Virus record (IMG/VR): IMGVR_UViG_3300040985_002201
Span: 1 to 41,419 of that record
Strand: one strand, 5' to 3'
DNA length: 41,419 nucleotides
Source of the DNA: a virus
Taxonomy: Duplodnaviria; Caudoviricetes
The position numbers and the translations under genes were made by a program. A model generated the notes under the pieces. The model made no database searches, was not told where the DNA came from, and was given only the letters and a program-made list of their open reading frames with translations. Below are positions 1 to 41,419 of the stretch, one piece after another (position 1 is the stretch's first letter; the number at the start of each line of letters is the position of its first letter).

Positions 1-2
1 AG

Positions 3-100
3 CCTCCCCCCCGCTCCCCTTTGGGAGCTATCCCCCCATGGGGGGGAGACACCATTGCGAAGCGATGGTGTCTATAGAAAGACCCGGGGTACGTAGTACC
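3..100. repeat. 98-bp terminal direct repeat, left copy
   Basis: Bases 3-100 are identical to 41322-41419; bases 1-2 do not match. This is either a circular-assembly overlap or a physical terminal repeat. Confidence 0.95.
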
Positions 101-219
101 CTCCGCTTTGTGTTCTGTCCCTATGTGGTCAGACATCGGTCTAGTGAAAAGTCGATTTTCGGAGCCTGGTCGTTTTAAAACCCGGGACTCCTAGAAAATT
201 TTTGGTGGAATTTTAGAAA

Positions 220-642
220 CTAGGCAGCCGGCGATTGTCGCGGGCCTTCTTGTTCCATCATGAAGAGGGTTTTGCGAACGGAGGGCATGGCTCGAGCGTT
301 GACGGGTTGCAGTCGTTGAAAGTTGAATCGTTGTCCGAGGACGGCATCTCTAACCATAGCGGCCATACTTGCACCCAGGTAGATTGCCACATTGTTGAGC
401 TCGGTGAAGTTTCTATTGGAGAGTGTAACGAAGACACCGTTGTCACCGGAGCCTTTGATTGCTTTCATCTCAGTTTTCGGCGCAGTCATCCCGTAGGTTT
501 CGAGCGAGCCGATAAATGATTCGACGCAGAGGTTAGTGAGTGTACTGACAGAGATGTTTGATTTTGCTGCAGTTCTGGACAGCAGTTCAAGGCATGCTTT
601 GTCAGCGGGGACTTTAGTGTTGGGTTTACTTTTAGTAGACAT
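220..642 (-). CDS. Putative DNA-binding protein with two ribbon-helix-helix-like units
   Basis: ATG at 642 has GAGGGA upstream. Two strand-helix-helix patterns: TKVPADKACLELLSRTAAKSNISVSTLTNLCV and VFVTLSNRNFTELNNVAIYLGASMAAMVRDAV. Confidence 0.55.
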   Translation of the reverse strand: MSTKSKPNTKVPADKACLELLSRTAAKSNISVSTLTNLCVESFIGSLETYGMTAPKTEMKAIKGSGDNGVFVTLSNRNFTELNNVAIYLGASMAAMVRDAVLGQRFNFQRLQPVNARAMPSVRKTLFMMEQEGPRQSPAA

Positions 643-659
643 TCCCTCACAATACCGCT

Positions 660-1130
660 GTGAGCGAACTTCCGTCAACCGAACAATCCCTCATCCAACC
701 AGTGGAGCAATCGGATGTTGCTGCGTACTGGATGAAGGCAGCGGTGAGCACAGAGGCTTTGGTGGCCCGTGCGTTTGAAGAGTCGGATGGCGACTTGGTT
801 TCATTGCACAAGAGCCTTCGGGCAGTTCAGACTTATGTTGGCATCCGCAAGTCGATTGGTGAGATGGTAGAGAAGGCGAGCTCCTTTTCCACAGATTCGA
901 CTTGGGATCCATTCGCCCCTGACGCCCTGGACGAGAAGTTGGACATCAGTGCGGCCAAGGCGGAGTTTGAATCGTCGGCCTCATTGGATGCGTCGGTTGA
1001 GTTGTACAAAGCTGGGTTGAGTTACAAAGAGATTATCGACAAGACGGGGTTGTCTCGCCGGCAGGTTGAGAAGGCTATAAAAAAAGCGGGTGTTCGTCGC
1101 CGCAGAAAGACGCTTGAAATTGTTGGGTAG
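660..1130 (+). CDS. Putative terminase small subunit / HTH protein
   Basis: Lies directly upstream of terL and has a C-terminal HTH (LYKAGLSYKEIIDKTGLSRRQVEKAI) with a basic tail. Start codon uncertain. Confidence 0.55.
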   Translation: MSELPSTEQSLIQPVEQSDVAAYWMKAAVSTEALVARAFEESDGDLVSLHKSLRAVQTYVGIRKSIGEMVEKASSFSTDSTWDPFAPDALDEKLDISAAKAEFESSASLDASVELYKAGLSYKEIIDKTGLSRRQVEKAIKKAGVRRRRKTLEIVG

Positions 1131-1142
1131 TGCGCCTATGCT
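1114..1142 (+). promoter_or_regulatory. Sigma70-like promoter
   Basis: TTGAAA (1114-1119), 17 bp spacer, TATGCT (1137-1142). Confidence 0.55.
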
Positions 1143-1148
1143 TGGCTG

Positions 1149-1247
1149 GGTAGCTCCTATGGTTCATTCCTCTGTACCATACGGTGAACAAGTTCCCCCC
1201 TTGTGCCGCCCACGGTTTCTCCTTTGTTCCCGTGGGCGGCACATCCT
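1149..1247 (+). ncRNA. Candidate structured RNA or leader with anti-Shine-Dalgarno loops
   Basis: Hairpin TATGGT/ACCATA (1158-1181, loop TCATTCCTCTGT) and a perfect 14-bp hairpin (1202-1243, loop TTTCTCCTTTGTTC), downstream of the predicted promoter. Confidence 0.5.
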
Positions 1248-3020
1248 ATGTCAAAAGTAAGAAAGTTCTGGGAGCGTTGCCGTGTAGACCGGCGTTTTTA
1301 TTTCCAGAACTGTTTACGCATACGCACGATGGTCGATGGCAAGTACAAATTGACGCCATTGGTTTTGAACGCAGAGCAGGAACAGATTCTCAACGCGATA
1401 GAGGAGCAGGAGCAATCTGGGTCTCCGGTACGTTTGATTATCCTCAAGTCAAGGAAGGTCGGTTGTTCGACTTTGATTGAGGCCTTGGGTCAGCACTACT
1501 GCCAGTTCTCCCAGCACGCCAATGCGAAGTGCATCGCTCACCTGAAGGATTCGACCAAAGAGATTTTCGGCATTGCGAAACGCTATCAACAGAACCTTCC
1601 AGATTTCTTTGACGAGTTGGCCCCTGCTCGAGTTGTGGGTCATTCAATCCAGTGGGAGCATGGGTCACGCTTTTCAATCCAGACTCAGGGTGCGACTGAT
1701 GCGGCCCGTGGTTCGACGCCTGACTTTCTCCATCTTTCTGAGTTAGCGCTTTGGTGGAAGAACCGTCGTGCCAGTAGTGACGAGGATGTGTTGCAGTCGC
1801 AGTTGGGTTCTTTGGAAGACAAGTTTGGAACGACCTGTATTATTGAGTCCACAGCTCATGGTGCTGCGGGTGCTTTTTACAATCGTTTCTGGCAAGCCTG
1901 GAAGAACGAGCCTGGTAATATATTCAAGGCATTGTTTTTTGGTTGGCAGGAGCACGCTCATTACCGCTTGCCGCTTCAGAGTGGTGACAAGAAGTTGCGT
2001 GAGCGTCTTCTCAAGGCACATGAGGCAGAAGAGGCAGAGTTTTTCTACGAGCTCGCTTCTCAGCAGGGTTGGGATGTGTTTTGGGCAGACCGGATGGTTG
2101 AGTTTGATTTGGAGCCTTGCCAGATACGTTGGGCGTTGCAGACGCTTCGTACCAAATTCGGTGGAGATCTTGTTCGCTTTGACACGGAATATCCACTGTC
2201 ACCTCAGATAGCTTTCACCTCTAGCGCACGAAGCCCATTCGACCAGGTTGCTGTTGAAGAGATATCTCGCGACTTGATGGATAATCCACCTCCATGTTCA
2301 AAGGGTGAGCTTCTCCAAGACCACATGTCACTGGTGCCGGGTGCTGATGATTGGCGGATTTGGCATCGACCTGACCCCACACGTGAGTACCTTATAACTA
2401 TAGACTCGGCACACGGGGTGGAGGATGGCGACTTCTCTTGCATTCAAGTACTGGATAGAACCGAGCGAGTGCAGGTTGCTGAATATTATGCTCGCCAGCC
2501 GCCAGATATCACTGCACGTCAAGCCGTTGTTGCAGGCCGAGCATATAACAATGCACTTATCGTCCCTGAGATTGATGGGCCGGGTCTCGCCGTTGTCCGA
2601 GAATTGCTTGACGTGGATGGAGGAGGTGGATACCCGAATCTCTATGTCCGTTCGACTTCCGGTAACTGGACTCAGCGCTTTGGTTTTAGGACGCAGGGTA
2701 AGGGGCAGAGAGAGGCTGCGATTGCGGCACTCGGTAAAGCCATACGTTTGAAGACCTGGACATTCAACTCATTGCGGTTGATGGGTGAGTGTAAGACCTT
2801 TATTGAGAACATGCGTGGTCGAGCGGAAGCGATGCCGGGGGCGCATGATGATGCAGTTATGTCGATGGCGATTGGATTGTACCTTGACTCTGAGCTGGAT
2901 GATGCGTCATATTCGGAGCCAAGTGGAAAAAAGGTAGATCTCCCAAGGGATTCGGTGGCTAATTTCCTAAACGTGGCTGCTGATGTTGATAGAGATCCAC
3001 ACCTGGGGACGGTTTGGTAG
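1248..3020 (+). CDS. terL: Terminase large subunit
   Basis: Walker A-like LKSRKVGCST, Walker B DFLHLSE, coupling motif IIESTAHG, RNase H-fold acidic motifs TIDSAHG and HDDAVMS. ATG 1248 preferred because GTG 1203 lies in a hairpin stem. Confidence 0.95.
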   Translation: MSKVRKFWERCRVDRRFYFQNCLRIRTMVDGKYKLTPLVLNAEQEQILNAIEEQEQSGSPVRLIILKSRKVGCSTLIEALGQHYCQFSQHANAKCIAHLKDSTKEIFGIAKRYQQNLPDFFDELAPARVVGHSIQWEHGSRFSIQTQGATDAARGSTPDFLHLSELALWWKNRRASSDEDVLQSQLGSLEDKFGTTCIIESTAHGAAGAFYNRFWQAWKNEPGNIFKALFFGWQEHAHYRLPLQSGDKKLRERLLKAHEAEEAEFFYELASQQGWDVFWADRMVEFDLEPCQIRWALQTLRTKFGGDLVRFDTEYPLSPQIAFTSSARSPFDQVAVEEISRDLMDNPPPCSKGELLQDHMSLVPGADDWRIWHRPDPTREYLITIDSAHGVEDGDFSCIQVLDRTERVQVAEYYARQPPDITARQAVVAGRAYNNALIVPEIDGPGLAVVRELLDVDGGGGYPNLYVRSTSGNWTQRFGFRTQGKGQREAAIAALGKAIRLKTWTFNSLRLMGECKTFIENMRGRAEAMPGAHDDAVMSMAIGLYLDSELDDASYSEPSGKKVDLPRDSVANFLNVAADVDRDPHLGTVW

Positions 3021-3220
3021 TAGTAGCACTCATAATCGGTCTATCGGCCACAATACCATTTGGAATACTCTGTATAGCTATATCCAAATTCCTACATCAT
3101 AAAACTGATATGGACGACAGAAAACTCAAGCTTGCCGTTCTGGATAACTCTCATTCCGCTTGGGAAGAGTTTGATGTAAAGTACAAAAAGCAATTTGAAT
3201 ACGAAATGGAGAGTCAGTAA
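3014..3220 (+). CDS. Small membrane protein
   Basis: N-terminal hydrophobic segment; overlaps the terL stop and is coupled to the next gene by TAATG. Confidence 0.6.
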   Translation: MVVVALIIGLSATIPFGILCIAISKFLHHKTDMDDRKLKLAVLDNSHSAWEEFDVKYKKQFEYEMESQ

Positions 3221-3549
3221 TGTGGGGAGCAATTATAGGGGCTATGATTACGGTCACCGGCAGCATTGTGCAGGGGGCCATGGCCAAGGATGCCGCCGAG
3301 GATGAGGCTAATAAGAACAGAGAGGCTGCTAGTCGGTCTGCAGCTCTTCAGCGTGCCGAGTCACAACGTCAGAAGTTCAAACCTATGAATGTTACTCCAG
3401 CACCTTCTGCATCGAGCATGGGCAGAGTTAGCAGCGCACCAAAGCTTCCTATTGACACAGGCAATATTAGCCTGTCAACTAGTTCACAACCAAGGATGAC
3501 CGCAGCCGAACGAATCCGGCGCCGGTTGCAATCAAGGAGACCCGTATAA
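3220..3549 (+). CDS. Hypothetical protein, pilot/ejection-protein-like N-terminus
   Basis: MWGAIIGAMITVTGSIVQG followed by an Ala/Glu/Arg helical stretch; TAATG coupling on both sides. Confidence 0.6.
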   Translation: MWGAIIGAMITVTGSIVQGAMAKDAAEDEANKNREAASRSAALQRAESQRQKFKPMNVTPAPSASSMGRVSSAPKLPIDTGNISLSTSSQPRMTAAERIRRRLQSRRPV

Positions 3550-3833
3550 TGTCAGCATTACCTCCAGGCCCAGGTGGCCCTCCGATGGGACCCCCTCCAA
3601 TGGGACCTCCTCCTGCAGGACCCCCTCCGGGTTCAGATATGGGACCGTCACCTGAAGAAGTAGATCAACTAATTGAGATGTTGCAGACGTTGCCGCCCGC
3701 TATAAAGCAGCAGGTTATTTCTGCACTGAGCTCCACGATGGACGAGGGACCTGCGGAACCAGAGGGTCCACCCGTGGAAGAGCCGGGTCCAGACGCTATG
3801 CGTGAGGCAGCAAGTGCCCGGGCAGGTCTGTAA
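3549..3833 (+). CDS. Pro/Gly-rich acidic hypothetical protein
   Basis: AAGGAG RBS, TAATG coupling, PPMG repeats. Confidence 0.7.
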   Translation: MSALPPGPGGPPMGPPPMGPPPAGPPPGSDMGPSPEEVDQLIEMLQTLPPAIKQQVISALSSTMDEGPAEPEGPPVEEPGPDAMREAASARAGL

Positions 3834-4123
3834 TGGCCTACGGGACTATACCCAAATATCCAACGCAGGTTGGTGCGTCAGGTAGCAGTCCCTACGGTTC
3901 TCGCCCTCGAGGTGAGCTTGACCAAAAAATCGTTGAGTTGTTGGGTAAGGGCAATGAGCAGCCCCTTCCTACGGAATCTCCCGCCGGCCAACAGACACCG
4001 GGTGGTGGTGTAGACCAGCCTCGTTCGATGGATTGGCGTTTGCGTGCCGCTGAGATGATGCGTCGGCAGATGATTAACAAGTCGGAATCTGAGAGTCAAC
4101 CCGCATGGATGAGGCAGCGTTAG
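3833..4123 (+). CDS. Hypothetical protein
   Basis: TAATG-coupled ORF that fills the gap up to the portal gene. Confidence 0.65.
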   Translation: MAYGTIPKYPTQVGASGSSPYGSRPRGELDQKIVELLGKGNEQPLPTESPAGQQTPGGGVDQPRSMDWRLRAAEMMRRQMINKSESESQPAWMRQR

Positions 4124-4126
4124 CAG

Positions 4127-6280
4127 ATGGATTCAGGGCCGATTACCGATGCTTATAGCGAGAAGGGAGTAGAGGACTACAACCCTGACGAAAAAGAGAA
4201 GAAGACCTCGTCTTACGTTCATGAGCAGTGGCAGATATCTGAGAGCACGAAGCAAAACACAATAGAGCACGTATGGCTCGCTCTTGCGTTCTACACAGGT
4301 CGTCAGTGGTCACGTTATAACCGTGTCACACGTCTGTTATCGCAGGACAGCCCGCCTCCTTGGCGTGTTCGTATGGTACTCAACTACATCTTGCCGACTG
4401 TGGAAACGCTTGCGGGTAAGTTGGTTGAGAATCGCCCGGGCTTTGTGTGCATGCCAGCCACCAGCGATGACGACGACCTGGATGCGGCACGTCAATGTGA
4501 GGCTCTACTCGACTATGTATGGCACGAGCTCAAAATCCAGAACAAGATATACGAGGCAATGAAGTGGGCGTCGATTACAGGGACAGCCTTCATCAAGATA
4601 TTTTGGGATGTTGATGCGGGTGAAGAGTACGATGACGAGGAAGATATCATTTCAGATGTCATCGAGTACGCGGAAGATAAGATAGGTCTCGAAGACCTTG
4701 ATAGGCGCGAGAAGACCCGTGTTCGCAGGAAGAGTGGTCTGCCTGTAATTGATGTGCTCTCGCCGCTCGAGGTTGCTTGGGACCCAGGCGCCAAGGACAT
4801 GGATTCCTGTCGGTGGATGATTCACTCGAACATGCTTCACATTGATGAGGTTAGAACTCGCTGGGAAAAGGGAAAGTACGTTCAGCCCAACACGAGTTAC
4901 GAGGTGGATGAGTATAGTCAGCAGGTGATGCGTGAATTTGCATCCTCGTCGTCAGACGCTGACCAGACGAATATGGATCGCATCAATGTTCTTGAGTACT
5001 TTGAGCGACCTTCGCCGCGACACCCTGAAGGTTATTACGCAATCGTTGCCGGCGGCATCGTCCTTGAAGAGGAAGAATCACTGCCCTACGGTCGTTTGCC
5101 GTTTGTATGCGTTCGTCACAACTCCGTACCGGGCCGATTGGCTGGAGAGGGCGTTGTCAACTCATTGATTCCAGCTCAAAAGGAACTCAACAAGAGCGTT
5201 AGTCAGCGGATTGAAAACAAGAACCTTCATGCTCAACCCAAGTGGCGAGCGGAAAAGGGGTCTGTTGAAAAGCAGCAGTTCACTGATGAGCCGGGTGAGC
5301 TTATCTTTTACTCGCGCACAGCCACGCGCCCGCCGGAACCACTCCCTCCGCCGCCGATGTCACCAGAACATAGGCTGATTGAGAAGGAGCAGATTGAACA
5401 TATCCAGAACATTAGCGGTGTTTCTGATGTGACCCGGGGTTCCGCCCCTGCTCAGACCTCTGGTCGTGCGATTGGGCTTCTATCGGACCTGGACGCTACC
5501 AAGTTGGGGCCTACGGTTCGCGAGCTTGAGTCAGCCATTGAGGGTATTTGTGAACAGGTGTTGTGGATGTGGCGTGAGTACATGCCCATCGAGATGACCG
5601 TTCAGACCCTTGGAAGAAATAAGATTGTGGAGGTTTTCAACTTCCACGCACAGCAGATAAAGAACACCCGTGTCCGCGTACTTCCTAACTCGATGCTCCC
5701 GAAGCATCCAAGTTACCGGCGTGAGCAGATTATCCAGATGTACCAGGTTGGTATTTTGGGGGATCCCTCTGACCCGAGAACGCAGATGAAGGCACGTAAG
5801 CTCATGGAATTTGGGTTTATGGAAAACGTCTACGGTGATGAATCAAAAGATCGTAACCTTGCCCGTGAGGAGAATGAACTTCTCGAGGGAGGCAGGTCGC
5901 CCGACGTGAATGCGTTTGACGACCATCCCGTTCATATAGATCAGCATAGTGAGTTCATGAAGTCGATAGATTATCGACTGCTACCCGAGAGTATTCAAGA
6001 AAACTACTTGCGACATGTAGCTTGGCACTATTATGCTGAATCACAGAACCAACAGGGACAACCATGGTGGCAGTCATACGTTGACGCTGGGGTGCAAAAC
6101 ATGCCCCCAACGATGGCACCTGCCGGAATGGAAGCTCCTGAAGGTGGGGGTCCCGCTGGTCCGCCAGCAGGGCAACCTGCAGGAATGCTTGGAGGAGGTA
6201 CTCCAGAGCTCAATCAAGCCGTTGGCACGAGAGGGCCGGGAGTTGCAGACTTTGAAGCAGGAATGCAAACACCACAATAA
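4127..6280 (+). CDS. Portal protein (P22-like)
   Basis: 717 aa; AFYTGRQW...NYILPTVETLAGKL, YGRLPFV, QKELNK, ISGVSDVTRG...TSGRAI patterns; located between terL and scaffold/capsid. Confidence 0.9.
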   Translation: MDSGPITDAYSEKGVEDYNPDEKEKKTSSYVHEQWQISESTKQNTIEHVWLALAFYTGRQWSRYNRVTRLLSQDSPPPWRVRMVLNYILPTVETLAGKLVENRPGFVCMPATSDDDDLDAARQCEALLDYVWHELKIQNKIYEAMKWASITGTAFIKIFWDVDAGEEYDDEEDIISDVIEYAEDKIGLEDLDRREKTRVRRKSGLPVIDVLSPLEVAWDPGAKDMDSCRWMIHSNMLHIDEVRTRWEKGKYVQPNTSYEVDEYSQQVMREFASSSSDADQTNMDRINVLEYFERPSPRHPEGYYAIVAGGIVLEEEESLPYGRLPFVCVRHNSVPGRLAGEGVVNSLIPAQKELNKSVSQRIENKNLHAQPKWRAEKGSVEKQQFTDEPGELIFYSRTATRPPEPLPPPPMSPEHRLIEKEQIEHIQNISGVSDVTRGSAPAQTSGRAIGLLSDLDATKLGPTVRELESAIEGICEQVLWMWREYMPIEMTVQTLGRNKIVEVFNFHAQQIKNTRVRVLPNSMLPKHPSYRREQIIQMYQVGILGDPSDPRTQMKARKLMEFGFMENVYGDESKDRNLAREENELLEGGRSPDVNAFDDHPVHIDQHSEFMKSIDYRLLPESIQENYLRHVAWHYYAESQNQQGQPWWQSYVDAGVQNMPPTMAPAGMEAPEGGGPAGPPAGQPAGMLGGGTPELNQAVGTRGPGVADFEAGMQTPQ

Positions 6281-6313
6281 GCGTCCGCTGGTACGATAAC
6301 TAGCTGTGGGGTT

Positions 6314-7030
6314 ATGATGAGTGAAGAATTTGGCGATACGGGCACAGGCTCCATGGGGGATTCGCAGACCTCTTCGTATGATGGTGAGGAACTCGCGGCA
6401 GCCGGCGATACAGGTGAACCAACTCCAGAGTACGGTAGCGAAGGCAGTCCTGAAGCTGTTCCTTATGAGCGGTTCAAGGAAAGCCGGAATCAACTGAGTG
6501 ATGTTCGTTCTGAAAACGAGCGTCTACGACAACAATTTGATGAGTTGCAGGAGCACTCACGGCGACAAGCTGAGTACAATCAGTATTATTACCAACAAGA
6601 GCAACAGCGACAACAACCTGAAGCGGAAGAAGAATATATCGACCCGGTTGAGAAGAAGGTTGCTGATTTGGAACGTAGTCAACGAGCGATGGAAGAGCGA
6701 CTTGCCAGTAGGCAGACAGAGCTCGTTGTAGCGCAGGAGCAACGTGAATTGAAAATGGAACTGGATTCCGCTAAAGCAAGGTATCCCTCCATGAATAAAA
6801 TGGACGTTGTAAACGCTGTCATACGCAGCCCACGGGCGAGCGTGGCGGTTCTGGCAAAACGTTCACACGAGAAAGCGGAGCGTGCATACAATGAGCGCTT
6901 GCGGAGAGAGGGCTACTCGCCCAAACCCAAAACGCTTACGCGAGGCCAGGGGCCTATGCCTGTTGCTAAAGACTTTGGTGATGATATGGATGGTGCTGAA
7001 GCTGCTGCCGTGGCGTTCTTAGACTCATAA
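6314..7030 (+). CDS. Capsid scaffolding protein
   Basis: Acidic N-terminus, VPYERFKE motif and coiled-coil; located between portal and capsid. Confidence 0.75.
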   Translation: MMSEEFGDTGTGSMGDSQTSSYDGEELAAAGDTGEPTPEYGSEGSPEAVPYERFKESRNQLSDVRSENERLRQQFDELQEHSRRQAEYNQYYYQQEQQRQQPEAEEEYIDPVEKKVADLERSQRAMEERLASRQTELVVAQEQRELKMELDSAKARYPSMNKMDVVNAVIRSPRASVAVLAKRSHEKAERAYNERLRREGYSPKPKTLTRGQGPMPVAKDFGDDMDGAEAAAVAFLDS

Positions 7031-7049
7031 GAACTTTATGGAGTAAAAA

Positions 7050-8414
7050 ATGGTTCAAAAAGCATCTGCGGGCGCCGGTACAGATTTTGACGTAGTACTC
7101 AAAGAGTATTACGAAGGACCTGTGCGCGAGCACCTCAATAATAAAATTCCCATTCTCAAGTACATCGAGAAGTCCAAACGAAAGTGGAACGGACGACGTG
7201 TTGTTTTCCCCGTCCATCTTCGCCGTAATCACGGTGTTGGTGCTCGTGGTGAGACAGGCACTCTGCCGTCTGCTGGAAAGCAAGAGTACGTAGAGAGTCG
7301 CATCAAGTCGAAGTTCCTTTACGGACGTATTGAGCTCACAGGTGTTGTTATTGCAGCATCCCAGGGTGACAAGGGTTCGTTTGCTTCAGCGCTTCGCACT
7401 GAGGTTGAGGGAATGCGACGTGACCTGCGTGTCGATATGAACCGTCAGGTTTGGGGCAACAATTGGAAGGATGTCGGCGCAGACGTTGATAACCCGGACA
7501 CGGTTGCTAAATTTGCTGGTAAAACAGGTATTATCGCCGCTGGTACAAATGCCTCTCAGACTGTCAGCAACCTTAAGGTAACTGCAACGCTTCAGGCGCA
7601 TACGGATGCCGCATCAAACAATCAGCTTGATGTTGGTACTCGTTACTTGAAGAAGGGCATGCCTGTGGTGCTTGGTACGGTCAGTTCAGCGGGTGCGTTT
7701 ACAGCCGATACGGGTGGTCTTACTGTTCTAAAGGTTGTTGATCGGGATACCGTTCAACTGACAACCAATGGAACTGACGCGGCCACTGTAACGCTTGGCG
7801 CCAACGATGTGATTGTTCGTGGTGATAGCACTCAAGCAGGTGAAAACTCATTTGATAATGAGATCACCGGATTGTCATTCATGGTGGATGACGCCGATGA
7901 TGACCTGCAAGAGGTCAACACCGGCACCAATCCCGAGTGGAAGGCAAACGTTCTTGGTAACAGCGGTACTAACCGTCCGTTGTCCCTGGAGCTGATGCAG
8001 CTTGCTATTGATACCGCTGATGAGGTTGCCGGCGCAGAGCCTAACCTGATTATGGGGCATCACAGCATTCGCCGTGAGTACATCAATCTGTTGACTAGCG
8101 ACGTTCGTTATTCTCCAGAGCAACTCAAAGGTGGTTTCCAGAAGCTGACTTACGCGGGCGGGACTAACCCGATGCCGCTTGAGTTTGACCGGATGGCACC
8201 TTACAACAAGCTCTTCTTCCTCAATACAAGTGACATTAAGTTGTACACGATGAAGGATTGGGCTTGGGCAGACCGTGATGGCAGTTCATTTAGCCGTAAA
8301 CTCAACTCTGATAGCTGGGAAGCTTTCATGTGTTGGTATGGCAACATGGGCCTTGAGCGTCGTTTCTCGCAAACGTTGCTTTCCGACATCGAGGTTTCTA
8401 ACTTGATCTTCTAG
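7050..8414 (+). CDS. Major capsid protein
   Basis: 454 aa; VLKEYYEGPVREHLNN, GVGARGE..LPSAG and EITGL patterns with a central insertion domain; GGAG RBS; followed by a terminator. Confidence 0.88.
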   Translation: MVQKASAGAGTDFDVVLKEYYEGPVREHLNNKIPILKYIEKSKRKWNGRRVVFPVHLRRNHGVGARGETGTLPSAGKQEYVESRIKSKFLYGRIELTGVVIAASQGDKGSFASALRTEVEGMRRDLRVDMNRQVWGNNWKDVGADVDNPDTVAKFAGKTGIIAAGTNASQTVSNLKVTATLQAHTDAASNNQLDVGTRYLKKGMPVVLGTVSSAGAFTADTGGLTVLKVVDRDTVQLTTNGTDAATVTLGANDVIVRGDSTQAGENSFDNEITGLSFMVDDADDDLQEVNTGTNPEWKANVLGNSGTNRPLSLELMQLAIDTADEVAGAEPNLIMGHHSIRREYINLLTSDVRYSPEQLKGGFQKLTYAGGTNPMPLEFDRMAPYNKLFFLNTSDIKLYTMKDWAWADRDGSSFSRKLNSDSWEAFMCWYGNMGLERRFSQTLLSDIEVSNLIF

Positions 8415-8433
8415 GGTCGTGCAGGATACCTAG

Positions 8434-8472
8434 ACCACTGGGGGGCAATATGCCCCCTGGTGTTTTTCTTTT
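8434..8472 (+). terminator. Rho-independent terminator after the capsid gene
   Basis: GGGGGCA-ATA-TGCCCCC hairpin followed by a T-rich tract. Confidence 0.75.
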
Positions 8473-8517
8473 ACTTAGTATCCCCGCAATGGGGGGCAAA
8501 CTGTGGAGTGGTAAACT

Positions 8518-9105
8518 ATGATTCGCGATAAGAATATTAACTATAAGTACCAGAGCCTATACCTTCCGGCTGCGGCCTTTGATTGGAAACCGGGTTCAGC
8601 AGACAACCAAGATGCTGGTGACGGCAATGAAGACTTGGTAGAGGTTGGTACAACCGGGTTTGTTGGTTGGAAGTTTGACGGTGGCGACGATCAGGTGTTC
8701 ATATCAATGCCCACGCCGACAAGCATTGATTGGGATAACAACGTCTTTTACCGGGTTATCTGGGCAGCGGCTGTGTCAAGTGATCTTACCGCTACGGAGA
8801 GCTTTGCTATTTCTGCCGCCGAGGTAGCGTTCGGGGCTGCACCAGCGACGAGTGCTCCAACAGCATTTGCCACGGTATCGGATACGCCGAGCGCCATCAA
8901 TGTTCCGCTGGCAACCCCGTGGGCCAAGGCAGATTCGTCTACGACAGACGGCATTGCTGGGACAAGTGATATTTTGCGGATATTCGTAGACTGCACAACG
9001 GACACGGCAAACGATCCACGGTTGATTGGCTTGGAGCTAAAGTACTTGCCTAAGCTGACACCTAGCCCACAGACCAATGACCAAGCAGACCCAACGGACG
9101 CATAA
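8518..9105 (+). CDS. Virion structural protein (possible decoration protein)
   Basis: GGAG RBS; acidic, beta-rich 195 aa protein directly after the capsid gene. Confidence 0.55.
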   Translation: MIRDKNINYKYQSLYLPAAAFDWKPGSADNQDAGDGNEDLVEVGTTGFVGWKFDGGDDQVFISMPTPTSIDWDNNVFYRVIWAAAVSSDLTATESFAISAAEVAFGAAPATSAPTAFATVSDTPSAINVPLATPWAKADSSTTDGIAGTSDILRIFVDCTTDTANDPRLIGLELKYLPKLTPSPQTNDQADPTDA

Positions 9106-9605
9106 TGATTCTGACTGAATCTCAATGGAATGACATCAAGCGCATTAACTGGAATCAAGCTGAGTCCAGGCGCATACGTGAACAAATCCATGACGACAAC
9201 TTTATTGTAGGCTGGTGTGGTCGTGCGAAACGATGGATGCTTGCGCGTATTATTGATGTCACCGTTGAGATTCAGTTCGGTGTAAAAAAGATACCCTCTC
9301 GCGAGCGGGTGCCTTTTGTATGGAAGGTCTGGGAAGATGACGATGGCGTCGGTCTGCATATCAGAGACCCTCGCCTCGTTACATACGTGCGTCGGTGTGA
9401 TCTCTGGCGCGAAGGTGCAGACAAGTACCTAAAGCAATATGATGATATCGAGTACATTGAGGAGCAAAAGGAGCGCAGCGAGTCTGATGAGATTCACTAC
9501 GCTGCAAAGCACGCAATCTGGGACTCAGCCAAAAAGATTGGCGATGAGCTGTGCGGCACCGATGTGCGCCACAAGGCACCCGATAGATTCTTTTTCATGA
9601 ATTAG
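9105..9605 (+). CDS. Hypothetical protein
   Basis: TAATG-coupled 166 aa ORF in the structural operon. Confidence 0.7.
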   Translation: MILTESQWNDIKRINWNQAESRRIREQIHDDNFIVGWCGRAKRWMLARIIDVTVEIQFGVKKIPSRERVPFVWKVWEDDDGVGLHIRDPRLVTYVRRCDLWREGADKYLKQYDDIEYIEEQKERSESDEIHYAAKHAIWDSAKKIGDELCGTDVRHKAPDRFFFMN

Positions 9606-9617
9606 GGGATTTTTGTT

Positions 9618-10352
9618 ATGGCATGGGATGGTTCAGTCAAGACGCTCGAAGACGTCAAAGCACTGGCAAAACTGCTCCTAGACGAAACGGGTGATCTCTT
9701 CTGGACAGTGGCTCAACAAAACGCCCTGGCCAATGAGGCCAATAGAACCGTGTTCAGGGAGCTCATTGATACTAATCCAGAGTACTTCATTGAGTCTACA
9801 ACAGGCCCCTTCGTGTGGACTGCAAACACAGAGTTTTTTGATATAACCTCCAACTTTATCAGCGCAATTCCTTATAAGATTCTAGGACTAGAAGGCACTG
9901 AAAACGCTGCAGTGATTTCGCCAACAAACATCCCGACGAAGTGGAGGCCAATGCTTTTCCAAGACAGAGCAATGGCCCAAAGCATGGATAGCTGGCGCCA
10001 AGGCGTGGGTGGTCGGTACTTTTGCCTAGCGGGGAAACGTTTGTATATTGCCCCTATCCCGACAGAAGCACTCAACTTCCACATCCACTGGATAAAGAAC
10101 ATTGAGAAGATGACAACTGACGCTCATGTTGTTCTCCGAAGTGAGCAGGATGATGAGAACGGTGCAGCCGATGCCTATGGCGACTTGGTTGCCGTCTTTC
10201 TCGCAAAGCTCATGAACTCAAAACAACAGGGTCAGAACCCAATGATTGAACAACTCTGGGCCGAGGGCTTGGAGCGCATGAAGGACAATGCCATATCAAG
10301 ACAGGTCTCTGAGCCCAGCTATGTGAGGGTAACCCGTGCCCCGTGGGACTAG
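9618..10352 (+). CDS. Head-tail adaptor (tail tubular protein A-like)
   Basis: TLEDVKALAKLLLDE..FWT...ALANEANR N-terminal helices and LYIAPIPT motif; size and position fit. Confidence 0.7.
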   Translation: MAWDGSVKTLEDVKALAKLLLDETGDLFWTVAQQNALANEANRTVFRELIDTNPEYFIESTTGPFVWTANTEFFDITSNFISAIPYKILGLEGTENAAVISPTNIPTKWRPMLFQDRAMAQSMDSWRQGVGGRYFCLAGKRLYIAPIPTEALNFHIHWIKNIEKMTTDAHVVLRSEQDDENGAADAYGDLVAVFLAKLMNSKQQGQNPMIEQLWAEGLERMKDNAISRQVSEPSYVRVTRAPWD

Positions 10353-12405
10353 AGCCGGCGGGCGAGCAAACCCCCGTACATTTACCTTCAATGGCCCATG
10401 GCTTGGCATGGAAGAGCGTGAGAACTTCCAGCAGCCTGAGCATTGCCAACTTGCGCTCAATGTTGACTTCCATCGCGGGTATATCGAAGGACGCAGTGGG
10501 TTTCAGCAGATATCAGGCAAGGGTGCTGACCGCATGCACCTTCACACCGTCATGGTCAACGGCACTCCCCGCTACCTATTAGGGGTGGGTGTAAACAACG
10601 CGGGTGCCGCCGTTTACTACGTTTACGATGCCAGAACAGGTGAAAACGTAAAGACGAGTACCGCTATCGCAAATGAACCCCTTGATAAGGAGTTTACTTG
10701 CAGGTTCTCTGATGTGATTCTAGCAAAGGACACAGATGGTGACGGCGTAAAGGAATCACCCCACCATGTGACCCTTATCTACACAAAGCATAACATCTAC
10801 GTCTTCGACCCACACGTCAACACGCTGACGATTGAAGAGGCCAGTATGACGGGAGATGTCATTGCAATAAACGACATCAACTGGGGGTATTGGATAACCC
10901 CGCCCCGAGGCTCAGGCCCCTTTGGCCCCATCTCAACAGAGCACCTTGGCTCGATTTGGTATGCTGGATTTCCAGAGCACTTCAATGTTGAGCTCAGTAA
11001 CCCAATCCACAGCAATCAAATCCAGGTGCCAGAGGCTAACATCAATCAGAACAACCGTTCTAAAATGATATTTGGGCCACAGCATGTCGCTTGGTCGGAC
11101 CCGTTTGATCCACTTGGCATTGTTGCCTACCATTTCTTTGCAGTCGAAGAGCAGGAGGTCATTACTGGTCTCAGATCGTTCAAAGAGCAGTTGGTCGTCT
11201 TTACCGACAGAAGCATCTACCTGATGACAGGTGGTACTGACGAAACCTTTCGCCTGTTCAAGGCAGTTAGCGGTGTGGGTTGTGTTGCTCCAAACTCCAT
11301 CGTTGAGGCAAATGGGGTTCTGTACTTCATGGCCCGGGATGGAATCTATGGCTTCACAGGCGCAACGGAGGGTGGTGCCGGTCTTGAGAAGATGACAAAG
11401 GGCATTGACTCCATATTCACCGGAAACAGCACGCAAACACACGTCCCTGATACCGCAGCCCCGTCAGTCGCACATGAGCTTTCATTCCTTGGGTGGCCAT
11501 ACAAAGCTGTCCGAGCCTCTATGGCCCACTCCAATGCGCTGCACGTCCAGAAAAAGAATCAGATTTGGTGGAGTCTGGACATTCATCAGACAAAATCCGG
11601 CTCGCATGCGCTCACACTTGTCTACGATTACTATCATGGCGCGTGGTCTCTGTATCAACCGCTGCAAGCAGGTCGAGGTCCTGAGTATGCCGTATCCACA
11701 TCATCCTGGTCGCAACGTCGCGTGTCCTGCATGTTTGATGGGACGACCGTTTTGATTGGTGGGGATGAGGTCATTTACACGTCAGGCACCGGGGAGTCAG
11801 GAGCAGGGGAGTTCCCGCTACTCCGGTATGGTGGGCGTTTGGATAATTTCGCGCAGTCTAACGGCGCCGCCATAAATAAGTCATATATACCGTTCATTTA
11901 CATAACTGGTCGATTGTTCAAGGACAATCCCAACACCTCACTCTTTCGACCAATCCGACTCAAGATGTTGTCATGGGGTAGCTTGGCTGCAGATAAGTAC
12001 GGACCCAGGTGGTTTGCAGAGGGTGAAGAGGCTCACGCTGACAGTCAGACGCTTTCCGCTGATGGAGAGACAGTTGTTGCTGCGTCTGAAACTCAGGGGA
12101 CAAGTGGTCTTATCCCGATGCACCCAACGGATGGGGGTAACAAAGTCGAGCTCTTCTATGGCACGGCATACAGTTCAGGTGGGGCGGCGCATACCCCAGC
12201 ATCGACATATCAGTCGCGTGATTGGTTCACATCAAAGCTGGAACCGGCATCTGTTAGGTCCAGGTCTTTGAGAATCGGTCTTCAGTCGGGTTACCGGGTC
12301 GATGTAACCGGCACGTATGCAACGGATGCTGTTGACCGGATAACCGGCCCGCCGCTTGTCGTTCAGGCGATTATGGTTGACGTGGAGGGGGGTGATACTC
12401 GATGA
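10336..12405 (+). CDS. Tail nozzle / stabilisation protein (P22 gp10 / T7 gp12-like)
   Basis: Beta-propeller-type motifs ITGLRSFKEQLVVFTDRSIY and VGCVAPNSIVEANGVLYFMARDGIY; follows the adaptor. Confidence 0.85.
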   Translation: MPRGTRAGGRANPRTFTFNGPWLGMEERENFQQPEHCQLALNVDFHRGYIEGRSGFQQISGKGADRMHLHTVMVNGTPRYLLGVGVNNAGAAVYYVYDARTGENVKTSTAIANEPLDKEFTCRFSDVILAKDTDGDGVKESPHHVTLIYTKHNIYVFDPHVNTLTIEEASMTGDVIAINDINWGYWITPPRGSGPFGPISTEHLGSIWYAGFPEHFNVELSNPIHSNQIQVPEANINQNNRSKMIFGPQHVAWSDPFDPLGIVAYHFFAVEEQEVITGLRSFKEQLVVFTDRSIYLMTGGTDETFRLFKAVSGVGCVAPNSIVEANGVLYFMARDGIYGFTGATEGGAGLEKMTKGIDSIFTGNSTQTHVPDTAAPSVAHELSFLGWPYKAVRASMAHSNALHVQKKNQIWWSLDIHQTKSGSHALTLVYDYYHGAWSLYQPLQAGRGPEYAVSTSSWSQRRVSCMFDGTTVLIGGDEVIYTSGTGESGAGEFPLLRYGGRLDNFAQSNGAAINKSYIPFIYITGRLFKDNPNTSLFRPIRLKMLSWGSLAADKYGPRWFAEGEEAHADSQTLSADGETVVAASETQGTSGLIPMHPTDGGNKVELFYGTAYSSGGAAHTPASTYQSRDWFTSKLEPASVRSRSLRIGLQSGYRVDVTGTYATDAVDRITGPPLVVQAIMVDVEGGDTR

Positions 12406-13193
12406 TATTCGTTTCAACCGTCGTTTTCCCAATCATACGCAATGCGTTCTCATCACTGAGGACGAACACCCGACTGCCAGTGACCGTGTTCAGTGCTGGT
12501 GACCACCGACTCAGGACCATTGGTCGGCAGATTGAAAGTCTTGTGACGCGACAGTGCGAAGTGTGTGTTACGCCAGCCACCCCGTTGCGGGAGGCTGTTG
12601 GGGCGCTGAGTAAGACCGGGGGCCGGTTGTATTTGACGGAAGGGCTGTGGAACTTCAATAAGACCCTCGAGATAGATTCCAAGTTTATCCAGATCCACTC
12701 ATTATCCCCTGGGCGAACCGTTTTTCGACGTGAGAGCGCAATGGCATCCACAGACCCAATAATAAGCTCTACAGGTGTAAATAATATATTTGAGGGGATC
12801 CGCTTCATTGATGAGACTGACACGGTAGCCACCCACGCGCTGAAGATTTCAGGCAGCAATTCGATTGTCAGGAACTGTGTTTTTGAAGACTTCCACGGAG
12901 GGGTCTTGGTTAGCACTGCTAATCGCGTCAGGATAATGGACTGTGAGTTTCATACTGGCGTGAATCGAGCCATCGAGTATAGTGGCACATGCGTTGGCGG
13001 GATGATAACAGCAAACTCAATTGAGCGAACGGGTGGCAATGTGTATTTAGGCGATGACGTATCCCTGATGACAGTGATTGGCAACACCTTCGATACGTCA
13101 GGTGTTCAGATTAGCTACTTCGCTGGTCAAAATATTGAGACAGGAAGCGCACTCAATGTCATTGACCCCTCCCGTGTCGAGGAGCGCTGCTAA
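12402..13193 (+). CDS. Right-handed beta-helix (pectin-lyase-fold) tailspike-like protein
   Basis: GGRLYLTEGLW start of helix, then repeated IxNCxF / IxxNxI / VIGNTF rungs. Confidence 0.75.
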   Translation: MIFVSTVVFPIIRNAFSSLRTNTRLPVTVFSAGDHRLRTIGRQIESLVTRQCEVCVTPATPLREAVGALSKTGGRLYLTEGLWNFNKTLEIDSKFIQIHSLSPGRTVFRRESAMASTDPIISSTGVNNIFEGIRFIDETDTVATHALKISGSNSIVRNCVFEDFHGGVLVSTANRVRIMDCEFHTGVNRAIEYSGTCVGGMITANSIERTGGNVYLGDDVSLMTVIGNTFDTSGVQISYFAGQNIETGSALNVIDPSRVEERC

Positions 13194-13747
13194 TGGCTGT
13201 GACGGTACTAAGCTTTCAAGACCAAGTGGATGGGCAACTTGTCAATCGAAGTTACGTCAATGACAACTTTGGTGACATCAATAATTACCTTGCCGGCACA
13301 GCGCCACTTGATGACCTTGATAAGCCATACTACTCGACTCCAGTCACCTTGTTTACAGGCGATTTGACTAATGGGTCGTCTGTTATCCATACGGTGGCAT
13401 TGCCAGGTCAGGCATCGCTGGGTGCAACCGCTGCGCTCTATGAGATACAAAACACCCGGGGTGGCGGCACATCAGACGCTGGTGCGGTGAGCTGGACATA
13501 CTACAGCACGTGGGCCGATGCCTATAACAACACAACTGGCAATGCGTTACTGACAGTAACCTTTTCTGATGACGCGGACGGTGGTGTATTCATAAAGACA
13601 ACGAGCATTCCCAGCGCACTTGCTACGGCTGTGACAAACAATACGCCATTTTACGTTAGGGTGGCGGCATCTGAGCATGATGCAATTGATATCTGTACAA
13701 CGCTTTGGCTCAAGGTTAAGCACGAGCAGGGCACATTGGAGAGCTAA
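13193..13747 (+). CDS. Short tail protein, paralogue 1
   Basis: VNDNFGDINNYL anchor-like motif; aligns end to end with the next ORF. Confidence 0.65.
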   Translation: MAVTVLSFQDQVDGQLVNRSYVNDNFGDINNYLAGTAPLDDLDKPYYSTPVTLFTGDLTNGSSVIHTVALPGQASLGATAALYEIQNTRGGGTSDAGAVSWTYYSTWADAYNNTTGNALLTVTFSDDADGGVFIKTTSIPSALATAVTNNTPFYVRVAASEHDAIDICTTLWLKVKHEQGTLES

Positions 13748-14271
13748 TGCCTACTTCTATTGAATTTGATGTGTTTGCCGAAGGTCAGTCAGTGGCTGCT
13801 GCGGACCTCAATGCCAACTTTGCTAAGGTAAACACGTACTTATCGAATGGGATCCCAAATGAAGACCTAATCAATAGGTATCACAACATCTGCGTGTCGA
13901 TTCCTTTTGGCGATATGAATACAGGTACAGACAAGATATTCGGCTTTGCGGTCCCTACTTCATTTTCTGACGGTGGGCTCGTATTCAATGAAATAAATAC
14001 AGTTCGGGGTGGCGATCCATCCGGCACAAATCTTGGGGCGCTCGGGATTCGCCTCTACACAACTTTTGCAGATGCCTATAATAATACAACAGCAAATGCG
14101 AAATTCACGGTAACATACGGTGACGACACCGCTGGAGGGACATTAGATCAAGGTCAAGCATCTTTGGTGTTTGATGCGGGTCAGAAGTTGTTTGTCCGGG
14201 CCGATGTCACTGAAAACAATGCAGTGGACATCACTGTGCAGCTTTGGTTCAAAGCGCAGCATAGGAGCTAG
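13747..14271 (+). CDS. Short tail protein, paralogue 2
   Basis: AADLNANFAKVNTYL motif; shares ADAYNNTT with the previous ORF. Confidence 0.65.
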   Translation: MPTSIEFDVFAEGQSVAAADLNANFAKVNTYLSNGIPNEDLINRYHNICVSIPFGDMNTGTDKIFGFAVPTSFSDGGLVFNEINTVRGGDPSGTNLGALGIRLYTTFADAYNNTTANAKFTVTYGDDTAGGTLDQGQASLVFDAGQKLFVRADVTENNAVDITVQLWFKAQHRS

Positions 14272-14273
14272 TT

Positions 14274-15647
14274 ATGTCAAAGTATCAAGTACCAAAGGAT
14301 AGCCGGGGCTATAAGAACCCACGCGCAGAAAACCCAAACAGCGCAATGAAGCGACCAACGGCACCCGTTCAACGGGGTGGCCTGATGGATACTGCCGCTC
14401 GAGCTCGAGCACTCAAGCCGGGGATCCCCCCAATACCGACACTCCAACCACCAGAGATTGCCGCTGCCCCAGAACCCGCACAGGAGCGTCAGCAACCAGC
14501 GATGCGACCACCAGCGACCCCGATTAACATTCACGTGGGGGCGCCGCAAGTAGAGCCTAGAGCCGAGGCTGCAAAGGCATTGGCTAAGAAAGAGGAAGTG
14601 ACCTACGGAGCGCCGGAAGGTGGCTGGGAGTCAATGGGTTACTTATCCGATATGCAGGCAGTCGGAGGGGGTGGTGCTGGGGAACCGGCAGATGCCGAGG
14701 AACCAGCGACCGAGGAACCAGCGACCGAGGAAGGGGCTTACCCAGGTGGAAAGACAAAGGAAGAGTGGGAAGCTGTCATTGCAAAGGCGGCTGAGAGTGG
14801 CGAAGAGTGGGACCTGGCCTACGCGGCAAATCAACTGGAGGATGGCAAAGACATAACACCAGAGCAAGAGGCACTTCTTGTAAAGTATGGATTCCATAGC
14901 GATTCCCCTGAGATTGCCGATGCCAAAGATGCCGTTACTTCAGCCAAGGAAATTGTTGAGCCGTGGCTGTACGAATACATGTCATCCGACTTAGGCATAT
15001 CGGAAACTGATATATCAAACCAGGTTGAGCAACTGAAGATGGCGAGCTCAGAAGAGATTGCGAAGTTCGCGCAACAGATGGCATCACGCGGCATGGGCGC
15101 GAGCGGTCTGGTTGGCGCCGGCATGGGTCAAATCCAGTCATCGACGATGGCAGCGATGGCTAATGTGCGCTTTGAAGCCGCAAAACTCGCTGTTGAGGAC
15201 AGACTGAATAGGCTCAAGAGTTACCTCGCGACGTATGGCAACATGATTTCAACAGAAGCTCAACTTGCGATGCAGGGTGAAATAAACAAATTGGCTAATG
15301 ACCAGTTTGATTACCAACAACAGCAAGACAGAGTTGCAGACCAGTGGCAGTCAGTTGCAAACTGGGCAGCAGCACACGGCGCAAAGGGTTATACTGGCGG
15401 AACTCTCGACAAAGTGTGGGACAAGATGCACTCCATCAACCCGCAGACGGGCGAGTACTACACGTGGGATGAGATTTCCCAGAGCCTGGGAACATTGGTG
15501 AAAGTGGTGGACGGGGTGAATGTTATCTATGCAACATGGCGAGTGGGAAATCAGCCAGCGGAAATTATAGACACAGTCTACTACGGGGGAGAGCTTCAAG
15601 GGTGGCACACTCCTGACAAGGCTTTTGTTAAGTACATAAAGGAGTAG
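14274..15647 (+). CDS. Putative internal virion (ejection) protein
   Basis: QQMASRGMGASGL motif followed by Gln/Ala helices, typical of podovirus ejection proteins; Pro-rich N-terminus. Confidence 0.6.
   Translation: MSKYQVPKDSRGYKNPRAENPNSAMKRPTAPVQRGGLMDTAARARALKPGIPPIPTLQPPEIAAAPEPAQERQQPAMRPPATPINIHVGAPQVEPRAEAAKALAKKEEVTYGAPEGGWESMGYLSDMQAVGGGGAGEPADAEEPATEEPATEEGAYPGGKTKEEWEAVIAKAAESGEEWDLAYAANQLEDGKDITPEQEALLVKYGFHSDSPEIADAKDAVTSAKEIVEPWLYEYMSSDLGISETDISNQVEQLKMASSEEIAKFAQQMASRGMGASGLVGAGMGQIQSSTMAAMANVRFEAAKLAVEDRLNRLKSYLATYGNMISTEAQLAMQGEINKLANDQFDYQQQQDRVADQWQSVANWAAAHGAKGYTGGTLDKVWDKMHSINPQTGEYYTWDEISQSLGTLVKVVDGVNVIYATWRVGNQPAEIIDTVYYGGELQGWHTPDKAFVKYIKE
14695..14732 (+). repeat. 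15-bp in-frame tandem repeat, about 2.5 copies (EEPAT)
   Basis: CCGAGGAACCAGCGA twice, then CCGAGGAA. Confidence 0.85.
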
Positions 15648-15649
15648 TC

Positions 15650-17941
15650 ATGGCAGGTGCAGTACCAGATATTACCCCATATTTTAGCCAAACCTATGCT
15701 CAGGGCATGGAAAATGCTCGGACAAAGATAAAGGCTGACTTAGAGCGTGAGTTGGCCCGCGAACGTGCGGCAGCCCAAATGGCTCAGACGTTGGTTGGTG
15801 GTGCGTTCAATATCGGTGGCCAACTTGGATCCGCTGCTCTCGCCCATTACCTGAAGGAACCTCTTGAGAGCGCAAAGGGTGGTGTTTACGGCTTCGAGCG
15901 TGCCCATGGGGTAGAGGCTGGTGAGGCCTATCTGGATGCCATCGACCCGCAACTACAGGCTGCAGCAGCGAAGCGTGCCGCTCCTGAGATTGCAGCGATG
16001 GAAGCAGAAATGGGGACCGGGAAAACAGTCGCATCACTCCCCGCTGACGCTAGTGAGGGTGATCTTAGGGGAGCTCTTGAACTTGGCGAAGGTCAAGGTG
16101 CCCCCGGCATGCACACAACATTGGAGGAGTTCCAGTCGATTCCAAAGGGGCGCCGCCTTGAGATAACAGAAGGTGGTGGGGACATTGGCGAAGGGGTACG
16201 TGCAGCCGCAGCCATCAAGCACCTTGAGCGCATGCGAGGGGTTGTAAGAAGTGGGGGACCGTTAGCACAAGAGTTAGCAAAACTAAAGATTGAAATACCA
16301 ACCTTTCAAGAGTTCAAACAGGCCCCGGAAAAACACGGCGTAAAGCCAACGTCTGCCCGTTCGGGTGAGCTCTACAACTTGAGTCGGAGGGTGAACGACA
16401 AAGCGAACCTTGATATGGCCCAGATGTATTGGAAAAAGGACCAAGCTGAGACTACGATCAAGACCGCTGCTGAAGCCAAGGTTGCCAAACAGATTCAAGA
16501 TACCAACCCAAACAAAATAGTCAGCAGCGGGCTGTCCCACCTCTCATGGCAACGTATGAAAATGGTGAAGGCAAATGACCTGAGCCAGCGCTATGGATTG
16601 GTTTCTGATAAAAATAATCGTCTGTACCTCCAGTTTGATGTGTACGGGGATAGTGATATTGCACAGAAGTTGGTAACACTGCCAACCCCGTTGACAAGAA
16701 CGCAAATTGAGTGGTTGAAAAAGGACATCGCATTTGCTGTTGAGTCCCCTTTGACGGCAAATGAGTTTAAGGTTAGACACGCGAATTTCAAAATAGCCAT
16801 GTCCCTTAAAGGCGCAGGAAAAATGTCTGTGAGAATCTTCAATGGCCAGAAACGGGATAAGGAAGATCCACCAATCTGGAGATACAATTCGGGTCCAGGG
16901 GATAAGAGTCCAATTGATGTCCGCCATTCGGATGTATCTGGAGCTTTAGCGGCACCGCTTGACCCAAGTGACCCAGAGAGCATTACAAACGTTGATGCCA
17001 TTATGCAGTGGCTAGAGACCCCTAAAAATAAAATGTACAGGATTGGTGACAAAACAACCCAAGGTGCGGGCGTTACCGATCAAGCAGAGTTGGCGCGCAT
17101 TGAAGCAGACCTCAAATTCATCCAAAGCCAGGAACCTGGTACCGAAGAGCGTATAGACAAATTGTTTGGCAAGGGGAAGGGGTACAAAGTAAACAGAAAA
17201 TATCAACTTGGACTTAGGATGTTTGTCCGCAACCATCAGGAAACTCACCGTGGCGATTCCATTCAAGCGCTAAAGGGAGCGAAAGACACAACCATCGCGC
17301 CAACTGCAGTTGAGACTAAGGTAAGCAACCAGTACGCGGCAACGTTTGGTAAAGCGGAGGCCAAAATTGCCAGTGCGGGCAAATCAAGTGTTGCTACCGC
17401 CATGAGCACCGTAAAGGCGGAATTTATAAAACCAAACAACAAAAGAAGAAACCATGTAAAGATCACGATTGGCGGGAAAGAGTATGCCTTCACCGTGAAG
17501 GGTGATGGTTGGAAAAAGTATAATAAAGGATTCAAGGTTGCGGATTTCAAGGTATGGCTAAAGAACCACACCTCTGGCGGCACAGAGCAATTCAACAGTC
17601 TCCAATTGGACGCTCGAAAAGCCGCTGCAAGAAAGCACCTCCCGGGCGCTATTAAGAATTGGAAAAACATTATTGAAACCAATAAGTTGCCTATGGACAA
17701 AGGTTGGGAGCTTTTTAATCGGAAGTACCCGTATCAGGGTACATTTAGCATTGATGATTTCAAAAACGTTTTTGATGGTAACGACCTGGGCGCTGTTATC
17801 AATTCAGAGACTCGGAACCCTGTTGCGTCGATGGATGACGACCGGGTAACGAAAGCGTTGAAAGCCATTGCTCGCATGAATATTTCAGATAAAGAGAAGA
17901 ACCGGCGACTAAACCACTTCCTAACTCGCATGGGTGCGTAA
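15650..17941 (+). CDS. Putative internal virion (ejection) protein
   Basis: 763 aa, helical and Ala/Lys-rich, AAGGAG RBS; second of three large genes after the tail module. Confidence 0.6.
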   Translation: MAGAVPDITPYFSQTYAQGMENARTKIKADLERELARERAAAQMAQTLVGGAFNIGGQLGSAALAHYLKEPLESAKGGVYGFERAHGVEAGEAYLDAIDPQLQAAAAKRAAPEIAAMEAEMGTGKTVASLPADASEGDLRGALELGEGQGAPGMHTTLEEFQSIPKGRRLEITEGGGDIGEGVRAAAAIKHLERMRGVVRSGGPLAQELAKLKIEIPTFQEFKQAPEKHGVKPTSARSGELYNLSRRVNDKANLDMAQMYWKKDQAETTIKTAAEAKVAKQIQDTNPNKIVSSGLSHLSWQRMKMVKANDLSQRYGLVSDKNNRLYLQFDVYGDSDIAQKLVTLPTPLTRTQIEWLKKDIAFAVESPLTANEFKVRHANFKIAMSLKGAGKMSVRIFNGQKRDKEDPPIWRYNSGPGDKSPIDVRHSDVSGALAAPLDPSDPESITNVDAIMQWLETPKNKMYRIGDKTTQGAGVTDQAELARIEADLKFIQSQEPGTEERIDKLFGKGKGYKVNRKYQLGLRMFVRNHQETHRGDSIQALKGAKDTTIAPTAVETKVSNQYAATFGKAEAKIASAGKSSVATAMSTVKAEFIKPNNKRRNHVKITIGGKEYAFTVKGDGWKKYNKGFKVADFKVWLKNHTSGGTEQFNSLQLDARKAAARKHLPGAIKNWKNIIETNKLPMDKGWELFNRKYPYQGTFSIDDFKNVFDGNDLGAVINSETRNPVASMDDDRVTKALKAIARMNISDKEKNRRLNHFLTRMGA

Positions 17942-20900
17942 TGGTTGATGAGAAGAAGGATGAGCCGGGACTTGGGTCAACAGCCCTTGGATTTGGGGCA
18001 AGCATGTTTCCAGGTACCGCTGCCTTCGGTGCCACTGCCTACGGCTTATTCAAACTGTTCGAGTCAGGCAAGCAGGAACTCACCGATGAGCAGATAGCCA
18101 GGGCAAAGGCAGAGCATAAGGCAGAGCTCAAGGCAAAGAAGGCGATTGGCAAATCTAGACCTATTCAACTGGAGAAAGCATACACGCCACCTGGCAAGCC
18201 ACTCACGCCACCCGTCTTCAGGGGCGGAACAAGTGAGATGCCCATGTTTGGGTATAAGCCACCGGGGGTAGACACTGTTCCATACGGCAAAACCATAACC
18301 ATCCATGACAAAGAGACCGGGCAAGTGCATGAAGTGCCGGCAGAACAATTGTTTGGGAAGCAGCAAGAGGTCACTTACGAGGGCAAGAAAACACCGCTGT
18401 CAGCGATGGGGGCGCCGCCGCAACTTCTAACCGGCACTTCTGGAGATCTCACGCGCCTAATATTCGACAGAGGGACCCTCGATAAAGGAGCTACAAACAT
18501 ACAGCCGGGGAACCTACTGGGCGGCACAGGTGGCGACGTGTACAAAACCCAGAGACCAATACGGACCACCCCTGATAAAGACATGACCTTCATTGATTTC
18601 ATCAAGGACCGTGTGCCAACCGCAGCCGAACAGGCATGGTCTGAAGGCAAAACCACCCGATTTCTATCAAACAGGGAAACCGTAAACTGGTTTGAGGGAG
18701 TCTTCCCGACATACCAAGAGAAGGTTATTCGACGCAAGAAGACAACCAAGGAGCGTCCAATACCCAAGGACCTGGCTGTGTCGGAGCATGGAAAGAGTGA
18801 TGATCCAGACCAGGACAAGAGCCTAACAAAGGGATCTCCATTCTGGCAAAAGCGTGACGACGTAAAGCAATCCCTGTTCGACAAGCGTCAAGAGCTCTAT
18901 CACAGATTAGTTCGCTATTACAAAAGCGCTCAACACGGTAACCTGGCAATGCTGCCGGTGGCGAAAGAACTCGAGAAGGAGATACTATCGCTCTATAAAA
19001 AGCCTGAGTATCGGGAAATCTTCTTTACAGATGATGAGGAAAAACTCTCGAGGGAGTTTGCCAAGCTAGACCCAAAGAAGCAATCCAGGTGGCTACAGAG
19101 GCACAGGAAGTTCCTAGACCGAGTGCAACCCTTTGGCACTATTCCCAGACAGGGCTACACGGTTGATAGAGCCATTGCGACAGGTAGGTGGGCAAGGATT
19201 AGGATCCCCGTACCGATGTACACAAAGGGGCAGTGGGAAACCACTACATCGCGTGAACTGGATAAGCTAAGGTCCAACATCCAAATCCCCATCAACACCA
19301 ATATGAGAGGCGGCGGACATCAGGGATTCCCAGACGCAAACATAACGCCTGAGAGGGCGGAGCAACGCCTGACGGCAAACGAGTCTGTCCCAGTTGATAG
19401 AGCAACTGCACTCATAAAAACATACAACGCCCAGATGAAAGAAGTTGGCACGCCTGAGAAGGTGAGGGCCGTTGCTGAGAGGTTGTACCTTGCCAGTAAG
19501 AGAAAGTCTAAGTCAGGGTTGCACGTCCAGGCCCCAGTCCACGCAAAGGAAGTCCCGTCGAACAAAGCACTTGCCCCCTTCATGGAGAAGGCTCGCAGAA
19601 CAATTGCGTGGGAGTTGTGGAGAGATCTTGTAGAACGAGGAGGGCAGTGGGAGCAACAGGATATCTCTCGCATGGACCCAGCGCTTATTGAAATGAAGTC
19701 AGCGGGTATACCGATTACATCGAAGGATAGCTCGCTGGGCCCGTTTCTGCAGAAAGGCCTACATTGGGTTACTGGAGACCTGGACGAGCAGTCAACATGG
19801 TTTGACATCCCCTGGACTGATAACCAGTACGCCATTGGCAATCCATTTGCAGCCAAAAATAGCCTCCTATCAGGCGGATACCATATCGCGTCAAAACTAG
19901 TAAACGCTGTCCATGAAGCCCTAGACATATACATGGGACAGGACTCAGAAGGCGTCAACAGTACAGTACGTATCCCTTCGGCAGTTATGAAGGAGGATGC
20001 GAGGAATAATAGGTCCAACGCTGTCATTAACTTCCTCCGCTTTGATGATCCAGAGCACTCCTTTCGCGGCCTATTTGGACTCCGGTGGAACGATAAGGCG
20101 ACCTGGGACACCAAACTAAACAAAGGCCGAGGCGGTTGGAGAGGCGGCTGGGAAGCTGCTGATTTCATGACAGCGTGGAAATATGACGGTCCAGAGGGGA
20201 AAGATCTAAAAGTAATCGGCAAGTACGATGCGATGGGACCGTGGGAAGTAGTATCACACGTTGCTGAAAATGCACCTGAAGAGCTTGCCGGTCTCATTAT
20301 GCTATTTCCACATATCGGTGAAATGGTTGTTGATATGATTGCCGAACCCTTCAGTGGGCGCAATGCAGTTGAATCCGCCAAACAATTAACGCAGACCGGG
20401 AAAATGTTCATTGATGGAATGGTGAACTCACTTGCGCTTCATATTGGCGACCCCAAGGCTGGGCTGGTTGAGGAGGGGGCAATAACGCAGTTCCTGTGGC
20501 TTATGCCGCTCGGTCAACTCGCCAAGATAGGCATGAGCAAACTGCTAAAGACAAAGATGTTTGAGCTCATGCAAAAGAAGATTACCAATGGAAAGGCCCC
20601 ACTAATTGAAACGGGTGAACTCGTACTGGAAGAGGGTAAGCTGCGACCCAAAAAGGCCGGCGAAAAGAGCCTGTATGACACAGCGAACGAGGAACTAAAG
20701 ACAAAGAAACACAAACACAAGAAGGCGGCTGAAGTACTGCAAAAGGCATGGAAGCGCATACGGGACCGGCTGGATGATGCCGGGAAAGTAAAGGAACCAA
20801 CAAGCAAAAGAAAGAGGGTGCGGGTAAAGCACAGGAAGCAAGCGGAAGCGTATGAGGCAGCGGTGGATGCGGAGGCCATGCTTGCAAGTAATGTCGAAAT

Positions 20901-23900
20901 CGTAAAGGCATCAATACGCCAGTTTGAAACAAAGGTTCCAAATCCAGAGTTGGCGGCGCTCCCAAGGAATATTGCGCTTTTCTTAGAATATTTGCCACAA
21001 CTTGCAAAACAAACAAGCATCATGGGACTACCATTCACCCTGTCACCGATTGGCGTTTTGGAAACCTTGGGACTTTTCGTTGACTGGGCCATTTCGATGG
21101 AAGGAGCGGGCATATTGCGGTGGTATATGCGGAGACCGTCTGAGTTACTTAGCGCACCACTACGGGCACTTATCCACGAACAAGGCTGGGCGATGAGGCG
21201 CAGTGAGCTCTTGAACAGAAGCCTTGTTGAAAAGATTCCCAAAGAACACCAACAGACGTTGCAAGACATTATGTATGGTGGTGGCCGAACAGGGACCATT
21301 GGTCGAATTGATGTAATGGAAAACGGCAAGGCATGGAAAGCTCTGGACGATGTTCGGGACGCTCAGATGCGACGGGTGGTGGAGAGCGAGAGTGGAAGAG
21401 CGCTTCTAAATGAAAGGCATGAGCCTGGCCCAAGGTCTGGTTATGCCGCTCGGCCAGAAGAGGCCCATGCGTTACGCGAAAAACTCAAGCAAGAGGGTAA
21501 GTTATTTGCTCATTACGAAGAGAGACTCCCCGGCCTTGTTTGGGATTCCAGTGCAAATGTTTCGATTCCAAAGTCAGGGGGCGGCAGCGCTACCAAGGTT
21601 GGTGGCTGGAAGGTAAACCCGTTATTGGAAGGTGAGATTTCACCGAAGCTAATTAACCAGTTCAGGTCACAGGCCCAGTTTATGAACAAGTGGGGGCGTG
21701 ACCTCTCGCTTCGAGCAGTGGAAGTTAGTCATGGCTTGAAAAATCACAAGTTCTACAACACTAAGACCGAGAGTTGGCAGTACGGTATATTTGATAACCA
21801 GGCTGCGATAAACAAGTTCTGGTGGCCCCAGCAATATAAGTCATGGAGTAAATTCACTCACTTCCTGAACAGGGTCATGGGGAAGGCACTCGGTCGTGAC
21901 AAGGCGTTTCCTTTATGGGAAGAGACCTTGCGGAAAATGCAAGGAGACCTCGCTGTCGCTGACGTAGCGGGTGCTCCAACGATGGGAGCGGCAAGCAGTA
22001 AGATACAGGTTAGTGAGTTGAACAGAAGGGGTTACTCGCTCGAGGCTAAGAAGATGATTGGGATGGAGCAAAACCTCATGAACCAAGCCGTTGGTGGGTT
22101 GGGTGAAGCTGAGTTTATGCTTCGTCAGGCTAAGATCTACCAAGCGATTGCGCGAGACCCAAATCTCAGTTTCCAGGGGAAGCAACTCAGAGGAAGCACC
22201 TTTAGGAAGCCGGGTACCCCAACAGGGAAACTTAAGATCCTAAGCGGAGGCATTGAGCGTCGGGGTAAGTGGATAAAGATGTCTTCCGAGGTGATGTACC
22301 CAGGAAGCAAGACCCCGCGATGGCTTGAGTTGGCGGGCCGATGGATACACGAGGATGTTTTCTGGCACCTAAAGTACACAGAGGAGATTGCAGCAGTCGC
22401 TAGTAAGAGCAAGTGGGCAAAGGCAGTTACTTATTTCAAACAAGCGCACACCGTATGGAACGCTCCCACGCTCATGCGGAACCTGTACGCGAATATACTC
22501 CTGCTCGCCCCCATGAACGACATGATCATGATGGGCAAAAATATGGCCTACTACAAACGCGCACTCCATGAAATGGCCACTGGTGGAAAGCTCTACGTTC
22601 AGGCGTACAAACACGGTGCCTTCGACGGTACATTCGCTCAGACGGAGCTCGGAAGAGGGGCATCAACTGCTGTGCTCAGAGGACTCATTAAGCGAGGTAA
22701 AGTTTCGTTGGCTGAGATAAAAGCCCTGCCGAATAACCTGGCAACCGGGAACATACCGGGACTAAGCGCCACAGGCCGGCTCTTCCTGTCGGAGACCCCG
22801 GGCGTCTTTTACAATGCAATGGATACCTGGCCGAGATTCGCTGACTGGCTCAAGCAAACAAACATGGGCAAGGATTTCAAAATGTATCGCCCTGCAGCAA
22901 AGAGCGTTCAGTGGAAGTGGTTTAACTACTCGGATATCACTGGCGCAGGGCAAGTGATGCGCGGCCCGACACAAGCTGGGTTTGGTCTGCGAAACCTTAC
23001 CTTTGTCATGGGCGGCAAGCCATTCTGGGCATACTTAGAACACTCTATGGCAGAGAGCGGTCCAATAAGGCAGTGGTTGAAACGTAAGCCACTTGTCGCT
23101 CAGATGTATATAAACCTCCATGAAACGCTCAGTGTAAAGGAGTTTGCGTCAGCCATGGCTGACGATATTGACGCCGCGAGAGCGTGGATGAAAACCATAA
23201 AAAGTCAGTCGCAACCATGGCGCAGGTATCGGTATATACCCATGAGTTCGACAGGTGTTATCGGTAAGGCAATTGAGGCGATTAGCGGCACACCCAACAT
23301 CCGAACTGAGATAGTAAAAGAAACCCTGATGGTGGAGGTTCCGACTGACCAGTACGGGGCGCTGCCAGAGGGAACACACATAGTAGTCGCCTACCGAGGG
23401 AAGGGTGATGATGAGCCTCCAGGTAAAGGGGGTGATGTGGTTGAAGTTAAGACAATGGATGATGCCATCCGCATTGCCACTGAGTCGCTTGGCAAGTGGG
23501 GTACAACGTCAGAGCGTCGTCTAGCGGTTTCAAGAATTATCAGGGAGGGTACCTCTAAGGACGTGTACTGGGATGAGCAGATAAATATGTGGGTTGTTGC
23601 GAAGGAAATCACCCAGGAGATGGCAGTGCCGATGCTGACCCGATGGTTCAACATAGGTTACTACACGCCAATTGATTGGCTCATACCCCAACTCGAATCG
23701 TATAATACAGAAGGTTGGTTGTATAACTTTGCTGCTCAAGTGATGACTAACCAGAACCCGCTTACAACGATAGCGTATGCCGCGACTTCCGGTAAGGATC
23801 CATACACAGGCAAAGATCTCTACAAGCCTCGAGCAGGGGCGAGTGAGTGGGACAAGTTCTTTGGCCCAATATGGAGCAGGACTAAGTTTGGGGTTCAAAC

Positions 23901-24792
23901 AATGCTCCCTCCATGGCTCTTCGGAAAGAGCTATGAAAAGCTGCTACAGATTGGTGATAAGGATTACCGTGGGCGCGTTAGGGACTCGATGGAGACCTGG
24001 TTTGATGTGCTGGGTGGTGTCAAGTACGAGACAGATGTCCATGTACCCGACGGTGTAGCACGCCAATTGAAACGGTTTGGTGAGGATGTTCGCGCAACAG
24101 AGAAAAGGGTCGCAGACGATGTTGTAGAAGAGTTCAAGGGAACGGGTATGCCCACAGTATTTAGTTATCCAGAGCTAAAAAAGATAGCCACTCAAGAGGT
24201 TTCTCATCCAGATATATCAGTAAAGGATGCTAACGCTGCTCTGGACTACTACATGAAGACAAAGGCTGTTGAGGGTCTTCGGATGCTTCGGATGTTGAAG
24301 CGTTCAATTGCGACCATTCCAACTCTACCTGCCAGATACAGGAACATACGCAAAGACGATGACATGCCCCGGTCTGCGAAGCGTATTGAGGATAAGGGTG
24401 CGTTGCGAGGTGAAGACGTTGACGTTCTTGCAATCAAAGCGATTATTGCCGGCCTGCCCATTACTGCATGGGAGAACATGCTTATCACGGATAGTGACAT
24501 CAGCGAAGAGGAGTGGGTCTCCTTTCTGCAGCGTGAGTTTTCCAGTGAAGGCCAACTGAGCCGCCAAGAATTGCTAGATTTAGGAAAGCAATACAAGAAT
24601 AAGTCAAAAGGATATAAGATGATCTTCAGAATGCTATTTGGCGAGGAAGATCCAGCGGAAAGATTATCCGGCGAAAAGGGATTTATCACCGTACTGCACT
24701 CACTTGGGACGGTATTTGAGAAATTTGTAGACCGAGATACTGAAAAGCGTTTGTATAAGGCGCGGGAGAAAAAGAAAAATGGCAACGATTAG
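17941..24792 (+). CDS. Giant internal virion / ejection protein (T7 gp16-like position)
   Basis: 2283 aa; FKQAHTVWNAPTLMRNLYAN, PGVFYNAMDTWPRF and SGKDPYTGKDL patterns resemble large polyvalent ejection proteins. Confidence 0.7.
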   Translation: MVDEKKDEPGLGSTALGFGASMFPGTAAFGATAYGLFKLFESGKQELTDEQIARAKAEHKAELKAKKAIGKSRPIQLEKAYTPPGKPLTPPVFRGGTSEMPMFGYKPPGVDTVPYGKTITIHDKETGQVHEVPAEQLFGKQQEVTYEGKKTPLSAMGAPPQLLTGTSGDLTRLIFDRGTLDKGATNIQPGNLLGGTGGDVYKTQRPIRTTPDKDMTFIDFIKDRVPTAAEQAWSEGKTTRFLSNRETVNWFEGVFPTYQEKVIRRKKTTKERPIPKDLAVSEHGKSDDPDQDKSLTKGSPFWQKRDDVKQSLFDKRQELYHRLVRYYKSAQHGNLAMLPVAKELEKEILSLYKKPEYREIFFTDDEEKLSREFAKLDPKKQSRWLQRHRKFLDRVQPFGTIPRQGYTVDRAIATGRWARIRIPVPMYTKGQWETTTSRELDKLRSNIQIPINTNMRGGGHQGFPDANITPERAEQRLTANESVPVDRATALIKTYNAQMKEVGTPEKVRAVAERLYLASKRKSKSGLHVQAPVHAKEVPSNKALAPFMEKARRTIAWELWRDLVERGGQWEQQDISRMDPALIEMKSAGIPITSKDSSLGPFLQKGLHWVTGDLDEQSTWFDIPWTDNQYAIGNPFAAKNSLLSGGYHIASKLVNAVHEALDIYMGQDSEGVNSTVRIPSAVMKEDARNNRSNAVINFLRFDDPEHSFRGLFGLRWNDKATWDTKLNKGRGGWRGGWEAADFMTAWKYDGPEGKDLKVIGKYDAMGPWEVVSHVAENAPEELAGLIMLFPHIGEMVVDMIAEPFSGRNAVESAKQLTQTGKMFIDGMVNSLALHIGDPKAGLVEEGAITQFLWLMPLGQLAKIGMSKLLKTKMFELMQKKITNGKAPLIETGELVLEEGKLRPKKAGEKSLYDTANEELKTKKHKHKKAAEVLQKAWKRIRDRLDDAGKVKEPTSKRKRVRVKHRKQAEAYEAAVDAEAMLASNVEIVKASIRQFETKVPNPELAALPRNIALFLEYLPQLAKQTSIMGLPFTLSPIGVLETLGLFVDWAISMEGAGILRWYMRRPSELLSAPLRALIHEQGWAMRRSELLNRSLVEKIPKEHQQTLQDIMYGGGRTGTIGRIDVMENGKAWKALDDVRDAQMRRVVESESGRALLNERHEPGPRSGYAARPEEAHALREKLKQEGKLFAHYEERLPGLVWDSSANVSIPKSGGGSATKVGGWKVNPLLEGEISPKLINQFRSQAQFMNKWGRDLSLRAVEVSHGLKNHKFYNTKTESWQYGIFDNQAAINKFWWPQQYKSWSKFTHFLNRVMGKALGRDKAFPLWEETLRKMQGDLAVADVAGAPTMGAASSKIQVSELNRRGYSLEAKKMIGMEQNLMNQAVGGLGEAEFMLRQAKIYQAIARDPNLSFQGKQLRGSTFRKPGTPTGKLKILSGGIERRGKWIKMSSEVMYPGSKTPRWLELAGRWIHEDVFWHLKYTEEIAAVASKSKWAKAVTYFKQAHTVWNAPTLMRNLYANILLLAPMNDMIMMGKNMAYYKRALHEMATGGKLYVQAYKHGAFDGTFAQTELGRGASTAVLRGLIKRGKVSLAEIKALPNNLATGNIPGLSATGRLFLSETPGVFYNAMDTWPRFADWLKQTNMGKDFKMYRPAAKSVQWKWFNYSDITGAGQVMRGPTQAGFGLRNLTFVMGGKPFWAYLEHSMAESGPIRQWLKRKPLVAQMYINLHETLSVKEFASAMADDIDAARAWMKTIKSQSQPWRRYRYIPMSSTGVIGKAIEAISGTPNIRTEIVKETLMVEVPTDQYGALPEGTHIVVAYRGKGDDEPPGKGGDVVEVKTMDDAIRIATESLGKWGTTSERRLAVSRIIREGTSKDVYWDEQINMWVVAKEITQEMAVPMLTRWFNIGYYTPIDWLIPQLESYNTEGWLYNFAAQVMTNQNPLTTIAYAATSGKDPYTGKDLYKPRAGASEWDKFFGPIWSRTKFGVQTMLPPWLFGKSYEKLLQIGDKDYRGRVRDSMETWFDVLGGVKYETDVHVPDGVARQLKRFGEDVRATEKRVADDVVEEFKGTGMPTVFSYPELKKIATQEVSHPDISVKDANAALDYYMKTKAVEGLRMLRMLKRSIATIPTLPARYRNIRKDDDMPRSAKRIEDKGALRGEDVDVLAIKAIIAGLPITAWENMLITDSDISEEEWVSFLQREFSSEGQLSRQELLDLGKQYKNKSKGYKMIFRMLFGEEDPAERLSGEKGFITVLHSLGTVFEKFVDRDTEKRLYKAREKKKNGND

Positions 24793-25261
24793 TTTTGGCG
24801 CAGACGGCGCCGCAAGAACGGTAACCCAAGACAGTGGCACTGGCACGGTTCCCGGCGCGCTAGACCCTCACATGGTGAAGTGCGTTGTTGGCACTGGAAA
24901 GTTTTTTCGCGTCGTGCCGCCCTACGCATGCGATACCTGGGAGATAGTAATGTCTGCCGCTGGTAATACAACGATCCGCATCTTTGGGCTGGACAACGAC
25001 TACGATGGTAGCGGAGCCCCGAACGCTGATGAGAAGTATGAAGTTCCTGACACAACACCTGAGTATAATTCAGGATTCAAAGTCGATGGATTGGCAGATG
25101 GCCAAGCCGACTTACCGAGAAGCATCATCTGGGACCAGGCGTGGAAGGCACTGCAATTTGATGTAACGACCGGCCCAGCAACCATAAAGGTCAAAGCATA
25201 TCGCTCAGGCCAATCCACTTTTGAAGGTAACTATACAACGGTTACCAACGAAGACAGTTAG
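24779..25261 (+). CDS. Hypothetical virion-associated protein
   Basis: 160 aa beta-rich ORF with GGGAG RBS, just before the tail fibre. Confidence 0.6.
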   Translation: MATISFGADGAARTVTQDSGTGTVPGALDPHMVKCVVGTGKFFRVVPPYACDTWEIVMSAAGNTTIRIFGLDNDYDGSGAPNADEKYEVPDTTPEYNSGFKVDGLADGQADLPRSIIWDQAWKALQFDVTTGPATIKVKAYRSGQSTFEGNYTTVTNEDS

Positions 25262-25270
25262 GAGTAAATC

Positions 25271-27526
25271 ATGGCGACCCGCACAGGCATTAGAATTTCA
25301 GGTTTTCCTGTTGAGACAACCGAAACCGCAGACGCACTGACCCTCGAGTCAGAAGGCACTCGTGACCTTGTCCTCAGTTCGGGCAGTGACAAAGTGGGGG
25401 TCAATGAAGCTGAGCCTCAACAAACACTGCACGTCACAAAAGATGCTGCCGCCGACCCGCAGTACGCCCTCAACCAACCCCTGATTATCGAAGACGATAA
25501 CAGGCCTGGTATCCAGCTTGTGGGTTCAGCCAACAATATCGGCATTATTGAGTTTGGCGATAACGCCCACCCTAACGCTGGAAGCATCAACTTCGACCAC
25601 TCGACCAACCGGATACGCTTTGGCTTTGAGGATGACGCCGAAAAGGTCTACATCGACAGCTCTGGCAACATGGTTATTGATGGCGATTTGACCGTAAGCG
25701 GAACGACCACAACCGTCAGCACAACCAACACCGTCCTCGAAGACAAGCTAATCGAGCTTGGCAACGGGATAACCGGCACTCCCTCTGGCGATGCGGGTGT
25801 TATTATTGAGCGTGGCAGTTCTGCAAATGCAGCCATCATCTGGGATGAAAGCCGGGACGAATTCGTGTTGGGCACCACCTCTGCCACTGGCGCAAGCACG
25901 GGCGACCTAACCGTAACGCCCGGAAACGTCAGCGTGGAACGAATTGGCGCGGGTACTGAGCAAGCCGAGGCCGAAGTCCACGCCAAGCGGGATACAGCTA
26001 GCGGCGTACAGTATTCCACAACGGCTACGGTCATTGCAGAGGACGACGCCAGACCTTCAATTCAGTTGGCTGGCGCGGCTAACAACATTGGCCTCATTCA
26101 ATTCGGAGACAACGCTGCCGAGGCTAGTGGGCAGATTTACTACGACCACAGTACAGACAAGCTACGGATTGATGCCGGTGGCAATGGCGACCGGGTGACT
26201 GTAGACAGTAGCGGCAATGTAACTGCTGAAGGTTCAGTCTTCCTCAAAGAGAAGGCAGACGCAACCACAGACGTTGTTGCTTACGGGCAGTTATGGGTCA
26301 ACACAGCTACACCCAACGAGTTGTTCTTCACCACTGATGCGGGTGATGACATTCAGTTGACCGATGGAACTGCGGCGGCTTTCGTTGGAGACATCACAGG
26401 CGTAACAGCAGGTACCGGCCTTAGCGGTGGTGGTACATCTGGCGCAGTCACGTTGAATGTCGATGCAGCACAGACTCAGATTACGTCTGTCGGAACTATA
26501 GCGACAGGTACATGGGAAGGCACTGATGTAGGTGTGGCCCATGGTGGTACAGGCGTATCAACGCTGACGGATGGCGGTGTTCTTCTTGGTTCTGGCACTG
26601 GCGCAGTAACAGCGATGGCTGTCCTTACTGACGGTCAGATGATTGTTGGTGATGGTACTGGTGATCCAGTTGCCGAGTCTGGCGCTACACTACGAACATC
26701 AATCGGAGTAGGCACTGGGGACTCACCACAGTTCACAAACCTAGACCTTTCGAGCACGGGCGACGTCCTATTAACACTGGACGCAGACTCAGATAATTCA
26801 GGCGAGGGTGACAACCCTGCTATTTTGTTTAAGCAAGACGGTGGTGCCAACAAATCCGTTATTGGGATGGCTCAAGTTGGTTATGATCCACTTGGCGTCG
26901 CCATGACAAACGGTTCTGACAATGCGCTAACCATCGCAGGTCTGATCACCGGAATCCCTATACAGTTTGGCATCAGGAAGACCGGTGAAGCTATTGCCAC
27001 AGCAGTTGTAAAGATTGATGGCAGCACAGGTGAGCTTATTGTCGGGTCCAGTGGTGCTACCGGCGTTATCTCCAGTGCTGGAACTCATGACCTAAAGCTT
27101 CAGACTAACGCGGGCACCAACAGCGGCACAATCGTTATAACTGATGGTGCTAATGGCGATATAACGATAACGCCAAATGGTAGCGGCATCCTTGAAACGA
27201 CTGGCCAATTTGTTTGCGAAGGGTTGGCCACCACCTACAGAGAAGTAACCTCTAACTACACTGTTGGCGTAAATGACTACCTTATTATCGCATCCGGCTC
27301 AGGCACAACTGTCTCACTCCCTGCCCCGTCAGCGGGCAACGGGGGTACCATATACAAGATCAAGCGAGTCGATGCCAGTAACAGTATTACAATTGGCCGA
27401 GCATCTGGCTCTGCCACAATTGACGGTGCCGCAACCTACACGCTGGACGCCAACTACATGATGGTTGAAGTTATGAGCGATGAGACAAACTGGCTTATCA
27501 CAGGTGCCTACGAGGTTCCTGCATAG
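25271..27526 (+). CDS. Tail fibre protein
   Basis: Gly/Thr-rich mosaic modules (GTTTTVSTTNTVLEDKLIELG, GDITGVTAGTGLSGGGTSG, VAHGGTG) and a C-terminal TVSLPAPS...TIDG module; AGGAG RBS. Confidence 0.85.
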   Translation: MATRTGIRISGFPVETTETADALTLESEGTRDLVLSSGSDKVGVNEAEPQQTLHVTKDAAADPQYALNQPLIIEDDNRPGIQLVGSANNIGIIEFGDNAHPNAGSINFDHSTNRIRFGFEDDAEKVYIDSSGNMVIDGDLTVSGTTTTVSTTNTVLEDKLIELGNGITGTPSGDAGVIIERGSSANAAIIWDESRDEFVLGTTSATGASTGDLTVTPGNVSVERIGAGTEQAEAEVHAKRDTASGVQYSTTATVIAEDDARPSIQLAGAANNIGLIQFGDNAAEASGQIYYDHSTDKLRIDAGGNGDRVTVDSSGNVTAEGSVFLKEKADATTDVVAYGQLWVNTATPNELFFTTDAGDDIQLTDGTAAAFVGDITGVTAGTGLSGGGTSGAVTLNVDAAQTQITSVGTIATGTWEGTDVGVAHGGTGVSTLTDGGVLLGSGTGAVTAMAVLTDGQMIVGDGTGDPVAESGATLRTSIGVGTGDSPQFTNLDLSSTGDVLLTLDADSDNSGEGDNPAILFKQDGGANKSVIGMAQVGYDPLGVAMTNGSDNALTIAGLITGIPIQFGIRKTGEAIATAVVKIDGSTGELIVGSSGATGVISSAGTHDLKLQTNAGTNSGTIVITDGANGDITITPNGSGILETTGQFVCEGLATTYREVTSNYTVGVNDYLIIASGSGTTVSLPAPSAGNGGTIYKIKRVDASNSITIGRASGSATIDGAATYTLDANYMMVEVMSDETNWLITGAYEVPA

Positions 27527-27536
27527 GGAGGGGATA

Positions 27537-27650
27537 ATGTTTTTCAAACCAACAGTTAGACGACGTAAGGCAACAGCCGAGGCGAAGCCCACTAAGAAGA
27601 AGGCTGCGCCTAAGAAGGCTGCTAAGAAGAAGGCTGCTAAGAAGAAATGA
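27537..27650 (+). CDS. 37-aa Lys/Ala-rich histone-H1-like peptide (not in the ORF track)
   Basis: MFFKPTVRRRKATAEAKPTKKKAAPKKAAKKKAAKKK; GGGAGGG RBS; ATGA overlap with the endolysin. Confidence 0.75.
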   Translation: MFFKPTVRRRKATAEAKPTKKKAAPKKAAKKKAAKKK

Positions 27651-28333
27651 TCTGGTGGCAATACGTCTTAGACTTCTTCGGTGGTGATAACCCGTCGTGG
27701 ATAAAGAAGGGTGCCAAGCTGCGCTCTTACTCCAGGCGGTATGCTGAGATAGATGAGATCATCATCCATGAATCAGTGACCAGCACCACAGCAAAGGCAG
27801 TCAAGGTTCTCAATGCCAGGAAGCTAGGCGTTCATTACTGCATAGACCGGGATGAGGCTGGGACGATTACATCTCATGTGCCCGCCAAGAAAGCTTGCTC
27901 TCATGCTGGCTCAGGCCACAACCGGAGAAGCATTGGCATTGAGATAGTGAACCCCTTCTACGCTAAGTACGCTAAGGATGGGGATAAGACTCTGACGGGT
28001 GTATGGGTACACAGGAAGGAGTATCTCTTACCCTACGAATCCCAGATGAAGAGCCTGTGGAAGCTTGTCCTTTGGTTGATTATGCGCCACGATGTTCCTC
28101 TCGAATTCCCCGGCATACCTGACGGGGTAATGCGCTGGGGAAAGATAGCCGAACATCGGAAGGCTGGTCTGAAGGCACATCACCGATTCGCACATGGTGA
28201 CGGCACGTTCCCTGAATGTTACCTATGGTATAGAACTCAGGCCCTCTCACACGAGGAAGCCTGGGCAAAAACGATTGCAGCGGCATCCGCAGGGAAGCGG
28301 AGCACGCCACTACTTGATGAGGAGTTAGCATGA
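27647..28333 (+). CDS. Endolysin, N-acetylmuramoyl-L-alanine amidase (Amidase_2-type)
   Basis: IIIHES, GVHYCID, HAG..N..SIGIE and a C-terminal H...D Zn-ligand region. Confidence 0.9.
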   Translation: MIWWQYVLDFFGGDNPSWIKKGAKLRSYSRRYAEIDEIIIHESVTSTTAKAVKVLNARKLGVHYCIDRDEAGTITSHVPAKKACSHAGSGHNRRSIGIEIVNPFYAKYAKDGDKTLTGVWVHRKEYLLPYESQMKSLWKLVLWLIMRHDVPLEFPGIPDGVMRWGKIAEHRKAGLKAHHRFAHGDGTFPECYLWYRTQALSHEEAWAKTIAAASAGKRSTPLLDEELA

Positions 28334-28611
28334 AGCCAGCCGATTGGATAAAGATAGCAGGTATGTTGATAGCAGCCTGTGCGTCTATGATGACGTATGT
28401 CTTTAGTATGGACCACACCGTCCAGGTCAATACGTCTGACATCGAGCGAGTTGAAGAGGTCAACGAGAAACAAGAGGTTGCAGTTGAGAAGCTTGAGACT
28501 AAGGCAGCCGCGATAGACACGAAGCTCGTGCAGATACAGACACAGCAAACATCTAACCAGCGTATCCTTGAGAAGATGGATCGCAAGATGGATAGAGTTC
28601 TAAAACGATGA
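28330..28611 (+). CDS. Single-TM coiled-coil protein (lysis-associated candidate)
   Basis: N-terminal TM segment plus coiled-coil; ATGA overlap with the endolysin. Confidence 0.55.
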   Translation: MKPADWIKIAGMLIAACASMMTYVFSMDHTVQVNTSDIERVEEVNEKQEVAVEKLETKAAAIDTKLVQIQTQQTSNQRILEKMDRKMDRVLKR

Positions 28612-28630
28612 AGGGACTGGAGGTGACATA

Positions 28631-29023
28631 GTGCGAGACCCCAAGGGACCAAGTGCATATGCGCCGCAGCAACCGATTAAGTCACGAGGCACATCAGGCC
28701 TGTCAGCATACAGCGCACCAAAGAGCCTGTTTGGCGCCAAGAAAAAGAAAAAGCGCCTCAGTGAAGGTGTGTACTCGAGTGTGTTTCCAAAAAGCGGTGT
28801 CAATGTAGCGCAACCGAGACCTTATTCAGGTGGAACAGGTAGTTGGGCCGAGCAGAATCTGCCGTCTTCGTTGCCTGGTATCAAGGCAATGCCAGTTGCG
28901 TCACCCGCAGCGGCATCACAACCCTCTCCACTACCGGGCATGCCGAATGTCCCAAACCCTATTGACAAATTGAAAGCAAGAAAGAAAGCTGCACAGAATC
29001 TATGGAAGATTTGGTGGACCTAA
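28631..29023 (+). CDS. Basic Pro/Ser-rich hypothetical protein
   Basis: GGAGGT RBS before GTG; KKKKKR run. Confidence 0.65.
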   Translation: MRDPKGPSAYAPQQPIKSRGTSGLSAYSAPKSLFGAKKKKKRLSEGVYSSVFPKSGVNVAQPRPYSGGTGSWAEQNLPSSLPGIKAMPVASPAAASQPSPLPGMPNVPNPIDKLKARKKAAQNLWKIWWT

Positions 29024-29038
29024 AACGGGTCCAAGGAG

Positions 29039-29410
29039 ATGAGAATGGCATCGAAAAAGCCACTATATAAAAGCCTCACAATCCAGAGCTCATGCTTACT
29101 GGCTCTATTGATTGTACTTCGGGCATTTTTTCCCGAACACCTAACGCCAGAGTTGTTCCAGACCCTTTTGGGTGTGTTTGGACTGGGGGCTGCAGTCGGA
29201 TTTCGACGTGCGCTACCAGTGCTGATTATAGGATTTGTGTCTGTTGGCATGGTGCATTGTGGGCCGTCCTACTGCTCAAAAACGGTTTTGGACATCAGCG
29301 CTCACCCGAGTTTGCCAAGCCCTGCTGCGACGTTGAAGGTGAAGTGTTGCAAAACAAACAACGAATGTACTGACAAGGCGATAATTGTAACCAAGGACAT
29401 AAAGAAATGA
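29039..29410 (+). CDS. Putative holin with Cys-rich C-terminal extension
   Basis: KKPLYKSLTI N-terminus followed by three hydrophobic segments; AAGGAG RBS; close to the endolysin. Confidence 0.5.
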   Translation: MRMASKKPLYKSLTIQSSCLLALLIVLRAFFPEHLTPELFQTLLGVFGLGAAVGFRRALPVLIIGFVSVGMVHCGPSYCSKTVLDISAHPSLPSPAATLKVKCCKTNNECTDKAIIVTKDIKK

Positions 29411-29640
29411 GTCCAGATGTAGCCAAGCGAGTGGCATCATTGCTAGTTGATGCACTAGAGCAGCAAGCGAAGGAAATGCTACCTGCATACCTGACGGAAA
29501 GCTTTCTAGCTGCCGCCAGTGATTTGCTAGAGAAGGGTCTCCTGAGTGTATGGGTGTCGCTTTTAGAGCAAATCGACACAGTCAAAATTGAGTCAGAGTT
29601 GGTGGAAATCATTGACCACAGAGAGGATTCCGATGCCTGA
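29407..29640 (+). CDS. Hypothetical protein
   Basis: 77 aa ORF coupled by an ATGA overlap. Confidence 0.6.
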   Translation: MSPDVAKRVASLLVDALEQQAKEMLPAYLTESFLAAASDLLEKGLLSVWVSLLEQIDTVKIESELVEIIDHREDSDA

Positions 29641-29773
29641 TGTCTACGGAAAGAAGTTTGCGTATACCGCCGCCGGCAAGAAAGCCGCAACCGCATACAA
29701 GAAGAAGAAGAAGAAGAAACTCAGCGCTCGGTCACAGGCGGCTGCTAACATCGCAAAACAACTGAAGGGTTAG
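29633..29773 (+). CDS. Small highly basic protein (46 aa)
   Basis: MPDVYGKKFAYTAAGKKAATAYKKKKKKK...; GAGGA RBS before ATG 29633. Confidence 0.7.
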   Translation: MPDVYGKKFAYTAAGKKAATAYKKKKKKKLSARSQAAANIAKQLKG

Positions 29774-29778
29774 CCACT

Positions 29779-29946
29779 GTGCCGTACATGCGAGGCAAGT
29801 CAAAAACTGCCATTGAGAGCAACATCCGGCGACTCGTTAGAGAGGGTTATCCACAGAAAGAAGCCGTCGCCATCGCTCATGAAAAAGCAGGTATGGGCAA
29901 GCCACGGAGAAAGGCAGCGAAACAAATACGAAGGCAACTTACCTAA
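29779..29946 (+). CDS. Small basic phage protein (55 aa; not in the ORF track)
   Basis: MPYMRGKSKTAIESNIRRLVREGYPQKEAVAIAHEKAG matches the widespread phage P.KKGKS...IS.NI..L...G.PQKQAVAIA pattern. Confidence 0.75.
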   Translation: MPYMRGKSKTAIESNIRRLVREGYPQKEAVAIAHEKAGMGKPRRKAAKQIRRQLT

Positions 29947-29961
29947 GTCAACTACTAATTC

Positions 29962-29990
29962 TTGACAGGCCACATTGCTCGAGGGAGGAT
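29962..29990 (+). promoter_or_regulatory. Sigma70-like promoter for primase-helicase
   Basis: Perfect TTGACA, 17 bp spacer, GAGGAT (weak -10). Confidence 0.45.
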
Positions 29991-29997
29991 GTTTTTT

Positions 29998-32307
29998 ATG
30001 AATATTCGAGATGTCCTTTTTTCTGTTGGCTACGCTTGCGTTGACAAAATCACCGGCACCCAGCCGATTTCAAACCTTCCCTGCCCGGTTGTGCCCCATA
30101 AAAAACAAGGGACTAACTGGGGTTCTGCCATGTGCTACCCTCCCGGGGCATCTAGTGCGGGGGATCCAGGCGGTTTTACCTGCCGCAATTGCAACCAGAC
30201 CTGGACGGCAAAGCAACTAGCAAAAGAGCTCAGTGTCACTGACGAGATTCTTGCTGGTCGCGAGCGCTACATCCCACCAAGAAAAACGAGCCGCCCAAAG
30301 AGAGAAGTGAAGGTCGAACCCATCGACATCAACGATACGTGGGTGAAGGCACTGGCAAAGGGGACGCAGAGTCAGCATCTCTTTGCATACTTCAGGCGCC
30401 GCTGGGCCAATGATGACATCGCTGATGAGGCTGCTCAATTCTCCGGTTGGACCGCTGGGTTCAAACAAGACTACTGGACTGCCTACTCAGACCACAAACT
30501 GCTCATCCCTCTTCGGGACCGTGACGGAGTTGTTGTCAGTGGTGTACGTCGCTTTACTGGCTATGGAAGTACGAAAGTAAAAAGCCTTCGTATCAAAAAT
30601 GACATGGTGGGCCTTGAAACCGGAACTACTGTTTGGTTCGGAGACCCTCCACCCGCAGCCATGAAATACGCCGCCGGCAAAACACTCTACGTTGCCGAGG
30701 GCGAAATCGACACCCTGCTACTCATGTCCCTTCGCGAGATGAACCTGATTGAGGGAGGCATCCTTGGCTCATGCGGTGGGTCAGCAGCCTCACCGAAATG
30801 GTGGGACGCTACCGCCAAACTGGTAGACTCACCTCCCAACTCAGTTGTTGTCATCATGGATGCCGATGCCGCTGGAGATAAGTACTGGCAAAAGTCAGCA
30901 AACGCTTTCCCAAATGCGCGTCGGGTGATCCTTCCAGACCACTGTGACCTAACAGATGTCATCAAAAAGCACGGCAAGGAAGAGGTTCTCTCACTACTCG
31001 CAGCAGCACGCAATAGCCACTTCAAGTTCTATCGACTCGATAATGGCCACTTTGCATACCTTCGCGGTGGCATCTGGTTCATTGGCAGTAGCAGGGACTC
31101 GCTTGTGGCAAGACTGCGGGAATCAGGCTACGACCATGAAGAGGCAAAGGCGATGACATCCGCACTCCCTGCAGCCAGGGACGTTGTCTTTGACCCCAGT
31201 TCAACAGAACCAGTCACACTCAGAGACTCAAATTTATGGCTGAACCAGTTCCGAGGGCTGTCGCTAAAACCCGAACCCGGCAACTGTGAAATCTATAAAT
31301 GGTTGCTCCACTGGCTATGCAACGAAGATGAGAAAGCCTATGAGTATGCCATGGACTGGGTGGCAAGTCCACTCCAGCACCTGTACAAGGGCAAAGGAGC
31401 TCACCGAAACAAGACTGCCGCCGTATTTTACGGGGAGCAAGGCACGGGTAAGGGTCTGTTCTGGGGTCCCGATGGCATGATGCGGGCTATCTATGGCCGG
31501 ATGATGACAGAAATCCTGCAAGGCCAAATGGAAGATAAGTTCGACCCAAAAATATTCAGTAGCATCCTGATGCTAGTTGCAAACGAAGTTGCTTGTTCTG
31601 GATACAGAGATTCCAAGAGCTTGAATAGGCTGAAGGCATGGATTACTGAGCCTACTATCCAGATACGACGCATGCGTACAGCGGCTGAAGAGGTCCCCGT
31701 CTGGTTCAACATGGTGTTGATGAGTAATGACGACATGCCCATCAAGCTTGAGCAGGGTGACAGACGCTACTCCATTTTTCGCCAAGATAAGAAACTGCCG
31801 GAAGGGGTCATTCGTAAGCTCGTTGCCGAGAGAAACAAGGGTTGGCCTGGTGCTCGCCACTTCCTCCATGACTTGCTAGAGCGAAAGATTGAGCGTGACC
31901 TAGCCACTCCGTTTGAGAACAATAGCCGTGACAACCTCTTAGAAGCCTCCAAACCGTCGCAATTGAGTTTTGCAGAGTACCTATCGGAAGTGGGTATAAC
32001 AGCCATCCTAGCGGACTGGGAAGAAGCCGTAGGTGAGAAGCGTCAGGGTCCATTCACCAAGGTCAATGACGATGGCACTGGTTTCATATCAAAGGCTCAC
32101 CTTCACGAGGCCTATCAATTCTTCTGCCGCCAACACGGTATTCGGCATCCGGTCAGGGTCTACTCGCTCATCAACGCTATATGTAAAGAGATACCTAAGG
32201 CAAAAGAAATCCACGGCACACTGGGCAACAGAAGGGTGCGCGGGATTACAGGGCTGCCCATGGGTGAAGGTAAGACTGAAGCTGCAACCGTCGTGTCAAT
32301 CGTTTGA
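29998..32307 (+). CDS. Primase-helicase (Zn-binding domain, TOPRIM, SF3/D5-like NTPase)
   Basis: CPVVPH...CRNC; YVAEGEIDTL and MDADAAGD (TOPRIM); GEQGTGKG Walker A, LVANE Walker B, SN and DRRY motifs. Confidence 0.9.
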   Translation: MNIRDVLFSVGYACVDKITGTQPISNLPCPVVPHKKQGTNWGSAMCYPPGASSAGDPGGFTCRNCNQTWTAKQLAKELSVTDEILAGRERYIPPRKTSRPKREVKVEPIDINDTWVKALAKGTQSQHLFAYFRRRWANDDIADEAAQFSGWTAGFKQDYWTAYSDHKLLIPLRDRDGVVVSGVRRFTGYGSTKVKSLRIKNDMVGLETGTTVWFGDPPPAAMKYAAGKTLYVAEGEIDTLLLMSLREMNLIEGGILGSCGGSAASPKWWDATAKLVDSPPNSVVVIMDADAAGDKYWQKSANAFPNARRVILPDHCDLTDVIKKHGKEEVLSLLAAARNSHFKFYRLDNGHFAYLRGGIWFIGSSRDSLVARLRESGYDHEEAKAMTSALPAARDVVFDPSSTEPVTLRDSNLWLNQFRGLSLKPEPGNCEIYKWLLHWLCNEDEKAYEYAMDWVASPLQHLYKGKGAHRNKTAAVFYGEQGTGKGLFWGPDGMMRAIYGRMMTEILQGQMEDKFDPKIFSSILMLVANEVACSGYRDSKSLNRLKAWITEPTIQIRRMRTAAEEVPVWFNMVLMSNDDMPIKLEQGDRRYSIFRQDKKLPEGVIRKLVAERNKGWPGARHFLHDLLERKIERDLATPFENNSRDNLLEASKPSQLSFAEYLSEVGITAILADWEEAVGEKRQGPFTKVNDDGTGFISKAHLHEAYQFFCRQHGIRHPVRVYSLINAICKEIPKAKEIHGTLGNRRVRGITGLPMGEGKTEAATVVSIV

Positions 32308-32710
32308 GTTCCCTCATCGTCTTCAGCACTCGTTTGGCGTAGTTCTTACTGCGCCGATAGCATTTGTTGCCTGAGTTGTAGTGGCAAATCCAAAGCTTAT
32401 CGCGCTTACCAAAACGCCCTCTCCAGTAAACAATCGCCTTCATCCCGGCCCGAATATTTGTTTTGATGTTCATGAGCTCTTTGCATGAGTGCTCTGAAAA
32501 ACGGTGGTTGATTTGCATGATGCCACAGTCATTCGTCTTACTCTTTGCGGTGGCCGAGAACCCTGACTCCCTCCAGGCTATCGCTGCTGCCAGGTACGGA
32601 TCCACTCCTGCCTTCTCTGCTTCATTCCAGATAATGGGAGCTGCTTCCATGGCTCGCCATGCCTTCGCCGGCCCGCCAAAAATCATCATTGCTGCAAGTA
32701 AAAAGCTCAT
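32246..32710 (-). CDS. Lytic transglycosylase (SLT domain)
   Basis: GVDPYLAAAIAWRES, GIMQIN, NIRAG, HYNSG; hydrophobic N-terminus. Confidence 0.9.
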   Translation of the reverse strand: MSFLLAAMMIFGGPAKAWRAMEAAPIIWNEAEKAGVDPYLAAAIAWRESGFSATAKSKTNDCGIMQINHRFSEHSCKELMNIKTNIRAGMKAIVYWRGRFGKRDKLWICHYNSGNKCYRRSKNYAKRVLKTMRELKRLTRRLQLQSYLHPWAAL

Positions 32711-33132
32711 ACCTCACGACTCCCATACCACTCACCGATAAAGTCCAGCATGTCAGCCATTGAAAGAGTGAAGAGTGGAGCCTGACCGTTTGCACGGGTA
32801 ATCGCGCAGGGGATTTTCCCCTTCGGACAGGCTTCAACCGCTTGTTCATATGCTTTGCGGATATTGGGTTGCTTCGTGCGTTTACACTCAGGGGCGAAGA
32901 CGGGCATGATGATGTCTGGAACCTTATCCTCCGCTCCACCCCTTGTCTGGATACCCCTCTTGATTGTGGTATCAGGCATAACTTCCCTGAATTGCTTGGC
33001 ACACTCCCGCTCGAAATCGTGACCCTTTTTTCTGTTGTACGCACCTGATACCATGAGCTCTCCTTCCATTTGTTTCAGACTCTTCTCAATACCATCTTCG
33101 CAATACCTACGAATAGCCCTTAGTGTTAGCAT
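32707..33132 (-). CDS. Holliday junction resolvase-like PD-(D/E)XK nuclease
   Basis: RKKGHDFERE...PDII...ECKR...YEQA. Alternative start ATG 33054 has an AAGGAG RBS. Confidence 0.8.
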   Translation of the reverse strand: MLTLRAIRRYCEDGIEKSLKQMEGELMVSGAYNRKKGHDFERECAKQFREVMPDTTIKRGIQTRGGAEDKVPDIIMPVFAPECKRTKQPNIRKAYEQAVEACPKGKIPCAITRANGQAPLFTLSMADMLDFIGEWYGSREV

Positions 33133-33329
33133 TAGTTACTCGGCGGCGATTCAGGCACCTCTGCCGGCAACTCCTTTAGTTTCAAACCTTTCCTGGGCCA
33201 GTGACCCTTTGTCTTGAAATACGAACGCTCGGCCACTGACGACCGCTGGCACCGTTTGATGTGCCTATGCGTCCCGTTGTGTGAGCATGCGATGTCTAAA
33301 ATAATGCCGCAGGTTGGGCATGGTTTCAT
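33132..33329 (-). CDS. Small Zn-finger-like protein
   Basis: MKPCPTCG...HRHIKRC; GGGGGAG RBS before ATG 33329. Confidence 0.6.
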   Translation of the reverse strand: MKPCPTCGIILDIACSHNGTHRHIKRCQRSSVAERSYFKTKGHWPRKGLKLKELPAEVPESPPSN

Positions 33330-33333
33330 TGTT

Positions 33334-33735
33334 TCATTCTCCCCCGAGTCCCTGTATCCCATCGTGGTCCTTGGCTTCTTGTTTGTTCCGTTCCTTTCCG
33401 ATATCCCCGATGCAGTTGTGGTACATCCATGCGTCGTGGGCTACACGGCGGTTGCTCTTGGTGGCGTGAGATGCATTGCTTATGCATCTGTGCCATGATT
33501 GGTCTGGTTGGTCTGATAGGATTGTGATATTAAGACCGTCGTTACACTCAAGAGGGTCTTCGATCATCCCATCACCATGCATACACTGGAAGGACACCTC
33601 GTTGTCTATGATGCAGATTCCGATGACAGGCTCTTCCCACCTCTCACCACCCTCCGGGTTTTCATAGACAGCGAAGTATCCGCTGACGGGTGTAAATTGG
33701 GTAATGGTTCTTATAGGCATTTCCTTAAATTTCAT
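33334..33735 (-). CDS. Hypothetical protein
   Basis: 133 aa ORF with TAGGAG RBS. Confidence 0.7.
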   Translation of the reverse strand: MKFKEMPIRTITQFTPVSGYFAVYENPEGGERWEEPVIGICIIDNEVSFQCMHGDGMIEDPLECNDGLNITILSDQPDQSWHRCISNASHATKSNRRVAHDAWMYHNCIGDIGKERNKQEAKDHDGIQGLGGE

Positions 33736-33764
33736 GTTATTTATCTCCTAGTTGTTTTAATTGT

Positions 33765-34751
33765 TTATCTCTCATTCATTCTCCGACTAAGTTCAACAAA
33801 CGCGACCGCAGCCTGGAGCGGTACGACTCCATTTCCACAGGCCCGGAGCCTGTCCATCCTATGGGCCAGCCCTGAAGCATCTCTACAAAGCGCGGGTTCA
33901 AGCGTCGGGTCGAGCTCGAGGATGTCTCCCCAGATTGGGTCGCCTGGTCCGGGCGCGAAGATGGGGAGTTCCATCTCGGCGCCGCTCTGCCCAACAGGCA
34001 GTTTGTAGGCACATTGTCTGGTGGGCTGCCGTCCTTGTAATCCCGACTCGTGGGCGTCGGCCAACTCCCTGCTTCTCCGGCTAGTGTCTTGCCGTGAGTC
34101 TTGCCGTGGCTCGGAGCATTTCGAGTCGTCCTGTTCTCGTTCGCACTCGCCCTGGGCGTGGGCCACTGAGCAGCCTGACCCCCGAGTAGCAACTCGCCCT
34201 TCCTCTTCCCTCCCCGCGAGGCTTGCCCCCCCTGCATACCGCTGGGAGTGGGCCAAGAGGAAGAATCGGTCCCTTCGGTGGGAGGCACCCACGTCGGACG
34301 CTCGGAGACACAGCCATTCCGCATCATACCCGATTTCGGCCAACGACCCGAGAACTGCTTCGATTCCTCTGCTTGAAATAATTCCGGGTACGTTTTCGAT
34401 AAAAATAAGCCTTGGGCGTACCATGCGAATGACCATTGTGATGTCGTCCCAAATCCATCGCTCGTCGGCTTTGCCCTTACGCTTGCCGGCGACTGACCAT
34501 GGCTGGCATGGGAATCCGGCGACGATGCAATCGACTTGACCAACGAACGCAGAGCAGTCGAGCTCAGCGAGGTCACCGCACCAAACAGGGGCTGGTGCCA
34601 AGCTCTTGTCTTCCATCCGCGCCAAGAGGACGGACGCTGCGAAGGCTTCCCGCTCAACATAACCCAGAACTCTGGCTCCGGGGCGGGCGATTTCGACTCC
34701 AAGGTCGAGCATGCCCACCCCTGAGCAGAGAGAGAGGATGGTAAAAGCCAC
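33765..34751 (-). CDS. C5 DNA cytosine methyltransferase, alpha-type chain (motifs I-VIII and X)
   Basis: LSLCSGVG (I), GFPCQPWS (IV), IENV (VI), HRRDRFF (VIII), RLRACGNGV (X). GTG 34751 sits next to the upstream stop. Confidence 0.9.
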   Translation of the reverse strand: MAFTILSLCSGVGMLDLGVEIARPGARVLGYVEREAFAASVLLARMEDKSLAPAPVWCGDLAELDCSAFVGQVDCIVAGFPCQPWSVAGKRKGKADERWIWDDITMVIRMVRPRLIFIENVPGIISSRGIEAVLGSLAEIGYDAEWLCLRASDVGASHRRDRFFLLAHSQRYAGGASLAGREEEGRVATRGSGCSVAHAQGECEREQDDSKCSEPRQDSRQDTSRRSRELADAHESGLQGRQPTRQCAYKLPVGQSGAEMELPIFAPGPGDPIWGDILELDPTLEPALCRDASGLAHRMDRLRACGNGVVPLQAAVAFVELSRRMNER

Positions 34752-34753
34752 AC
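33776..34753 (-). CDS. Alternative-frame methyltransferase partner chain (beta-type; WPTP repeats and motif IX-like segment)
   Basis: Open for 325 codons over the MTase; contains WPKSGMMRNG, three WPTP and RRLNPRFVEMLQGWPIGW, which resembles motif IX. Confidence 0.7.
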   Translation of the reverse strand: MWLLPSSLSAQGWACSTLESKSPAPEPEFWVMLSGKPSQRPSSWRGWKTRAWHQPLFGAVTSLSSTALRSLVKSIASSPDSHASHGQSPASVRAKPTSDGFGTTSQWSFAWYAQGLFLSKTYPELFQAEESKQFSGRWPKSGMMRNGCVSERPTWVPPTEGTDSSSWPTPSGMQGGQASRGGKRKGELLLGGQAAQWPTPRASANENRTTRNAPSHGKTHGKTLAGEAGSWPTPTSRDYKDGSPPDNVPTNCLLGRAAPRWNSPSSRPDQATQSGETSSSSTRRLNPRFVEMLQGWPIGWTGSGPVEMESYRSRLRSRLLNLVGE

Positions 34754-35223
34754 TAAAAGGGTATCCCATCATCTTCAAAAGGCTTGGGGCCTCCAACCAA
34801 CGGCGCAGCTTCCAGGCGATGCTCAATATAGACATCCCCATAACCGTTCTTGGTCTTCTGTGAGACACGCAACTTTATATCCAGCAGTTGGCCGAGAAAT
34901 CGCTGACGATTATCAGCATCAGAGAACAACGCAATGGACTCCGGTGGCTTCACACCACAGCTCGCAATATCCTTTTTGAAAAAGCCCATATTGGTCTGGG
35001 TTTTGAGCATGCTTTGCTTCATAATCGTCCGCCCAGTATGTGGACCTTCGGCAATCTTCAGTACCCAGAACAGATACGGGTTGCCGTTCTCAGAAACGCG
35101 GAAGTCAACAGTGTGGATAGCTACCGTGTAACTACCATCCGGCACCTTGTCATGCTTTATGCCTGTCGGTGACGGTGCTGCCTCATAAATTTCATTCATC
35201 TGGTTCCAGTTGATTTCACTCAT
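34753..35223 (-). CDS. Single-stranded DNA-binding protein (DUF669-like)
   Basis: VPDGSYTVAI...SENGNPYL...EGPHTGR OB-fold pattern and acidic DDGIPF tail; GAGGG RBS before ATG 35223. Confidence 0.8.
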   Translation of the reverse strand: MSEINWNQMNEIYEAAPSPTGIKHDKVPDGSYTVAIHTVDFRVSENGNPYLFWVLKIAEGPHTGRTIMKQSMLKTQTNMGFFKKDIASCGVKPPESIALFSDADNRQRFLGQLLDIKLRVSQKTKNGYGDVYIEHRLEAAPLVGGPKPFEDDGIPF

Positions 35224-35929
35224 TGTTTCCCTCAAGTGCAGATTCAAATGCTGCGTAATTTAGTTGTAATTTTCCTGGCAAACGACCTGTACGGTCCTTC
35301 GCCGTGTAACGGTCACTCTTGTCAGTAAGAATGATGCGTTCATTGTTATGGACAGTGAGAAATAAAATAATATCGCTCATCCCAGTGACGATTTCACTCG
35401 CCTTACCCGTCAGGGTCGAGCGCCATTGACTGACCTTGCCAACACGGGTATCGACCTCAACTTCCTTTGCATGCGTTACAAAGACCAGCCCCATGGGTAG
35501 ACCTTTGTTTGTCCGTAGCAATGGAAGCAATGACAACACTCGACGGAAGTCACTGTTGATAATGCCAAAACCCCTACCATACTTACCGTTCTCGCTGGCA
35601 TGCTGAACACCTTCACCATCGTTTGCTAGTGAGTTGTGGTGGTTCACACAATGCAGGTATAAGATGTCAATTGTATCAATAACCAAGGTCTCGATGTGCT
35701 TGGGACTCTTTGCAAGCTCCTGACAAAGCGCCACAAACTTACCCCAAGAAGTGACTGAAGTCTGGTAGACCTCAAGAAAATTCAAACCGGGTTCAGTGGC
35801 CGCGAACAGCGCGTTCGGGAACTGACTGGCAAAGGTAGACTTACCAATACCTGGTTCGCCAATGATTGTAATGACTTGGGCAGATGCCGCGTCAATCACT
35901 GGACTTTTATTCTCTGGAATCATACTCAC
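35216..35929 (-). CDS. AAA-family ATPase, Sak4-like recombinase
   Basis: GEPGIGKST Walker A, LVIDTID Walker B, AKDR C-terminal motif; located between exonuclease and SSB. Confidence 0.85.
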   Translation of the reverse strand: MSMIPENKSPVIDAASAQVITIIGEPGIGKSTFASQFPNALFAATEPGLNFLEVYQTSVTSWGKFVALCQELAKSPKHIETLVIDTIDILYLHCVNHHNSLANDGEGVQHASENGKYGRGFGIINSDFRRVLSLLPLLRTNKGLPMGLVFVTHAKEVEVDTRVGKVSQWRSTLTGKASEIVTGMSDIILFLTVHNNERIILTDKSDRYTAKDRTGRLPGKLQLNYAAFESALEGNNE

Positions 35930-36912
35930 TACACTTTCTCCTCTGTTTTGGTTGAAATATCCTCAAACACTCGCTTACGCTTCTTAAATAGCGTCTGCAA
36001 AATGACTTCATCGCTGCCGGCGGAGCAGTATGGGCTAAACTCACACATGCGGTTAAAACTGCTGCAACTACCCAAGCTTCGCGGCCACTTGCTCCTTGCC
36101 TCAGTGGCTACGTACTCATCCATAATCTCATCCAGGTCCTTATCCAGCTCCGCGATTTGAGCCGGGGTATGGACAATCACCTCACACCTAAATGAATCGA
36201 ACGACTTCTCTCTGTACATACGCATCAGACGGTCATGGTATGAACCGGCAATCTCATCGTACTCCCGCTGACCGGCATAGAGCTCGACAACGCCATCTTT
36301 GGTCGCTTTCTTATAGCGCCGCTTATGCTCTGGAGTTGCCAGTTGCCTCTTGAGCGTGGGCTTTCTTATAACGTCGTAGATGATGCCAGCGATAGGAATG
36401 CCTAAGCGGGTCAACGCCCAGTTATAGAGCAACCCTTGGCGCGTAGACCACAGACGGCTGCAGAAGCGGTCTAAGGTATCGCTGGTGGTCTTATTCTCCA
36501 GAATGAAGATACGACCACTTCTATCGCGGGCCAACGCATCAACAATGCCGCCAAAGAAATAATCTGTGTGCATGTTGGATGTGTGCTTGGTCAAAAACTC
36601 TTTCTCGACCTCAATGATTTCATACTCTTCATAGAACTCACGAGTAAAGGTCCGCCAGGACTCAACCATCGCAGCTACCTTGATTTGGTTGTCTGCATCC
36701 AGACCAACCTTGGAAGCGTCAACAGCTACCTTCAGGCTCTCACCATCGCGTAACTTCTCAATACCTGTATGGAACGCTGAGCCAATGGCAAAGTACTCAG
36801 GCTTCTCTATCTGCTCCAAGCTCCTGTTGTTTCGTAAGTCATACTTCCGCTTACAACTTTGGAACGTTCCAATCCCTCCGTTTGAAATAACTACCTGTCG
36901 TCTGTCAGCCAA
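35929..36912 (-). CDS. Cas4/AddB-like PD-(D/E)XK exonuclease
   Basis: QSCKRKY, GSAFH, GIVDAL...ENKTT and a C-terminal Cys cluster (C..C..C). TTG 36912 with GGAGG is the preferred start. Confidence 0.85.
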   Translation of the reverse strand: MADRRQVVISNGGIGTFQSCKRKYDLRNNRSLEQIEKPEYFAIGSAFHTGIEKLRDGESLKVAVDASKVGLDADNQIKVAAMVESWRTFTREFYEEYEIIEVEKEFLTKHTSNMHTDYFFGGIVDALARDRSGRIFILENKTTSDTLDRFCSRLWSTRQGLLYNWALTRLGIPIAGIIYDVIRKPTLKRQLATPEHKRRYKKATKDGVVELYAGQREYDEIAGSYHDRLMRMYREKSFDSFRCEVIVHTPAQIAELDKDLDEIMDEYVATEARSKWPRSLGSCSSFNRMCEFSPYCSAGSDEVILQTLFKKRKRVFEDISTKTEEKV

Positions 36913-37123
36913 AAAGCACCTCCACTTCTTCACCAAAGATTTTTGATAACCACAATGCCAAATCGACACGTGGCTTGCGCTCACCGCGCTCGTACTGGAC
37001 TAAAGTTGAATGTGACAGTTGGAACCCAGCAGCTTGAGCCATCGCGCACAAGTTCTCCCGGGTGAATCCTCTGTCACTTCTCAAGATTGCTAACTTAGTC
37101 GTCTGTTCCAATGGTCTGCTCAT
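36905..37123 (-). CDS. XRE-family HTH regulator
   Basis: LAILRSDRGFTRENL...STLVQYERGERKPRVDLALWLSKIFG. Confidence 0.85.
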   Translation of the reverse strand: MSRPLEQTTKLAILRSDRGFTRENLCAMAQAAGFQLSHSTLVQYERGERKPRVDLALWLSKIFGEEVEVLFG

Positions 37124-37367
37124 TTCCAATTAGTCTCCGAACCTCTCCGATAAACGAAGGGTCTTCATTGATTTTGTAAAAGATAAACTGCCACGAGTTA
37201 TCAGGTACACGCTTGCCAGCCTCCCAAAGATGTACTGTGTTCCGGTGAACACCCAGCATCTCAGCAAACAAGCCCTGCGGTAGTGAGTTGATGTGAATAT
37301 CGTAGTAGTCAGCAACCTTGCGTCGTACCTTTCTCACTGTCGTTGGCATCCATATTTTCTTCTTCAT
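37095..37367 (-). CDS. XRE-family HTH regulator
   Basis: PQGLFAEMLGVHRNTVHLWEAGKRVP; start reassigned to ATG 37367, downstream of a promoter-like sequence. Confidence 0.8.
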   Translation of the reverse strand: MKKKIWMPTTVRKVRRKVADYYDIHINSLPQGLFAEMLGVHRNTVHLWEAGKRVPDNSWQFIFYKINEDPSFIGEVRRLIGNEQTIGTDD

Positions 37368-37371
37368 CGGC

Positions 37372-37402
37372 AGTATCCTTTCACACTCAGTGTGTCTGTC
37401 AA
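37372..37402 (-). promoter_or_regulatory. Promoter with internal palindromic operator candidate
   Basis: TTGACA -35 at 37402-37397; the spacer contains CACAC-TGA-GTGTG; -10 is ambiguous (AAGGAT at 16 bp or GATACT at 19 bp). Confidence 0.5.
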
Positions 37403-37429
37403 CAATAAATTCTTGCGGGTCTACTAGGC

Positions 37430-37597
37430 TCATAAGTTGCAGAGCTCGCTGTGGTATTCGCGCTTACCTGATTCCCATTTGGATGAGCAGAATTGACAAG
37501 TCTCAGCCTTGAGCTCCAGCTTCTCAGCCTTATCCCATTGGCCTTTGACCTTGGCTCTTAGAATTGCCGCTTCTAACGGACTGGTATTTCTGTTCAT
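37430..37597 (-). CDS. 55-aa protein with CxxC...H...C (not in the ORF track)
   Basis: MNRNTSPLEAAILRAK...CQFC...HSELCNL; AGAGGA RBS; stop lies at the edge of the repeat. Confidence 0.7.
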   Translation of the reverse strand: MNRNTSPLEAAILRAKVKGQWDKAEKLELKAETCQFCSSKWESGKREYHSELCNL

Positions 37598-37700
37598 GGT
37601 TTCCTCTGTTTTCGTGCGGGCTTACTAGGCTCACAGTAAATTCACAATAACATACTGACACACACAACACCTACAAAAAAACACGGTGTGTGCGGGACTA

Positions 37701-37868
37701 CTAGGCTCGTTTGTATTCGACTATCACCTTGCCGGCGGTAACCGTATCTTTTAGCAGCACTGCGAGCTCATAGGCTGACCTATCAGCTGCGCCTTTACAG
37801 TCATCTGCATTCCTGGGTTTATAAATACGTGGCGGGTTAAAATTTAAATCGTGGATTATTATTTCCAT
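37701..37868 (-). CDS. 55-aa hypothetical protein
   Basis: MEIIIHDLNFNPP...; AGAGGA RBS; TAG stop supplied by the repeat. Confidence 0.7.
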   Translation of the reverse strand: MEIIIHDLNFNPPRIYKPRNADDCKGAADRSAYELAVLLKDTVTAGKVIVEYKRA

Positions 37869-37906
37869 TTTCAATTCCTCTGTTTTTCTGTGCGGGACTA
37901 CTAGGC

Positions 37907-38308
37907 TCACTTATTATTTATTTCAGCTGTTGGAATGGTTTTTACAACGCCAAAGAGCTTGTAGGTTATGGTTTTTGTTCTCATTAAATAAACCGGGACA
38001 AGGAACAAAATCGGGACTAAACAACCTAAAGCAATTCCAATTAGAGAGGAATTCGGGTCCACGCATGCCGCAATACCATCCGTAATTGTGTTGATAGCCA
38101 TGCTTAAGCCACATGCAATGTAATGTGGTGAAATATTAAGCATTGCTAGTTTATCACCTAGAAATCCTTCAGGGTCTAAACCTTCCAGCATAAGCCATAG
38201 CATGGGCGCATTGTCAAAGAGCCCAAAGTCAAAATTGAGAATGTGGCGACACATTAAGTGTGCGATATAAGTTAAAATTGCGAGCGTTATACGTTGTTTA
38301 TTATTCAT
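37907..38308 (-). CDS. Membrane protein, TMEM65-like
   Basis: FGLFDNAPM ... INTITDGIA ... GIALGCLV motifs in hydrophobic helices. Confidence 0.6.
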   Translation of the reverse strand: MNNKQRITLAILTYIAHLMCRHILNFDFGLFDNAPMLWLMLEGLDPEGFLGDKLAMLNISPHYIACGLSMAINTITDGIAACVDPNSSLIGIALGCLVPILFLVPVYLMRTKTITYKLFGVVKTIPTAEINNK

Positions 38309-38344
38309 TTTGTTTTCCTCTGTTTTTCTGTGCGGGACTACTAA

Positions 38345-38497
38345 TCAATCGGATGTTAAATTGTGGTGATAGTCTTCAAATGCTTCTTTTTTCAACTCTT
38401 CACAATTGCAAATTGCCTCATCATTTTCATGAACGTTGCACCTTGGATTGTGTTCTGTGTCGTCTGGTTCAAAATAGCTAGTGAATGGTGAGCTCAT
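38345..38497 (-). CDS. 50-aa acidic Cys/His protein (not in the ORF track)
   Basis: MSSPFTSYFEPDDTEHNPRCNVHENDEAICNCEELKKEAFEDYHHNLTSD; GGAGG RBS. Confidence 0.7.
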   Translation of the reverse strand: MSSPFTSYFEPDDTEHNPRCNVHENDEAICNCEELKKEAFEDYHHNLTSD

Positions 38498-38498
38498 C

Positions 38499-38600
38499 TT
38501 AAACCTCCGTTTTCAAAAAAGTGCTTTCAACCAGGATAACCTGGACAGCTATAAAAAATGCCAGAGCCGGCGGACCTAATACGATTAAACCAATTATCAT
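38499..38600 (-). CDS. 33-aa single-TM peptide (not in the ORF track)
   Basis: MIIGLIVLGPPALAFFIAVQVILVESTFLKTEV; AGAGGA RBS. Confidence 0.65.
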   Translation of the reverse strand: MIIGLIVLGPPALAFFIAVQVILVESTFLKTEV

Positions 38601-38665
38601 TTTGTTTCCTCTGTTTTTCCTGTGCGGGCCTACTAGGCTCTTGAGCTGTTCGGCCATTTTTTTTG

Positions 38666-38750
38666 TCAAAAATCTTCAAAAATTCTCAAAAATTCTCAAA
38701 AATTCTCAGAAATTTGTGCCATATATGGCACCATATATGGCACAAATTTC
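38666..38750. repeat. Five 10-bp tandem A-tract repeats plus a 20-bp perfect inverted repeat
   Basis: TCAAAAATTC-like x5 (38666-38715); GAAATTTGTGCCATATATGG-CA-CCATATATGGCACAAATTTC (38709-38750). Confidence 0.9.
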
Positions 38751-38767
38751 CTCAAAATCGACGGGAC

Positions 38768-39007
38768 CTAGTTGACCGCCTTTAGAACATCGGTGGTTTT
38801 GATTCCATTCTTGTCGCGATAGGCTGCAGAAAATTTATCTGCTCGAGCCTTGTATTTATCCCAATTCTCGAGTTTTCCATTCTTAGCTCGAGTAGGGCCG
38901 CCCACACAAGCGGGGCAATCGTGCAAATGCTCAAACCATTCTGCAGAACCGGACTGCCTACATGAAGTGCAAACGTGAACAGGAAACATATTTTTAGGGC
39001 GTGGCAT
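38768..39007 (-). CDS. Zn-ribbon protein
   Basis: CTSC...CPAC; AGAGGT RBS before ATG 39007. Confidence 0.7.
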   Translation of the reverse strand: MPRPKNMFPVHVCTSCRQSGSAEWFEHLHDCPACVGGPTRAKNGKLENWDKYKARADKFSAAYRDKNGIKTTDVLKAVN

Positions 39008-39033
39008 AATTTTACCTCTGTTTTCATTGGAAC

Positions 39034-39090
39034 AACAGCGTTCCACAAACGCGCCAATCGTCAAAGATTGGAACGTCTAACAATGCTGTT
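39034..39090 (-). other. Intergenic RNA stem-loop with internal loop (copy B)
   Basis: AACAGC-ATTGT-TAGACGTTCCAATC-TTTGAC-GATTGGCGCGTTTG-TGGAAC-GCTGTT on the - strand. Confidence 0.6.
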
Positions 39091-39487
39091 AATCTTGATT
39101 GTAGTAATTGCTTTCAACTTCAAAACGTCCGGTTTCATCCATTTCTGGATTTGCAATTGTCATACCCTCGAATTCAAATGGCACCATTGGATAGGGTTTA
39201 TTTTGACAGAACATCTGGAGCACTTGCATCCAGACAAGTACCGTGTGAATGGAATCGAATTCGATTAACAGTTCTATAGTATCGTTCCCGTCACGGTCGC
39301 ACTTATCGTAGAACCGTTGGACCACTGAATAGGTGCCGTTTTCACTATCTAGCAAATAGATTCCAGCATTGTGTCGATTAGGTATGCCATTTGATAGGCA
39401 CCATGCATCTACACTCCAATCGCCATTATTGCCGCAGTTGCCATAGCCCATTTCAAGTAGTTCATTTTCTAATTGTTCGTAGTTCAT
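39089..39487 (-). CDS. Acidic hypothetical protein
   Basis: 132 aa with AAAGGA RBS. Confidence 0.75.
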   Translation of the reverse strand: MNYEQLENELLEMGYGNCGNNGDWSVDAWCLSNGIPNRHNAGIYLLDSENGTYSVVQRFYDKCDRDGNDTIELLIEFDSIHTVLVWMQVLQMFCQNKPYPMVPFEFEGMTIANPEMDETGRFEVESNYYNQD

Positions 39488-39512
39488 TTTGTTTTCCTTT
39501 GTTTTTATTGGG

Positions 39513-39573
39513 GCTTAAGCGCTCCATAGGTGCATTGACCGCTGACAGTCAATGCACCTAGCAATGCTTAAGC
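39513..39573 (-). other. Intergenic RNA stem-loop with internal loop (copy A)
   Basis: GCTTAAGC-ATTGC-TAGGTGCATTGAC-8 nt-GTCAATGCACCTA-TGGAGC-GCTTAAGC on the - strand. Confidence 0.7.
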
Positions 39574-40434
39574 GTATAGTCCTTTGATTTGTCCTTTTTC
39601 GTTTTTCAATACTTCACCACGCCGCGCCGCCGCACGTTTACGGCTTGAATCCCCGCTAGCGTGACGTGGAACAACGCGCCAATTTTTGGAACTGGCACCC
39701 GTGCAAGCCATGGGACAACCAGCGCAACCAATTAAGAAACCACGTTTCAATTCGAATTCTTTTGACTTGGGACACAACGCGGCGCCCGTCGGAATCTCTT
39801 CACCAATTGCGTCAATGACCTGATAAACATTCCAACCTTTTGACAGTGCAAGTAATGCTTGTTCTTTACTGTCGCAACTTGCTACGTGTGTTTTTTGCAA
39901 GTGAGTTGCGCTGTGGTCGTGGGTATATCCTAACCATTGTTTGGCTGGATAGACTTTGCAAATTGAGCTTTCAATTTCAGACCATACCGCAGCGGGAATC
40001 ATACTTGCGTCGCCCGCTACCATTGAACGAACCTTGGCAATCCCTGCTAATTTCGCGCACTTCAAAAGATAGCGCAGTTCTGATAAATACAATCCGTCAT
40101 TCGTAACGGCTTCACAATTTCGAATGATGCGGGCAACTTGTGACGCGTTGCGCGGATTGTGTTGTACATAGCAACGCTTGCCAGCCATGACAAAAGCACA
40201 CGTTGACGGGCAAACACTTTCTATTTCACTGCGTAGCGCTTTTACATATGGGACACCTTGCCATGCTGGTTTAACTCCCGCCGTCAATTCTGCCCATTGT
40301 TCAATGATGAAAGTTGGAACGAGGGTTAATTCTACCACTTGCCCCGTCGCTTTATTGCCGCCAATACTGGCAATAAGTGAAACGGGTTTATTGGATGTGG
40401 AAAGGCCTTTCCATATTACGATTGAAATATTCAT
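39568..40434 (-). CDS. Cys-rich phage protein, probable Fe-S binding (DUF7227-like)
   Basis: NKATG, CPSTC..CY, VR...GD, GYTH, ASCDS...GW, CP...CAGC...C...H pattern; AAAGGAG RBS. Confidence 0.6.
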   Translation of the reverse strand: MNISIVIWKGLSTSNKPVSLIASIGGNKATGQVVELTLVPTFIIEQWAELTAGVKPAWQGVPYVKALRSEIESVCPSTCAFVMAGKRCYVQHNPRNASQVARIIRNCEAVTNDGLYLSELRYLLKCAKLAGIAKVRSMVAGDASMIPAAVWSEIESSICKVYPAKQWLGYTHDHSATHLQKTHVASCDSKEQALLALSKGWNVYQVIDAIGEEIPTGAALCPKSKEFELKRGFLIGCAGCPMACTGASSKNWRVVPRHASGDSSRKRAAARRGEVLKNEKGQIKGLYA

Positions 40435-40667
40435 TAGTTGGACTCCTTTGATTGTGTGAGTTGTTCAAGGATAAAATTCTTTGCATCTTCCCGTGTGGAG
40501 TGGCGGGATACGACTTGATAAACGTTTTCCCAATATCCAAATCCGGTACACTTGACGCACCAGTCAAATGCCTCATATTTTATGGTCCAGTATTGTCTGC
40601 CTACCGGCAGCGCCAGATGTGAATGATTGCGGGAGTCTTCCCATAGTCCGTCTGATAAATTGTTCAT
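40434..40667 (-). CDS. Hypothetical protein
   Basis: MNNLSDGLWED...; GGGAG RBS before ATG 40667; TAATG coupling to the next gene. Confidence 0.65.
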   Translation of the reverse strand: MNNLSDGLWEDSRNHSHLALPVGRQYWTIKYEAFDWCVKCTGFGYWENVYQVVSRHSTREDAKNFILEQLTQSKESN

Positions 40668-40671
40668 TGGT

Positions 40672-40896
40672 TTACCACTCCCCATAAAGGCGGACACCTT
40701 TTTGTAGTTCAATTGTGCTGCTGCTGAATCCGTGTTGACCTTCGACAACACACCACACGTCAAGTAAATAACCGTCAGCGTTGAGTTCATTCTCAATTTC
40801 AATCTTTGTTTTCATTTCTTTGATTCCGGCCATGAATTTGACTGGATGAAGTAGAAGCGCTTTCACTGTGATTGCGTCTTTTATGATGTGGTGCAT
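40672..40896 (-). CDS. Hypothetical protein, first gene of the leftward operon
   Basis: 74 aa ORF downstream of a strong promoter candidate; AAGGGA RBS. Confidence 0.65.
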   Translation of the reverse strand: MHHIIKDAITVKALLLHPVKFMAGIKEMKTKIEIENELNADGYLLDVWCVVEGQHGFSSSTIELQKGVRLYGEW

Positions 40897-40925
40897 TTCT
40901 CAATCCCTTGTTTTGGTTACTCCTA

Positions 40926-40955
40926 ATTTTACCATTCGGCACACAGCGTGTGCAA
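40926..40955 (-). promoter_or_regulatory. Early sigma70-like promoter with overlapping palindrome
   Basis: TTGCAC, 18 bp spacer, TAAAAT with an extended TG; GCACAC-N3-GTGTGC overlaps the -35. Confidence 0.65.
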
Positions 40956-41192
40956 GTAAATAAAGTGGTCATTGTGTTTTTCTTTGGTCGTTGTGTGTAG
41001 GGCGAACACTTTCAAGATGTACATGTACAAGTAGGCGAACACCTAAAACCGTTGGACTGAGTTGCCCGAACGGGTAGAACACCTATTTTGACTTTCCCCC
41101 TACACACTTACCACACACAGAAAGGGCATTTCATTTTATGCATACACGAGGAAAGGTTGTTCTAGTTGTTCTTGTCTTTGCGTCCATCGTTT

Positions 41193-41236
41193 TTGGGTGT
41201 GCATTGGGTGTTCTTTGGGTGTTCGTTGGGTGTTCT
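41193..41236. repeat. Four tandem 11-bp repeats TTGGGTGTTCK
   Basis: TTGGGTGTGCA, TTGGGTGTTCT, TTGGGTGTTCG, TTGGGTGTTCT. Confidence 0.9.
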
Positions 41237-41321
41237 TTGCTGTCGTCATTGTGTGCGCGGGCTGAGTTTCAACCATTCGCTGTGTGTGGATTTGCACTGC
41301 CGCTTGTTTTTTCTTGGCTTC

Positions 41322-41419
41322 CCTCCCCCCCGCTCCCCTTTGGGAGCTATCCCCCCATGGGGGGGAGACACCATTGCGAAGCGATGGTGTCTATAGAAAG
41401 ACCCGGGGTACGTAGTACC
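41322..41419. repeat. 98-bp terminal direct repeat, right copy
   Basis: Identical to 3-100. Confidence 0.95.

Follow-up and report, generated by a model that had tools for sequence, protein, structure and literature searches.

Switches between gene classes in phages are mostly attributed to proteins, i.e., sigma factors, antiterminators and translational repressors. The stretch of viral DNA analysed here (41,419 nucleotides, hereafter the window) raises the question of whether an RNA could take such a part. A reading of the sequence alone had proposed a candidate late plus-strand RNA, located between what are here a gene for a helix-turn-helix (HTH) protein and the gene for the terminase large subunit (terL), whose hairpin loops are antisense to the ribosome-binding sites (RBSs) of the phage's own early genes and which would shut off early translation when the packaging operon turns on. 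The antisense pairing in this proposal gained computed support from the strand-specific distribution of wobble pairs, the fold, the conservation of the promoter, the complementarity itself, a pairing preference for early over late genes and the co-change of loops (seeds) and RBSs among relatives. We consider it probable, at roughly 60%, that the RNA pairs in trans over the Shine-Dalgarno (SD) sequences of early and replication mRNAs, in one clade also over the AUG, and blocks initiation.

Genomic context of the locus

The window carries an exact 98-nt end repeat (3-100 and 41322-41419), so that the record probably corresponds to a complete circle despite an estimated completeness of 75%. Its plus-strand arm comprises the HTH gene (660-1130), terL (from 1248), portal, capsid, tail and lysis genes and a primase; the minus-strand arm extends from small early cassette genes (40896 downwards) to an exonuclease, a Sak4-like protein, a single-stranded DNA-binding protein (SSB), a methyltransferase and a resolvase. 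Genes are called early or late here from gene content and strand. The phage family is uncultured and marine, with TARA ocean scaffolds among the related contigs. No close cultured relative was found (best phage match 28%), no relatives were found in genome_contigs, and tyrosine integrases and serine recombinases are absent from all four records searched, one of them 100% complete. Two genes frame the locus:

660..1130, plus strand: helical protein with a C-terminal HTH (Pfam HTH_23/28, below cut-off)
1248..3020, plus strand: terminase large subunit, terL (phrog_2, E 4e-16), without SD

Its position makes the product of the first gene a candidate small terminase subunit, the other possibility being a late regulator. 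Fold searches returned weak HTH matches only (model pTM 0.40), and no significant family or fold match identified this protein upstream of the element as a Q-type antiterminator. A minus-strand gene at 220-678 (likely start 642), ribbon-helix-helix-like by eye, lies head to head with the HTH gene, their starts being less than 20 bp apart, and this arrangement recurs in relatives.

A conserved structured element between the HTH gene and terL

In scans of 16, 26 and 73 terL loci, partly overlapping, the element was found upstream of terL in four clades of the terL tree:

Clade A: the window, L001, L002/L057, L069, L036 and L038
Clade B: L019, L039, L041 and L042
Clade C: L024, L055, L075, L005, L007 and others
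Clade D: L008-L010, L012, L023 and L051

In the window, it is composed of the following parts:

1114..1142, plus strand: likely sigma70-type promoter (-35 TTGAAA, 17-nt spacer, -10 TATGCT at 1137-1142), supported by conservation
1149..1250, plus strand: predicted small RNA or leader of about 100 nt, its 5' end placed from the promoter
1158..1181, plus strand: hairpin 1 (stem 1158-1163/1176-1181, loop 1164-1175, seed UUCCUCUGU at 1167-1175)
1202..1243, plus strand: hairpin 2 (perfect 14-bp stem 1202-1215/1230-1243, loop 1216-1229, seed UUUCUCCUUUGUU)

The promoter-like site, the two hairpins and all loop/RBS matches of the sequence-only reading were recovered where it had located them. The -35 hexamer (1114) falls within the last codons of the HTH gene. 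Taken in the window alone, the proposed sigma70-like promoter is a 9/12 match of a kind found at chance level (5 found versus 2.1 expected), but it is conserved in relatives, and its support comes from there. In clade A, TA...T stands 17 nt from a 5/6 match to the -35 in all six sequences; more widely, 28 of 31 sequences have a TAnnnT hexamer 87-134 nt upstream of terL, the T, A and T being the only invariant positions of the -10, and an extended -10 (TGn) is seen in most sequences of the distant clades C and D. This promoter has the look of a host sigma70 type and could be active as soon as infection begins.

The fold of the element is non-random (z -5.1, 0/200 shuffles). Two-sided changes affect 9 of 21 pairs in the six clade-A sequences, four of the changed pairs lying in the stem of hairpin 1, and 5 of 12 pairs in clade C. 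The loop motif TCCTYTGT is kept in loop 1 of 6/6 and in loop 2 of 5/6 clade-A sequences. The minus strand of the element also folds (z -3.7); in the hairpin-2 stems of 31 related sequences, however, a strand-neutral hairpin finder, giving G-T and A-C the same score, counted 62 G-T versus 3 A-C on the plus strand. The folded RNA is therefore the plus strand, which excludes the minus-strand CsrA-type sponge with GGA loops that had been held out as the alternative.

No conserved open reading frame exists on either strand among eight sequences. An in-frame GTG at 1203 and a minus-strand ORF of 55 aa were rejected as coding candidates since neither is conserved, and read-through of the HTH gene into terL was rejected on account of two in-frame stops and of frames that differ in relatives. 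Rfam gave no match at gathering score for the window and six relative loci, and none at E<=10 between 900 and 1500; a ylbH hit (E=0.44) was discarded as far below its cut-off. The element is conserved and probably functional, likely a small-RNA gene with a likely promoter of its own: the predicted promoter, the conserved structure and the non-coding sequence are those of trans-encoded sRNAs. Its last hairpin is plausibly a leaky terminator, given a variably U-rich tail (T at 4 of the 8 positions after the last stem in the window, 1-7 in 24 sequences, 7 in L010).

Built from clade A, a covariance model recovers the clade-B elements in the same position and orientation (E about 0.008) and fails to reach clades C and D, apart from one partial match, so that the homology of these two clades rests on position, promoter and architecture. 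In L023, the element still follows the HTH gene and two genes are inserted before terL. An HTH-type gene directly abuts terL, with no gap between them, in L006, L064 and L068, where the element must be dispensable or located elsewhere. Close to the early region of L006 (1780-1840 and 3421), GGAGTAAC/TACTCC hairpins recur, possibly a relocated element. Viral scans with Sak4, with the 39568-40434 protein and with the cassette repeat described below yielded no further relatives with early genes, and a search for the two-loop pattern returned L001, L002 and two chance matches (L111, L112).

Predicted pairing with early RBSs in the window

Pairing was scored over 47 start regions as ungapped duplex energy plus opening cost, with our own ViennaRNA script rather than IntaRNA; all energies are predictions in kcal/mol. 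The early sites concerned are:

35935..35947, minus strand: RBS of the Sak4-like gene (start 35929); loop 2, 13 bp with one G-U, -13.2 net
37412..38640, minus strand: six-copy 20-nt cassette repeat carrying four of the ACAGAGGAA sites (repeats D2-D5)
37601..37609, minus strand: RBS ACAGAGGAA, gene start 37597; predicted target of loop 1
37874..37883, minus strand: RBS ACAGAGGAAU, gene start 37868; predicted target of loop 1
38315..38323, minus strand: RBS ACAGAGGAA, gene start 38308; predicted target of loop 1
38606..38614, minus strand: RBS ACAGAGGAA, gene start 38600; predicted target of loop 1
39015..39021, minus strand: RBS ACAGAGG, gene start 39007; weak predicted target (-4.2), absent from the sequence-only reading
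39495..39503, minus strand: RBS AACAAAGGA, gene start 39487; predicted target of loop 2, 9 nt
40443..40450, minus strand: RBS CAAAGGAG, gene start 40434; weak predicted target of loop 2, 8 nt, -5.0
40904..40912, minus strand: RBS AACAAGGGA, gene start 40896 (first early gene); loop 2 with one G-U, a weaker predicted target

The loop-1 9-mer TTCCTCTGT occurs at 1167 and, as had been claimed, at 37601, 37875, 38315 and 38606, and nowhere on the other strand; the proposed loop-2 duplexes of 13 nt (one G-U), 9 nt and 8 nt with 35935-35947, 39495-39503 and 40443-40450 likewise hold. The best predicted target, which also ranks first for loop 2 over both strands of the genome, is the RBS of the gene starting at 35929; previously labelled an AAA-ATPase, this gene encodes an annealing protein similar to Sak4 (phrog_124). 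Being copies of a single repeat, the four 9-mer sites should be counted as one event. The standardised early RBS that the sequence-only reading had hoped to explain by the RNA is, in the window, partly a repeat. The cassette repeat itself (TGTGCGGGACTACTAGGCTC) is found between early cassette genes, flanked on the minus strand by the preceding stop codon and the ACAGAGGAA RBS; it has no exact match in viral_contigs and is possibly a gene-shuffling or regulatory junction. Elsewhere in the early region, beside short tandem repeats, two perfectly matching 20-bp arms separated by 2 nt form an inverted repeat (38709-38750).

The early-over-late preference expected from the sequence-only reading was observed: cassette genes reach a median of -6.1 (n=10) versus -1.9 for late genes (n=26; p=0.003), and remain better once the repeat copies are collapsed (p=0.005). 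Loop 1 beats all 150 shuffles that keep its UCCU core and loop 2 beats 143 of 150. Cassette genes are preferred by loop 1 (p=0.0003) and not by a generic anti-SD oligo (p=0.15); the same oligo separates all minus-strand starts from late starts (p=0.03), so that part of the early-over-late gap is generic. Of the 14 best genome-wide sites for loop 1, among which the element itself appears, five are early RBSs. The net energies computed for the window are modest: 7 of its 20 early starts reach <= -6, two late starts come out at -8.1 and -7.4, and the comparison of early genes with nine automatically called late genes gives p=0.12. Departures from seed/RBS complementarity favour G-U over A-C (38:9, about 64:36 being expected from the seed make-up), a weak signal, SDs being G-rich.

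Two further candidate contacts were rejected. The linker CCCCCCUUGU had been suggested as a third seed through its CCCTTGT match to the first early RBS; this match exists, but the linker does not favour early sites (p=0.88) and is not conserved, and loop 2 is the better partner for the gene at 40896. An 11-nt match between the RNA 5' end and the late gene at 14274 was set aside, the 5' end not being conserved.

Co-change of seeds and early RBSs among relatives

The search for loop/early-RBS covariation in related phages was positive in L038, L036 and clade D. The loop/early-RBS pairs are UCCUCUGU/ACAGAGGA in the window, which carries both loop types, and AUCCUUUGU/ACAAAGGAU in L038. Within 30 nt of early starts, ACAGAGGA is found at 5/20 and ACAAAGGA at 1/20 in the window, versus 0/6 and 4/6 in L038, where loop 1 is AUCCUUUGU; the terL genes of the two phages are 84% identical, and the phages differ at the same two positions in seed and RBS. 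Both loops of L036 are UCCUCUGU(UU); at L036:20-45, one early RBS carries three tandem AAACAGAGG, the complement of these loops. In clade D, the RNA has one hairpin and an unpaired 5' seed, GUCAUUCUUCC(UU), predicted to cover both SD and AUG; this seed reaches <= -5 kcal/mol at 11/17 early starts of L023 (six of them at -12 to -15), 10/17 of L009 and 2/5 of L008. The linker or loop 1 serves as seed in clades B and C. For the invariant clade-C loop CCCUGUA, the 10 kb available for L024 contain no early site that matches exactly.

These pairings were compared in a cross matrix of 13 RNAs and 13 early-gene sets, several of which comprise only 3-7 genes with starts called automatically in the relatives. 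For ten phages, own pairing beats 100,000 of 100,000 label permutations; this ten-phage test leaves out L006, which lacks the element there, L040 and L009 as near duplicates, and L008, and takes L023 instead of L010. Subsets give p=0.0002 for seven phages and p=0.0014 for six well-separated ones, versus p=0.08 for own pairing with late-gene sets (nine phages). Across 12 phages, 73 of 155 early and 6 of 89 late starts are at <= -6. At this threshold, RNAs reach 77/162 own early starts (47.5%), 186/407 of the same clade (45.7%) and 422/1537 of other clades (27.5%). The advantage of own pairing is thus largely common within clades, and the permutation p-values overstate independence.

Among disjoint sister pairs of the terL tree, 5/5 lean the expected way and one is significant alone; of four alternative sister pairs, one is significant and L023/L008 goes in the wrong direction. 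Switches within clades are seen for L036/L038 (p=0.013) and L024/L005 (p=0.002). Altogether, there are about 4-6 independent seed/RBS matches, i.e., about four at the clade level plus the within-clade switches. Eight held-out, distal early-strand ORFs of G007 (about four credible genes) show no preference for their own RNA (-4.3 versus -6.0 for the RNA of L019). In G004, a late-strand primase-like gene (L115:3076-5391) has an RBS, GGAGAAUGAC, that matches the seed of its own phage (-8.7) and is the sole one of 14 late-strand genes below -6, suggesting that the regulon may follow function, not strand.

A likely cis role at the terL start

The sequence-only reading had omitted that the last hairpin also blocks the start of terL. 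Hairpin 2 ends 4 nt before the terL AUG, and opening this start in the window costs 25.6 kcal/mol, versus 6.8-21.9 for 26 other plus-strand genes. Throughout clades A-C, terL has no SD and its start costs 23-27 kcal/mol to open; in clade D, the start is mostly open (10.6-18.5). The last hairpin of the window occludes the terL start, so that a cis role besides the trans role is likely. The clade-C start codon is itself part of hairpin 2, as ATG or, in 2/11 loci, as GTG with a compensating change. In the same clade, at L024:9890-9990 and ten other loci, cis pairing may occur between the loop CCCTGTA and (T)ACAGGGG in the 5' arm of hairpin 1, with 90% of cells paired and no two-sided change, a possible switch or pseudoknot.

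Proposed mechanism and alternative explanations

The reading that we favour would operate as follows. The stretch between the HTH gene and terL would give, from a promoter of its own, an RNA of about 100 nt that accumulates as the packaging arm is transcribed; the unpaired pyrimidine-rich loops of this RNA would pair in trans with extended SD regions of the oppositely transcribed early and replication mRNAs, likely blocking ribosome loading and so damping early and replication proteins. Late genes would be spared, many of them overlapping the preceding stop and having RBSs that match the loops poorly. In addition, the last hairpin likely works in cis, slowing terL translation and acting as a leaky terminator. 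That the RNA is made, pairs with its targets in the cell and represses them, and when it does so, is what we infer here from the computed patterns. A bolder version is more tentative than the pairing itself: a single RNA would constitute the early-to-late switch, with the leader as trans repressor, a co-evolving RBS 'barcode' through which early and replication genes belong to its regulon, a hairpin that meters terminase, a seed that moved at least three times between loops, linker and 5' end, and variants that may be immunity groups for relatives infecting together.

The same pairing could serve another end if the RNA were made from the start of infection, or in a carrier state, and silenced the early genes of a resident or incoming related phage by c4-like immunity, the seed/RBS variants being immunity groups. 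A promoter resembling a plain host promoter would suit this role, as would the fast seed/RBS co-change in close relatives, which recalls the change of c4 specificity between P1 and P7 (PMC5320573). We nevertheless find it improbable, in view of the four records free of integrase and recombinase genes, of the failure to find relatives in genome_contigs and of the position of the RNA at the head of the packaging arm. An equally small chance is given to a function in cis only, i.e., a terL 5' leader keeping terminase low as an attenuator or translational brake, the anti-SD loops serving folding or ribosome avoidance. The SD-less terL with its costly start in clades A-C fits well, and so do the clade-C start codon within hairpin 2 and the possible pairing of a hairpin 1 arm with loop 2; such a leader leaves the loop/RBS co-change in L038, L036 and clade D unexplained, however, and the mostly open clade-D start, together with the separation of element and terL in L023, indicates that control of terL is not the sole function.

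Still less credible is a broad anti-SD RNA aimed mainly at host mRNAs, with early RBSs that match it by copying the strong RBS style of the host. Every seed does contain a CCU/CCUC core, and 27% of early starts remain within reach (<= -6) of RNAs from other clades, yet a generic anti-SD does not pick out the cassette genes, and such an RNA hardly accounts for phages with 84% identical terL that differ at the same two seed and RBS positions. Finally, the motif might be a protein-binding site, either a minus-strand RNA decoy of the CsrA/RegA type or a repeated one-strand DNA operator. This accords with the folding of the minus strand and its GGA loops, with the presence of every copy on the same DNA strand and with a motif spacing of 50-52 bp in five sequences; the wobble pairs fit the plus strand only, the promoter points the same way, the excess of G-U among seed/RBS departures argues weakly in this direction too, and the clade-D seed is single-stranded outside any loop, so that we regard this as very improbable.

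Comparison with known regulatory RNAs

A close parallel to the preferred trans-acting RNA is c4 of phages P1 and P7, a three-stem RNA cut by RNase P, which controls an antirepressor locus and maintains lysogeny (PMC5320573). What the two have in common, here by computational prediction and for c4 from PMC5320573, is a phage RNA within a longer transcript, two exposed loops complementary to own mRNA at the RBS, and a few covarying bases that set phage specificity. Unlike c4, the present RNA has two hairpins and many scattered predicted targets, no integrase was found, and the element lies between the HTH gene and terL rather than in a lysogeny or immunity region, a plasmid-like state being possible; Rfam C4 covariance models gave no match at gathering score in the window or six relative loci.

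Staphylococcal RsaE and RNAIII likewise have unpaired anti-SD motifs that are predicted to pair over the RBSs of many mRNAs, and pairing of RsaE over SD and AUG blocks 30S loading (PMC2790875). According to the same source, they are chromosomal, use a UCCC motif and act on host targets (PMC2790875); the RNA proposed here is phage-encoded, has a seed UCCUYUGU that extends beyond the SD and predicted targets among its own genes, and shows no Rfam relation to them. StxS/lambda 6S (PMC7547250) and IsrK (PMC4825925) resemble the RNA as it is proposed here: they are short RNAs from a phage operon-head promoter with a leaky terminator and a second trans role, and a gene for a DNA-binding protein immediately precedes them. 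StxS acts on stx1 and host rpoS (PMC7547250) and IsrK activates its own read-through mRNA (PMC4825925); these two sources do not describe either as a repressor of early genes, and no counterpart of the Q-type antiterminator was identified here.

P22 sar, lambda OOP and aQ are also phage RNAs that repress phage genes by pairing, as is predicted here; they are encoded opposite a single target with full complementarity (PMC12197685), unlike the short seeds and the distant, multiple predicted targets of the present RNA. CsrB/RsmZ sponges differ in that the GGA loops are here on the minus strand, whereas wobble pairs and promoter point to the plus strand. On the target side, the SAS motif of cluster K mycobacteriophages is a standardised extended RBS in one orientation before non-structural genes, for which an RNA or protein partner was left open and single opposite-strand copies were noted (PMC3203893). 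The sequence and the phages are different, and no partner RNA is identified for SAS (PMC3203893); the present RNA would be a partner of the sort considered there. The accessible part of a 2025 review of phage sRNAs mentions no RNA acting on the phage's own early class (PMC12197685), and the literature titles surveyed, a set that excludes subscription papers, name no phage sRNA repressing its own early class via shared RBSs; an unnamed listing in a catalogue of viral structured RNAs is possible (PMC10690425). An RBS-blocking phage sRNA that turns down its own early and replication genes is thus likely to be a variant not previously described.

Implications

The locus supplies natural orthogonal seed/RBS pairs and leads to an allele-specific prediction: the L038 RNA should act on ACAAAGGA and not on ACAGAGGA, the L036 RNA the reverse, and the L023 RNA only on GGAGGAGUGAUG-type starts. 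If the favoured reading is true, a small RNA that reads the standardised RBS of a whole early regulon would represent a simple RNA-only switch, and would offer a candidate answer to the purpose of standardised phage RBS motifs such as SAS (PMC3203893).

Follow-up and report, generated by a model that had tools for sequence, protein, structure and literature searches.

This study considers a virus record of 41,419 bases, called here the window, in which terminase, portal and major head genes are recognised. The methyltransferase locus lies in a run of minus-strand genes for an exonuclease, a Sak4-like annealing protein, SSB, the methyltransferase, an unknown gene, a RusA-like resolvase and a transglycosylase; no restriction enzyme was recognised among the scanned neighbours. 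The methyltransferase gene (61% GC) is open in two frames of the same strand, to which I will refer as alpha and beta. The features of the locus are these:

33765..34751, minus strand: alpha chain ORF, 328 aa, with C5-methyltransferase motifs I-VIII and X, lacking motif IX
33776..34753, minus strand: beta chain ORF, 325 aa, in the +1 frame, with an N-terminal peptide, an SGMMRNG hairpin, WPTP modules, a motif-IX-like block and a C-terminal helix
34749..34755, minus strand: twin-start junction TAGTGTG, comprising the SSB stop TAG (34755-34753), the beta GTG (34753) and the alpha GTG (34751)
34739..34753, minus strand: beta N-terminal peptide MWLLP, whose predicted docking site is alpha 53-59
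34581..34598, minus strand: alpha APAPVW stretch, a signature of the subfamily and the predicted partner of the beta N-terminus
34494..34517, minus strand: alpha motif IV GFPCQPWS with the catalytic Cys82, invariant in 97 alignment rows
34313..34342, minus strand: beta WPKSGMMRNG segment, for which pairing with alpha strand 143-147 is predicted
33974..34255, minus strand: beta WPTP array of three modules (30, 34 and 30 aa), likely the DNA-recognition part, ending at a fourth, degenerate W (33973)
33854..33901, minus strand: beta motif-IX-like block LNPRFVEMLQGWPIGW, with predicted contacts to alpha 305-312
33819..33851, minus strand: alpha motif X RLRACGNGVVP, in which G306 and N307 are invariant
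34753..35223, minus strand: SSB gene (DUF669, phrog_378), whose TAG has one base in common with the beta GTG; upstream context, not a conserved partner

A first-pass annotation, made from the sequence alone, had described GTG codons at 34753 and 34751 set on the SSB stop and opening frames of 325 and 328 aa that end 11 nt apart, and a re-reading of the sequence agrees. It had also raised the alternative of a sequencing error. Contigs of all four public runs, one of them possibly the source sample, cover the junction and show no difference there, no indels are listed within the gene across the four, and none of the 18 substitutions in their contigs creates a stop in either frame. Assembly error as the cause of the two open frames is ruled out.

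Elsewhere in the window, upstream of the recombination run, the minus strand carries, between short genes, five copies of an 18-base motif, GAGCCTAGTARNCCCGCA (37414-37431, 37615-37632, 37691-37708, 37891-37908 and 38623-38640), as compared to none expected in 100 shuffles. The motif is possibly a phage promoter or operator.

Alpha bears the marks of a C5 methyltransferase: the SAM-binding motifs I (LCSGVG) and X, the Pro-Cys of motif IV, ENV of motif VI, RxR of motif VIII and a Rossmann-type fold. It matches PF00145 over residues 3-172 only (E 1.4e-31) and also phrog_363. In the AlphaFold2 model pLDDT exceeds 85 over residues 1-170; these residues and motif X fold well, with Foldseek matches to M.HhaI and M.HaeIII, and residues 188-257 (pLDDT below 50) are predicted to form a disordered spacer opposite the WPTP modules of beta. 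Beta matches phrog_1008 (E 1e-28), which is labelled DNA methyltransferase, as is phrog_363. There is no match to beta in Pfam or NCBIfam. Folded alone, beta gives no confident model (pTM 0.26) and no Foldseek match, and its profile found two chance-level matches only among the sequences of solved structures. The first-pass annotation was right that alpha has no clear motif IX and that a candidate block lies on the other frame: the IX pattern is found in 0 of 120 alpha and 86 of 120 beta protein-database matches, and motif X in 118 of the 120 for alpha. I take the beta block to be motif IX from its likeness to the consensus and from its predicted placement against motif X.

Co-folding of the two window chains gave scores of 0.88, 0.88 and 0.87, as against 0.00 for all three controls, the best included; the mark used is reached by 116 of 157 solved pairs and by 2 of 215 mismatched pairs. 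The runs have at least 76% of their contacts in common, and partner pLDDT is at least 61. In the predicted complex, beta 290-300 lies on alpha 305-312 and 41 (motif IX on motif X), beta 141-144 is paired with alpha 143-147, beta 319 packs on the last alpha helix, and beta 1-8 forms part of the interface, where beta 3 is in contact with alpha 56 of the APVW stretch. The score may be inflated by likeness to solved methyltransferases, which may explain the IX-X contact, less well the N-terminal contact, and several of the top contacts join near-equal residue numbers of the two chains, which could be a bias of the model. The folds and the co-fold were built on alignments of protein-search matches, not on the fetched loci described below. 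The prediction supports binding of alpha to beta, as backing and not as proof.

Homologues were collected as 317 loci in addition to the window. Of these, 263 were parsed, 5 of them with a broken alpha, and the rest were dereplicated to 175 representatives. Of 3000 synonymous recodings of the window alpha, none left beta stop-free (9.7 stops on average), and 1.5% did so over the stretch up to motif IV alone. The claim that homologues keep the second frame open is well supported: from motif IV+20 to IV+90, beta is stop-free in 171 of the 175 representatives, as compared to 20.8 expected, and contains 5 stops in place of 445, the expectations being approximate since they use codon weights from flanking long ORFs. 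The third (+2) frame is interrupted by stops in each of the 80 first-round loci, and a single-chain relative (L326, one control only) has 23 stops in its +1 frame. As beta is stop-free across the representatives and stops abound in the other frame and the control, dual coding is a trait of the family and not a peculiarity of this phage.

A subfamily of 116 representatives begins beta with M(x)W-L-Y-x-P, a motif of the Trp-hydrophobic-aromatic type. Here the overlap does run along the whole length, as the first-pass annotation had it: beta is open over motifs I-IV in 115 of the 116 (13.8 expected), the 5' part contains 1 stop as compared to 288 expected, and all 14 members below 53% GC (44-52%) are open over the same motifs. 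The remaining 59 representatives have 150 stops over motifs I-IV, against 191 expected. About one third of all representatives have stops in the 5' part of beta and require an internal start. M-x(0-2)-W-hydrophobic begins 94 of 120 beta protein-database matches (with starts as called by gene finders). The Trp is placed anywhere from 3 to 18 codons ahead of motif I, and this variable distance argues that the N-terminal peptide is not dictated by the sequence of alpha. Full-length beta accompanies the APxW signature of alpha in 113 of 117 cases and occurs in 11 of 55 cases that lack it, a comparison confounded by kinship.

The subfamily's share of the family is inflated by the seeding of the second-round searches with loci that have the junction; the first search, which was unseeded, gave the N-terminal motif in 5 of 42 representatives. 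A quick tree of 107 rows (45 motif-bearing rows taken at random, plus chosen ones) places most members in one weakly supported clade and a few elsewhere. The counts of members are therefore not independent events, and the tree shows clustering without settling the origin.

In 109 of the 116 subfamily members a distance of 2 or 5 nt separates the two starts: alpha starts 2 nt after beta in 81 and 5 nt after it in 28, and before it in 6. A GTG at +2 arises automatically wherever a Trp codon comes directly after a start codon (Met-Trp), and other tests of the junction were therefore used, namely the presence of other nearby starts and the identity of the free base. A start codon for alpha is present at the W codon of beta in 105 of 108 loci, in 37 of which this is the sole nearby start, and among the 27 M-x-W loci, 16 have A and 3 have C at the free position, as compared to 27% each in the background. 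A Shine-Dalgarno core stands ahead of 68 of the 116, mostly 5-9 nt before the beta start with a peak at 6-7 nt, and both starts lie within its reach. The proposal that both N-termini arise at one junction thus extends to a large subfamily, in which the junction and the N-terminal peptide of beta are conserved; Synechococcus phage Ssp-JY39 is a carrier in culture. A second type of junction, RTGAATGAG, is found in L004, L008, L014, L139 and their relatives, where alpha comes first and beta (MSYIFSRALV-like) follows 4 nt later, right after TGA.

At the junction in the window there is no Shine-Dalgarno core within 4-18 nt, and the alpha frame has further upstream starts at 34769, 34772, 34778 and 34796, of which the TTG at 34778 stands 11 nt behind GGAGG. 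With these extra starts available, the alpha start in the window is likely, not fixed. The first-pass annotation had also coupled both chains to one upstream stop, and this part of it does not carry over to the relatives. Among the 116, 79 have a long upstream ORF whose end falls between -15 and +11 nt of the starts and 37 have none; SSB lies upstream in none of 115 relatives and was rejected as a conserved partner; and at each of the four other junctions examined in the gene run of the window a stop and a start overlap. It follows that the twin start is conserved, whereas coupling to the SSB stop is a local matter; re-initiation after that stop is plausible in the window.

Substitution rates were taken from 66 disjoint close pairs, 42 with beta fully open and 24 with an internal start. 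Over motifs I-IV, the third position of alpha changes at a rate of 0.159 in the full-open pairs, as compared to 0.316 in the internal-start pairs, and over motifs IV-VIII the two groups are alike (0.222 and 0.233). In the variable region it is the wobble position of beta that changes most in both groups (0.215 vs 0.146 and 0.149; 0.382 vs 0.221 and 0.225). Counts of indel phase were set aside on account of noisy nucleotide alignments.

The modules of beta, 0 to 7 per protein and mostly 28-39 residues long, have constant ends (W-P-T-P-x-A and L-x-x-x-A) on either side of a middle that varies. One run contig (X2) lacks 90 nt corresponding to beta 169-198, one whole module, and both frames stay open. 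The small domain of C5 enzymes contains both motif IX and the recognition domain (PMC5944983), and so the modules that adjoin motif IX are a natural candidate for recognition. A profile of 270 WPTP modules compared with the recognition regions of four other C5 enzymes did not rise above shuffles, and for that reason the equation of module with recognition domain stays inferred. Since substitutions in the region follow the beta frame and alpha is predicted to be disordered there, I think it fairly probable that the target-recognition part sits on beta, a point absent from the first-pass annotation. A scan of the window for avoided words finds GATC (strongly: 114 vs 319, both strands), GGCC, CGCG, TGCGCA and GTCGAC scarce and TGCGCA, GTCGAC and ATCGAT absent; it names no target site.

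An arrangement of this kind is known from M.EcoHK31I of E. coli (YGGCCR), described in two papers as an alpha/beta C5 methyltransferase in which alpha has motifs I-VIII as well as X and beta has motif IX in another frame (PMC2836561, PMC3404938). These papers report that the N-terminal part of its beta matters for chain association, deletions lowering binding (PMC2836561), and place the recognition domain on alpha, in one paper as "predicted" (PMC2836561, PMC3404938). I set the window beside M.EcoHK31I by published description, not by sequence alignment. The window alpha likewise has motifs I-VIII and X without IX, with the IX-like block on a second frame of the same DNA, and the claim of a two-chain C5 methyltransferase like M.EcoHK31I gains from the stop avoidance in relatives and from the predicted complex. 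As far as those descriptions go, however, the beta of M.EcoHK31I lies wholly inside alpha, whereas the window beta starts 2 nt before the likely start of alpha and is equally long, and recognition is assigned there to alpha, whereas the disordered alpha 188-257 and the selection on the beta frame favour beta in the window. In contrast to M.EcoHK31I, the window gene is an orphan and lies among phage genes for recombination and replication. Because it appears to work like M.EcoHK31I but departs from it in two stated features (beta inside alpha, recognition on alpha), the window enzyme is a variant and not a member. M.AquI (CYCGRG) consists of two polypeptides split in the variable region, the second having the distal variable region, IX and X (PMC3404938). 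The window enzyme resembles it in having two chains, the second with a distal variable region and IX, and differs in that its motif X is on alpha. Streptomyces phage Vash (L085, gp32/gp33) is an M.AquI-like split within the family of the window enzyme: its alpha stops after motif VIII, and its beta frame, open over alpha IV-VIII, has modules, IX and X.

Multispecific C5 methyltransferases of Bacillus phages are single chains in which tandem short variable-region modules are gained and lost; the window beta has tandem modules too, in what is probably an enzyme of two chains. In the Rz/Rz1 spanin of lambda, a phage gene in the +1 frame encodes a product that binds the product of the outer gene. 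The arrangement of partners is like that predicted for the window and the proteins are different, and Rz1 is embedded, with its own internal start.

Database records mostly call one of the two frames. The record of Paenibacillus phage Bloom annotates both nested genes, and in Acidovorax phage Alfacinha1 the CDS annotated as cytosine methyltransferase (gp46; L081:2499-3632) is the beta frame, the catalytic frame being unannotated. In the accessible text of PMC6070908, both genes of a nested pair are given and the overlap is not discussed. A description of this phage family or of the twin start was not found in the literature searched, whose coverage mostly excluded subscription journals. The two-chain principle is already known, and the conserved twin start is what is added.

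Other arrangements were seen among the collected loci. In dcm genes from plasmids or prophages of Bacillus cereus, Enterococcus faecalis and Listeria (L322:1598-2173, L323:1598-2164 and L324), IX and X lie in the main frame, and yet the +1 frame has no stop for 177-192 codons spanning motifs II-VIII at 39-42% GC. This +1 frame is matched by the beta profile and by phrog_16143, and its end, S-L-x-D-I-L-E...E-K-[YF]-F-L-S, resembles the segment after motif VIII of ordinary enzymes; it is a different two-frame split. A Bacteroides fragilis plasmid (L325:1601-2131) has a minimal form, with a 244-aa alpha and a 177-codon beta frame holding one module-like stretch and an IX-like block. Frame swaps near the 3' end occur in L303, where alpha has both IX and X and beta has modules only, and in L138, L100, L041 and L049, which may be real variants, decay or assembly errors.

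How might these observations be explained? A beta that is an unexpressed shadow of alpha, or an artefact of assembly, would owe something to the GC content of the gene, which lowers the frequency of stops, but low-GC members keep beta open, the +2 frame is interrupted in all 80 first-round loci, and the stop avoidance, the substitution pattern, the agreeing run contigs and the co-fold all speak against it, so that its probability is close to nil. One might also imagine a single polypeptide made by programmed frameshifting, passing from alpha motifs I-VIII to the modules and IX of beta and back to alpha for X. This restores the usual order of motifs, and frame-swapped relatives are known (L138, L303, L100), but it is hard to reconcile with the position of the IX-like block next to motif X on the DNA, in a different frame, both frames being constrained there. 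Moreover, beta has its own conserved start, and 96 loci, in which 410 stops were expected, have an alpha frame without interruption across the variable region (a partly circular test, as the loci were picked for an in-frame X). I consider a single frameshifted chain very improbable.

The other two explanations accept both chains and differ in how beta or the pair is initiated. Beta might be made mainly from an internal start (e.g., the ATG-ATG at beta 144-145), as in M.EcoHK31I, with the 5' frame a leftover. The third of representatives with 5' stops fit this, and internal Met codons are reported to have rescued M.EcoHK31I beta in vivo (PMC2836561). The near absence of stops from the 5' part in the subfamily, the halving of wobble substitution in alpha over motifs I-IV, the conserved N-terminal peptide and the spacing of the Shine-Dalgarno peak relative to the beta start all weigh on the other side and make a mainly internal start improbable. 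Alternatively, termination at the upstream stop might be the mechanism that defines the family. The overlap of the SSB stop with the beta start in the window, the lack of a Shine-Dalgarno core there, and the 79 members with a long ORF ending near the starts are in its favour, but the 37 with none, the 68 with a Shine-Dalgarno core, the upstream gene that is other than SSB in 115 of 115, and the routine overlaps in the gene run of the window make it doubtful as a family mechanism; such coupling may be limited to this phage alone.

The reading preferred here, and which I consider likely, is that two fully overlapping frames with starts 2 nt apart give a catalytic alpha and a beta that make up one orphan DNA cytosine-C5 methyltransferase. 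Taken separately, a two-chain enzyme is highly probable, and production of beta at full length from the junction is probable. Alpha would bind SAM and carry out catalysis, with the spacer at 188-257 read through only to reach motif X. Beta would clamp alpha at three sites: through its N-terminal peptide on APVW, through its hairpin on strand 143-147, and, at motif X, through the IX-like block together with the last helix. Ribosomes would pick either start within one initiation region, which in most relatives would be a common Shine-Dalgarno site and in the window re-initiation after the SSB stop, and in this way both chains would come from one message. The WPTP modules on beta likely read DNA, and gain or loss of whole modules would alter specificity while leaving both frames intact. 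To judge from its orphan status and gene context, the enzyme likely protects replicating phage DNA from host restriction. As to origin, the frame may have shifted after motif VIII, with a start in the +1 frame making good the loss and later relocating to the 5' end; the occurrence of IX and X on either frame in relatives (L085, L303, L322-L324) fits such a reshuffling of frames.

For the subfamily as a whole, I lean slightly towards a picture in which, widely among phages, one site with two start codons serves both subunits, the docking peptide is overprinted on the SAM-binding half, and specificity resides in swappable WPTP cassettes on the second frame, in which case the recognition domain of two-frame enzymes, among them M.EcoHK31I, has perhaps been placed on the wrong chain. 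If true, this would be a kilobase-long, end-to-end overlap on the same strand in which both products form one enzyme, and it would offer a natural test of how bacterial ribosomes choose between start codons 2 nt apart. Gene callers take one frame, sometimes the non-catalytic one, and many annotated phage methyltransferases would then be inactive if cloned in recoded or 5'-trimmed form. The family would also allow one to test directly which of the two chains determines specificity, and would supply enzymes already split by nature for use in targeted methylation.
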